A DNA stretch of 62,118 bases, the filler included, from Choristocarpus tenellus KU-1152 (taxonomy: Eukaryota > Protista > Phaeophyceae): the NCBI GenBank assembly GCA_964200185.2. It is 11 parts of 11 records of this genome, joined end to end, with 100 filler letters (N's around TTAATTAATTAA, not from the genome) between each part and the next. Parts side by side here need not be neighbours in the genome. Positions count along the whole stretch, not along the records: positions 42,126 to 50,464 come from CAXNAD020004837.1; 10 more parts are not named here. One strand, given 5' to 3'. The notes below the pieces were generated by a model. That model made no database searches. It was not told where the DNA came from and saw nothing but the letters and a program-made list of their open reading frames with translations. How positions within the stretch are numbered: the first letter of the stretch is position 1; each line of letters begins with the position of its first letter. The position numbers were made by a program, and so were the translations under genes. Shown in pieces: positions 1 to 62,118 of this stretch.

Positions 1-1053
1 GGGGGCTGGGATACTGATGACCTCCTGGCTGCAGTTCTAACTGAAGAGGTCAAGACCACATTCCACTGGCAATCACACACCATGAGCCACCTTGCTCGTG
101 ACAACCTCGTTTCTTCAGATTGTACTATTGAGGATACGGGTAAGTAATGAAGCCAGCCATCTGTGTAAGATACAAACTCCTTGTGTATTAGAGTGTGGTA
201 CAAATAGATCGGTGAGTCATCTTTATCATTGGTTGTCACCACAAGTGTGTGCTGTATCAGAAAACAGCAAAAGCACGTTCCTCCTGAATAGCCTAGGAAA
301 TGAGGAGTCAGAAGAAATTGACCTCAAGAACTGCTGACTGATTGGATACTTCTAAGGCAGAGAAACTACTCTCACGTTGGTGTAGACAAGAGCTTTTGAA
401 TTGGTCGGCTAACATATCCTTCAACACACGGTGCTGGTCGTTCAGGCAATGTGGAGCTGGTGAAAGCTGTCGGATTCCACTATGGCAATGAGAACTACAA
501 TTGGTATTCTATGACTTCCCCAGGCATCACTGGTCTCTTCAATAAGTTCTGCCTTTCGTAAGTTACGGCTATTATCTCATGTTGCCTCCTTTATCTCATC
601 CAATGCCTATAGTTTCAAGATTGATTGATAGAAGGGTTTGCCGGAAGTCTCAAATCAGAAATTAGCTTATATTCAAACCAAGGTGTTTGCAATAGCAAGA
701 AGGTATTGATTTATAATATTCTACAAGTTATATTTCATCCTCATTACAAGCCAATAACTACAGCTTTTAATGCATCCTGTTTCACTTCTCCATCGCCCTC
801 AACAAGAACCAATTTTCTCCGAATTCTTTACTCTTTCTTACAACTGTATTTCCTTCCACTTTCATGGATGTACACTCTTCTGTCTCTCTGTGTATCTCTG
901 CTTCCCAGGAGCGGGGTACTGCGTTGATGACATGCTACCCTGGTGACAACACCGACCTGCCTGGTGTCACCAGTGTCTCTCTCATCGCGGACAACCGTTA
1001 CCACTCTCTAACCACCACGGTTAGCACCAATGGTGAGAGAATTCCTTGGTTTA

Positions 1054-1273
1054 AAACATTTGGAGTAGTGATGATACCTTAGGAAGATTCTCATTTCTGA
1101 TTCTTCTATAGGCCTATTGTGCTTTACAGCTACCTTAGGGACAGCTGTGGTAGATTTGTGCAAACATTTGGAGTAGTGATGATACCTTAGGAAGATTCTC
1201 ATTTCTGATTCTTCTATAGGCCTATTGTGCTTTACAGCTACCTTAGGGACAACTGTGGTAGATTTGTGCAACA
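1054..1273. repeat. Tandem duplication, 108-bp unit x2
   Basis: AAACATTTGGAGTAGTGATGATACC...GTAGATTTGTGC starts at 1054 and again at 1162, near-identical. Confidence 0.95.
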
Positions 1274-2400
1274 TATCAAAATGCACTACATGACGAGAGA
1301 GTTTGTAGGGGCATTCTCCTCTCAAGAGTCTGATCTTGATCAAGCTGCACTTTATATTATAAACTCTGAAATCAAACAGATCCTTTAAACATAAAAAAAC
1401 CGAAACACAACCCCTATCCAGTTGCCTCTTTCTCTGTAATCAATGATTTCGTGAGGGTGTACCAAGACATACATGTTTGGTCGATAGGACAAGAGAAATG
1501 AAGACCTCTGGTAGTTGAACACGAGGTAGAAAACGTTGATGCAATAATTGACACAAAATTTGAATAAGGCAGTTCTGGTCCTTACACCCCTCTCAAGTAA
1601 CTCAGTGAATATATACCATTTCCTTAGGGTATGCTGGAGCAACTATTGTACCACGGTTTGCTACCTTCATCTACTTCAATTGTGTAACTGTGAAGGTGAG
1701 AGTCTGCCTTGTAACAATGTTTGCATAGCTAATATGTTGTTCCGCAACATCAGTACAGCCACCGACACATCGTCAAAGCAAGCATTTATATTGGGGGAGG
1801 TTCTCAGTTGAAACAAGCAAATCAGGAAGTTAGCTATGAACCAGTTCTATATTGACCACTGTCCTATCACTGGTAATATGTATTTGTGATGTTCGAGCAC
1901 CCACAGTGCCTTGTGCATGAAAACGACTACATCAGACGTGTCGTCTGTGGGTGCACCAACCTGGATCCCTCTGCTTCCACGGGGGTAAGACCTTCCTGAA
2001 ATGTGTGTGTTATCCCCCATCCACTAACAAGTTAAATTTCGGATAGTGCCTTGTTCAAGCTCTCGTTATTGATCTATAACCCATTGAACAGAGGATATAT
2101 CGGTCCAACCTAACAAACTCAATCTTGGGAATTTGGTCAGTGAGAAAAAATGTAGCAATGAAGAGTAGAAGTCTTCTCCTTCTCAGTTCTTTTGCACTCA
2201 TCCAAGAACGTTGAATATTCTCTCCATCGATGCCAATGTTGAAACCTCACATCTCACACCCATTGACCTCATTGTGTATTCCCTCTTTCCCACTCAAGAC
2301 CTGCAGCCTGTGCGATGGTGACATCCAGTCTTTTGGATCCTTGGACAACCTCATTGCCTGGGAAAAGGAGGCCACAACGAGGCAGATCCTTGGGGGCTAC
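1270..2400 (-). pseudogene. Possible highly decayed Ty1/copia-like pol relic
   Basis: Fragmentary minus-strand peptides DFRVYNIK..., SRHVVHFD and ELPYS resemble copia integrase/SH3-region motifs; many stops and frameshifts. Confidence 0.25.
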
Positions 2401-2791
2401 CGTGACAAGTACATGTTCCACCAGGTATATTACGTCTCTTTTATGAAGCATGTGCATCGCTCTAAGGTGCTAAGTGTTCTCTGGAACAGCAAAGGAGATT
2501 TTTCAGTCCAAATTTCAACTCTTTGTTGTGTGCTTTGCATTCACACCTGTTTCATTGGGTTCTGGAGCACAAGACAATCGTTGGTTGGCCCCAGATTCTC
2601 CTTGTAGTGGGTAACTTGTACCCTGGAGCATGAATGACTGATTTACCTTGCTGTACAATATTTTTCCCCGCCACATGCCTCACTCACTCACTCATTGTGC
2701 ATTGTCTTCTCTTCTTTTCTCCTGCCTTGATTTCATTGCGCCACTGTAGGCCAATGTAATCCCCACCACCATCAATGGTGCCAGCATTTCC

Positions 2792-2891
2792 NNNNNNNNN
2801 NNNNNNNNNNNNNNNNNNNNNNNNNNNNNNNNNNNTTAATTAATTAANNNNNNNNNNNNNNNNNNNNNNNNNNNNNNNNNNNNNNNNNNNN
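2792..2891. other. Artificial contig linker (44N-TTAATTAATTAA-44N); identical linkers at 6395-6494, 15170-15269, 18064-18163, 24408-24507, 28427-28526, 33232-33331, 38745-38844, 42026-42125, 50465-50564
   Basis: Exactly 100 bp each, with a central 12-mer giving stops in all six frames; a concatenation spacer, not biology. Confidence 0.98.
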
Positions 2892-3373
2892 CTCTCCCCC
2901 CTCAGAACTGAACATAAACAACTATAGGACACCAACACAATTGCCTCACAGTCGCATAGAGGTAGGGTGCTGCCATGGAAAGGCTTACCTTCTCTAGGAA
3001 CTATGAACATACAAACAAACAAGACAAGCGTCTTACAATATCATCAAAATAGGGAGTGTCATAGCAAGACTCTCCTGCTTCAGAACTATCAATACAAACA
3101 AGTACAAGACACAAGAATAACCTCTCGACAAACACAGACAAAATGTCTAGCAATAGCATAAAAATCTATAAGCCGTAACAAGACTTTTCACACTGGTTAG
3201 AGTGCGAAAAGGCAGAAATGCTATTCGCCTGTAACATGCCCCCCAGCGTGAACTAGGAATACATGTTTCACGCTTACCACAGGTGATTATCACGGGTCAG
3301 GACAATAAATATCATCTATCTCCTCGAATCGTGCTGCGGCAGCATGTATTAATTGCCACTTGGCGACATAGGG

Positions 3374-3952
3374 GCTCCAGTTCCGACTCCGTTCCGACAC
3401 TGTTCCGACTCTGTTCCCACTCTGCCAGTTTTGTTGCAACCTAGGGACTCCAGTTCCGACTCCGTTCCGACTCTGTTCCCACTCTGCTGTTGAAGTATCC
3501 CACACTGGACCCGCTGCTTTTATGGTGCTTTAATGAAGGAAAAAGAACAGCTTGATGTAGATGAACAAAGCTGATATTACAAGGGTCTTTATGGTCTCGA
3601 TTCCGCTGACTGAGCTCATGGGTGAGACTCTAGCCTTAACTACCATCATTACTCTATAGTGTGGGGTTTGTAATCGTCCACACTATTTACTATGAATTAC
3701 TTATTCACTTATCTTAAGTATAGAAAGTGTATCTTGAACATGATATATAAACCAATCAACACTATGAGTCAGTACATATAATATATCTGTCACTGCTCTC
3801 CATCCCATTATCTAATCCACCGGTGGTGTCTTCGTGTATCAGCAGCACTATCTACGAGCATCTGCTAGTTTTGTTTCGACCTAGGGATTCCAGTTCCGAC
3901 TCCGTTCCCACTCTGCCAGTTTTGTTGCGACCTAGGGACCCAGTTCCGACTA
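3374..3952. repeat. Minisatellite of ~11-bp GTTCCGACTCY units in two clusters (3374-3490, 3864-3952)
   Basis: Repeated CCAGTTCCGACTCCGTTCC(G/C)ACTCTG with a higher-order GTTTTGTTGCRACCTAGGGA spacer. Confidence 0.85.
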
Positions 3953-4620
3953 AACCTGTGGGATGAAAGGACAAGTGTGATACACGAAAAACAGATCTGG
4001 AATGTGAGTGTACGAATGGCGAGGAAGAACTAACTAGGCACGTCTATACTATGGCGGTCGAAAACCACTCGTTTACGTCTATAGGTGGATGATGTGGCGA
4101 TCGGAGGCCACTCTTTTTATACAGCTAGAGAGGGGCGATTCCTCAGAGCCACAGAAGCCCTCAGATCCATGAAGACGACGAGCTCAAGGAGGGAATCCCG
4201 TAGACGACAAATGAAGACCACAAACCCAGGTGGAACAAGAAAACAATCCAGGTGGAACCAGAAAACGATCCAGTGGAACAAGCAAGGAATCCTAAATGTT
4301 TGAAGAGGGCCGGTAGAACCTCCAGTCTCGGTTAGACCTCCATGTTATAGGCGCCCCTCAGAAAGCTTACCTCCACAGGATGTATAGCTCCAATCGGCGG
4401 GCCTATGGATGATACTGATGTACGTATAGGACTCCTGATTCACAAGTCGTCACGTATGCTGGATCTCTCACTTGGATTATCATCAATGTCATATAAAAAG
4501 GAACTGGTCTCAATGACTTATCACAATCGGGGACCATAATGACCAAATAATAAATAAATAATCAAGAAGTACAAATATATCAAATCTAGAACTTCAATGT
4601 CATAATGGTGTTTATGAAAC

Positions 4621-4646
4621 CGCCATCAAGACATATCGTCTGTGAC
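4621..4646. mobile_element. Probable LTR terminus (...CTGTGACA); same sequence at 28527-28553
   Basis: CGCCATCAAGACATATCG(T/C)CTGTGACA occurs on two contigs and similarity ends at about the TGTGACA, typical of TG...CA LTR ends. Confidence 0.5.
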
Positions 4647-5017
4647 AGAAATGCATGCTCTGTGGAGAGGCCTTGTTACCTTGGCTGGGAAGGGTTTCTT
4701 TGGATGTTTTGACTCTGTTCATATATTGCATCCCATCGTGTGTATGATACAGGTATTGCAGAGTGAGCTTGGTGTCTTATGAGGGGGCAATGCCAATCAA
4801 GAAAAATAATAAATATATGATATCCAACTGACAACTTCTTGTGTGAAGAAGAAAGGACAAAACAAAGAAGTAACAAGGAGACAAACTTGAATCTATGTTT
4901 GTGAGAGAACTGATGTGACACATGGTATGCCTGTTTGCGCGAGGTGTAGCGACTGTCCTTGTCCTTCCAATGTAATGTGGTGTTGTGAAGGTAATTGATG
5001 GTGTTGTGATGATGAGG

Positions 5018-5280
5018 TAGTGAAAGTTATCTTAGAGGGTACGAGTTTTGCCCTGTTTGTCCGTTTGGGGCTCGGCTTCCCACGGGGTTTTTATGACATT
5101 TTACGTGCTCCAAAATGTTTCTGAGTAGGTAAAATGTATACTTTATGAAAAGTTGTGTCCGGAACAAGGATATCGACACTTCCTAACAAACACGATAGCC
5201 AAAACTACATCAAAATCGCAGCATTGGATTTTGGTCCCCAAACAGACGCGGTTCTACTACCCTCTAAGATACTTTGACTC
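5018..5280 (-). mobile_element. MITE family A (~255 bp; TIR GAGTSAAAGTATCTTAGAGGGTA)
   Basis: Both TIRs present; internal sequence matches the other copies. Confidence 0.9.
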
Positions 5281-5609
5281 ATGAGAACCTAATGAGGTCA
5301 AGTTAGAATAGCGACCATTACAATGGACAAATCAACATTCAGTATGGACTGATGATACTGTATCTTATCAAAACAAAATAAATGAGTAGCCTCTGTTATA
5401 ACAACAGGACCAGTGGTGTCAGACGTTAAAAGATAGGCAACTCATTTGTCTCTTCTTGATACGATACAGTACCACCAGTCAATACTGACTGTTGATTGGT
5501 CCGCAACGCACGGGTGGATACTTTCACTACCTCATCCTCACAACACCATCAATTACCTTCACAACAGCGCAGTACATAGGAAGCATCAGAACATTCGCTA
5601 CACATCAAA

Positions 5610-5868
5610 GAGTGAAAGTATCTTAGAGGGTACGAGTTTTGCCCTGTTTGCCCATTTGGGGCTTGGCTTCCCTCGGGTTTTTTATGACATTTTCCCACTC
5701 CAAAATATTTTCGGAGTAGGTAAAATGCGTATGTCGTGAAAAGGTGTTTCCGGAACAAGGATATTGACACTTCCTAACAAACACGATAGCCAAAATTATA
5801 TCGAAATTACAACATTGGATTTTGACCCCCAAATGGACGCGGCTCTACCCTCAAAGATACTTTGGCTC
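5610..5868 (-). mobile_element. MITE family A
   Basis: TIRs at both ends; flanked by CAAA/CAAA. Confidence 0.9.
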
Positions 5869-6494
5869 CAAACACACAGGTATAATATGTGTCGCTTGAG
5901 TTACACCAGACATCGATTCAAGTTTGTTGTGTTGGTTCTTGACTCTTGGTTCTTTGTATTTCCTTCCTTCTTAACAGCAGAAGACTCTAGTTGTATGTCA
6001 ATGGTTCAGTACCATTTTTCTTTTGTTGTATGTCAATTATTGACTATTATTTTTCTTGATTGGCATTGCCCCCTCGTAAGACACCAAGCTCACTCTGCAA
6101 TACCTGTATCATGCACACGCTGCAATATATGGACAGAGTCAAAACATCCAAAGAAACCCTTCCCAGCCAAGGTAACAAGGCCTCTCCACAGAGCATGCAT
6201 TTCTTCCTTTGGGTGTACCTAGGAAAAACATCGAATACACACCATCCATCTTCTAACTGAGCAAGTCATGACTTCAGTTGCAACAGAACAAACTTACCAA
6301 ATGCTTTACGGCACCATGACACTCCTTTGCACCACAAACTACGCATTATACACCAAAGCATGCGTCCTCCGATTCAGGTTTCAACATCAGGGGANNNNNN
6401 NNNNNNNNNNNNNNNNNNNNNNNNNNNNNNNNNNNNNNTTAATTAATTAANNNNNNNNNNNNNNNNNNNNNNNNNNNNNNNNNNNNNNNNNNNN

Positions 6495-6751
6495 CCAAAG
6501 TATCTTAGAGGGTAGAGCTGCGTCCATTTGGGGGCCAAAATCCAATGTTGCGATTTTGATGTGATTTTGGCTATCGTATTTGCTAGGAAGTGTCAATATC
6601 CTTGTTCCGCACATACCTTTTCATAATGTATACATTTTATCTACTCCGAAATATTTTGGAGTAGGTAAAATGTCATAAAACGCCCCGAGGGAAGCCAAGC
6701 CCCAAATGGACAAACAGAGCAAAACTGATACCCTCTAAGATATTTTCACTC
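6495..6751 (+). mobile_element. MITE family A (left end at contig edge)
   Basis: CCAAAGTATCTTAGAGGGTAG...CCCTCTAAGATATTTTCACTC. Confidence 0.9.
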
Positions 6752-7339
6752 TTTTGTTTCCTTTGTTGTGTAACATGCATGTGATGAGTGATGCTTTTCG
6801 GGCTCGATGGACCTGATATGACCCAGGTCAAGGTTTGGGGGGTTAATACATTCACCTGATTGGTTTCTCTTGGGTAGCCTACTTCTTGCAGATATTTTGC
6901 AAGTTCTTTCTCAGGTATTTAATCTTCCCATTTTTTTCTCGTCGTTTCTTTTCCACAAGGTTTTCTGGACTTTTTTCCTATTCTCATACTTGCTGTACTT
7001 CTCAAGCAGTGTGTATTGCATTCTTCTGGGTACTACCTTTCGACCACGGATGATCTGGATGAACAGCAAAGAAAACAGTTCAGACTAGTTCCATTCTGAT
7101 TGATCATTTTGCAGTTTTTGTCCCCAACTCAGACGTCCTTGGCATCTGTTTTGTTCTGAGGTTCCTGTTCTGTTTGGTTTTGCTCGACTTTGTTTTGAGA
7201 GGTGTGCTCCTTGAGCCCAGTGGTTCACTTCCTTCCCGAACCTGATCCCTGGTGGTCCTCATCACCCTCGTTGCAGAGTACTTGGTGATCAATACAGATC
7301 CGGATCTGTAAGTAGAGCAAAAAAAACAGTGAGCCAAAG

Positions 7340-7545
7340 CAAGCAAGAGGCACCAAGTTTTCGACCGTTTCGCATTTGAAGGCAATTTTCAATCTTTTGC
7401 AATTCACCCATATTTATATGGATGAAGGGATAAGTTTGATTTGATACGGTCGATTTCTCTGTTGTTTGAAAGTTTTCGACACAATTTGGAAAACATCCTA
7501 CACGCGTTTGAAAGAAAAACGTGCACAAATTGGCCGGCATTGTTA
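7340..7545 (+). repeat. Dispersed repeat family C (copies at ~9730-9930 + and ~50940-51165 -)
   Basis: Shared diverged core CAATTCACC...GGATGAAG...TTTCTCTGTTGTTTG...ACACAATT. Confidence 0.7.
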
Positions 7546-7891
7546 AAATGCAAATCCATTTACCACTGATTTACTTTGACTCAGCTCAGACCAAAGATTC
7601 ATTCCGTTCTTACTGATCATGTTGCAGCTGCTGTTGTCACCAGAGTCAAAATATCCTAGAGAGGAGTGGATTGGGGGTATTTTTTTATTATGGGGGTTAC
7701 AAGCGATGCTTGACGCCCCTTTTTCATGGCCCAAATTTAGGTAAACCCTATCAGGAGTGTGTGGATGAATATAGATGAAACGACCCTGTCAATAGAATTT
7801 ATTTATAGTTGTCGAATGTAGGGACCCAAAGGAGATGTAAATCAGAAAACAGACACAGAAACTGGCCTAGCTCCCTAACTAAAGAAAAGTT

Positions 7892-7960
7892 GTAGTAGTA
7901 GTAGTAGTAGTAGTGGTAGTGGTAGTGGTAGTGGTAGTGGTAGTGGTAGTAGTAGTAGTA
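7892..7960. repeat. Microsatellite (GTA)n/(GTAGTG)n
   Basis: Seen directly. Confidence 0.95.
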
Positions 7961-10256
7961 AGTACTTAGAGATTATTGCTTTTTTGCTCCAAGGCAGTAT
8001 CTATCGCAATATGCAAAATGCCAGTGGACATGACATTTTAACAAGAGGGCAGGAGGAGTGGATCAATGTAAAAAAGTCATGGTAACTGTACTTTTTATAA
8101 TAGTGCCAGCAAAAATAGTTCATGGATATATTTTTTCTAGACTCTGACGTAGTATAGTATAATTTGCAGTACACCTTTTTCATCCTTTTTTGTGTGGTAG
8201 TAGTAATAACAATATGACAGAGAGAGTTCAAGGTAGGCACTAGCAAAAAATGATTACACACATACATATATATATTAAATAAGAAGCATGGCCATCCCAT
8301 TAAGCAACTCCAGCATACTTTGTGAAATAATATTTTATGGACTAAGACACCATGGATAAAATACTGCATGTATGTATTGAAAAAGTCCTCCAGAAAAGAA
8401 GGCAACTCAACCATTTTTTTTAATATGGTACCAAAATTGAAATAACAAAAAAAGGAAAACTTTCACAAATATAAAAAAATCCAAGAAATTACTAAGGAAA
8501 CTACAGGCAATTCAAAGAACAACACAGGTTGCTCGCTCAGGAGAAATAGGCCGAGTGAGGAACAAAGTTCAGTTACAAAATACATTCAAATTCCACAGGA
8601 CCCAAAAAAAGCATTCAAATGTGCAGTTGCCTCTCTATGCTCGGACTGGCTAAACATGTTGGCTTAACCTACTTACGACGACAAGGCCATAGACAAGGTC
8701 ATGAAAAATAGTGGAGATAGCACAAAACAACAAATGTGTTAACTATGGTGCAGTAATATAACTCCAATTAACATGTGTGGACTCTTGTTCAGTACAAACA
8801 TCAGGTAGAAGTAGACAAGAAGGGTGGTGAGCCGTTTATCGCTCTTCGGTAAACACTCCCGATGTAGTGACTGATGGATACCAAACCAATCAGAATGATA
8901 TCGGTCTGATAGTAATAAAAATGGGATTGGATCATTTCTATATTACAGTCTCATTAGTAGTGGACCTTATTATAGTTACCATAAATAGTGATGCACAGAG
9001 TGTTGTAGTCTGTACTTATATTTTGCTTTATGTAGTATTTTATGTAGGAGTTGTGCAATGCATTATTTTTAGATGTGGTGTTGTATCGAGTCCCACACAC
9101 ACCACATACATACTACTACCACCACTATTGCACACATTCGTTCATTATTTGTCTTGTAAGACGGCTGATGGTGTGCAGAAAGCATGGATGACAAGTTTTT
9201 TTCACAGTGAGTGTTGGTCCTGGACCTGCCAACACAATTCCTTTTCCTTATTGCTAATATTATTATCATTATTGTAGCTTTTTTTGTTGTAGTTTGAGTA
9301 GTAAAGGTTGCTGACAGTCAAAGTGACGGAATTATCGCACATCAGATAATTAATGAAAGAAAGATAATTCCAAACCTAGGGTTAGTTGGAAAGGAAGTAG
9401 AATATATCGCATTGTCACCTCCATACATCCCAACATAAATAAGGGAGGTAACTGTGGGAGATTTCTTTTTTTGTTTTTGATGCAGGTGTCAACACGAATA
9501 ATACATGAACGACCAATCAATGCAATCAACTGGATGGATGCCGTCTATATAAAATTGCTCATAATCAGGACTGCATCAAACAAACAAGATAACCACAGAG
9601 ACAACGACACAGAGTGCGAGAGGCACACTGGGGCAACATAGAGCTCTTTATCAACCCTAATATGCAAACTTGGCGACATGTCCACAAACGTGCGCACGAC
9701 ACGGCGCAAGACTGTGAGTCAAACCAAACGAGAGGTGCTCAGGTTTTGGCCGTTTTGCATTTTAAGTCACTTTTTTAATCTTTTACAATTCACCATTATT
9801 AGTAGGTCTACGGATGAAGTGCTTAGTCTGAGTTGAGAACGTTGACTTCTCTGTTGTTTGTTCAATTTCTACACAATTCAGAAAAATCCCAAATGCATTT
9901 GTAAAGTTAGTCTAATTTTGGACATATTTGTCAGCATCCCTAAAATGCAACTCTGAGTACCTCTCCTTTACTTTGATCCTGTGCCTCATGTCAACAATCG
10001 TCTCACCACCAACAAACCAAACTATCCGTGGCAAAATTTCAATTTTGTTCCCCCTCACAGAACAGAATGGCCAAAAAAATCTATGTCACGGAAATTTCAC
10101 TCCGCGTTTCAATGAGCAACTCTGGATTTAATCGATCATGTGTTATGAACGACAGGGAACATATTTTTATACCAATAGCAGCAAGCAGTAGGTTATTTCC
10201 TGCGTCACTCTACACTGCTGCAATGAAATCACCCTTCAAAGTTCCCTTACCCCTTA

Positions 10257-10352
10257 AGCAGCCGATTTCAAAAATTGAGGATGGAGCTTTTCATTGAGGA
10301 TGAGCTTGACCCAAAATTAAAGCTCCATCCTCAATTTTTGAAATCGGCTGTT
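10257..10352. mobile_element. MITE family D (TIR AACAGCCGATTTCAAAAATTG), 4-bp TSD CTTA
   Basis: Near-palindromic 96-bp element flanked by CTTA/CTTA; other copies at 28766-28926 and 33165-33231. Confidence 0.85.
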
Positions 10353-11510
10353 CTTAGTAGTTTTGGCATTACCAGTGTGGACCGAGTCAGAGCAGATTAC
10401 AAGAGAAACCGAAAGACACCCCTGCTGCTGTTGTAATCTACGGTAAAACGAACCGAGTGCTTCCTATTCTTCTTCTGAATGTGGTCGGAATATTTTACAA
10501 TAATATTGCTTACTCTAGAAGTAGTATTGATAGTGCAGTGTCTGTGACAATAGTAAGAGAACGTTAAGAGAAGATTATGCCTATTCTTGGAGATAACAAT
10601 GCATTTTGCAGGTCAACTACAGAGTATGTATGCTCTAGTTGCTAGAAGGGTTACAACAAACTAGAGGATATAGGTATGTATTACGAGATGGAGCAAGGAA
10701 GGGAAGAGGGATCACCCAGACCTCCAAAGAGAGAAACCAGTAAATATATATTACTATTTGTATTACCACCACTGTGTCGCAAAAATCCTGTACAATTCCA
10801 CAACAACTCCTCATCTTTTCACTCCACCATAAAATAAATACGTCTTCCCAAATCTCCAACCTACTGCCCGTATCTGTGGCTCGCAACAGACTGACACGGA
10901 AAAAAACAAAAGGTAGATGGAATTTAACGAGAAGCACGTAATGCACACAGACACATGCTGCTAAAGAACACGAAAAAGGGAGAGGGCGAGTGAAACTCAA
11001 AACAACAATTCATATTGCATCAAAAACTGACCCCTGACAAAGCTAACAAGGCCTCAACTTTAATAACAGTAGAGGTAGGGCAAGGGAAAGCAAACTTCGG
11101 AGGGAAGCAGAACCGGTCGGGGTGGCACCAGCCTTCAAAATTAAAAAAAAATGTTATGAATAACCCACAGCCAAGCAAAACTCATACAGCAAAAACCTGG
11201 TCAAGTAAGCGCAGTAGGAAAATGTGGGAGGGAGTACAACTACTGTGTATCCTAGCTTGATAGATCATTCATTCGTGCACCCACTGCTCCCAAAAAATTC
11301 CATGAACTCCGTACCTCTCCTGAGAATACCAAACGGTGCCAAGACACTATAGAGCTATACAACAACAGCGTATAGACTATGCACAAAACATACAACTCTT
11401 GGGACCAATGCCTTTATTCTTGGAATCATCCCTTCAGTGTCACGCTCCCCTTTCTACAGAAGGCAGAATACAATCTCCGTAGTTCAAGCTCACCCATGGG
11501 CTTGCTCTCC

Positions 11511-11515
<5 letters not shown>

Positions 11516-11550
<35 letters not shown>

Positions 11551-11556
11551 AGACAC
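11516..11556. repeat. (CA)n microsatellite; another at 13241-13298
   Basis: Seen directly. Confidence 0.95.
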
Positions 11557-12139
11557 CCAAAAAAGACTACTCCTGAGACGGGTGCTCAGTTCGGTAACTG
11601 TTCTTGTGTTGTGTGACTTACAACAAACACAAAAAGCCATGCATAATTACAATCCTAGCACGCCAACCCTCACAACCTCCTAAGAACGTTCAAACCCCAC
11701 CACACGCAACAGATGGGATTGCGTTGGAACATACTTCAAAGTAAAAATTCAACAGTCGCCACATAGAACATATCTAAGCAGTGTCAAACACACCTCCCAA
11801 AGCAAAGTAATACACTGCATCAATATGCCCAATCCACTCTGACCAACCGGCTCTACCAATTTGCATTGTTACATGCAAATGGGCAACTACAGATGAGATA
11901 AATGATTCTTGCAAAACTGGTATCATTTGACCAAACCGGAGTTGGTTGATCCCCTCGGCAATGTGGAAAAAAAAGCAAGCGACATCCAACTGGGCAATGT
12001 AGTAGAAACACTGCAATGTCACTGTGCTTGACGAATACGGGGCACCAAGCAGCAGCCGCTTTGTGCGCATCCTTTCCCTCCTGACAATACCCTTGAAAAC
12101 AGACGTATGTCTACACGGGTGTTGCATCATATACTGACA

Positions 12140-12320
12140 CATTGGTAGGGTACTCTGAACATAAAAACCTTCCAGGTCGCAAACACCACCGAATGAGGTC
12201 AACCTTCTCAAGCCCACAGAACAATTCTATGCATCGGTAGGGTACTCTGAACATAAAACCTTTTTAGATCACAAACACCACCAAATGAGCTCAGCATTCT
12301 CAAGTCCGCAACACAACTCA
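12140..12320. repeat. Diverged tandem duplication, ~92-bp unit
   Basis: GGTAGGGTACTCTGAACATAAAA...AAACACCACC occurs twice. Confidence 0.8.
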
Positions 12321-12503
12321 ACCCATGGGTGGGGCTCGCAAAAGCTGCAGCCCTTCCTGTCTCAAGTCGCAACTGAGGCACAGTAGCCCACCACGCATCC
12401 AATATCGCATGGGAGAGATCGCAAAACACCAATATATAGCCTGAGGAGTCACCAAGTAATGACAACAGTCACCAACCAGCAATAAGCAATCAATTGGTCA
12501 ATG

Positions 12504-13238
12504 TCAATCCTTCAGCAGGGCATCTCGCAGTCGCTGCCGCCATCCCTCATCGAAGCCAATTGAATCAAGATAGTTGTTCACAGAGCCATGACGCTCACGC
12601 AACAGGTAGAGGGTATCCTCCATCACATGTCGGGGTGCGCACAGGAAACGCTCCGGATCTAGGTCTCGCTGGCATTGCAGGTGCCCGGAGGTGTGCGAAG
12701 GGAGGGGTCAGCAGAGCAATGCATGTATGTTAGTTGTGAAAGATGCAACAGGGTCTACAGAAGTGTGGAAAGAGAAGGGAGGGTTTTGGGCGGCATAGGG
12801 GCCGAGTGGATGAGGAGGAATGGAGACTAAGTTATGATTGTGCCTTGAGTTGTGCAAGAAACAGGAGAGAGGAGGTTGGGGAGAGTGCATTTGTGTGTGT
12901 GTGAGAGAGAGAGAGAGGGAGGGGGGTGGGGGGGGGGGAAGAGAGTGAAAGAGAGAGTGGTTGGCCAAAGGGCAAGACAAGTCAGAGTATACATACTCTA
13001 TGAAGTATTAGTTCCTCAAGACAACAGAGTGGTATAGCAGGGTGTGTAATCGAGTGCGGAGTTGGTGAAGACATAGGATCACTGTTGAATTCAAGATATA
13101 TTAGCTGTTGTTGTAGACAACAGAAACAGACACAGCACCAGAAGCATCAACAACGAGGTATACTGGCTAAAAGAGGTGAGGGCGTGCTACCAAATGTACT
13201 TGTTCCCACTGCCGAAAAAAAACAATAGCATTGTCAAG

Positions 13239-13300
<62 letters not shown>

Positions 13301-14871
13301 CAACCACTGCACTAACACCAAAATCACGTTACAACTGCTCAGAAAAAATATGCACCGGCAAAACTCGAAAGCAAGACCATCCATATTTCTATCACAAGAA
13401 GTAGTGGATGTCTATAGCTTGCAGTCTGGCAAATTTTCACCATAGAAAAAAAAAAGGGGAGTTGAGGTGGTTGTGCACATCACTGACATGCAAGCAATTA
13501 GTTCAGCGGGGAAAAAAACTATTCTCGCTGTATACATTGTTGAAGTTGGATCGCACTTACTCTTTAATATTGGGACCTACTTTGTACAGACAAATCACCA
13601 CCCCCTACACAGACTCATAGATTCTTGGGAAGTGCCTGGGGGTTAGAATAAAGGTTACTGTGCTAACTTAGGGTTGGGGATGCAAAAGGTTTTGGCACTA
13701 GGGGTGACCCATCAGAACCTCAGGACTATCCTCCAAGTGCTGTCGATTCTCAATAGACACAACCATTGTATCAATGAACGACCAAATGCGAACCCCCCCC
13801 ATATCCTGTCTAGCAGGTTTTTGTCGCGCTCTAAGCAGAAGTCACAGCGCAAAAAAAAAAATCAAGAGCAGTGCATATTTGAGTACTGCGAGCACTCCTA
13901 TGACGAGGACATCAATCAAATTTTACTTGGAAATGGTCTTCATTGAGTAAAATCGCAGTCAGTCCTGCAAAGAAAGTCAGCTATTCTTCCACCCTATGTG
14001 AAGCAAGGGGAATTTGGGTGTGGTGCTACTTCTGCCACTTACATCAACTGAAATCAGAACAACATATGTAAGAGGACTATTGATGCCTTCATTGATCTAA
14101 TCTAGCCATGCTTCCTGCTCTATCAGAACACAACATTAGCAAGATATTGCCAAAGGCGGCAGGGGGGGGGAGCGCACTGTGGGTATCCAGGTTTTGCAGT
14201 ACCTGTGCTAGGGCACCAACCATCGCATCCTTATCACCAATATCATTGTAAGCAGAGTCAGACAGTGTGTAATCGTCCAGTATAGCCTCATCATCTACAC
14301 CAAGGGTCGCAAGCACTAGTGCTGTGATCAGCCCTGTCCGGTCCTTGCCTGGGAGGAGGTAGGGGGGGGGGGAGGAAAAGGCGGGGGTAAGAGGGGGAGG
14401 GGAGTATTTGTTGTAGTGTCGAACTTTCCGAAAATTATCACATACATAGAACAAGATGAGCTTAGGCATAGGCCATGAACAAGAATTGAACATTCCAAAA
14501 TGGAAGAAACCTACAAAAGGCCACAGTTTTCGTGATAATACTCAAGGTCTAACCAGTGTAAGCCAAAAACTAGCATCCAGATATACCAAAGCATGTAATT
14601 ACTAAACACGAGTCTCTCAAACACGCTTCAGGAAGATGAACGCAGCCAGGTTAACAACTCCGAAGAGCACGCACCAATCTGCAGTCATCACTTGACCTAT
14701 CAAAATCAACTATCCCTTACCATTCTCCGCTCTATAGAGCCTGCCCATGCAGCACTCCACCAATACAAAACCCCCCGAGAGAGCCACACCTGCAGTGCAA
14801 TACAAGGCAACAGGGTGCCTTTCCCTTGAAGCTAGCAGCCGCAGTACCTCATTGATAGCCTCGCCTGAGAA
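12504..14871 (-). CDS. Protein tyrosine phosphatase, Y_phosphatase3/IphP-like, 3' part; exons 14871-14790, 14348-14203, 12668-12504
   Basis: Phase-consistent GT-AG splicing gives FSGEAINEVLRLLASRERHPVALYCTAGKDRTGLITALVLATLGVDDEAILDDYTLS...GALAQRDLDPERFLCAPRHVMEDTLYLLRERHGSVNNYLDSIGFDEGWRQRLRDALLKD*. It has the CTAGKDRTG P-loop and the family's GSV..YL..IG C-terminus. The 5' end is lost at the contig edge. Confidence 0.9.
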
Positions 14872-15879
14872 CTGTACAAGAAGCTGCCAGGCATCGGTCA
14901 ACACCAGCAAAACAAGACCAAAAAAAGAAAGTGCATCACCAAATATGTTGAGAACTAAATTACTATTCCATCGGTTGTTGAAAGCATACGCCTGGCAGGT
15001 GGGTCGGTGTTACTCTGGATTTAGTTACTTGTGAAGTAGTACATATTGTGAAACTGAACAAGGACGCATATCATCGTGTGTAGGAACAGGCACAGTGATT
15101 TTAAGCGATAATTGAGGACACAAGACACGCAACATTGGGGGGGAGGAAAGGGGGGCTTGGGGTACACGGNNNNNNNNNNNNNNNNNNNNNNNNNNNNNNN
15201 NNNNNNNNNNNNNTTAATTAATTAANNNNNNNNNNNNNNNNNNNNNNNNNNNNNNNNNNNNNNNNNNNNGCGCTCCCGATCTCCCCCAAAGATACTTTGG
15301 GTCACAATCAAGTCCACAGAGATAAGAACAAAATAAGCACAAAGAAAGCACAATTTAAGGATCAGCTCCAGCATTGACGACCATAATTGGTTCAAGAAGG
15401 TTCACACATAGTCGGTGTACCTGTATAAGAGAGTTCAATATAAGAGAAAACGGGATATAAGAGAGAGCAAATCGCCTTGTGACGACTCTTCAGGCTGTAA
15501 GAGAGGTTTCACTGTTTTCCTGCCAATTCTCTCTTATACTGAGCAAGCTCACATTTTTTTTCACTACTTGAGTGAGGAGTTTCACAAAAAGCCATGTCTA
15601 AATTGAGCAAAATATAACAAAGGCACAAAGATGCTCGAGACCAGCAGGACACAGCATAGTAGTCTCTTGTCTCTCAGTACTGCACAGTGCAGTACATTCA
15701 TAATATCACATCAAATTTAGATGACTGCATTATACAGATGTAACGATGCCCTGCACAGCAGGATCCAGCTGCAACATGCAGGGTACTACTCCTGGTCCGC
15801 CACAATAACATGCCATAAGTGTTGCATTTATATCGGCTATCTTCATGGCATCTGCAGTGTCGTGGATCCTTTTGGTGCC

Positions 15880-16790
15880 AGCGAAATGAAATGCGTGTGC
15901 AAATTGTGTGTGAGCCCTATAAAGCGCAAGGCTCCGAGTGCTCCAGTTGGTGACAACACGGTGTCAAAGTGCCACGATAAGAAGAACAAGGGCAAGGGGA
16001 AAGTGCTGCCAAATAAATCTATGAGAAAGTCACGTCCTACAAGCCTCACGGTACTGATAATCGTACATGCTTTTGAGCTTTGCAGAGACGGTGGAAGGGT
16101 TGACACTCCTGAAGACCATGATGGGAACTGCGGTTTGCTCAAAAGTTTGGAATTGGTCACAGCACCCTCTACAAGTTGAAGGAGGCAACAGCCATCATGA
16201 AGAAAGTGCAGACGCTGAAGCCTGACGCCAAGTCGACAAGGGGTGCCAAACATGTCTGGTGCATCAGTGCATGGATTGAAAGTCTGAAAGTAGGTTGACT
16301 GTGATCGTGATTGAATTATCTTTTTGCACTGTCTGCTGATGAGGATCATGATTGAATTTTTTGAAATTTTTCGCACATTTCTGTCATACAGTAGTGTCTG
16401 TACTGTGTACTCTAGTATCACGGGTGACTATTTTGCTCGTAGAGGTAAGTCCCACAAGGTGTCCCTATATATTAATGAGGATCTCTCCAATGCTCTTGAC
16501 GCTCTGCACCTCAAACCTAGTGGAAAACCGTCTCAGGCTTCCATCAACGCAGCGAGAGTGTGGATTGGCATGGAAGACAACGGTGAAGTGGCCAATATGA
16601 TACTATAGGACATTAAAGACCAGCTGCTAGAGGAATCCTTGTACCAGTCAGACAATGAAAGTTTGGGTGGCGAGGATGACACTGGGCTTATGGGAGGGGG
16701 CAGCACATTGGGGACCATGAGGAGATGAGCAGGCTCTTCGATGTTCTCGACTCCTCAACTGCTGTACTCTCAAATAGCTGACGAGTTTAC
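15880..16790 (+). pseudogene. Probable pogo/Tigger-type transposase relic
   Basis: Broken frames with AKSTRGAKH (HTH-like) and the acidic C-terminal AARVWIGMEDNGEVANMIL...EESLYQSDNE; resemblance judged by eye only. Confidence 0.35.
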
Positions 16791-16792
16791 AA

Positions 16793-16971
16793 GACTCAAA
16801 GTATCTGAGGGGGGGTGGCGGCTTTCCATTTGGGGTCAATTTTTTCATGTCGCGTTTTTTGTGTGATTTGGTTGCATACGTCCAATGGATAATGTAAGTG
16901 CACTTTTCCTGATTTTGACTCAAATGCACACCCTGGTGTAGACCCCTTCCACTCCCCAGATACTTTGGGTC
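16793..16971 (+). mobile_element. MITE family B (~180 bp; TIR GRCYCAAAGTATCTG followed by poly-G), TSD CAA
   Basis: Both TIRs and a perfect 3-bp TSD. Partial copies at or near contig ends: 15280-15303, 18041-18063, 24372-24407, 24545-24582, 28309-28426, 38698-38730, 50287-50464, 50607-50642. Confidence 0.92.
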
Positions 16972-18299
16972 CAAGCTTAGAAACAACCACCGATGAGTGC
17001 ACCATGACGATGTTTCGTACTAATATGTCTCCAGAAAGCAAAACTGACTTGGCTCAGCGCAATCGGGGCAAGGGCAGTCAAACAGGCGGACTTCCCCGAT
17101 TTTTTTGGCAGTAGCCATTTTTTTATTAGCAAATAAGTTGTTTTACTCAGTGCGTGCGATGGATTGTCCATGGTGGTGCACCTGCATTTGATCCACAGTG
17201 GCGTTTTTGATACTGTCGGTATAATAACCTTGTAGAGTGCAGTTGAATACCTAGGGCAGGACATTAGAGGGAGATTGGCTTTGAACGTTAATTTGATACA
17301 TCTGTCCAGCCATCCAATGGCTCACGGATGCTTTTCTTGGGAAGGTGTACTACAAATATGAGTGAATACATTGTAATGAGTGTAATTTACGAAAGTTATA
17401 GTTATAGTACTCAAGTGGTACCAACAGCTTACCCCTCCGTAGCAATCTTGCTTTTTTTTCAGTGTATTGCCACAAGAAGTATACAACAATATATATATCA
17501 AATGAATGCTTATGACAAGAGCTTTTGAAGGTTTGTATGAATGAATGTACAAACTTTGATGAACAGGAATGATGCCCCGATCAAATAATTGAAAAAACGC
17601 GGAGGAACATCTCTGGCGCAATTTTGATGGTCACAACCTCAAAAGGTACAAAAATGAAGTGGTTGACTGAACTCCCCGCAAAAAACTGATCCGGGTTTGA
17701 CTGCTGCCCCATGTATGTTTTTTGTGGCAAGACAAAAAAATGCAAGATTTGCGGGCATCTTTTTAGCGCCATTTGCAGAATTTTTGAGAACACACACACG
17801 TTACCCACACAGCAACATGAACCACGGCAGTGAGACAGGAGAGCCGCCGAGTCCACTCTGCCCCCTGGATCTACCCTCAGCACCTTCTCTGTCGAGAGGC
17901 GACAGAAAACAAGTACCGTAGGACATTCGGTGCGATGTTAGGTGACGAGAAAGTGCGTGTACTGTGGCGCAGCAGCATGATCAAATCGTGCAATGGACCA
18001 CGCAGCTGCGACACTGACGCTGAGAGAAGATGCATTGAAAGACCCAAAATATCTGGGGGGAGGNNNNNNNNNNNNNNNNNNNNNNNNNNNNNNNNNNNNN
18101 NNNNNNNTTAATTAATTAANNNNNNNNNNNNNNNNNNNNNNNNNNNNNNNNNNNNNNNNNNNNCAGTTGCGCAATTGCCGAGGTATGATCGTCAGCAAAA
18201 ACAACATCGTAGTCGGTTAAGCTCCACTTTAATTGTTCTATATGGACAAACAGGGCAAAACTCGTACCCTCTAAGATACTTTCACTCTCTCGTAAATGT

Positions 18300-18822
18300 G
18301 AAAGACATCAATCTAATTACTATTGTACTACCAACTATGCAGCACCACTGCCCTCCTGTGCCTCCAACCTAGCTTAGTCGTGCATCCCAGGGTGAGGAGC
18401 TAGGGAAGCATCCCAAGAATCTAACAAGCACCTCCTTGCCCATCTCCCTGGTGTCTCCAACTTAAAACGCATGGCACCTCTAGATAGGGCTACTTGTGTT
18501 GTGACTAAGACTATCTGGCAGAGACGGGATTTGACATTCCCTTTTCTGTTGCAACCTCCTGTCCCTCTCTCCCCTACTGGATGCGTAGCTAGCTCATCCA
18601 GAAAGCTTTCTGCTTGCTTACCGAGGCACCCAAAACTTTCCACCGCTAAGGTGTTAAGGTTGTAACTATAGGGGTCAAAAGATCCCTCGTAGCGGGTGCA
18701 CTTTCGTGCCTCAGCAGCAGCAGCAGCTACACCATTGCTGATGGATGAGTGTGGGAGGTGAGATGCTACCTGCACTTCTGCAAAAGTAACATCTAGAAGG
18801 AGGACTTTGTCTCGGTAGGGCT
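18300..18822 (-). mobile_element. 5'-truncated non-LTR retrotransposon, restriction-like endonuclease C-terminus (CRE-like)
   Basis: YRDKVLLLDVTFAEVQ...AAAAEARKCTRYEG...LAVESFGCLGKQAESFLDELA is the D(V/I)T...E.RK...Y...A.ES.G.LG pattern of RLE-clade LINEs. Related 3' ends at 18928-19130 (-), 31190-31310 (+), 32160-32262 (+), 52358-52515 (+). Confidence 0.8.
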
Positions 18823-19198
18823 GTATATTATTATGCCCTCTGACATTTAATTATTATTTTCCAGATATGACGGGGGGAAAACCAAAGAAAACGCCTAATC
18901 AAGTAGCAGTTGTTGTAAATTTGGAATACATTAATCAAATTACTATTTTACTATCAGCTATGCTACACCACTGCCCTTCTGTACCTCCAAACTAGCTATG
19001 TCCTGCACCCCAGGATGAGGAGCTAGGGAAGCATCCCAAGAATCTAACTAGCCCCTCCTTTCCCATCTTCCTGGTGTCGCCAGCTTAAAAGGCACAGCAC
19101 GTCTAGATAGGGCCACTTGTGTTGTGATAGAGTCTATACTTCCTTCCGTCATCCAGATCCTATTCAAGTCCACTAAACTCGCATTCTGAAGTAACATT

Positions 19199-19457
19199 AT
19201 TTCAAAGTGTCTTAGAGGGTAGAGCCGCGTCCATTTGGGGGCCAAAATCCAATGCTGCAATTTCGATGTATTTTCGGTTATTGTGTTTGCTAGGAAGTGT
19301 CAATACCCTTGTTCCGAACAAACCTTTTCATAACGTATACATCTTACCTACTCTGAAACATTTCGGAGTAGGAAAATGTCATTAAAAAAAACATGGGAAG
19401 CGAAGCCCCAAATGGACAAAAAGGGCAAAACTCGTACCCTCTAAGATACTTTCACTC
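19199..19457 (+). mobile_element. MITE family A; a partial right end also at 18242-18287
   Basis: Matches the family consensus; left TIR degenerate. Confidence 0.88.
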
Positions 19458-22400
19458 AACATGATTATTCCCGTATCACCCTTTTCACTGTCATACAAGT
19501 GAGGAATTGTGAGGGTTATTTGTAGTAGTAGTAGTACCAGCAGCAGCAGCAGCAGCGTTATTCATCACAGTGTTATTAGTTTGCAGGGTCCCAGACCATT
19601 CCATGGTAGAAAGTGTAGTCTAAGTGCGGCAGTGCACACTGGCTGAGAAACACGGACACGAACTAGAAAAAGAAAACAAAATGAGAGAAGAAACGAAAAA
19701 AAAAATTGAAGAACCTGTAGGTGAAGAACATTACCACCCCCCAAAATAACATGGAGGAGAGAAGGAAGGAGGAACCACGGATGTAATGATAGTAATTGAA
19801 GATCAACCCCCAAAAGAGAAAAGTTGAAGGAATAGAGCAAGACCCACTTCAGACCACCAGTACTCGCACTCCAAACCAAGCTGGATCACCTGGAGTTCCA
19901 GCAACTAATTTAGTTGACAGTACCCTTGAAGGCTAGGCAAGAAGGGGTAGTGAGGGACAAACTCAGGGATAGGTCTCCCCCTCACGTTGTGGTTCACCAA
20001 CGTGGGTCCCGATTTTCGGTGTTGGATGAGATTGGCGAAGAAGATGATATTTCTTTGAAGACTCTACAGCTACGCACCATTCATTGAATTCTCAGCGACT
20101 TCAACTCTGGCGGGCTGCATGTCCATGAGTTTGTTTTTCCGTGCTGACTGCCATGTCCACCTGCTCTAATGCTCCCTTGGTTGGATAAGTACTGCCCGTC
20201 TTACTGACCGGCTCTTTGTAGTCATCTCCTTATCTGCTAAGGACCTTGCTGTATTCCAATCTTTGCATTTACCTTGGGAGGTAATGCTATTTATCAGTAG
20301 TGAAGACAAGAAGGTGTGAAACTTCACACGGTTCCCCATAGCTGAATGTCATTACATAGTTGAAATTAGAATAGTGACCTTTGTGAGTTGTCTTCTCATT
20401 GCTTGTTAATTATTATTTGTGCTTCCTACATAAGTCAACGATTACGTCAAAGTTGTTGAATGCAAAATAAAAACCCGCACACACATTCCCATTCATAATT
20501 ATGATGTATTTTTCCATTAGTTCCATTAGTTACATCACATGGACTCAATCAAAATGATGATCTCTCATACACAAAATAAGGTACACCTCACTATTGTCCT
20601 ATTTTGCACACAATCTTTCGAGTCTGAAAGTAGATAATGTGTGGTGGCATCTGGTCTCAAATCACTCTTTTCGCAATACTATTTTTGATTTTCTTCTTAG
20701 GTGATGGTGAGGAAGGAACTAGTTCCCACGAGTGAGCACATGGCATATGAGATAACTTCGGATGACTTGTGTTTTCATAACTTTGTTCAAATGCATCCCT
20801 TGGGAAACTCCGAGAGTCCCATTGCCATGTCCATCACTTTATCGCGATGACACATCTTTCCTCATGGAATGAGATAGTTCTTGACACCACCTGTCCATGT
20901 GCGTTGGAATTCCCTCTGGATTATTTTTTCGGAGGGCTATTTACTTAAACATGTCCATGTGGCAACGGGCACTGCGTTTTTAAACAGAATGTGGCTAGCT
21001 GTAAGTAACTTTATTCGACAGATCCAAATAAATGAAGTTGGCAGACCAAAACACACGACTGCCTGTCCTAGTGTATGCTCAACAATTGTTGCCCATCCTT
21101 CTTCTTCAGGCCATTCGGTCCACGCTCACTCCACCCAAGACTTTGGTGAGTTGACTGACACACCACCTCTAAGAGGCGCATCACGATGGGGTGTTGAGTT
21201 GAGGGAGAGGCCATATGGTTTCTGTGGTGAAAAAAATTGTGACAGGTATGACAGAACTACGTTTCTCCAATGTGGAACCATTGCAGAAACTGGGACAGGA
21301 ACACTAGGTTGAGGTCAATGCTTTTCAATGTAAGAAATACAACCTGTCACTAATTAAAACCCAATGAAACGTGTATGTATTGATGATAACAAGGAGTAGA
21401 CAATATGTATGGTCCATGTGTCTAGGACATTTTTGGACATAATATATCATAGAGAATTTTACTTGGAAATACTGAGAGATATAGTCCGATTTAGCAAATC
21501 ACCATTTTGATTAAGGAAGGGAAAATGTATCCTTGCGTCTTCTATTATTTAGGAAATATACAATGATATCACCTTTGGTGTAAATTCCAACAAACAAATA
21601 GACTTTTCTCCAATATTGATTGATAATAGAGTGTTTGCGCGAAATGAATTCACTATTGGAAAGTTATATTTATCGCTCCGCGTTTTACCAGTAGTATTTT
21701 TAATCACCTTATGTGATGAAATTTCTCATTTCTAGTTGGAAACAATAGTGAAAATCATTATGCCTTCGGTAAGACCCTCGGGACAACACTCAAAGGTTTA
21801 ATGATCTCATAGAGGAATTATCCAATCGAAGCGACCAATCCGCATTTGTTTTAGCCAACCAAAATGCTACAACGGATGGATTGTAGAAGGACAAGACTCG
21901 CAATGGTTTGGGTACCATGGGAGATGTGCATGTTATGTTTGCTAGCATGTCACACCCTTTCACTGGCTCAGCCGAAACTCCAATCGTTAGGCAGGAACTA
22001 GGACTACCTCACTAGAACAGGACGTCCATGCACGATGAGGTATCAACCCAGACTTCACTGCCACACCAAGAGATTGCCTACAGTGTAGTGGCAACCCTCG
22101 CACCGAAGCTTCAACCTGTTTTAACCCAGAACTCCTCGCTTGCTGCCTGTGGTGCCGTAAAAACAACGTGCTTCGGTTCCTGTGAAACATGAACCTCGTT
22201 CATTCCAAAAAGAAAGGCATCAAAACCCGTTCGACCAGTCAAATCCGTTCCCCACCCTGTGCTTCGATCCCCACTTACTTTAGCCACAGACAGGGAGAGC
22301 TATAGAAGTCGACACCATTAGGACAAAGACCTACCTCCATCGCTCAATCCACTAGGGAATATCCAGGGAAGGTTCGAAATAGACCGAAGCTAACACAGGC

Positions 22401-23427
22401 TACGGCAGACTGCTCTTTCGTCACGGGGTCCCCACTAACCATGCTGAAGATGGTTTGAATTTGACCGCACCTTCGGGTGGCGTTTCTTGTTTTGCATTTT
22501 TTCTTTTTGATTGTGAATTTCATTTTATACAATCTGATTTTCGTAGTGGATTTTTCTTATGCCCATACCATAATGAATTTCATTTTCCTCAAACACCCTA
22601 TTTGATCAAATGAACCTGATATTGTCGATCTTTTCCAAAAAAAATTTATTGGATGAGATCACATCCAAACGTCATGTTATTATGTCGCAAAGTCGAAAAC
22701 CTGTCTTTTTCTGGATTTGTGATGCATTTTGTTGACAATGCACCTAAAACTGTCCAAATTGCAAACGTAACCCACCAACCAACATGACAATGATGAAGGA
22801 AGAAGTTTCGTGAGCTTTTAAGTCACAATTTATCGCACACAAAAGCGCACATTATAGACTGGTTATGAACAGTTAGTGATTCAGGGTGATAGGCTCATTC
22901 CAGGCGCTATCAATATCTTGTGTAACCCAATGGGTTTTTGGTCGTGAATGATGACTGATCATCTGCCTATCAAGTTGGGGAATTTTGAAAACCAAGGAAG
23001 GAGAGGCAAAGGCTTTCGAGTGCCTTTCCAGAAACGGGTGGTTTGTTGAAAATAGAGTCATTGGGATGTTAGCACAAGTTTATTTCTGGTAGGAACGAGG
23101 GCGTGATGGTAAGCTCAACAAGAAAAACACTGGAGTGGGCATGGATGCCGACTTGAGATGTGCATGTAAAAAAAGTCAAATAGGGAGGGACTGTGGTGAA
23201 GCCTTTCATTTGTCTGGGAGAATCGCTTGGGGTACGTTTCGGGAACATTCAGATGTCCGCTGCTGCAATGGAGGATTTGGTGAGGTCACATATAGCCTTA
23301 GACCCACACAGGTTGGGAGTTAGACTCGGTAAGGTCATGTGGAGGCTGCAAGGAAGTCCAACTCCAGTTAAACCCTCATTGAATCTTCCCCACTACTATC
23401 AGTCCCTCACGAAACTCCATCGTCACA

Positions 23428-23717
23428 GATGCCGACCTTGAATGCTTCAGCACTTTGTGGGAGTTGGGATGATCAGGTAGTCCTTGCGATACAGATATGC
23501 AGCAGGAAGAATACCGACAATCACGATTTTTTCCTCAATTCCACAAAGGAATATGCGGGAATGAACAACTTTCTGTCATCGCGTCACTCTTAGTTGTCTG
23601 TATTCTCTTTGCTGCATATCTGTATTGCAAACCTGGTTGTTTGCATTGTTACTATAGCAGTGAGATATTGCCCATCCCAAGCGCCAAGAAGTGCTGAAGC
23701 ATCTGAGGCTAGTATCC
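23428..23717. repeat. Diverged fold-back (arms 23428-23520 and 23594-23717)
   Basis: ATGCTTCAGCACTT pairs with AAGTGCTGAAGCAT; TTGCGATACAGATATGCAGCA pairs with TGCTGCATATCTGTATTGCAA. Confidence 0.75.
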
Positions 23718-24868
23718 AGCGTTTTGCTCAGTCTGAGAAGATGGCCAAGTCCCTCGATGACAGAAAGGCATTCATACCAAGTTTTTCGGGTAATTAATAC
23801 ACTGCGCTACAACTTGAGGCAGTGCACCAGGTTGCTTTTCATGTGGGCAAGGAAAATTCAGTGCAAGGCATTGAGTACGCAGAAGCGTACTGTAGCTATT
23901 GGGCCTCTTGCTTAGTCTACGAGGATGACCAGGTCTCTTGACAACATGAAGGTGTTCATGTCCGCATGCTCATGAAATTGAGGAAGAACTCGTAGTTTCA
24001 GAGGCATCTGAATTCCGATCATTCAAGTCAGTTCCATGCTTTGGCCTACATGGCAACAGTAGATAAGACATGGGTAGACCTCTATGGTAATTGAAGGAAG
24101 TCCATAGGTGTACACAGTAGCAATCCACCGGAAACAACCAATAGTTGGGCTGACTGACGTGGTCAGTCAGAAGGCCAGACCTTGGTCGATTTTCGTTAAT
24201 GGTAAACACTTAATAAGAGGTTTTCTGTGCTGATTAATGTAAACGTTGTGTTTGATTGGACAGTTTCATAGCCTAGTCGAGACAAGAAACTCAACCAACT
24301 GTCCAAGTCATGTTTCGTCCTTGATCATTTTCAAGATGCACACTTTTTTCTACCATAAATGGACATAATTTGACCCAAAGTATCTGGGGGGGGGGGGCGG
24401 TCTACACNNNNNNNNNNNNNNNNNNNNNNNNNNNNNNNNNNNNNNNNNNNNTTAATTAATTAANNNNNNNNNNNNNNNNNNNNNNNNNNNNNNNNNNNNN
24501 NNNNNNNTTGGTTTTCTGCTTGTAGATCGGAGTTTGGTTTTGGTCCCCCCCCCCCCCCCCCCCCCCCCAGATACTTTAAGTCGTTGATTCAATGTATAGT
24601 ACCAAAGCATAGCCAAGAAATCGCCAGACTGACGATTTTGAATCTAAATAAGAGATTCCTGTGGGTCAGGTATTGGGGAGATCAGCCGTATAAGGTATAC
24701 CTCCGATATACATACATATCTGCTTAACCGTACGATATAATACTTCATGCTGTCATTGGTGTCTTTCACGGCCATACCATTCCGCCAACGCTGACAATTC
24801 TAGATTTGTCACCCTTGCTCAAAGCAACATGTGCATACCATCCCATTGGCTAAGACATGTTGCCTCTC

Positions 24869-27587
24869 TTACAACACCCCTGCCCTCCCCTGCACTCTTA
24901 TCACGACCCACACCAATTCCAGTATTGACCCTGGCCATGTCGCTTGCCATAGGTTCCGCTCCCCATTCTCCGCCCGCTTGCACTCATCACTCCCTTGACA
25001 CCTATCGACTGGCTGACTGTCCGAGCCTTGGAGTAGAATATCCCCGCCCAGACCTTTTGATAGAAAGAGTCTCTTTATTGCCTCCACCACGATATCCTCC
25101 TCATCAACTTCCTCCTCCTGGTCATCCTCTCCCCTCAGCACTTCTGTTTTGCCCGTGGAGCTCTTGCCCTTCTCCCAAGATTCTCCACAGATTCTACCGG
25201 AACCTTCCCCATTCCACGCTGGAACGACTTCAAGGTTTTCATTCCTTATGACACCATGGTTCGGAAAGCATTTCACAGGCTGGGATGTTTCCTCTTTATC
25301 TCCAGTTTGGGATGAGACTGTGATCCCATTGCCCCAATTCATGTGTGTGGTCATGGCGACCTTGGAGTCTACTGGTGGAGGGAGCCTGTCAAAGTCTGTG
25401 GAGTTGTAAAAGCAATAGGCGAGGAGTGAAAGTAATGGTGTTATCTCTATTGTGGGATCTTGCACTGCAACTGTCTTCTATAAAAAATGGTTACATACCC
25501 ACAGATGTTGCTGAAAATAACCCGCCAACAAACCATGCTAACAGAATAGAAACTCCTGTAAAAGAAAAAACATTTATCACAAACGCATCCGTTACGCTAC
25601 AAGCCTTGACGTCTTAATCAACCCTGACTCTCTCCTGTCCAAAACGATTCATCCGCACACTATGACCCCTTGAACCACCATTACTAACCAGATACAGTTT
25701 CGTCATCCAGGCTCTCCAGTTGTGGAACGGTTTGAATCACAATCTGGCGATAATTTGGAACCCGGGATACAGGGTTTCCCGATAAGTTAAGGGACCACAA
25801 GTGGGGGCATGTCCCCAGCTGACTAGCTTGCTCAGTGCCCAAAATGCGGTTACTCTCTAGGTCCAACACCTGTCCTCAGTACAGAGTAGATGTGACGGCC
25901 ATAGGTTGGGGGGCCAGGAAGAGTGCACAGGTGAGCTTGTCACAGAAGCCACTGAATACAAAAGGTGCCCGCTGTTGACACCTGTGTCTGCCTTTTGAGA
26001 ATAATTTGATGTGTGTGTATGCCCCCAATGCCCTCACTAAATTAGACTGTTTCCATGGACGTATCACTACACACACACAAATAGTGATGTATTGTAGCAT
26101 TGAAAGACTGAATGCTCTAGCGCATTAATGCGGTTTTTTTTTGCTATACTAAGGATGTAATTAAGACAATTTGGGTGTTTGATCTCTCAAGAACATGCGA
26201 ACATTTTCTCCTTATGTTGAACATCCAACTAAGCTCTACAGTACACCATGCATAATCCAGTATGTAGTGTTGTGTGAGAAGAAAGGATTGATAAGAAGAA
26301 GTTCTACCAACTTGAAAATATTGCTGTACCTAGATGTTATCGAAATGTACACATAGGGGACAAATTGAGGTGCACAAATCAGTGAGATCTGTGAAAAGGA
26401 TGTGTAGTGCACAAGCAGGAGCAAAATATCATTTGAAAATGACCCTTCAGTGACTATTTGTGATTAAGTTAAATTGTAACTTTCATTCACTACAATTCAT
26501 AATGTTCCGAAGCATTTAAGAGGGTAGGGCTGTGTCCGTTTGGGGTCATAAATCCATAGCTGTGATTTCGATGTAATTTTGGTTATCGTGTTTGTTTGTA
26601 AGTCTCAATATCCTTGCTCCAGACACACCCTTTGTAGTCATGTACATTACCTACTATGAAATGTTTTGGAGTAGGTAACTGTGTTTACAGAAAACCGAAA
26701 AAAGGGCACAAAAACCCACGGGAAGCCAAGCCCACAAACTGACAAACAGGGGTAATCTCCTACCCTTTGAAATGCTATGGATCAACACTATCAGTGTGGG
26801 AGTGCAAGCACACAATGATTCCACATACATCCGAGGGCATTTCTGGTGCGCATGACTGACCCTCAGGCATACCCTGCGTCTGCCTGGCTTACAGGTACGT
26901 GGGTAAGCCTACATGCCACACACTTAACATATTTCAGTAGCTACAACGGTTAGAGGTGTGAAGACTAAAAGTCTGTGTCCAACTAGGCAGGGGGGCATCA
27001 TAGGTTCAGTATAAATTCTCTGCACTTGGTATATTGTTATTTCCCCCTTCAAGCGTTTGTGGTGAAGCCCCAACTCAAATAACCTTGGGATTTCAACGTT
27101 ATAGCACATTCAAGACTAAAGAAGGGTTTGGGACAAATTGATCCTTGGTTGGTCAAACCACCACCCACAGTATAAAATAATAGCACGAGATGTCACTGCC
27201 TACTCCATGATGCAGACTTTCAAACGGGACCCTAGTGTGTGCGTGGGCTGTGAGAACCCCTACCCCAACAAAAGCTAGACACAAGACCGAAGGCAATAGC
27301 CCTAACCTCAACAGTGTGCTACTATTCCCCTCCCTCCTCACACTGACCTCGAGGCACTCGTGCATAGCAATGGCAGTCAAGTCTTCCACATCGTTGAATG
27401 CCAGGTACAGCTCTCGCAGTCCTGACAGTGCCCCGACCCCATCCAAGTCTGTCACGCAACATGCGCGCGCCCACATCACCTGTAGCACCCGGAGACTGGT
27501 ACCCAGGTCCCGGAACGAGGCGAGGATGCTCCCATCAGAGAGTTGTAGTTCAACAAGAGAGGGCAGCAGATGACCCAGCTGCTCCAC
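24869..27587 (-). CDS. LRRC56: Leucine-rich repeat protein LRRC56/ODA8 (outer dynein arm assembly), partial; exons 27587-27348, 25869-25689, 25395 to an uncertain end (ORF stop at 24869)
   Basis: VEQLGHLLPSLVELQLSDGSILASFRDLGTSLRVLQVMWARACCVTDLDGVGALSGLRELYLAFNDVEDL...LE|VLDLESNRI...LNLSGNPVSRVPNYRQIVIQTVPQLESLDD matches the LRRC56 signature RDLGTSL..LQVLW..DLDG; splice phases 0, 0, 1 are consistent. Confidence 0.88.
26504..26783 (+). mobile_element. Divergent subfamily of MITE A in an LRRC56 intron
   Basis: Interior aligns with family A, but both TIRs are altered in concert (TCCGAAGCATTTAAGAGGGTAG / CTACCCTTTGAAATGCTATGGA). Confidence 0.8.
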
Positions 27588-27769
27588 CTTTGTTTTACTC
27601 CAGAAGGAGAAAGGGTATGTAAGTAGAGGAGGAGTGGCGTATAGATTGTTGTGGGATGTGAGTAGGGTACATTTCCATTGTGCAGGGTGTGTTGTGGGGT
27701 GCGGCAATCCTCAGGGCCTGGTAAATGTTTCAAGCTACAGAGAACAGTTGTGCACCGATCACATTTATT

Positions 27770-28186
27770 GGTTCAAAGTATCTGGTGTATGTGTGTGTGT
27801 GGCGACTGTCCATTCGGGGCCCATTGTTACATGTCGCGATTTTTGGGTGGAGTCAAAGTATCTTAGAGGGTAGAGCTGCGTCCATTTGGGAGTCAAATCC
27901 AATGTTGCGATTTTGATGTAATGTTGGCTATCATGTTTGTTAGGAAGTGTCAATATCCTTGTTCCCACCTTATTAAAAGGTATACATTTACCTACTCCGA
28001 AACATTTCGGAGTAGGAAAATGTCATAAAGAACCCGTGAGAAGCCAAGCCCCAAATGGACAAAGAGGTCAAAACTCGGTACCCTCTAAGATACTTTCACT
28101 CGTGATTTGGTTGCATGCGTCAGATGGACAATGTATGTGCACTTTTCCTGTTCAGGGGCCGAATGGATACCCAGATACTTTGAGCC
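27770..28186 (+). mobile_element. MITE B carrying a nested MITE A (27850-28101, TSD GTG)
   Basis: Removing the A copy and one GTG restores the B consensus ...GGTGATTTGGTTGCAT. Confidence 0.92.
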
Positions 28187-28555
28187 AATACTACTGCAAA
28201 ATATCAACGGTGATGAATGACTTGATATGTCTTGGTGTGTCAAGGACAATGCAATAAACCAGTACTATGCTGCTGGTGCGTATTTGCAGTTTGATCCAAT
28301 CAATCTTAGCCTCAAAGTATCTGGGGGGGGGTGGCGACTGTCCATTTGGGGCCGATTTTTTGGTGATTTGGTTGCATACGTTGGATGTATAATGTAAGTG
28401 CACTTTTCCTGGTTATGGACCAAATGNNNNNNNNNNNNNNNNNNNNNNNNNNNNNNNNNNNNNNNNNNNNTTAATTAATTAANNNNNNNNNNNNNNNNNN
28501 NNNNNNNNNNNNNNNNNNNNNNNNNNCGCCATCAAGACATATCGCCTGTGACAGC

Positions 28556-30880
28556 TCTGTTGTTTGAACTTAGCTCCAGCTCTACATACCGCATACCAGT
28601 GGAGACTTGGGAGAAATGTTTTGAATTTGAAGAACTAGTTTTGCATTGCTAGATGTGTGAAAAGTGTTGCTTAACCATTACTACAGCCCAACACTCAACA
28701 CATACAAGTGAAGAACCGAGAGGCAATATTCTGAACAGTATATCCCAAGTATCCGCTACACAATTAACAGCCGATTTCAAAAAATGAGGATGGAGCTTTT
28801 CATTGAGGATGGAGCTTTTCATTGAGGATGGAGCTTTTCATTGAGGATGGGCTTGACCCAAAATTGACTGGGATAAAGTGTCGATATATATATTTTTTGT
28901 ATTGACAATTTTTGAAATCGGCTGTTAATTGGATGTATTCAAAACTGTTGTTTGATTGTTTCTCCCGCCCTGCACTCACCTCATATCAGTGGTGCCTTGA
29001 TGGGAAGCATTTTTTTCTATATAGTCGATGTTTCAGTTTCACATAGTTGAGATAGATCCCAAACTGTTGTTTGATTGTTACTTCCGCCCAACAGTCACAG
29101 CATACTAATGGTTACGTGATGTGCAACGTTTTGAACATTATATCCTACATGTCAGTTGTACATCAATTGGATGCATGAAAAACTGTCGCTTGACCATTAC
29201 TACCACTCGAAATTCACCAAACGTAAGTGTTTATTTGAGGAGCAACGTTTTGAACTATATATCCCAAGTATCAGTTATACATCGCCTGGATGGATCCAAA
29301 ACTGTTGCTTGGCTTTAAATACCGTTCTACAGTTTCAATCTACCAGTGGAGAAGTCACTCGAGGGGTAATGCTTTGAACTATATATCCAAGTATCAGCTA
29401 CACATCCCATGGTTGCACCCAAAACTGTTGTTTGATGGTTACTCCCGGCTTACATTCACCACATGCTGGTGGTTACTTGAGGGGCAACGTTTTGAACTGT
29501 GTATCTTAAATATCAGTTACACATCGCTTGGATGGATCGAAGGCTGTTGTTTGACCGCTACTCCCATGCTACACTCACCACAAACCAGGTGAGACTTGAA
29601 GGGCGATATTATGAGCTATACATCCGAAGTATCAGCGACACATCGCCTTGGATCGATTCAATACTGTTGCTTGATCTCTACTCTGGACCTGCATTTACCA
29701 CATACCAATGGAATCTTGAGGGGCGACATCTTGAACTATATTCTACTACGAGTGACAAAAATCCGTGCGTAGAGGGGGAAATGTCGTATAATTCGATAAT
29801 TGTACTTGCAAAGGTTTAAATATTGAAACTGCTTGGTACTGCTTGCTCATCCAGTGTAACACTATAGTATAAATAATCCTGCTTTTTCCCTATCAAACTC
29901 AGTTTATTTTGTAAGAAATATTTGGTATACCATCTTGTCAACAAATTTATCCTTCAAGTAGCAATTATCTGTATCACTTTTAATCTTAAATAAGTGTTTT
30001 CATGGCAAAGTGAAATAGAATTTATCTTATTAAGTCTTTTGCTATATAAAATGCAATGCCACTAATTATTTTTTATACATTTTATTTTCCTACCCCGTGC
30101 CAATGTTTGTATTTCTTACCAGATTCACAAGGGCATAATAAATTTCTAGATTTTTTTCCCCAACTTTCTGGATTACTAGGATTGCAAGTATCCGTTACAT
30201 ATACTTGAATTGATCAAGAACGCATCTTGACCGTTACCCTCGCTCAATGCTCACCACATACCATTGATGAGTTGAACGGCTACATTTTGAACAATATATC
30301 CTAAGTATCAGTTACACATCACTTGGATGGAGTCAAACTGTTATTTGACCGTTTCTCTCGCCCAACTCTCAGTATGTACCGATGGTGATTTCAGACGCAA
30401 ACGTTTGAGCAACATACCCTAAGTATCAGCTACGCATCACTCGGAACTTTCTAAGACAGTTTTTTTACCGTTACTCTCGCCCTATACTTACCACATACCA
30501 AGGGCGACTTGAGCTCTAACATTGCGAACTATATACCCTGAATACCAGTTACCAAACTCTTCAATGGGTTCAAAATATTGTTTGACCGTAATACCTGCCT
30601 AATGTCCTCAAGATACTAATGTTCACTTGAGCAACAATATTTTGAACTATATATCCTAAGAGTCGGTTACATATCACACGGACGGATCCAAAGTGTTGAA
30701 CCATTGCACCCGCTCAACATCCATAAATTTCAAATGGTGACTTGAGGGGCAACATTTTGAACTATGTATCCTGATTTCAGTTACAGACCAGTTGGATAAA
30801 ATACTGGTGTTGAACAGTTTCTCCTGACCAAAATCCACAACGTACCAGTGGTGACTTTTGGGATGAAAACTCGATTTAAT
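28556..30880. repeat. Diverged ~119-120-bp tandem satellite, roughly 16 units, interrupted by MITE D (28766-28926) and an AT-rich insert (~29750-30185)
   Basis: Consensus ACTGTTGTTTGACCGTTACTCCCG...CACATACCAGTGGTGACTTGAGGGGCAACGTTTTGAACTATATATCCCAAGTATCAGTTACACATCGCTTGGATGGATCCAAA recurs at about 28944, 29063, 29182, 29301, 29424, 29544, 29663, 30337, 30456, 30575. Confidence 0.9.
28766..28926. mobile_element. MITE family D, TSD AATT, four internal 19-bp repeats
   Basis: AATT-AACAGCCG...CGGCTGTT-AATT; ATTGAGGATGGAGCTTTTC repeated. Confidence 0.88.
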
Positions 30881-32383
30881 AATATAACGGATTTCCATCA
30901 ATAATTGCATTCTATACCGACCTGAATGGTGTAATAGTGAAGTCTCTCGTCTATTTTGCATCAATTCTGATCAGAGTCAGTTGATTCCTACAATCAATAA
31001 CCATTTGCTTTGCAGTATCTCAACAGGGTAGATATCATAGTTCTACAAGCAGATATTTTCCCAGACTTGTTGGTCACCCATGTGGTAGGGGAGGAGAGTG
31101 GTTGGGGTTTAAAGTCCGAAAGAGACTGCCAACACTCATTTGGGACAGGTATTCTTCATCGCTGCACTAGTAACTCTTTCAAGGCATGTCAAACACTGGG
31201 AAGGTGGGCACGAAGGGGTCTGACAGATTCTTGGGACTCTACCTCCTCACTCACCTACATGGACAGGCCTAGGCTGGGGGTATAGCAGTGTGAACACTGG
31301 TTAGTAGAGAAGAATCCCCCACGGGACTCTGACCCAAACTAATTGAGAGGTAAGTAGGGTTGCACTATAAGGATCCCAAGGAAAGGGTAAAATAGTCCAT
31401 TTTGTACAACTGGATAAATATGTTTGCTTAAATTTGGTGTCACTTCGTTTGTGGAAAGGGGGAATACAAATTTTGCGTACAATGTAGTAGTCCACACAAA
31501 GCAATGAAATAGGATAAGAAAGTTGGATTAGAACGCTATAGGGCCCAAACATTTCTACCACTCAATTTCTTTGGCTCTTTGTTGTATGCAGAGTATTTTT
31601 TTTGTTATACAGTATGTATTTGAAGGCCCTTTGCAATAAAAACTGCTGTATCCAAAGTCTTGTGTTGCAGTTTTGGTCCCTGTTTTTTCTCCCATCTGAC
31701 ACATCTGTTACAGGCGCCCCTCAATGCTCACCTTCCCAGGATGTACAAGTCAAGTCCAATTCACAGATTATCGAACGTCAGCTCAGCAGAAGAGGGGTAC
31801 TCTCAATGAATCAATCAGTATAAGAAATGTATATGATTTTCGATATCAGAAAGAGAAAATTGAATTGGTAGGGCTCTCTTGGTCAGAAGAACTGAGCCGT
31901 TTGGAGGATCTCTTATCATCATTTACCGTTGGGGCTTCTTTGGTTTACAAACATTGGAATATATTTGAGAAGCTTTGAGACCTTTCCATCTGGGACCCTT
32001 TGCAACGACCCGAGTTACAGACTTTATTCTGCAACTTTTAGGAAAATCGGAGTTCCCCCTTTTGGGGTTCCCCACGCGCGTATGTATACTGCTCGCGCTG
32101 GTTAAAGCGTGGGAAGAAATACTCACGCTATTCACCTGTAACACATCTTCTAAACTTCAGTGGGCACAAAGGGGCCTGACAAATTCTTGGGCTCTTCCCT
32201 AGGTCCTTGCCTACCTTAAAGCTTGCTGGGAGAATAGCAGTGTGAACATTGGATAGTAGAGAACAATCTCATAGGAACATTTTGTAGTTTTAGTTTTCAA
32301 ATGGTTAATATTTTAAGGAGGTATATCTTATCCGCGACAACTCTTGTATCCATAGTTCTAATGTTGTAGTTTTCATACGTTAG

Positions 32384-32569
32384 GACCCAAAGTATCTGGG
32401 AAGGGGGGGGGGGGGAGTCTATACTAGGGAGTACATTTGAACCAAAATCAGGAAAAGTGCATTTACATTATCCCTCTGACGTATGCAACCAAGTCACCAA
32501 AAAATCGCGACATGGAAAAATTGACCCCAAATGGACACAGCCGCCACCCCCTCCCAGATACTTTGAGTC
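32384..32569 (-). mobile_element. MITE family B, TSD TAG
   Basis: Both TIRs; TAG/TAG flanks. Confidence 0.92.
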
Positions 32570-35229
32570 TAGACAAATCAAATCTGATTTGTGGCGTACA
32601 AAATTAATCGACCAAAAATCAATGCTCGCTCTTGTTGTAGATCTGAGTTATCCACGTTGGCGCACATCACAAATCAAAGATCTCGGAGTAAACTCTTTCA
32701 TGTGTGGATCCCAATCGTTTGTTGTACCCATTCACATTTCTGAGAGTGGTGTGGGACAAATCTTCCCACAACACGAGAAGGTTTTGGCGAATCAACATAT
32801 TGTCATCTGTATAACTTGGATCACAAGCACAAATTGTGCAGAGATTCAAATGATATATCTGTACCAGGGAACCGTTTGTACGTGTACTTCATTGATAGGA
32901 CGTTTCCACAGGAGGAGTGATGGTACCGATAATCGATATATGTACAGTAAGCACTAATATACGTGTACAATTCAATTATCAATAGTTAAAGGGCAATCCC
33001 ATCAGGTATGGATCGATTCTTGGGACATGACACACTAGTGGCGTGATGTCAACCACTGCACAACAACGTGCCTGTGTAGAAGGGCGGATACTATAACTTA
33101 TACAAGCATGAAACAAAAGAGAACAAAGTACTGACTGTACAAAATTATGGCAGTAACTACAATTAACAGCCGATCACCGAAATTGAGGATGGAGCATACT
33201 ATGGAGGATGGGTTTGACCGAAAATGGTGCGNNNNNNNNNNNNNNNNNNNNNNNNNNNNNNNNNNNNNNNNNNNNTTAATTAATTAANNNNNNNNNNNNN
33301 NNNNNNNNNNNNNNNNNNNNNNNNNNNNNNNGGGGGTGGGGCGGGGGGGGGGGGGTGGGTGGGGGGGGGGGGGGGGGGGGGGGGTGGGACAGGGGTGAGC
33401 ATCAGAGGGGACGGACACGTATGAATTTTGGACTTGGTGGTGCACGCCTTCCCAAGGGGGGCTCCATGCCCAGATCTTCCTCACAGTTGGAAGGCATTGA
33501 TTTGTCTCATCCGACGCCATCCCTTACGCAGGCTCAGATACAGCGTACCTTCAAGTCAAAGCACAACGGGTTCAAGAATAGTTGCTATGGGAAGACATCG
33601 TCCTCAACTGATTTGGGGAGGTGAGAAGAAGTGACGGGAGTTAGGGGTCACAGGGTAGTTTTAATTTTTGTTTATTAGGTCTGGTCGTGGGTTGAGTTTT
33701 ACCGATCATGTGTTTATCGAAAGCATCTGTGAAAAAGGAGGCGCGCGCGCGCGCGTGTGTGTGTGTGTTTTTGCGGCGTTTTTGTTTTTAGTCACTTGAG
33801 GGCTGTCGTTGCCTCCAGACTTGACGAAATCACATCGTGTTTTGAAGTGCTGGTGTCCCTGACGATGATGCCCTGGTATGTTTCTGAATGTGCCCTGCAT
33901 GACCATGTGTGATCTTTTCCTCGTTTGGGTTAGGGTTAGGGTTAGCTGACATTTGTTTGTGCATCGATACACATCCCACCTATGCCCAGGTTTATCCGTA
34001 AGGGCTACAACGGACTCGGGGGGAGGCACACAGTGTTTGCTCCCCCTGACCACAAGAATAAAGTCTACAGCTTGGACCCATAGGGATGATGCTGCCCTTG
34101 AGGATGGGATCCTGTGCCATAACCATCTTCCCGCTGTTGGAGCCTTTTGCTCGAGCTCTTGCTTGTTTCCTGCAAGTATGATATACCTTTGTGTTGTGGC
34201 AAATGCTGCAGGGCATTATATATTGTCAGTTTTTTTCTGTGGAGAGGAGGAAGGGTGTGAGTTTGACCAACGAGCCGTTGCAGTGACTGTTGCTCCCTAT
34301 TTTTCTGTTCGGACTGTCAAAGGGGGGGGGTGGAGGGGGAGGGGGTTGGAGGATAATCTCGTAATGAGAGAGAAGAGGAAACTGTGGGTTATTTGATAGG
34401 GTTTTGTACCATTATTGTAGCGTGGTATGAGGAAGTGTTGGACTGAGAGAGTGATCCAGCACCGTCTATATGAACAGACCTGCAACGGGTGTCATACCGA
34501 CAGGTAACAAACAGCCTATTGTCTATACTATTGGGCAAATTGAGGCTGGTGAGAAGATATGGGCGATCTCTGAGGAGGTGGTTCGCTGTTCTATGTTAAC
34601 CCACTCTGAAGGCCTTGATTTGTTCATTGTTGGTTTGCCCTCTTGCCAACTCCTCGTACAGTGCTGTGATGGAACTTGGAGGGCGGGAAGGGCAGATGGT
34701 GTATTTGTTTTTTGAGAAGGTTTGTGTACAGTGTGATGATGTGAAGGGTATTTTCAAGGGGTCCAGTACTGAACAGGTTTTCCGTTGGTCGTTCTCTGCT
34801 AGGTTGCTGCAGAAAAGTCCCATCACTATTAATAGTCCCGAGTCTGTTGATTTTTCCCCCTAGTATGTACTGTCTTTGGAGCTTGCCTGAGGGTGCTCCA
34901 GCAGTTGAGGCAAAGGCGAGTGAAGAGATTAGCGGGAAGTCCTGCTTGTCTTTTGAGGAGGAGTCTGTTCTTGGTCTCTGTTTTTGTGACGATAAGCTTG
35001 CTGGCCATGTCCAAGGTTCACCCACAGGTGTGTATAGATGTTGAGAGTGTTTGTTGTTACTTTGAAATACTTGCGGGGGGGCTGTGTACAAAACTAGAGT
35101 GATTTTCTTCTTTTTGTGACTGCCTACAGAGTCACCCTATCTTATAGGGGGGTATGTGAAGTCCTCTGGCGCAGTTGGGGGGGTGTTTTGTGGAGAGGTC
35201 CAATGAGGAGGTTAGACAGATTTCAGAGA

Positions 35230-35474
35230 GAGAGGCGCTAACTTCACAGATACCACGGGGTAGCAACCCACAATTGAAGTTTACCCATATGCCTGAATGG
35301 GTTCATTACATAGATAGACCTTCCATGAAATTTCAGAGTAGTCAGCTCAATGCTGTACCATCTACTTTGACATTTCATGACCCTGAAGGTCCAGGTAATG
35401 AACCCATTCAGGCATATGGGTAAATTTCATTTGTGGGTTGCTACCCTATGGCATCTATGAAGTTAGCACCTCTC
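35230..35474. repeat. ~245-nt near-perfect hairpin
   Basis: 35230-35309 versus the reverse complement of 35395-35474 has 7 differences in 80 nt; the stem continues inward to a ~20-nt loop. Confidence 0.9.
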
Positions 35475-36337
35475 AATTGCACCCAGCCCCTAGATGGTCA
35501 TATCGTAGTCCTTGCGACTGACTGTCTTGTACGGTCCGTATGTACTTCTTGTGAGGACATCAAAATGCTCTTTTGTCCTTTGAGGCATCCTCCACTTACA
35601 CACCCTCCAACTTCTGACAAAGTTCTTCAATCACACAAACAGAAGCTCGCCCGTTTCGACCTAAGCTGTGCCTGGGTCCCCTTGGCACCTAGGTAGGACT
35701 TGATGGCTGTCAACCAAACGGCATAGTTGTCCTTGGTTAGCTGAGGAACCTTGGTTTTGTGTGTACATCCGAGGGCATCCGGGAGTGAGTGTAGAGGATG
35801 GACCATCCCAAAGCTCTAGTCTGACTGCGCGCCCCCCCTCTAGGTAGAGATAAGGCTGCTTAAGCATGTCCACACGGTGACAAAGAATGGAGGCTCATCA
35901 CCAAGCTGGACAACTGAGAGAGATGTGACTCACACGGTGAATTGTTATTTGATGGTAATGGTAGGAGTCAGATGACGCCACGATCACTACCTGATTCATC
36001 GTACCATGCATGGTACAATTTGGCTATATATATACTCCTCTGTCCCATAAGTCTGTTCAACGTCCAGTCAGTGAGTCATAACTCCAAATCCACAACGAGA
36101 TGCCATGCAAACAGGACACCATGTGAAAGCACCGGATCTGCTCTCTATCACTGTCTATTGGCAATTTGATTTTGGGCTGCAATCTGTTTTGAAAAATACG
36201 GCACTTTTTGGGGTAGCTCCACCCCAATTCTGGAGTGGCACAGCAAGGGTAGGGTGTTTTGCGACAACGAGAAAGGGCCAAACAGCAGCCAGATGGCCGA
36301 ACCTTGCAGCCCATCCAACTGTGGGGACTAAGGGGAG

Positions 36338-37400
36338 TTGTCTGTGGAGGGTCACCACACGTTGGTTGTGCGATACACTCTTATGTTGCCTCCTGGACAA
36401 AAGAACCTGCTGAGAGGTGTTGACTCGGTTCTCGAGAAGGAGTTCAAGGTCTCCAAAGGATACACCTCCAGGTTGTCGAACAAGGCAACGGAGCAGCTCA
36501 TCGCCAGCCACACACTGGTCCTTGACATCATGCTCTATTCTTTCTCAACCAAAGTCACACCACTTCAAGAAGAGGTCTGGTGCTCCCACAGTCTTCACAT
36601 GTCCTGACCCTGAGCATGACTTCGTCAGGAAGATCGTCATCTGGTGCGTTTGCATCGTCAAAGAAGCACAGAGGACAGCTGTCAATCACTAGCGGGGGGA
36701 CAAGTACAATGTTGATGTGACCATTAACTTGGAATGGTATCAGCAATGGTATGTCGAAAATTGCTGCCTGTCGTCAAGGAAAAGATGCCCTGGTCGGAAA
36801 CCCTCAACCTGACCGTGCAGCGGCACAGAGCGGCACCTCATACCAGCAACGACACCCCATGGAAGCTCAACAGAGCGGGGAAGAGCAATGGGTGGTACAT
36901 CAAACTTGAATGCAGTCGGCAAAGTCTCCAGACCTCAACACCCACTGATTGTCATCAACGGCATGCTCCTCTCTCACACACAACACGCACGCCATCGTAT
37001 TATGTGTAAATTAATAATGATTTATTGGACACATCATGTCCTATAAATCTACTCCAGTAAGGAATACTGTGACAGTGCTTTGAAGTAGCATCTAGTATTA
37101 TAATATTAGTTTTCAAGAGGGCAACCACAACGACTTGGGGTTTCTTAATTCGCTGATAAGCAGAGTTTGGAAGGAGCACTTCCGTACCGTGGAGGACATG
37201 GCCGCGGGCATTAGGATGCTTTTTGGCGAGTACCCTGCAGAGACTCTTCAGCGAGTGTGGCAGAGCCTGTTCAGTAAGTACAATCAGGTGTTGGTGGCTC
37301 TTGGAGGAAACGATTTCGAATTAGAATACTAGGGGGTTGGAAAGTCAGGGTCTCCTTAAAGTCGAAAAACATACATGGCAATCGACCAGCAGGCATCATA
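36338..37400 (+). pseudogene. Tc1/mariner-type DDD transposase pseudogene, interrupted at 36940-37121
   Basis: WYQQWYVE/KLLPVVKEKMPW...AAPHT...AGKSNGWYIKL...SPDLN|HNDLGFLNSL...LQRVWQSLFSKYNQVLVALGGNDF; frameshifted. Confidence 0.8.
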
Positions 37401-38855
37401 CGCCGTAGCAGATGAGTGGTGGTGTGGTGGGGAGGAAAGGAAGGAGGAAGTTTGAGGTAAATGCAGAAAACACCTAGGAATCCATTGTGGTGTGCTGATA
37501 ATAGCATTTATAATTTGGACACATGAGAAAAGTGGTAAGGAAAAGAGTGTACAAGATGTGTTAAGAGTGTGAACAGAAGCTGGCAAAAAAAAGAAGTAAC
37601 TACTCCGTGCAAAGTAAATCAGCCTAAAGCAGGATACTGGTGGAGCAGCTTGTAAAGTGGCAGGGTGATACCTCACCCACATGCCAGAGGTCAAAGGACT
37701 CAATAACGACAGCATTTCCGTGTCCACGATTATTCAGTTGAACTTCGACAACAAGGTTGCTTCTTTCACCACTTGAGCTCAAAGGAGTGAGTGTGCGTTT
37801 GTGTATGTATGACCGTGAGTCAGTAGGACTTCAACGGTAAGCTTTCCTGTTCAATCCAGCTCACTCTCTTTGTTCTCAGCAAGTGGCCTTCAACATTATG
37901 CCCAACGATTTAACAAGTCGTGGCTGAGACGGGGAGTGTTGGGGGGATCTCTACAACGATATCGGCACCTACCTTCCACCGGCATGGCAGGAACACACAC
38001 ATACACCCATGAAAAGGATTGGACATGATGGTCGATTAAACCACCCTTCCAAGAATTGAATAAGCTATATAATGAGTATCATTTTTGTGCTAAAGGTCTC
38101 ATGGATCACAAAAACCCTGAAGACGAGTGTCTGGACAGCAGCTACGTAGGGTCCCTGTAAATACTCCACTTTCCTGCTACAGTCTTTTTTTATGCAATGA
38201 TCCTCATTTTGGGGACAGACCACTGGTATTTCTTCCTCAGATTATCAAACAGAGATAGGAATTACAAACTACATACCACTTTTTGGAATAGACCCATATT
38301 GGGGGGGGAGGGAGAACAATCATAGAAACGAAGAGTTTAGACGGAGACGAAAAGGTTATTTAAACGTATCCCTCTTCTTGGAATGCATCATACTGCGTTT
38401 GGCATCCTTGAGAAGAAGTGTTCGGATTGAGGAGACTTGATCTGTGGAGTCAAGTTGGTGGGAAAAGCCAGCGCTCTCTCACCAAGCAGAAGAAAAGTCG
38501 CTGCATGGAGGAACTGTTTGCTGGTATACGTAGATATTTTCATTTCACAACGCCATCATTTGCCTCGCCCGATATATAGTTACCTACCACAATGGCCTCC
38601 TTTGAACCCATCACAAACCCTTCTATTTATTCTTCAGTTTTTGTTGTTGCTGCCTTGAACGACATGTGTTCCCAACACCCTACGACCAAGTGTAAGAGAC
38701 CCAAAGTATCTGTGGGGGGGGGGGGGGACGAAATAAGGGTTGCCNNNNNNNNNNNNNNNNNNNNNNNNNNNNNNNNNNNNNNNNNNNNTTAATTAATTAA
38801 NNNNNNNNNNNNNNNNNNNNNNNNNNNNNNNNNNNNNNNNNNNNGAGGAAAAAGA

Positions 38856-38915
<60 letters not shown>

Positions 38916-39763
38916 GGAAGAGACAGGGTGAGGTGATATTGAATGAGTAGGGGAGAGAGAGTGTGTGTATCGGAGTAGGGTGACAAGGGGGCCAGGGCCA
39001 GAAGGGGGCCAGGGCCTGCGCCCTCACAAAATCACAAAATAGATATTCCGCATACCTGGATGACCGGTTGGTACCAAGCAAGAATAGCAACACAAAAAAT
39101 ACTCTAAATAAGAATATACCCGGAATGCACTTAAGGCCAACACAGTTCTAGAATCCCTTCATCTCAACTTCAATGGTGAACAGACACAAAAGGGGATAGG
39201 AGCTGGTCTAAAACAGTTCTTATGTGAAGGGGACAGTAGGGGTCCCAGTGGCAAAAACGAACAAGAAAACTAAGCCAAGCGGTTTTGTCCAAAGCACTAC
39301 GAACAGATGACGTTATGAGGATCAAATACCCTCCTCCTACAGGTTAGTCCTCCCAAGCAAATGTACCAAACCACGCTACTGACCTGTGCGTACTCCGTGA
39401 TACTCCGGAGTAGTTCTGCTCACATGCAACGATATGAACTGTCTAGAAGTACCTACTCAGTGCTCCGCTATTCCTACTGTGATACAACAAAAGATGTTCA
39501 GTATACCCCCCTCTCGCCTACTTACTCCTTACACCTCTTGACTCTTCTGTGAAGATATCTTCTACAAAAAACAAAATAAAAGTGAAAAAAAAGTGTCTGA
39601 TACACCAAGAACTACAACAACATGGTGCATGCTGACACCATCAACTCATAGGCACAACTCTACCGCAACTACTACATTCTGCCACAGTACTCCGCAAAGA
39701 CAGACAGTGGCATGTGCGCAGGACCTAGAGAGACACCACAACGGTTTCATCACTGCTTGTCAC

Positions 39764-41122
39764 CTGGAGGGCAGCATCCTTTCCATGCCAAGTGCTGAAC
39801 CAGTCATCAGTAGCCTCAAAAAACTTCATGGCCGAATCATAGTCAGAGTTATCCCACATCTTGCCACCCTGAAAAAAGCACAGGTGGTTTAAGTAAGGAG
39901 ACAGAATCGAGAGCTGCACAAGGAATTAATGTCCTACTTGGAACGATTACTGACTGGCACCAAACGCACCCCAGAAGGGGAGCACAAGGAGAGAGGGCCG
40001 TATGTACACCCAATGCTAATTTTGTCTCTACATGTATAATACGTTGTGCGCAATACCACTCTTTCAAGCCCCCTTCGATACACTGAACCTTGTTGTGGAT
40101 CAAATGTTGGCATCAATACAAAAGCAGTTCGATCAAATTTACATTTGTTTCCTTCATTTCTTGCCCTTTCCCTAGTCGCATACATCTCATACATTTCACA
40201 TTGACAGTTTTCCAAGCAAGCGGAACATGGCGTCTTCTGGGTATTCATGAAAGACATAGATGAGCGACTGTTACCCACCACGTAACGGATGTCTATATCA
40301 CTCCCGAGAGTCAATGGAGACTCCTCTTCCATTTCTAGATACCCTTCCAACTTGAGGAGTCTCATTTATCTCCATGAGCCACACTTTCTACAACTTTGCA
40401 GCAACAGAAGCACATCAGAGTGACTGGACAAGCCAAACACTGCAAATTCCAATGACTGCATCTTTCCACATTGAAACAAAACCATAAGCCCACAACAAGC
40501 AAAAATAATCCCCTTCTCCAAACAACATTCTACACTAAATACTACGACTGTGGTGTTCTGAACAGTTGATGAGATGAGCACCGCATCCTCTGCCAAATTT
40601 CACGAGCACACTGCACACAAACACGTCTGTCCAATATTCCGAATCATTCGCGGCACAGCACTGCTCTCAGGAAACCATGCAATGCACAACCCCTACAAAT
40701 AAATAAAAGTTGCATTTCTCTCCACCTACCTTTCAACAAGCACAATCAAAGCTACAAAAAACAATAGGATGAACTACTCACATCGAACCTGCCCCCTCCA
40801 TTCACCCTTCCTCCATCTCAGCCCACTGCCAACCAAGCCCCATCTCATCTGCTTACAGCCTATCCCCCACCCAATCGCCAACATTGACTTTATTTACCTC
40901 TCCATCCGGGAAGAAACCACTAACTCCTCCAACAGCTACATTCATCACAATGTAGAACTCTTGGTTGTATGGGGCCGCTGCGGACTCCCCCTTCCAAGGG
41001 TTACTGATGTGAGGGGCAGACTCGGCAAAGCCACCCTTCTCCCAGAACCCAGCCTGTCCTTCTTCATCACCGTCAAAATTGATGTACAATATCTTCTGGT
41101 CCTCTGTGTCCAAATAGGTGAA
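39764..41122 (-). CDS. GH16 beta-1,3-glucanase / beta-glucan-binding protein, C-terminal exons 41122-40898 and 39868-39764
   Basis: GFWEKGGF...NPWKGESAAAPYNQEFYIVMNVAVGGVSGFFPDGE|GGKMWDNSDYDSAMKFFEATDDWFSTW...AALQ| is the conserved APFDQEFY.I.N.AVGG..G.FPD GH16 tail; phase-0 GT-AG junctions. The catalytic exon and last exon were not located. Confidence 0.88.
39926..40680 (-). mobile_element. Possible DNA-transposon relic (piggyBac-like Cys-rich tail) in the GH16 intron
   Basis: Decayed KTPCSACLENCQC...YAT...KCKF...AF.LMP near a TTAA at 39926-39929; second terminus not found. Confidence 0.25.
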
Positions 41123-42125
41123 CTGACAAAAGTTCAGTGGCATCATATCGTAATTTTGGAAACATGCGGCGGGGGGAGGGGGGGGGATAGTGAGTTGAAG
41201 TAACTGAGAGGGTGGTGCTGGTGAGGTTTCTAAGGGGACCCTCTGACGTTCTGGCAGCACACGTTTTTGGAACACACATGCCCACAGGTGTGGAGTACGT
41301 TTTGTCTGTTATGAGAGTACATTCAGTTTGCAGAAGCAAAGTTGTTTCCTAATGTTTGTGTCCCTTCGTTCAAACGCCTTCGGTCTTCTTTTTAAAAGTT
41401 GAAAAAAAAACTTGAAACCCAAAACAACCAAAAATACACAGCACCCCCCTCTCTCTCAGTCACTCTTGGCTCGTAATAGGAAAGGAACAAGGATGACAAC
41501 GTCAAAGGGGCAACGAATGAACAGAAATGCCTTGGCAAGGGAAGGAGGGCAGGATTGGAGAGAGAACACAGCTGTTAGGAGGCTGATCCACCTGAAGGAA
41601 CTATGCTCCCCACTCACATGATGACCACACCCTGTGAATTGAAGAAAAATCATACATAGTCCTAATGTGGCAGTAAAAACATACACACACACATCCAGCT
41701 TCTTCTCCTATGACCCCTCCTTCCAATAAGAGAGTCAACTCCCACAAACACCACTACAATCAATTATTAAACAGTTCAGAACAACGGGTGGTGATAGGTT
41801 GGGAGGGGGGCATGGAACGGGAAGGTATACTCCTCTTGTTCCTCACCTCCAAGCACTAATAAACCACGAGAAACAATTCACAGAAGGCGTTGTACTTCAA
41901 GTACAACAAGGTCATAGTATTCCATCTCCTCCCCCCTACAGACCCTACTACTCCTCTCCTCAACGACTTCTCCTAACCCTAACCAACTCTAGATTATCGA
42001 GAAGGACTCGTCGCTACGCGCTTACNNNNNNNNNNNNNNNNNNNNNNNNNNNNNNNNNNNNNNNNNNNNTTAATTAATTAANNNNNNNNNNNNNNNNNNN
42101 NNNNNNNNNNNNNNNNNNNNNNNNN

Positions 42126-42238
42126 TAGTAGTCAGTGTAGTAGTCAGTGTAGTAGTCAGTGTAGTAGTCAGTGTAGTAGTCAGTGTAGTAGTCAGTGTAG
42201 TAGTCAGTGTAGTAGTCAGTGTAGTAGTCAGTGTAGTA
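42126..42238. repeat. 12-bp tandem repeat (TAGTAGTCAGTG)n at contig start
   Basis: About 9 perfect units. Confidence 0.95.
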
Positions 42239-42811
42239 GCCAACAAAGGCACCGCTACAGAGCCTTGAGATACAACGACTGACAACAAGAGACAAAGATC
42301 ACCATGTTTTTTTTTTTTATTCTTCAACAGTGGCGGCGAGAAGTATTTGTAGTGTCGACAGGCTTTGGTCACCTCTCTTACAAATATTTAAAAAAAAAAT
42401 CAAAACGCCTGCATACATAGATCTTTCACACTTCAAGAGCAAACAACCAACCAATGGCGTGGATCCTGGTTATGAGGCCGGGGGAGCTATGACATTACTG
42501 ATACGCCTGATCAGCAGGGCTCCCACAAACTTGGATTCCACCTAAAGATCTCAATATCTTGCTACAGCACCAGCAAAGGTAACTCCTGATCCTCCACGGG
42601 ACACCTGATCCACTCATCACCAGAGCACAGCAACAAAATCTACTTGAGTGCCTGTCACTAGCATGCCACAAGGGGGCCCTACGAGCAAAGCACCGCCGTT
42701 TGACCCTTAAAGCAACACTCAAAAAAGATCCCCTGCTCCCCTTCCCCTTCCTGGGCCCCACTCAAGCACCTTGCCATATGTCCTCCTCATCACCCCCTTT
42801 TGCAGTCTCAC

Positions 42812-43353
42812 CTGAGCTCCTCGAGGTCCAGCAAAGCCTCTGCCAGTTCCTGAGAGTACACCTCACGCCTACCCCTGACATAACGTACACCAAGTGCTAG
42901 CTTCACACGCCGCTCAAGACTCTTCCCACACTGTCCTTCCCCAGCACCCCCTCCCATAACTTCCCGTTCTTCACTCCACTGCTCATCTCCTTGCCTCAGC
43001 TCTAGGTCATGCTCCTCCTCTGAGGAGACACAAGGGAGCTCCATCTCCACAGAACGGTCTACACTAATGTCTAACGCTCCCACCCCCCCATCCACCTCAT
43101 GTACTCGTGGGGCTGCCTCTGTCTCTCTCCGGCATGTACTCTCAACCATGGTATTTGAACCAGGCAGCGTAGAACATGCTGGCGCTTGTGGTGTTGTAGG
43201 AGTTGTAGGAGTTGTAGGCGGTGGACCTAGGGAGGCGAGCCGTGTAAGCAAGGCCTGACCTTCCAAGGCCAGAATGGAACCCCTCTCTTCTAGTAGGGCA
43301 TCCTCATGGTCCAGGTGGACATCACTGAGCGGCGATGTGTTCATGCATGTTGC

Positions 43354-43391
<38 letters not shown>

Positions 43392-45506
43392 AATAGGGTT
43401 AGGGTTTGCTAGAGGCTCGGGGGTGGCTGTCGTATGGGAGGTGGTTGAAAAAGGTTGAAAGGAGGGCCGGTGTGTGTTCCAAGAAGAACATGGAACATAG
43501 CAACGCCCATGTAGAGAACAATCAGGATGATCTGCATCGTGATCAACACCTAAATGACATGTATGGAGCACTCATCCCCATAGCCTCCAACTGTGTATGG
43601 AAAAATTGATCCACGACCCATGGTTTCTTGTGCTGTCTCTCTCAATTTGAAAATAATTCCACATCCATGGGCTTCATTAATCTCACCTCACCACAAGTGT
43701 AAATACGGAACATTCTTTTGCATCACTTCTGCAAGGTCAGTCAGTGCCATGTCTCCATCATAAGGTTGCAGAAAATACTGTACTCGCTCAAGGCAAATAT
43801 CAAACACCAAGTGCTCTGAAATGCCCTTCCTTTCTGCCTAACCCTAACCCTAAATATTGAACACGGGGTGCACCTTGTCTCCTGTCTGCTTGCCCTAGCA
43901 GTTTTGAGCAGGCGGCGTTGGAATCGTAGAACATAAATACCCAACAGACAGTATCCCAACTTCCTCTGCCACCTGTAGCACAACTCATCCACCAGTGAGC
44001 GCACACCGTGCAAAGAAATACACAAGTGGCGCAGTATGAACATCAGGTGTTTTATAGGGAGGGATGCGGTTTGCATGTCCAAAATAACCAAGATGTTGGG
44101 ATGGTCTGTCCTTGAAAAAGCATAGATTTTAGTCCACACCAAGATTTGCAATGGTCAATCTTTCTCACAGCAATCCAACCTCGCATTGACTTGTAAATAA
44201 TTACACGCAGCCCTTCTCAAGCCTCACTTTGGGAAACTCTCATACCAGAACTGCCCTTTCTTACTTGAAGGAGAAGGTTCTTCCCTCCATGCACTCTACC
44301 ACAACAGGAGTATCCCCAATCAATGCGAACCTACAGTCCGTGATGGGAGACGACTGGTGCAACCACAATCATAGTTCTGCAATAAAATTAGCAACAGCTG
44401 TGCCTCTCTGAAGATGAACAGGTGATGATACACTCTCATATATAGGCAAGCATCATATTTCACCCTCCCAATAAGAACACAGAGGCAAATGCCCCCAAAT
44501 ACCGCCTTGTGTAGATTACCAAAGGATAGATCAGATCGGACCAAGAATCACATTACTAGCTTCAGTCCTTTGCACAAGGTTCATTTTTTGTCCTTCCAAA
44601 TCACTTCGTCTTACCGATTGAATATCCACTTGCCTCCTCCCTTGATCATTATCACCACTCTTTTCCCTCCTTCCCGCAAGCTGGTCATCATGTTCTCGGC
44701 CGTGAGACCAACAACATTGGATAACCACACGGAACTGAGGGGAGGAGGGGGTGCCTCCAGTTCAGGTTCGACCGCTCCCTTGAGCTCGTTAGGGGGTTCG
44801 TAGCCCCAGTTTTCTGACATCAACATGAATAGGCGACAAAAAGGGTGAGAGTAGTGTTGCAAAGAGAGCAGCAGCTTGACGCACAAACAAACGAATCGAT
44901 TGCTCGAGATAGTTGGTGCTTGTAGTACCTGCAAAGAACTTAAGTATTGACATCGAAATTGTATGATTTGACAAACAAGATCAACTTTCTTCCTTCCAAG
45001 TGAGAAAACTTCGAGAAAAAAAAAATGAAAATCGCACCTTGAATCATGTCTCGGAGATGATCTAGCTCTTCAGGGGACGGTCGGAGAGGTCCCACCCATG
45101 CCAACCCATTTGGGAAGCACTAAATAGGTTGTTGGCACGCGAGAGGATGCGTTGGAAATAGATTTTCAGTAACTTGAAGATCGTTCAAGGTTGTGGTGTC
45201 TGCTAGTCTCTTTCGCTCTACAAGGATGAAGGGTCCCTTGGGGAACCGACAACAAAAAAGAACTCTATCGGAAGAAGGAAGAACAATACGTAATTTACGT
45301 CGTTCAGCACTGAGGTCTCTTCTTCCAACGCCAATACTGGAAATACTCCCTGCAAGATACCCGACCTGAGTTGAACCATCTTCGCATCTACGCAGACGAC
45401 CTGGAGGAGAACGACAAACTGAGTTAGGAGGCTCTAAACTTCTGCAAGGTCTCACTGTGGCACTAATGGCTAATATCACAGAGAGGAATTGTAGCACGAA
45501 CGGCAT
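42812..45506 (-). CDS. Putative multi-exon gene of unknown function; candidate exons near 45506-45175, 44928-44614, 43972-43874 and 43344-42812
   Basis: Signal-peptide-like start MPFVLQFLSVILAISATVRP; good splice sites (tttgcag|GTAC, AATCG|gtaaga, CTCAG|gtgaga); phase-compatible join KWIFNR|WQRKLGY; 178-aa acidic ORF. No recognisable domain and the full chain is not resolved. Confidence 0.4.
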
Positions 45507-45593
45507 GGGTGCTCAAAAGCATACAATGTGCAAATAATAGATGTTTAGTGGAAAGTGCCATGTGTGATTCAAACTCTCAAAATCTCAACTTGA

Positions 45594-48047
45594 ATGCAGT
45601 GGCCTTCCAAGTGCTATAGAAAACTCAATTTTATAACACATGATTTTCAACTTGTAGGTGTAGGAAGAAGTACCATGCTTGTCAAGGTTGGATATGCTCC
45701 CAGCCAAATCAATCCAACGGGTTTGACGTTTTCATTAAATCCTGTGGGTTCTCATGTCCGCAGCCCATGGCGTCTGCCCCAACGATGTTGCCGTTCCAAC
45801 ATTACATGCTCTGGCACTAGGGGTGGAATGGGGGAGGATACCAAGGAGGAACAGGAACAAGCTGAGACGCGGGTAGGGGAAGGAGTGCTACGTCAGAGAT
45901 TAATCTTGCGACGCTCACCAGATACGTTTTTGAAAGAAATGCAGTCGTGGAGGATGAGTAGCGACTGGAGCGGAGCAATAAATGCTCTGGATGAAGCCAA
46001 GGCTAGCGGCGCTGAGGTCAACCTCTCCATGTATAACAGCTGCATGAGCTTGATGCTCCATTGCAAAAAATGGAGAATCGCTCTGTCGCTACTCAATCAA
46101 ATGCAATGTGAGGACATTATTCCCGATGTCTTCACCTACAACCAGGTCATGGCAGCATGCAAAGAGGGAGGGCAATGGGAACGTGCTCTATTGCTATTGG
46201 ATGAGATGCAGGCCCAAGGCGTTTCCCCAAATGCACACAATTACAACACGGTTATTGCTGCGTGCGGAGATAGGGGACAATTAGAACGCGCTTTGTTGCT
46301 GATGGATGAAATGCAGGATAAGGGGATTGCCCCTGACACCGTAACCTACAATGTTATTATCAAGGCTTGTGGAGACGGGGAACAATGGGAACGTGCTCTA
46401 TCGATGCTGGATGAAATGAAGGCCAAGGGAATTTCTTTGGATGCCTATACCTACACTGCTGCAATTAGGGCCTGTGGAGATGGGGAACAATGGGAACGTG
46501 CTCTAATGCTGTGGGATGAAATGAAGTTAGCAGGGGTAACGCCAGCTGCTCACACCTTCTCCACAGCTGCGAAGGTCTGCGGGGATGCCGGGCAATGGGA
46601 ACGTGCTCTGTCGCTGCTGGATGAGATGAAATCTATGGGGGCTACCCTAAATTCCCGCATCTACACCACGATCTTGAAGGCCTGTGCAGATGCAGGGAAG
46701 TGGGAGCACGCACTGTCATTGCTTGACGAAATGCAGGCTGAGGGGATTGCCCCCCATGACGTAGCCTACAACATGGTCATGAAGGCTTGTGGGGGTGGAG
46801 GGCAGTGGAAGCAGGTACTGTCACTACTGGATGAGATGAAGGCTAACGGGGTTGCTCCCAATGAATACATCTATACCACGGCCTTGAAGGTCTGTGGGGA
46901 TGCAAGGCAATGGAGACGTGCCATGTCGCTCTTGGACGATATGAAGTCTAACGGGGTTGCTTCAAATGCCTACACTTACACCACGGCAATAAAGGCCTGC
47001 GTAGATGGGAAACAATGGAAATCTGCTCTATCATTGCTGGATGAAATGAAGTCTGAGGGGGTAAATCCAAATGCCTACACCTACACTGTGGCCTTGAAAG
47101 CCTGTAAAGATGGGAGGCAATGGAAACGTGCTCTGTCACTGCTGGATGAGATGGAGTCTATTGGGGTTATTTTGACGTCCCAAATCTACACCATGGTGTT
47201 GAAAGCCTGTGGTGATGCTGGGCAATGGGAACGTGCCATATCACTCCTGGGTGAGATGGAGTTCAAGGGGGTTGCCCCCAATGCCCACAGCTACACCACA
47301 GTCTTGAAGGCCTGTACTGATGCAATGCAATGGGAACGGGCTCTTTCCCTGCTGGATGAAATTACCTCGAAGGGGATTGCAGCAGATAACCACATGTACA
47401 CAATGGCTATGAAGGCCTGTGGAGACGGGGACCAGTGGGAACGTGCTCTGTTGCTGCTGGAAGAAATGCAAGAGAAGGGAATTTCTCCAGACTGTTACAG
47501 TTACACAGTGGTCATGAAAGTTTGTGGAGATGTTGGGCAATGGGAACGTACTTTGTCACTGCTGGCGGAGATGAAGTCTAGGGGGGTTGTTCCACGCGTG
47601 CACACCTACACCACTGCCTTGAAGGCCTGTGGGAATGCTGGACAGTGGGAGCGTGCTCTGGGACTCTTGGATGAAATGGAGGCGGCGGGGATTGCCCCAG
47701 ATGCCCACATCTACACCTCGGCCATGAAGGCTTGCTTGGGTTCTGGGCAGTGGGAACGGTCTCTTTCACTGCTGGAACGACTGAAGATGAAGGGGATTCA
47801 TACCGATACGGTAATCTACAACATGGCCATCAAGGCCTGTGAGAGTGGATTGGATTGGAAGCGTGCTTTGTTGCTGATGGATGAAATGCAAACTGGGGGT
47901 CTTTCCCCAGACCGTTTCACCTACAGGTTTGCCATTTCAGCGTGCAGATTATCAGGTCACTCAGAACCTGCAAAACTTTTGGGTGAGGAGATGAGGGCAA
48001 ACGGATTTTATGATGACCGAATCTCTCCAGAAGTACAGTCAAGATAG
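45594..48047 (+). CDS. P-class pentatricopeptide repeat protein, 19 contiguous 35-aa repeats (46023-48017); true start possibly ATG 45675 or an upstream exon
   Basis: 817-aa ORF with exact 105-bp periodicity, consensus xxTY(T/N)xxxKACGDxGQWERALSLLDEMKxxGVxP(D/N); no E/DYW or SMR C-terminal domain. Confidence 0.96.
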   Translation: MQWPSKCYRKLNFITHDFQLVGVGRSTMLVKVGYAPSQINPTGLTFSLNPVGSHVRSPWRLPQRCCRSNITCSGTRGGMGEDTKEEQEQAETRVGEGVLRQRLILRRSPDTFLKEMQSWRMSSDWSGAINALDEAKASGAEVNLSMYNSCMSLMLHCKKWRIALSLLNQMQCEDIIPDVFTYNQVMAACKEGGQWERALLLLDEMQAQGVSPNAHNYNTVIAACGDRGQLERALLLMDEMQDKGIAPDTVTYNVIIKACGDGEQWERALSMLDEMKAKGISLDAYTYTAAIRACGDGEQWERALMLWDEMKLAGVTPAAHTFSTAAKVCGDAGQWERALSLLDEMKSMGATLNSRIYTTILKACADAGKWEHALSLLDEMQAEGIAPHDVAYNMVMKACGGGGQWKQVLSLLDEMKANGVAPNEYIYTTALKVCGDARQWRRAMSLLDDMKSNGVASNAYTYTTAIKACVDGKQWKSALSLLDEMKSEGVNPNAYTYTVALKACKDGRQWKRALSLLDEMESIGVILTSQIYTMVLKACGDAGQWERAISLLGEMEFKGVAPNAHSYTTVLKACTDAMQWERALSLLDEITSKGIAADNHMYTMAMKACGDGDQWERALLLLEEMQEKGISPDCYSYTVVMKVCGDVGQWERTLSLLAEMKSRGVVPRVHTYTTALKACGNAGQWERALGLLDEMEAAGIAPDAHIYTSAMKACLGSGQWERSLSLLERLKMKGIHTDTVIYNMAIKACESGLDWKRALLLMDEMQTGGLSPDRFTYRFAISACRLSGHSEPAKLLGEEMRANGFYDDRISPEVQSR

Positions 48048-50700
48048 TTGAAGTGAGAGAGCACTTGCTGTGCACCAAACTCTTGCGTGGTGACGTTTTT
48101 GTGGCATAGAAAACTTTCCTTACATATTTCTTGTTTGGAATCCTTTATTAGAGGGAGAGTCACACAGTGACACCAGAGTTTCTTGTATTGTTGCTTGCGT
48201 TTGAGTGAGTTTTGTGCTTCCACTTCTTTGGCATATAGAGGAGTTTGTAGGACATGTGTTGGGAAGAATGCTTTGGTGAGGCTCTAATATTGCTCCCGTG
48301 TATTGAGAAACTGGTAGAGTAGCAGCATCTTCCTGTTATAGAGGATTTTTCTAGACCTTAGTAACAACATATCATTTGCACATCTAGTAGAAGATGCAAA
48401 AGTAGGTGCTTTGATAACTGCTACACTTCTCCATGTGGAAGGATTTGGCACATTTTAGCATGTATGATGTTGGTGTTGGATAGTGTGTGTTTTGGTTTGC
48501 TGTGCTGGCAACTATGTAATAAACTAGTATAACCTGAAGATTACTCTTTCTCTACTACAGGCTGTCGCATCTCCATATCTTGTTGATTGTGTCAATAGTA
48601 CACTGGCATCTTGACATTTCTGACTTGGATAACCCCCATGTTTCGTGGATTGTAGTGCATCAACACCTCATCCCCTGTGAAGACGACTGGCAACCTGTGT
48701 GTGCTCCATATCCACTCAACAGTACAAAGAGCATTCCCAGTGCTCAGTCCATTCAGATACATTGCTACTATGGAGAAGGCTCTGTTGTAATGCTTGTTCT
48801 AGGGATGGATTGGCGTGTAATAAAGTTGGCTCTGCATCGTAACGTGAGAAGTTGATTGCTGCACATCAACTTCTAAGTACCAACTCATGGCAACTATTGT
48901 GTAGCATTGACATGAGCGACTGATCTGGAGAGTGGATCATCATTGTATGCATTTATCTTTGTTTGTAGTAGCTGCTGGAGGAAGGCTGTCACGGGGGACG
49001 TTTAGGAAGTGGAGAATTGGATGGTAGGGTTCAGCATAGAGGAGAAGCCATAATATATGGAGATGAAGACATGCATGCATAGACTCAGGATTGTAGACGG
49101 CTCAGGGTGAGGTTTTGAATTAAGTTGTACAGCAGAGGGGAGATAGGAGAGGCGGGAGGTACCACTTCATGGGTAAAAAAGGGGAAGGAAGGTGTCCTTT
49201 TATCTGTCAAGAGTGAATCAACCGCGGATACTGCCTGCTGTAGAAATGAGGCAGTAAGTGCGGTATTAGTAAAGTGCCCATAGCCCCAAAACAACTTGAT
49301 GTAATGGTCATTCTTCCAGATGAACGGCATTTCGATTTTCAACCCTGGTCGCTATGTTGTTCTTGCCATTTATGATTGTGTCTGCAAGTACATCTCAGAT
49401 TGCCTCTTTCTGTGATGGCTATTGGTGTGTTGACATGATTGAGGTGGTCTATGAGACAGATGCAGGCCTTGAGAATTGCCTAGTTTGCAGGCTTCATTGT
49501 GCTTTATCTTTTGATGTTGAGAAGGGTCTCTCTTGGAGACATGTGCTTTACGATCGCCTGCAGTTCCTCGGTGAGTACCTTTGCATGGTTGCCGACCCTG
49601 CCATGAGGTGTTGGTTGTACCTTTTCTCACTGTGTTGAAGGGGGATTGGACTTCAGGAACAGTAGTTTATTTTTCCTGTCTTGTTGTGTGAGGAGGGGGT
49701 AATATACTCTACAGGATCTGTCCTTATCTTTTCTTTACTATTTTGCTCCACGCAATGTTATTTTGATTCAGTTATTGTCCTTGTGATGCCAATTCTGCGT
49801 TAAAAAAAAATCCTTAGTTCAATTTTCGAAACCATCCCATTGCGCGCAATAATAATTAATACAGTACAAATACTATACACATGCAAGAGTAGAAGATGCC
49901 GAAGGCGTCTGAGAGCGCATCTGACACAGCATGTAGCAGAGGGCATCAAAGTTTGTCAGAAGTACAGGTAGAAGAAGACCACACACCGACAGAGTAACGC
50001 GTCAAGGTGCTCTTGGCTGCTACAACAAGAGCTAGAAAACACAGCTTCGAAAGAGGAGCAATAGGGGTGTTCTTGACCAATCAGCACCAAAATCGATGGT
50101 GCTTTCTCAGATGTTGACTTTCGTGAGTGCAAGCACACGGTGCACAAGAAACTGTAGTATTTTCACAGCATCACACCTCAAACATCTCTCATTCAGTAGT
50201 AGTGGGTGAAAGAACAGAGAACATGTGTGGACCAATCATGAGAGTGTGCTCATCCAGGCCACACAAACAACTCACTTTATAGTACTGGCTCAAAGTTTGT
50301 GGGGGGGGGGGGGTGGCGGCTGTCCATTTTGGGTCAATTTTTCATGTCGCGATTTTTTGGTGATTTGGTTGCATATGTCGGATGGATAATGTAAATGCAC
50401 TTTTCCTGATTTTGGAACAAATGGACACCCTGGTGTGCACCCCCCCCCCCCCCATCCCCCACGTNNNNNNNNNNNNNNNNNNNNNNNNNNNNNNNNNNNN
50501 NNNNNNNNTTAATTAATTAANNNNNNNNNNNNNNNNNNNNNNNNNNNNNNNNNNNNNNNNNNNNGCGCTTTTTCCCGTTGCTGGTCAATAGGGATACCCT
50601 GGCGTAACCCCCCCCCCCCCCCCGCCCCAGATACTTTGGGTCTAGCTCTCATGTCCTCCTCCTTGTCTACCTTCTCATCTCTCTCTCCCCCTTGGGAAAG

Positions 50701-53700
50701 GAAGTGCGGGGAGCGTCCTCGCACAGCTGTGGTGACTGGTACAGTGATTGAACTGGAGGCTTCACCCTGTGCCTTGGCAAGGATCGACCGTCAGGTACGG
50801 ATTCAATTTTTTTTTAATGTTGCGGCCGCTGCTGACAAGAGGTTTTGAACGAGTTTAAACAAGCTGACACATTTTTTTAGGAACAATTTGAGTGAAAGAC
50901 GTCGAGAATCACCCAGAGTTGCATTTTTAAGGATGGTGAAAAATTTGTGCAAAATTCGGCTTGTTTTTACGTATGCGTATGGAATATTTCCTGAATACAT
51001 TGATATTTTCATAATTATACCGAAAAACTTTCAAGCAATACAGAAATCGAACCCTCTCAACTCAAACTTTTTGCTTCATCCATAGAAATATGGGTGAGTT
51101 GCAAAACATCGAAAAACTTGCTTATAATGCAAAAATGCCCCAAAAACTGGATACCTCTTTGGTGTCTATTGAGGCGGTGGTCACCATCACGGGGATCATC
51201 TAGAGCATCCATGTGCACCTCTTTCTCACAGCGGGAGTCAGTCATGTCTACATGACTGAGGGCTTTATCTGTATATCCTGTAAACGTTTGAAAATAAAAC
51301 AATGTTGCAAAAAAATAGACCGGGGTTTGATTTGTACTCTATAAAAATTCCTAAATGGATAGTGCTTAGAACACATGTAGCTGTCAATTGCCCTCCCCCA
51401 GGGTCATCGCTGTAGGGATTGCCGTGGACAAGAACTATCGCATCACATCACATCACATTGCATCACATCACGTCACATTGTGGAAATACCAGAAATACTA
51501 TATTGTTACCATCAAAATATTTCAACAGTATTCACTACCATGGCGTGACATGTAAAATGGCAGAAACATTATACCATCACCATCATAATATTTTCAGCAC
51601 TAATCACTCCTGTATTGTGCCACTGAAATGCAAAAAAAAGAGCATGCTATCCCTAACCCTAAGTTGGAGGCATGTTCAGGAGGGGAGTGGTGTACGATGC
51701 CTGGTAGTAGATTGAAAATAGATAGAAATATATTTTCACATATTTCACATTTACGACAAATTGGTAACTTTTTGAGGGTTTCTGATATTTTATTGGCTTT
51801 TCATTGGTTTTGCACGTTACACATATGAAAAATGTCAAAGAGCATAGTAGTGCATACTGACATGTGAATAGGAGCCAAAGTATCTTAGAGGGTAGGGCCG
51901 CGTCCATTTGGGGGCCAAAACCCAGTGTGGAAATTTTGATGTAATTTTGGCTATCGTGTTTGTTAGTAAGTGCCAATATCCTTGTTCTGGAACACATTTT
52001 GATAACTGATACATTTTACCTAATCTCAAACATTTTGGAGTAGGTAAACTGGCGTTAAAAACCCGTGGAAAACCAAGCCCCAAATTGACAAACAGGGCAA
52101 AACTCGTACGCTTTAAGATACTTTCACTCTACTTTTCATTGGTTTCCCCCCTGACAAATCTGCAAAATATCAGAGGGAATACAAATAAATAATTTTAAAT
52201 AAATAATTTTAAATAAATAATTTGAGAGGATCGTACCATACCGACTCAAGACAGGGCTTGACATACAACTACTGTACAGAACCGTCTGGACACATGCATC
52301 TCTCACTATACTGTACTGATATATGCAACTGGCACTGTCTAGATGTGTCCTATGTTTTGAGCTGGAGTCACCAGAGAGATAGGCACGGAGGGGTTTGTTG
52401 GTTCTTGGAATGCCTCCCTAGCTCCTCACCCTGGGGTACAGGAATAGGTACATTGGAGGCACAGGAAGGCAGTGGTACAACATAGATAGTAGTGAAATAA
52501 CAGATAGATTAGTGTTTTTCACAGTTGTGACATATTTTATTTCTTTAGGGTTTATACTGACATGTGAACAGTTTTCATTGGTTTCCCCCCTGACACTTCT
52601 GGAAAATGTCAGAGGGCATAATATTTTTTTTTACTACCTCTGTTCCATGTTATACACTAAGTAGACAACTTCTTTTTTTTCTGTAACTCTTCTTTGTACG
52701 TCGAATTTTTCGATCGGGTGTTTTTTTTTCACATTCGTAAAGAGTGCAAGCTGATTGGTCGATTCAAATGCCCAAGTTTGTATGTGCGTTGGAAGGGAAA
52801 GAGGGCATGCAGTAGGAAAGAAGGGGCAGACCAAGACCTTGATTTGATATCCCTGGTGAGAGAATTTCCGGTCAGAGTCAAAGTATCTTAGAAGGTAGAG
52901 CCGCGTCCATTTGGAAGCCAAAATCCAATGTTGCAATTTTGGTGTAATTTTGGCTATTGTGTTTGTTAGGAAGTGTCAGTATATCCTTGTTCCGGACAGA
53001 CCTTTTCGTAACTAATACATTTTGCCTGCTAAACATTTTGGAGTAGGAAAATGTCATAAAAAAACCCAAGGGAAGCCAAGTCCCAAATGGACAAATAGGG
53101 CAAAACTCGTATCCTCTAAGATACTTTCACTCTCACACACGGGTCACGTATACCCAACAAAAAGAATATGTTTTTGAAAGGAAGAATCTGATGCTGGGGG
53201 AGTGGAGAGCGGCGATTGCAGAGTTGCTCAAAGACAGCATTGAGGAATCCTTTATCAAAGGGGGATTTCGTTGAAATCACCACGATGTTTGACACTAATG
53301 CCAGGACGACATCAAGGCGATGGAAGAACTATGTCGCCAAAAAAATGATACTGGTGTTTTGGATTCACCCAACTCTTGGGGTGAAAGAGAAGGCCTGGCA
53401 GCAAGGGCATCTTACATTGACTAGTTACATGAGCCCAACAGGCATACTACCCTCCTCAAGAACCGGAGAACCCATTGGTCCGTTGCAGCACATCTGGGTA
53501 ACCCGCTGACCACAATAAGCTTCCAAGGTACACTATAGTCAATCTGGACACCATCAGGGCAGGGCCCCAGGAAGTACTTCAAAATTGACATTACGAAAAT
53601 AACCACCCAAAATGTCGCTATAAGTAGGAGCAGAGAAGACGATATTTTATGCTTTTTTTTTCTTCTTGTTACAGTGAAAGTATTTTTCTTTCATTTCAGT

Positions 53701-56700
53701 CTTTGTGATTAAGTTGTTGAGGGGTGATGAACGTCGTGTGGATGTCGCAGGTTCGAACCCCACCGACCTCAGATTTATTTATATGGGTTTCAATGATACA
53801 AAGTCCATAAAAAATATATATCAAGAATGAGACGGAAGCCTTCACTTGAAGGCGGGTCCTGCACAAGGTTCGAGGGCGTGGAAAACAGTGGATCACTGTT
53901 CTGTCGAAATTGCCTCCATCCTCCTCCCATTCAAAGAAGGACCCCACCCCATAGATTCCTGGGTATGAACTATGCGAAGGCTGAAGCTAAAGAGACATGT
54001 ACATGACAAGCGCAACGTCTTGTCTTGATGGAACATATAAGCTAGTTTACTGGCAGGAGTATATGTTGCTTTGCCCCTAAAAAAGTTACCAACCGGAATC
54101 AAATTGTTTTTGTGGCAATCTTGACACAATGGACAACACTAAAGTACCTTGACCAATTGGTCATTGCATCACCTCATTATTGCATCTCCTCAGAGTTGTC
54201 AGTGTACTGTACGCCTGTCTAGATGCTGCGAATTCTAAATGCGTGAGAGGTGTCCCTGACTGAGTCTGCTTTTGTTTGTTATGGCAAGAATGCTAGGTTA
54301 GGTCCAACGCAATGATTTCTATGCATTAATATGAACAAGATGTCCAATGGATTATCAATCTTGGTGTGATCCTAGAAATATCTACCTTCTCATCACACCA
54401 CTACCTTAATTTTTTACTGATACAGATTTTGGAGAGGAAATCGTTTTGTACGAGAAAAGAAAATTGGGAATTTATCCTGAACTCCTTTATAATGTACATT
54501 TGTTGACTCTATTCCAAGCATGACAGCATTGCCTATTATGGCGCCTGATCCTCAAGAAACGAACCGAACAGATGTTTGTTTCTCACAGCCTATTCCAAAG
54601 CTGAACTGGACTTGTATTGAAAATCTACCTCTTCTTGAACTCAGTCTCAAGGCCCACACCCTACCTTCTTAAAAGTCTTACTTGGCCCATTTTCGAGTTA
54701 GAAATGTTGGGGGTATTTAGTGAGTTGCCTCTAGTGACTGATGGGCAGATCATACCCCTCTTTATCTCAACCAGTTCCATCCCTTCTATGGTAGTATTCC
54801 AGCGACGCACATCGTTTTTGCCAAGTGATATGATGTTGATAACCACACCCTCCCTGTTTCCTTTTGCCCAAGCTAGATCCTTGTGGCAACCACCGACAAC
54901 ATGCTACACAGCTTCCACTTCAAGGGGAAGCGGAACTACACAATGAAGATGAACACACTTGTGACCAACCTAGAGGTGTTGACCACCAGGTGTGATCCAA
55001 AGTCTATGAAGAAGAGGAAGATTCTCTAGCCTGGTCATGTGCTATGAATTAACTACAGCTCACATGGGCTTGATTCCAGTAGCAATAGATGCACCCGATT
55101 CCTGGAACACGATCTGAGATGCGGATAACAACCTAGAATCTTGAGCAAAACAATGCACTGAAACGAAGTGCCATATCAACTCGCCAATATGGTATACAGT
55201 GGTTCTCCTGTACTGTCATATCAACATCGACAACTACTCTTGCATGTTGTACCTTTTGGAAATTTGTTGGAAATAAAAAAAAATTCGGGGTCACCACCCA
55301 CGATCAAATCGATCATTTTCAGTGGTTGTTGATGTCAAATATTCCACATGAAACGGTCAAAACGTTTTCTTCCATCATGCTACCATCCTGCCCTCTGACA
55401 CCTGAACTGGGACAACATTTCTAATCAGTGGTGCATGACAATGGTATGTATATGTACCACTAGTCATTCAGATGACACTCTAAATTTGGAAAATCGGTGG
55501 GTTGACTACTGGATAGACAAGCAGTGCATATACATTGTCATTACCTATTCCTTGATGATTCGAAGGCGCATTCCTAATCGTTTTATCGTTGTTGAGGCTC
55601 AAAGCATCTGTGGGGGGGGGGGGATCTGTACCAGGGTATCCATTTGGGCTCTGACCAGGAGATTTGCACTTACATTATCGATCCGACGCATGCAACCAAA
55701 TCACCCAAAAATCGTGACATGGAAAAATTGGAGCCAAATGGACTGCTGCCACCCCCCCCCTCAGATACTTTGAGCCTTGAATTAAATTCTGAAACTGTTT
55801 GCTGGAGTACCGTGTGCATTGGCACCCACCGGATTCCAGACATATAACATGATATTATTCATACACAAAATGAAAAAAAATATCGTTAACATCCAATGGG
55901 ATACATTTTGTCATACCCAATCGTTTCCATTGCTGCCTGAAACGGACTGTTCTTTAAAGAAGATTTCGATGTGATTGGTTTAGGGAAGAATATGATTCAT
56001 CTGAGGCAATCAAAAGCCACACCCTCGTCAGCTAGTCTAGCAGTGTTCAGAGAGGACCCATCCGTCCATTCCTCGACGGAATTGAGATTGAGTAATTACT
56101 GCCATCCCCTTGCCGATCTGAGTATTACAATTGAGTTCTCCCCACCATGTCAGTCTGGTCATTATATTTAAGAGAAAGGAAACACAATGATATGTGCCTC
56201 CTATAAGCCTTCAGCAAGGGAAAGAGTGAGAGGAGCCTATTGATACTGCCACACTACACACCATTGACCTCCTGTAAACACAACCAATGATTGATGCAGA
56301 CAAAATATTGTGTGAAATGCTCGACAGCATCCCACCCCAACACAATATAACATCCATCCCAGTCCAAGTCAACTGAAGCCTGCCACACGGAAACTGTCTC
56401 ATACAATTCTTCTCCCTCGCAACTGTTCTGCCCTCTCCAGAGCCACGACTTGCCTTTTGGTAGCTCTGTCCAATGGAGATATCAAGTTGTACAATGATAA
56501 AAACCTCATTCACACACTAAAGACGGGTGAAGCAGTTCAGGCAATGCGTGTCGGGTCTTTCGCCAGGGAAGAAAGTACCTTGGTGGTGGTATCCACATCT
56601 GGAAAGCTATCCATATTCATGCTCAATCGCAAGGCAGACATGAAGGGGACATCAGGCGACAACACTCTTCCAGCAGAGCAAGATATCCCTCTAATGGTGA

Positions 56701-58601
56701 AGAGCGTGGGGGGATATGTGCGCAGTAGTCAATATGTGGCGTGGTCCAACAAGAGGTTAAGAAACGTGCTCATTTTTTTATGAGGGGGTTGTAGATGCAA
56801 AAATGCCATACCTCCTTAGGTGGGGAATAGGACTCGTAAATGTGCTGCCACCGAAAACCTCTATGATTGGAAATGTGGCAAGATGTCAGATAAAGGTGAT
56901 TAGCCCCACTGCACCTCACACCCCAACCCAACTTTCTCATCCCGCCTTAGATGCCGAAGAAGACAAAGTTGTTTGTTGAGCAGGCACAGCGGGAGCGAAA
57001 TCAAGCTGGAGATATCCACAGGGCCTTCCAGCGAGACCTGTGCAGACTGAGACTCCTTGCGGCACGGTCCTATGTCAAGGCTATCACCTGTGGAAATAGT
57101 GGGATCAGTCCTGTGGGGACAGCTGCTCTGCGACTTCACGCAGAGTGCAGGGGCTTGGTGAGATTTAATCGCAATGAATGCGAAAAAACATATTGAAATT
57201 CCTGCTGGGCGATAATTTGTAAAACAAGTTTCACCAAGGAAGGTACATGCTACCAAGCATTCTGTGTTGCTCTCGAAGTATTTCCAAGCATGTGCTTCGA
57301 AGCGACAAGCTCTGAAGCGCTAGCCATAGATGGTTTTTCAGATGAATTCACATGCCAAAGCATACCCCTGCGCTGTCCCTGACATCTGTAATCACCTGTC
57401 CATGTTTGAAGAAGAACTGTAATCACATATTTACATGTTACGACCATTTCTACTTGTCTACGACCATTTCTACATTTCTACTTGTCTATTGCATCTCTTT
57501 GCTCTTGGTCTCTGGAAAGATTCTGAGCGCAATTCACATCTTGTAGCATCTATAGCATGATGTCCAGATGCGATGCAACACTTTTCTGAGGAAAATCTGT
57601 TGCTGGTGTGCGATTTAAGCAGTTTCTGACATCCTCCGTACTCAAGGCACTGGATGCGATCGATTGTCTTTCTGGAAAAAAAAAAATTACCGCCCAAGGC
57701 CTATTGGTGTGGAAACCCGTTCCTTCTTCTACCGGTCATCAGTGCAGTACTGCAACAACGTATTTGCAGCATATATCGACAACTACATTTTTGGATATCA
57801 GTTCCTTATGAGGCATCCCATCTTATCTTTAACCTTTGGTAGTCAATTTAGGTCCATTTAAGTATTTGGGGTTTTCAATAACTCCTGCCTGACATGCCAT
57901 TCCTTCAGCAGAAATGTACCTAGCCCTGCTGAGGAGAATATGGCTGTAGATGAGAAGATAAACGTTTTCCACATGAGCAAAATATCGCCTTTTAGAGAGG
58001 TAGAATCCCACATGTCAGAATGGAGTCACAAGGGTCTCAGCTCCTGAACAACGCCCTCCTCTAAGATAGGATGCCTCTAACACCTTTCAAGTTTGTAGCA
58101 GCTATCCTTGAGACTCTTATCCTGTGGTTTATCTGCGATTCAGAGTTGCCAGGTTGTCCAACCTAGGTTAACCGTTTGTTTCATAAAAAAAACACATGTT
58201 CTACGTGCACAATACCCTGTTTTTAATTTGGTTGCAACCAAGCAGAAGCCATGCTTCCCCTTTTCCGAAACCTGCTGAGTATTGTGAAGGCTACTGGAGG
58301 CTATATCTGCCACCTTTCGTTTGCCCTTGCATAGCACTTGTCCATCAGATTCCATAACATCCACCAAACGACTCAGCGATGGAGTTGTTCATGGACAATG
58401 TTTCTTCCCAGCTACGCTGAAGTCCTTATGAATGCTTGCGACCCAAAGTATCTGGGAGGGGGGGGGGGGGGGGGGGGCCCCCCCACAAGGGCAGCGGGGG
58501 GGGGGGGGGGGGGGGGGGGGGCGGGGGGGGNNNNNNNNNNGGGTGTCGTTTTCCTGTGTCAGCTTGGCTGCGGGGGGGGGGGGGGGGGGGTGGGGGGGGG
58601 T

Positions 58602-58642
<41 letters not shown>

Positions 58643-60974
58643 CTACACCAGGGGTGTCCATTTGGGTCAAAATCAGGAAAAGTGCACTTACATTTTCCAT
58701 CCGATGTAAGCAACTGAATCACCCAAAAATCGCGACATGAAAAAATGATCTCAAATGGACAGCCACCACCCCCCCCAGATACTTTGAGCCTGCAGGGTTT
58801 CGGATGTCAATGTATACACATGAGAAACGCAAGAGATACGCCCAGCGTTTTCCTTGGTGGTAATGTGGTCCTGCAATAGCGCAGTCCATTACAGCTGTGC
58901 ACTGTGATCAGGTGTACCCTGCTATTCCAATATGAACTGAGTACCGCCCAAGAACACACATATGAAAATGGCATGTGAAGGGAGGTGGAGAGTGGAAGGA
59001 GGTGATGCTCAACCTACAGTACCATTGTGCCCAACTTGATTGAAATTATGTGACTGGGGTAGTGCTCTTGTGCGCATGTGATCGGGTAAAGTACATATTC
59101 TTCTCTGTCAATTGGACTATCATTTTTTTCAAAGTGAGCTAATGACATTCATGTATTTACCCTGCCCCCTCGTACCCTTTACCGTTTCAACTCTAATATT
59201 ATTCATGATATGGATTTGGCTCTTGATATCTGTATCTATATGCTCCCGTAATATATATATTGCAAGCCTTTCAACAATTCTAACAAAACCCTGTACCGAT
59301 CACATGGCTCAGAGCAGAGTCAAACGATATCTGAGTCAAAGTATCTTAGAGGGTAGAGCCACGTTCATTTTGGGACCAAAGTCAAATGTTGCAATTTTGA
59401 TGTAATTTTGGCTATCGTGTTTGCTAGGAAGTGTCGATATCATTGTTCCAGACACACCTTTTCATAACATACATTTAACCTACTCCGAAACATTTCAGAG
59501 TAGGTCAAATGTCATATAAAACCCGTGGGAAGCCAAGTCCCAAATGGACAAACAGGGCAAAACTCCTACTCTCTTAGATACTTTCACTCTGATACTTTGA
59601 GCCACAGACTCCTATTACTTGTTTCAAACTTGCTGGTTCCCCTATCAGTATACAATGAACTGGAGTGTGTATAGCAATAAAAAAAAAGGACTTCCAACAG
59701 CCCAACCTCAAACGTCTTCACTTGTTTCCCAGATGTACTTGTGAAGTTAAGAGCTTGTTGTGTCAAGATGTGTCGTTCCATCATTGTGACAAATTACCTA
59801 TTTGAAGGAGATGCTTATATGGGCTTGAAATATACAGCAGTACTTCAACGCGAAGCTGCCATTGGGGGGTAGGGCACTTGACATGAAACACAACATCTCC
59901 ACCAATACATCAGGCCATGTTTTCGATACTCTAATACATGTAATTAACGAGATTTGTTTGCTCCCCAATCTCCTTCCTATCAACACCATTCGGAACAAGT
60001 GGAGAGGGTAACGCACGCTTTAAGGCTAGGGTTTAGAACTGGGGTAATCCCACCTGCTTTAGTGGGGTTTTTCCTTAAAATACAACTCTGCGTACCTCTA
60101 GTTTACTTGAATCAAATAATGTTTTGAATAATCTTGGAATACCTCTCTGTGTACGAACTTCCCTAAATAATATCGTCAGGAACAGGAAAGTACATGCAGC
60201 TAATTTGTTTGCATCCTGAATATGTTGATGACAAATCGGAACCTGTCTTCAACTGCATATTGGGGAGTCAGCGAGTCAGTATGGCAGTATTCATTGTACC
60301 CCTGACACACAGGCATACAACTGACAGTTTAATATGTTTAAGTCATACTGCCATTAGTTTCTTTCATAGTCACATCATAGCACCGACTACATTTTGATAT
60401 CTCCTCTGCTGCTACATATTGTCAGATATTCAATTTATTGGCAACACACCAGTTTTTACAACAAATCGGAAATTGCTGTCGGTAACATATAGATGGGTTG
60501 ACGGTTTTGTACTGATGAAATACAGATGTACCACTTACAAGTACAAGCTGAATGAATCATACCATGATAAATTTCTTTCATAGCTTACACCATAAAGTCA
60601 ACCACATCATTTTTGCAATTACTTCTCTGACCTGGAACGATCAGATATCCAGCAAAGGGAATGGGTTTAGAACAAATGCACTCTTGATTTAAAGAACTTC
60701 TTCCACAAGAGTAATCACTGGGCAAGTTGGAGAAGCTTGTCAAGGAAACGACCATAAATTGCCATGAACTCTCAACAGGACTCCCACACACCTCAGCCTG
60801 TGCTCCTCTGACTTGCATGCACGGTTCAACCCTCAGGGACCCCTTTTCAAGCTCAAGATAAGTGTACAGAACTCTGGGACCAGGACTTTGACAAACGTTC
60901 CGGTGGCGTTCATGTACGACCAAGATATCTACCAGATGGAACAATGCCAATTTATTGTGCCTGCACTATTGCCG
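50701..60974 (+). CDS. BBS1: Bardet-Biedl syndrome 1 (BBSome subunit), internal exons ~50701/50705-50794, 54877-54989, 56441-56696, 56951-57157, 60837-60974
   Basis: VIELEASPCALARIDRQ|ILVATTDNMLHSFHFKGKRNY...|ATTCLLVALSNGDIKLYNDKNLIH...AREESTL...EQDIPLM|MPKKTKLFVEQAQRER...HRAFQRDLCRLRLLAARSYVK...GL|GPLFKLKISVQN...VPALLP|; characteristic BBS1 motifs with phase-consistent GT-AG junctions. Both ends are missing. Confidence 0.93.
51872..52129 (+). mobile_element. MITE family A in a BBS1 intron (TSD TAG/TAC)
   Basis: An empty-site paralogue lies at 52554-52620. Confidence 0.9.
52875..53132 (+). mobile_element. MITE family A, TSD TCA
   Basis: Both TIRs; TCA/TCA flanks. Confidence 0.92.
53150..53600 (+). 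pseudogene. Mariner-type transposase N-terminal (HTH) fragment
   Basis: RAAIAELLKDS / LSKGDFVEITTMFDTNARTTSRRWKNY / LLKNRRTHWSVAAHLGNPLTT across frameshifts. Confidence 0.55.
53698..53771 (+). mobile_element. Degenerate tRNA-like sequence (SINE head or tRNA pseudogene)
   Basis: Perfect B-box GGTTCGAACCC at 53750-53760 with a weak A-box-like GTGATTAAGTTGTTGAG upstream; no intact cloverleaf. Confidence 0.45.
55596..55776 (-). mobile_element. MITE family B (flanks TTGA/TTGA)
   Basis: Both TIRs present. Confidence 0.9.
58440..58790 (-). mobile_element. MITE family B with an expanded, poorly assembled poly-G tract and a 10-N gap, TSD TGC
   Basis: TGC-GACCCAAAGTATCTGGG...CCCAGATACTTTGAGCC-TGC. 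Confidence 0.88.
59333..59589 (+). mobile_element. MITE family A
   Basis: Both TIRs; followed by a B-like terminus GATACTTTGAGCC. Confidence 0.9.
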
Positions 60975-62118
60975 GTAGGGTTCGTGCAGCCTTGCAAGAT
61001 TTCTTTTCCATCGACTTGATTGGTTGCATATCCCTGAGTGTAAGTGTGTGTGCGTGCGTGACTGTGTGTCTACCTTATAGACTACTTCAAAGTACCCCTC
61101 GATGGTACAATGTGGCAAATGGTATAATTTTTTAAGTTCGTGAAGAGGCAATTTAGGCATACGTTCTTACTCACAGAAGACAGGTTGCGAAAGTAAGTTG
61201 TATCTGACTTACGTCTTGCAACTCAATGTTACACACTCTCACAGAAATTGGAACCTTGGAGCCTTGGTTTAGACAGCTGCCGAATTCTGGGCTTGTCTAT
61301 GGCAAGTGCACAAGTCAAGGGCACAGTCATCACCTCAGTATTGATTTGCATGATCTTGTGGTTGAGAACCTTGATTCCAATTGCTACATAACTGTGTGAT
61401 CAAGATATAATAGTAACAGTTGGCAGTGATATATGTTACTTTGAGTATATGTACAAACATGCATACACACTACCAATCGTTTCATTATTTACTTACTATT
61501 GCTACTCTAGATCCTGTCTTGCACGGCAATCAAAGGTGGTGTCGAATTGATATTACAGTTTTTTGTTTCACAATAGATATGCATCCTGTAAAGCTCCAAT
61601 ACTTTAAGACCAAGCCGCTGCCTTTCAGAGGCTTGCATAGTATACTCTATTGTTACAGGCGAATAGCACGAGCATTTCTTCTCATGTTTTAGCAAACACA
61701 AACATTTGTGGCAGGCGAATAGTGCGAGCATTGTTTCTCGCATTCTAACAAATGCAAACAATATACAAGATTAGTAAGACATAGGTAGCCTTAAAGAATA
61801 AATGCTGATTTCGTAGAAGATACAGAGCAAGATTCGTAATGCATACGTAACATTACAGAAGAAAACGTCAAAGCTCCTAAGAAGTTGCAGAATAAAGGTT
61901 TATGATTGGAGTACGTATAGAGCAGTTGCATAGAAGACCAAAGAAATTGGGTGGATGACAAAAATAAGAAGAGGGCTTTTGTTCAAATCCATTATCCCTC
62001 TTAAATCAGTCTTTTATCTTGAACGAAACATTGAGTCGAGCTTTGAGCTAAGCACTGAGTGGAGTATCAAGAGAAGGCTGTCTGACACCCAACAAACTAT
62101 TATCAAGGGCAACGTCCC

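Follow-up and report, generated by a model that had tools for sequence, protein, structure and literature searches.

The closest natural match of solved structure to the protein described here is maize chloroplast PPR10 (PDB IDs: 4m59, 4m57 and 4oe1; E = 7e-84). This member of the P class also carries 35-residue repeats in a long tandem series, and in each repeat residues 5 and 35 serve to read RNA. PPR10 has its binding site in a 5' leader; it sets the ends of transcripts and controls translation. Its site adjoins the ribosome-binding site of atpH, which is freed from a hairpin upon binding, and the PPR10 code does not itself spell a Shine-Dalgarno (SD) word. The best PDB matches overall are designer PPRs, namely cPPR-Telo1 (PDB IDs: 5orq and 5orm; E = 3.5e-121) and dPPR-U10 (PDB ID: 5i9f; E = 6.8e-94), synthetic consensus proteins whose uniform, gap-free 35-residue repeats carry canonical pairs and whose code can be read directly. 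Assays with designer PPRs have shown that the 5/35 pairs ND and NN bind U, that NN binds C too, that A is bound by TN, SN and TT and G by TD, and that RD binds no base, with no report on TA, TH or TR (Yan et al. 2019; PMC6468296). For algae and protists, too, the same study found code pairs to be similarly distributed. A further relevant case is the plant mitoribosomal PPR protein mS83, which has been proposed, as a hypothesis, to read an AxAAA leader motif in a manner resembling SD/anti-SD pairing (10.1101/777342; PMC8998825).

The locus analyzed here lies in the piece at 42126-50464 of the window, the whole stretch of 62,118 nucleotides of DNA, filler included. It holds a single long ORF of 817 codons on the plus strand (45594-48047; translation of 45594-48044), whose product shares with the designer PPRs the uniform, gap-free repeats, the canonical pairs and a directly readable code. 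In contrast to those proteins it is natural, has its own helix b consensus and a presequence-like N-terminus, and its repeats are 45-70% identical to one another. The similarity to PPR10 is one of repeats and not of orthologues, the PPR10 repeats being less uniform.

A regular P-class PPR array with canonical code residues

Cutting the translated ORF strictly into 35-residue units from residue 144 yields 19 P-class PPR repeats (46023-48017) with no gap, insertion or deletion. Three Pfam families match the ORF above their curated thresholds, PPR_2 (E = 5e-140; 456 bits against a cut-off of 30), PPR_3 (E = 1e-105; 346 bits) and PPR (E = 2e-104; 335 bits), and Tandem Repeats Finder detects a 105-nt period in the array. 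By the 35-residue cutting every motif is 35 amino acids long, so L and S types are absent, and Pfam found no E/DYW or other catalytic domain in the ORF or in the downstream ORFs. Nor did Pfam give any other credible domain in the ORF, the weaker matches being to helical repeats or due to chance and falling on the same repeats. We therefore place the protein in the P class of PPR proteins, and its code residues are of the canonical kind. The features of the gene are collected in Table 1.

Table 1. Features of the PPR gene and its product, with positions in the window
Feature	Position	Strand	Basis or remark
In-frame upstream ORF extension, residues 1-27, probably untranslated	45594-45674	+	5' of X2 contig; in-frame stop at 45591
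Unbroken X2 cDNA-like contig, 2324 nt, 0 differences	45659-47982	+	Left end suggests transcript start at ~45659
Likeliest CDS, intron-retaining isoform, 790 aa + stop	45675-48047	+	First ATG in X2 contig to stop codon
Presequence-like N-terminus, residues 28-108, predicted disordered	45675-45917	+	Composition; pLDDT < 50 for residues 1-107
N-terminal cap, one degenerate repeat (pair LN), residues 109-143	45918-46022	+	Modelled helices 109-122 and 125-137
PPR repeat array, 19 repeats	46023-48017	+	Pfam, 35-residue cutting, Tandem Repeats Finder, 5orq alignment, AlphaFold2
Repeats 12-18, TN TD TD TR TD TD ND = A G G ? G G U, Shine-Dalgarno-like core	47178-47912	+	
GT-AG intron within repeat 19, 673 nt, partly retained	47983-48655	+	X2 fork at 47982; GTGAG donor, TTGTAG acceptor
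Alternative 3' exon, 66-residue tail in place of last 21 residues	48656-48855	+	Translated splice join

The 5/35 pairs of repeats 1-19 are ND NN ND ND TA SN TH NN TN TN TT TN TD TD TR TD TD ND RD. This list and the span of the array are identical to those of the preliminary description of this DNA, and the 35-residue cutting returns the same coordinates for repeats 12-18. The register is that of proteins of known structure: in the HMMER alignment to cPPR-Telo1 (PDB ID: 5orq; E = 3.5e-121) the code positions of the query fall on those of the designer protein, namely the residue that follows the conserved Tyr and the one that closes each repeat, and the register agrees with that of PPR10 as well. 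Canonical pairs (ND, NN, TN, SN and TD) occupy 14 of the 19 repeats, and 15 are readable when TT, which reads A, is included; the remaining four (TA, TH, TR and RD) have no usable specificity.

A single-sequence AlphaFold2 model (mean pLDDT 76.5) predicts 40 paired helices forming 20 hairpins over residues 109-802, with pLDDT mostly 72-93, preceded by a disordered segment (residues 1-107; pLDDT < 50). In the model the 20 hairpins correspond to the capping repeat followed by the 19 repeats, stacked as a single solenoid.

Brown algae, other stramenopiles and dinoflagellates supply the nearest natural relatives, PPR proteins with E values from 3e-126 to 1e-79 and 26-32% identity. These relatives (for example Scytosiphon P0002 and P0003, Ectocarpus P0006 and Symbiodinium P0009), together with the Logan protein P0001, differ from the present protein in having gap-broken arrays and unrelated code strings, and none is an orthologue. 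A full-length, word-based search of proteins gave nothing above 32% identity, and a word-based query restricted to residues 60-180, the unique part of the N-terminus, gave no match. The exact protein is absent from the contig index, and in a metagenome scan none of the 18 patterns matched encodes a relative. As judged by these word-based searches for orthologues, the PPR gene is lineage-specific.

Transcription, splicing and the neighboring gene

Three public runs of one study contain the locus, and in none of the three samples does any base differ from the window. Two of the runs resemble genomic DNA and the third, X2, is cDNA-like, a nature that we infer from its spliced joints and its zero depth over introns, the run not being on record as RNA. 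X2 contigs cover the PPR gene and join across a GT-AG intron, and the gene is therefore transcribed, with splicing of the nuclear type. At the fork at 47982 a 59-nt X2 contig links this position directly to 48656, while another contig continues straight through the intron; the X2 word depth is 13.4 for the spliced and 29.6 for the intron-retaining form. Splicing alters the C-terminal cap only. The 66-residue tail that it supplies gave no Pfam match or recognized domain when the exons were searched singly rather than as a joined model.

X2 depth is absent from 45556 to 45658, where no X2 contig lies, and the first ATG within the contig is at 45675, so that translation probably starts there, at M28 of the ORF. 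The start of the transcript is likewise deduced from the contigs, which cannot prove transcript ends.

Upstream of the PPR gene, and head to head with it, lies a spliced gene on the minus strand with exons ending at 44813, at 45038-45119 and at 45366-45555. An X2 contig skips 45120-45365, a segment of zero X2 depth whose CT..AC ends are GT..AG on the minus strand, and a further loose end of the same contig maps to 44784-44813. An Atlas search with the last exon of this neighbor returned low-score leads only. None of the ten flanking ORFs has a Pfam match, and the sole Rfam match on the flanks is a sub-threshold one to mir-297 over an (AT)n tract. The GT-AG intron of the PPR gene, the spliced cDNA-like contigs and this spliced, divergent neighbor bear out the earlier claim that the protein is encoded in the nucleus. 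PPR-coding loose ends also occur on other contigs of the same runs, and the gene is one member of a multi-copy PPR family in this genome.

The predicted target and its Shine-Dalgarno-like word

Because the array is regular and 15 of its 19 pairs are readable, its target should be cleanly predictable given the organelle genomes. Under the published code the array would read 5'-UYUU?A?YAAAAGG?GGU-3', with repeat 19 (RD) reading nothing. The reading AGG(R)GGU proposed for repeats 12-18 in the preliminary description is thus correct under this code. The same description had set TA, TH, TT and TR apart as non-canonical; of these, TT reads A, and there is no report on TA, TH or TR (PMC6468296). Since the TT repeat reads A, the run of A ahead of AGG?GGU is strengthened. 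The center of the Shine-Dalgarno word is formed by TR, a pair of no reported specificity, although the canonical A-reader TN is used three to four times elsewhere in the protein.

When the order of the 19 pairs was shuffled 200,000 times, AGGAGGU with at most one wildcard arose in 0.14% of the shuffles; the corresponding shares were 2.2% for GGAGG and 8.7% for any SD-like 5-mer. As attention fell on the word only in retrospect, these figures are upper bounds on the surprise. A word expected about once in 700 shuffles is not compelling on its own, since it was seen post hoc, in one of an unknown number of arrays, and the genome contains paralogues. Repeats that read pyrimidines and those that read purines are clustered as well (five runs, p = 0.028). 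We also considered duplication of adjacent repeats as the origin of the G-run and ruled it out: repeats are 45-70% identical to one another, and no neighboring pair is near-identical. At the remaining 33 positions, similarity is no higher between repeats that share a pair than between those that do not (p = 0.14 for protein, p = 0.31 for DNA). Among the best 120 homologues, 81 had at least six repeats that could be parsed by alignment, and in none of these did we find a GG[A/?]GG core, so that by this comparison the word is peculiar to the present protein. A scan of the nuclear piece with the predicted motif, allowing up to three mismatches, gave two matches against 1.46 expected, which is the level of chance.

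Predicted destination, proposed RNA binding and alternative readings

The first 50 residues from M28 contain six K/R, no D/E, ten S/T and five Pro. On the Kyte-Doolittle scale the most hydrophobic 10-residue segment averages only 0.8, and a hydrophobic core of the kind found in signal peptides is absent. In composition the N-terminus thus looks like a mitochondrial presequence or a primary-plastid transit peptide rather than a signal peptide. The nearest relatives, which belong to brown algae and other stramenopiles, suggest a secondary plastid. If the lineage does have one, the mitochondrion is the likelier destination, because import into such a plastid needs a signal peptide and none is present here. 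The mitochondrial translation systems that have been characterized operate without SD/anti-SD pairing (10.1101/777342; PMC8998825), and a mitochondrial destination would therefore make an SD reading less likely.

Taking these observations together, we consider it likely that the gene encodes an expressed, lineage-specific P-class PPR protein of nuclear origin that is imported and clamps one organellar RNA site of ~18 nucleotides, acting passively. The protein would enter the mitochondrion, or the plastid if the plastid is primary. There, by the established mechanism of one base per repeat, residues 5 and 35 would read single-stranded RNA whose 5' end faces the N-terminus, and the array would clamp a single site resembling 5'-UYUU?A?YAAAAGG?GGU-3'. 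As in other long P-class proteins, its action would most likely be passive. The bound protein could block exonucleases, thereby defining and stabilizing a transcript end, and/or it could alter the access of ribosomes by holding the RNA nearby in a covered or single-stranded state. That the 3' half of the predicted site, rich in purines, resembles a ribosome-binding site may be a coincidence.

The alternative that fares best takes that resemblance at face value. Repeats 12-18 would then sit on the Shine-Dalgarno sequence AGGAGGU of one mRNA of the plastid or of a bacteria-like mitochondrion, and the N-terminal repeats would confer gene specificity through a U/A-rich leader. The code does read AAAAGG?GGU, a word rarely produced by shuffling, lacking as a core from every parsed homologue and unexplained by repeat duplication, and organellar RNA seldom contains G-rich words except in ribosome-binding sites and structured RNAs. 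Against this, the word was singled out post hoc among an unknown number of PPR arrays, its central A rests on TR, and the N-terminus has no signal peptide, which with a secondary plastid leads to the mitochondrion and to translation of the kind that, in characterized systems, lacks SD/anti-SD pairing. In addition, the PPR translation activators that have been described, such as PPR10 on atpH, bind beside an SD sequence and free it rather than read it. We regard an SD target as unlikely on balance. The more specific proposal that the seven C-terminal repeats read the SD word itself, either to mask the ribosome-binding site of a particular gene or to take over SD recognition in an organelle whose rRNA has lost its anti-SD sequence, seems to us slightly less probable still.

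The target could instead lie outside mRNA leaders, for example in an antisense transcript, an intron, the precursor of an rRNA or a 3' end, where the protein would act in processing or stabilization. P-class PPR proteins are known for roles of each of these kinds. AGGAGGU by definition complements the 3' end of the small-subunit rRNA, and the strand complementary to that end, as one example, also reads AAGGAGGU. We hold such a target to be quite improbable.

We give still less credence to the idea that the protein is a general substitute for the anti-SD sequence on an organellar small subunit, recruiting many mRNAs through a purine-rich leader motif. Such a role would agree with the purine-rich part of the predicted site, and a precedent, itself hypothetical, is mS83, another PPR protein for which recognition of a purine-rich motif in leaders, instead of pairing by rRNA, has been proposed. 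The AxAAA motif of mS83 is short, however, and no specific similarity of the present protein to mS83 was found. Weak, generic matches to chains of mitoribosomal rPPR proteins were obtained (mL102, E = 1.8e-34; mS80, E = 5.7e-26), but they are far weaker than those to the designer PPRs and PPR10 and indicate repeat similarity only. An array of 18 repeats with a specific, pyrimidine-rich 5' half predicts one site rather than a short, common motif, and no region for contact with the ribosome is evident.

That the gene is a family member in decay or without function, or that the protein has a role outside organelles, for example on RNA of an intracellular bacterium, is barely credible: no orthologue was found and the family is multi-copy, but the 2.4-kb ORF is intact, its 19 repeats are in register, it is transcribed and it has a presequence-like N-terminus, and nothing in the analysis points to an invader of the kind whose RNA the protein was earlier suggested to bind.

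The protein that we favor as a passive clamp of one organellar site is thus an ordinary, lineage-specific though unusually regular P-class PPR protein, with a Shine-Dalgarno target as an attractive hypothesis. Were the SD reading true, direct reading of a ribosome-binding word would have its first demonstration in a natural helical-repeat protein, and the case would provide a code-readable model of how nuclear genes gate organellar translation. Irrespective of that reading, with 19 gap-free repeats of which 15 are readable, it is a rare natural PPR array whose regularity rivals that of designer proteins.

Relatives of the PPR protein in the database

The best database relative of the PPR protein is P0001, a Logan protein of 1057 aa that is encoded at L001:6001-9174 and shares 32% identity with it. 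P0001 lies on a gene-dense Logan contig, L001, where the adjoining genes encode WSC-domain, tetraspanin, PALP and HhH-GPD proteins. In contrast to the gap-free array of the PPR protein in the window, the repeat array of P0001 is interrupted, and the code strings of the two proteins (read from residues 5 and 35 of successive repeats) are unrelated; on both grounds P0001 was ruled out as an orthologue.

Surroundings of the PPR gene

A spliced neighbour gene (44611-45555, minus strand) and the PPR gene are arranged head to head, with ~100 bp between their transcript contigs. The predicted product of the neighbour gene (~141 aa) begins with a hydrophobic, signal-peptide-like N-terminus and found no match in Pfam or the Atlas. 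Word depth in the cDNA-like run X2 is higher for the neighbour gene (172) than for the PPR gene (67).

Minus-strand features beside the PPR gene
Feature	Positions	Strand	Remark
Neighbour gene exon	45366-45555	-	
Neighbour gene intron	45120-45365	-	GT-AG
Neighbour gene exon	45038-45119	-	
Neighbour gene intron	44814-45037	-	GT-AG
Neighbour gene exon	from 44813 downwards	-	
ORF, 178 aa	42808-43344	-	Pro/Thr repeat; inside G+C-rich 42626-43344

The 178-aa ORF, which has no Pfam match, is possibly one exon belonging to a different gene. The region enclosing it has the highest G+C (0.56) of any segment of the piece (42126-50464) and a strongly negative GC skew (-0.43). A perfect 12-nt microsatellite, (TAGTAGTCAGTG) x 9.5, occupies the extreme edge of the piece (42126-42239). 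Other simple-sequence stretches are an (AT)17 tract (43356-43389) and, at the edge opposite the microsatellite, a poly-C run near 50441-50455.

Isoforms and paralogues of the PPR gene

Transcripts of the PPR gene in run X2 mostly retain its 3' intron (47983-48655, plus strand), with a depth of 29.6 for the retained form versus 13.4 for the spliced form. This partial retention gives rise to two C-terminal isoforms of the PPR protein, the difference between them being confined to the capping repeat 19.

Several other contigs touching 46164-47236 in the three public runs that hold the stretch (X1-X3) match the PPR repeats over short consensus parts only, and run on into differing PPR-coding sequence. 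Since these contigs leave the repeat consensus for different PPR-coding sequence, the genome has a family of paralogous PPR genes which have a repeat consensus in common.
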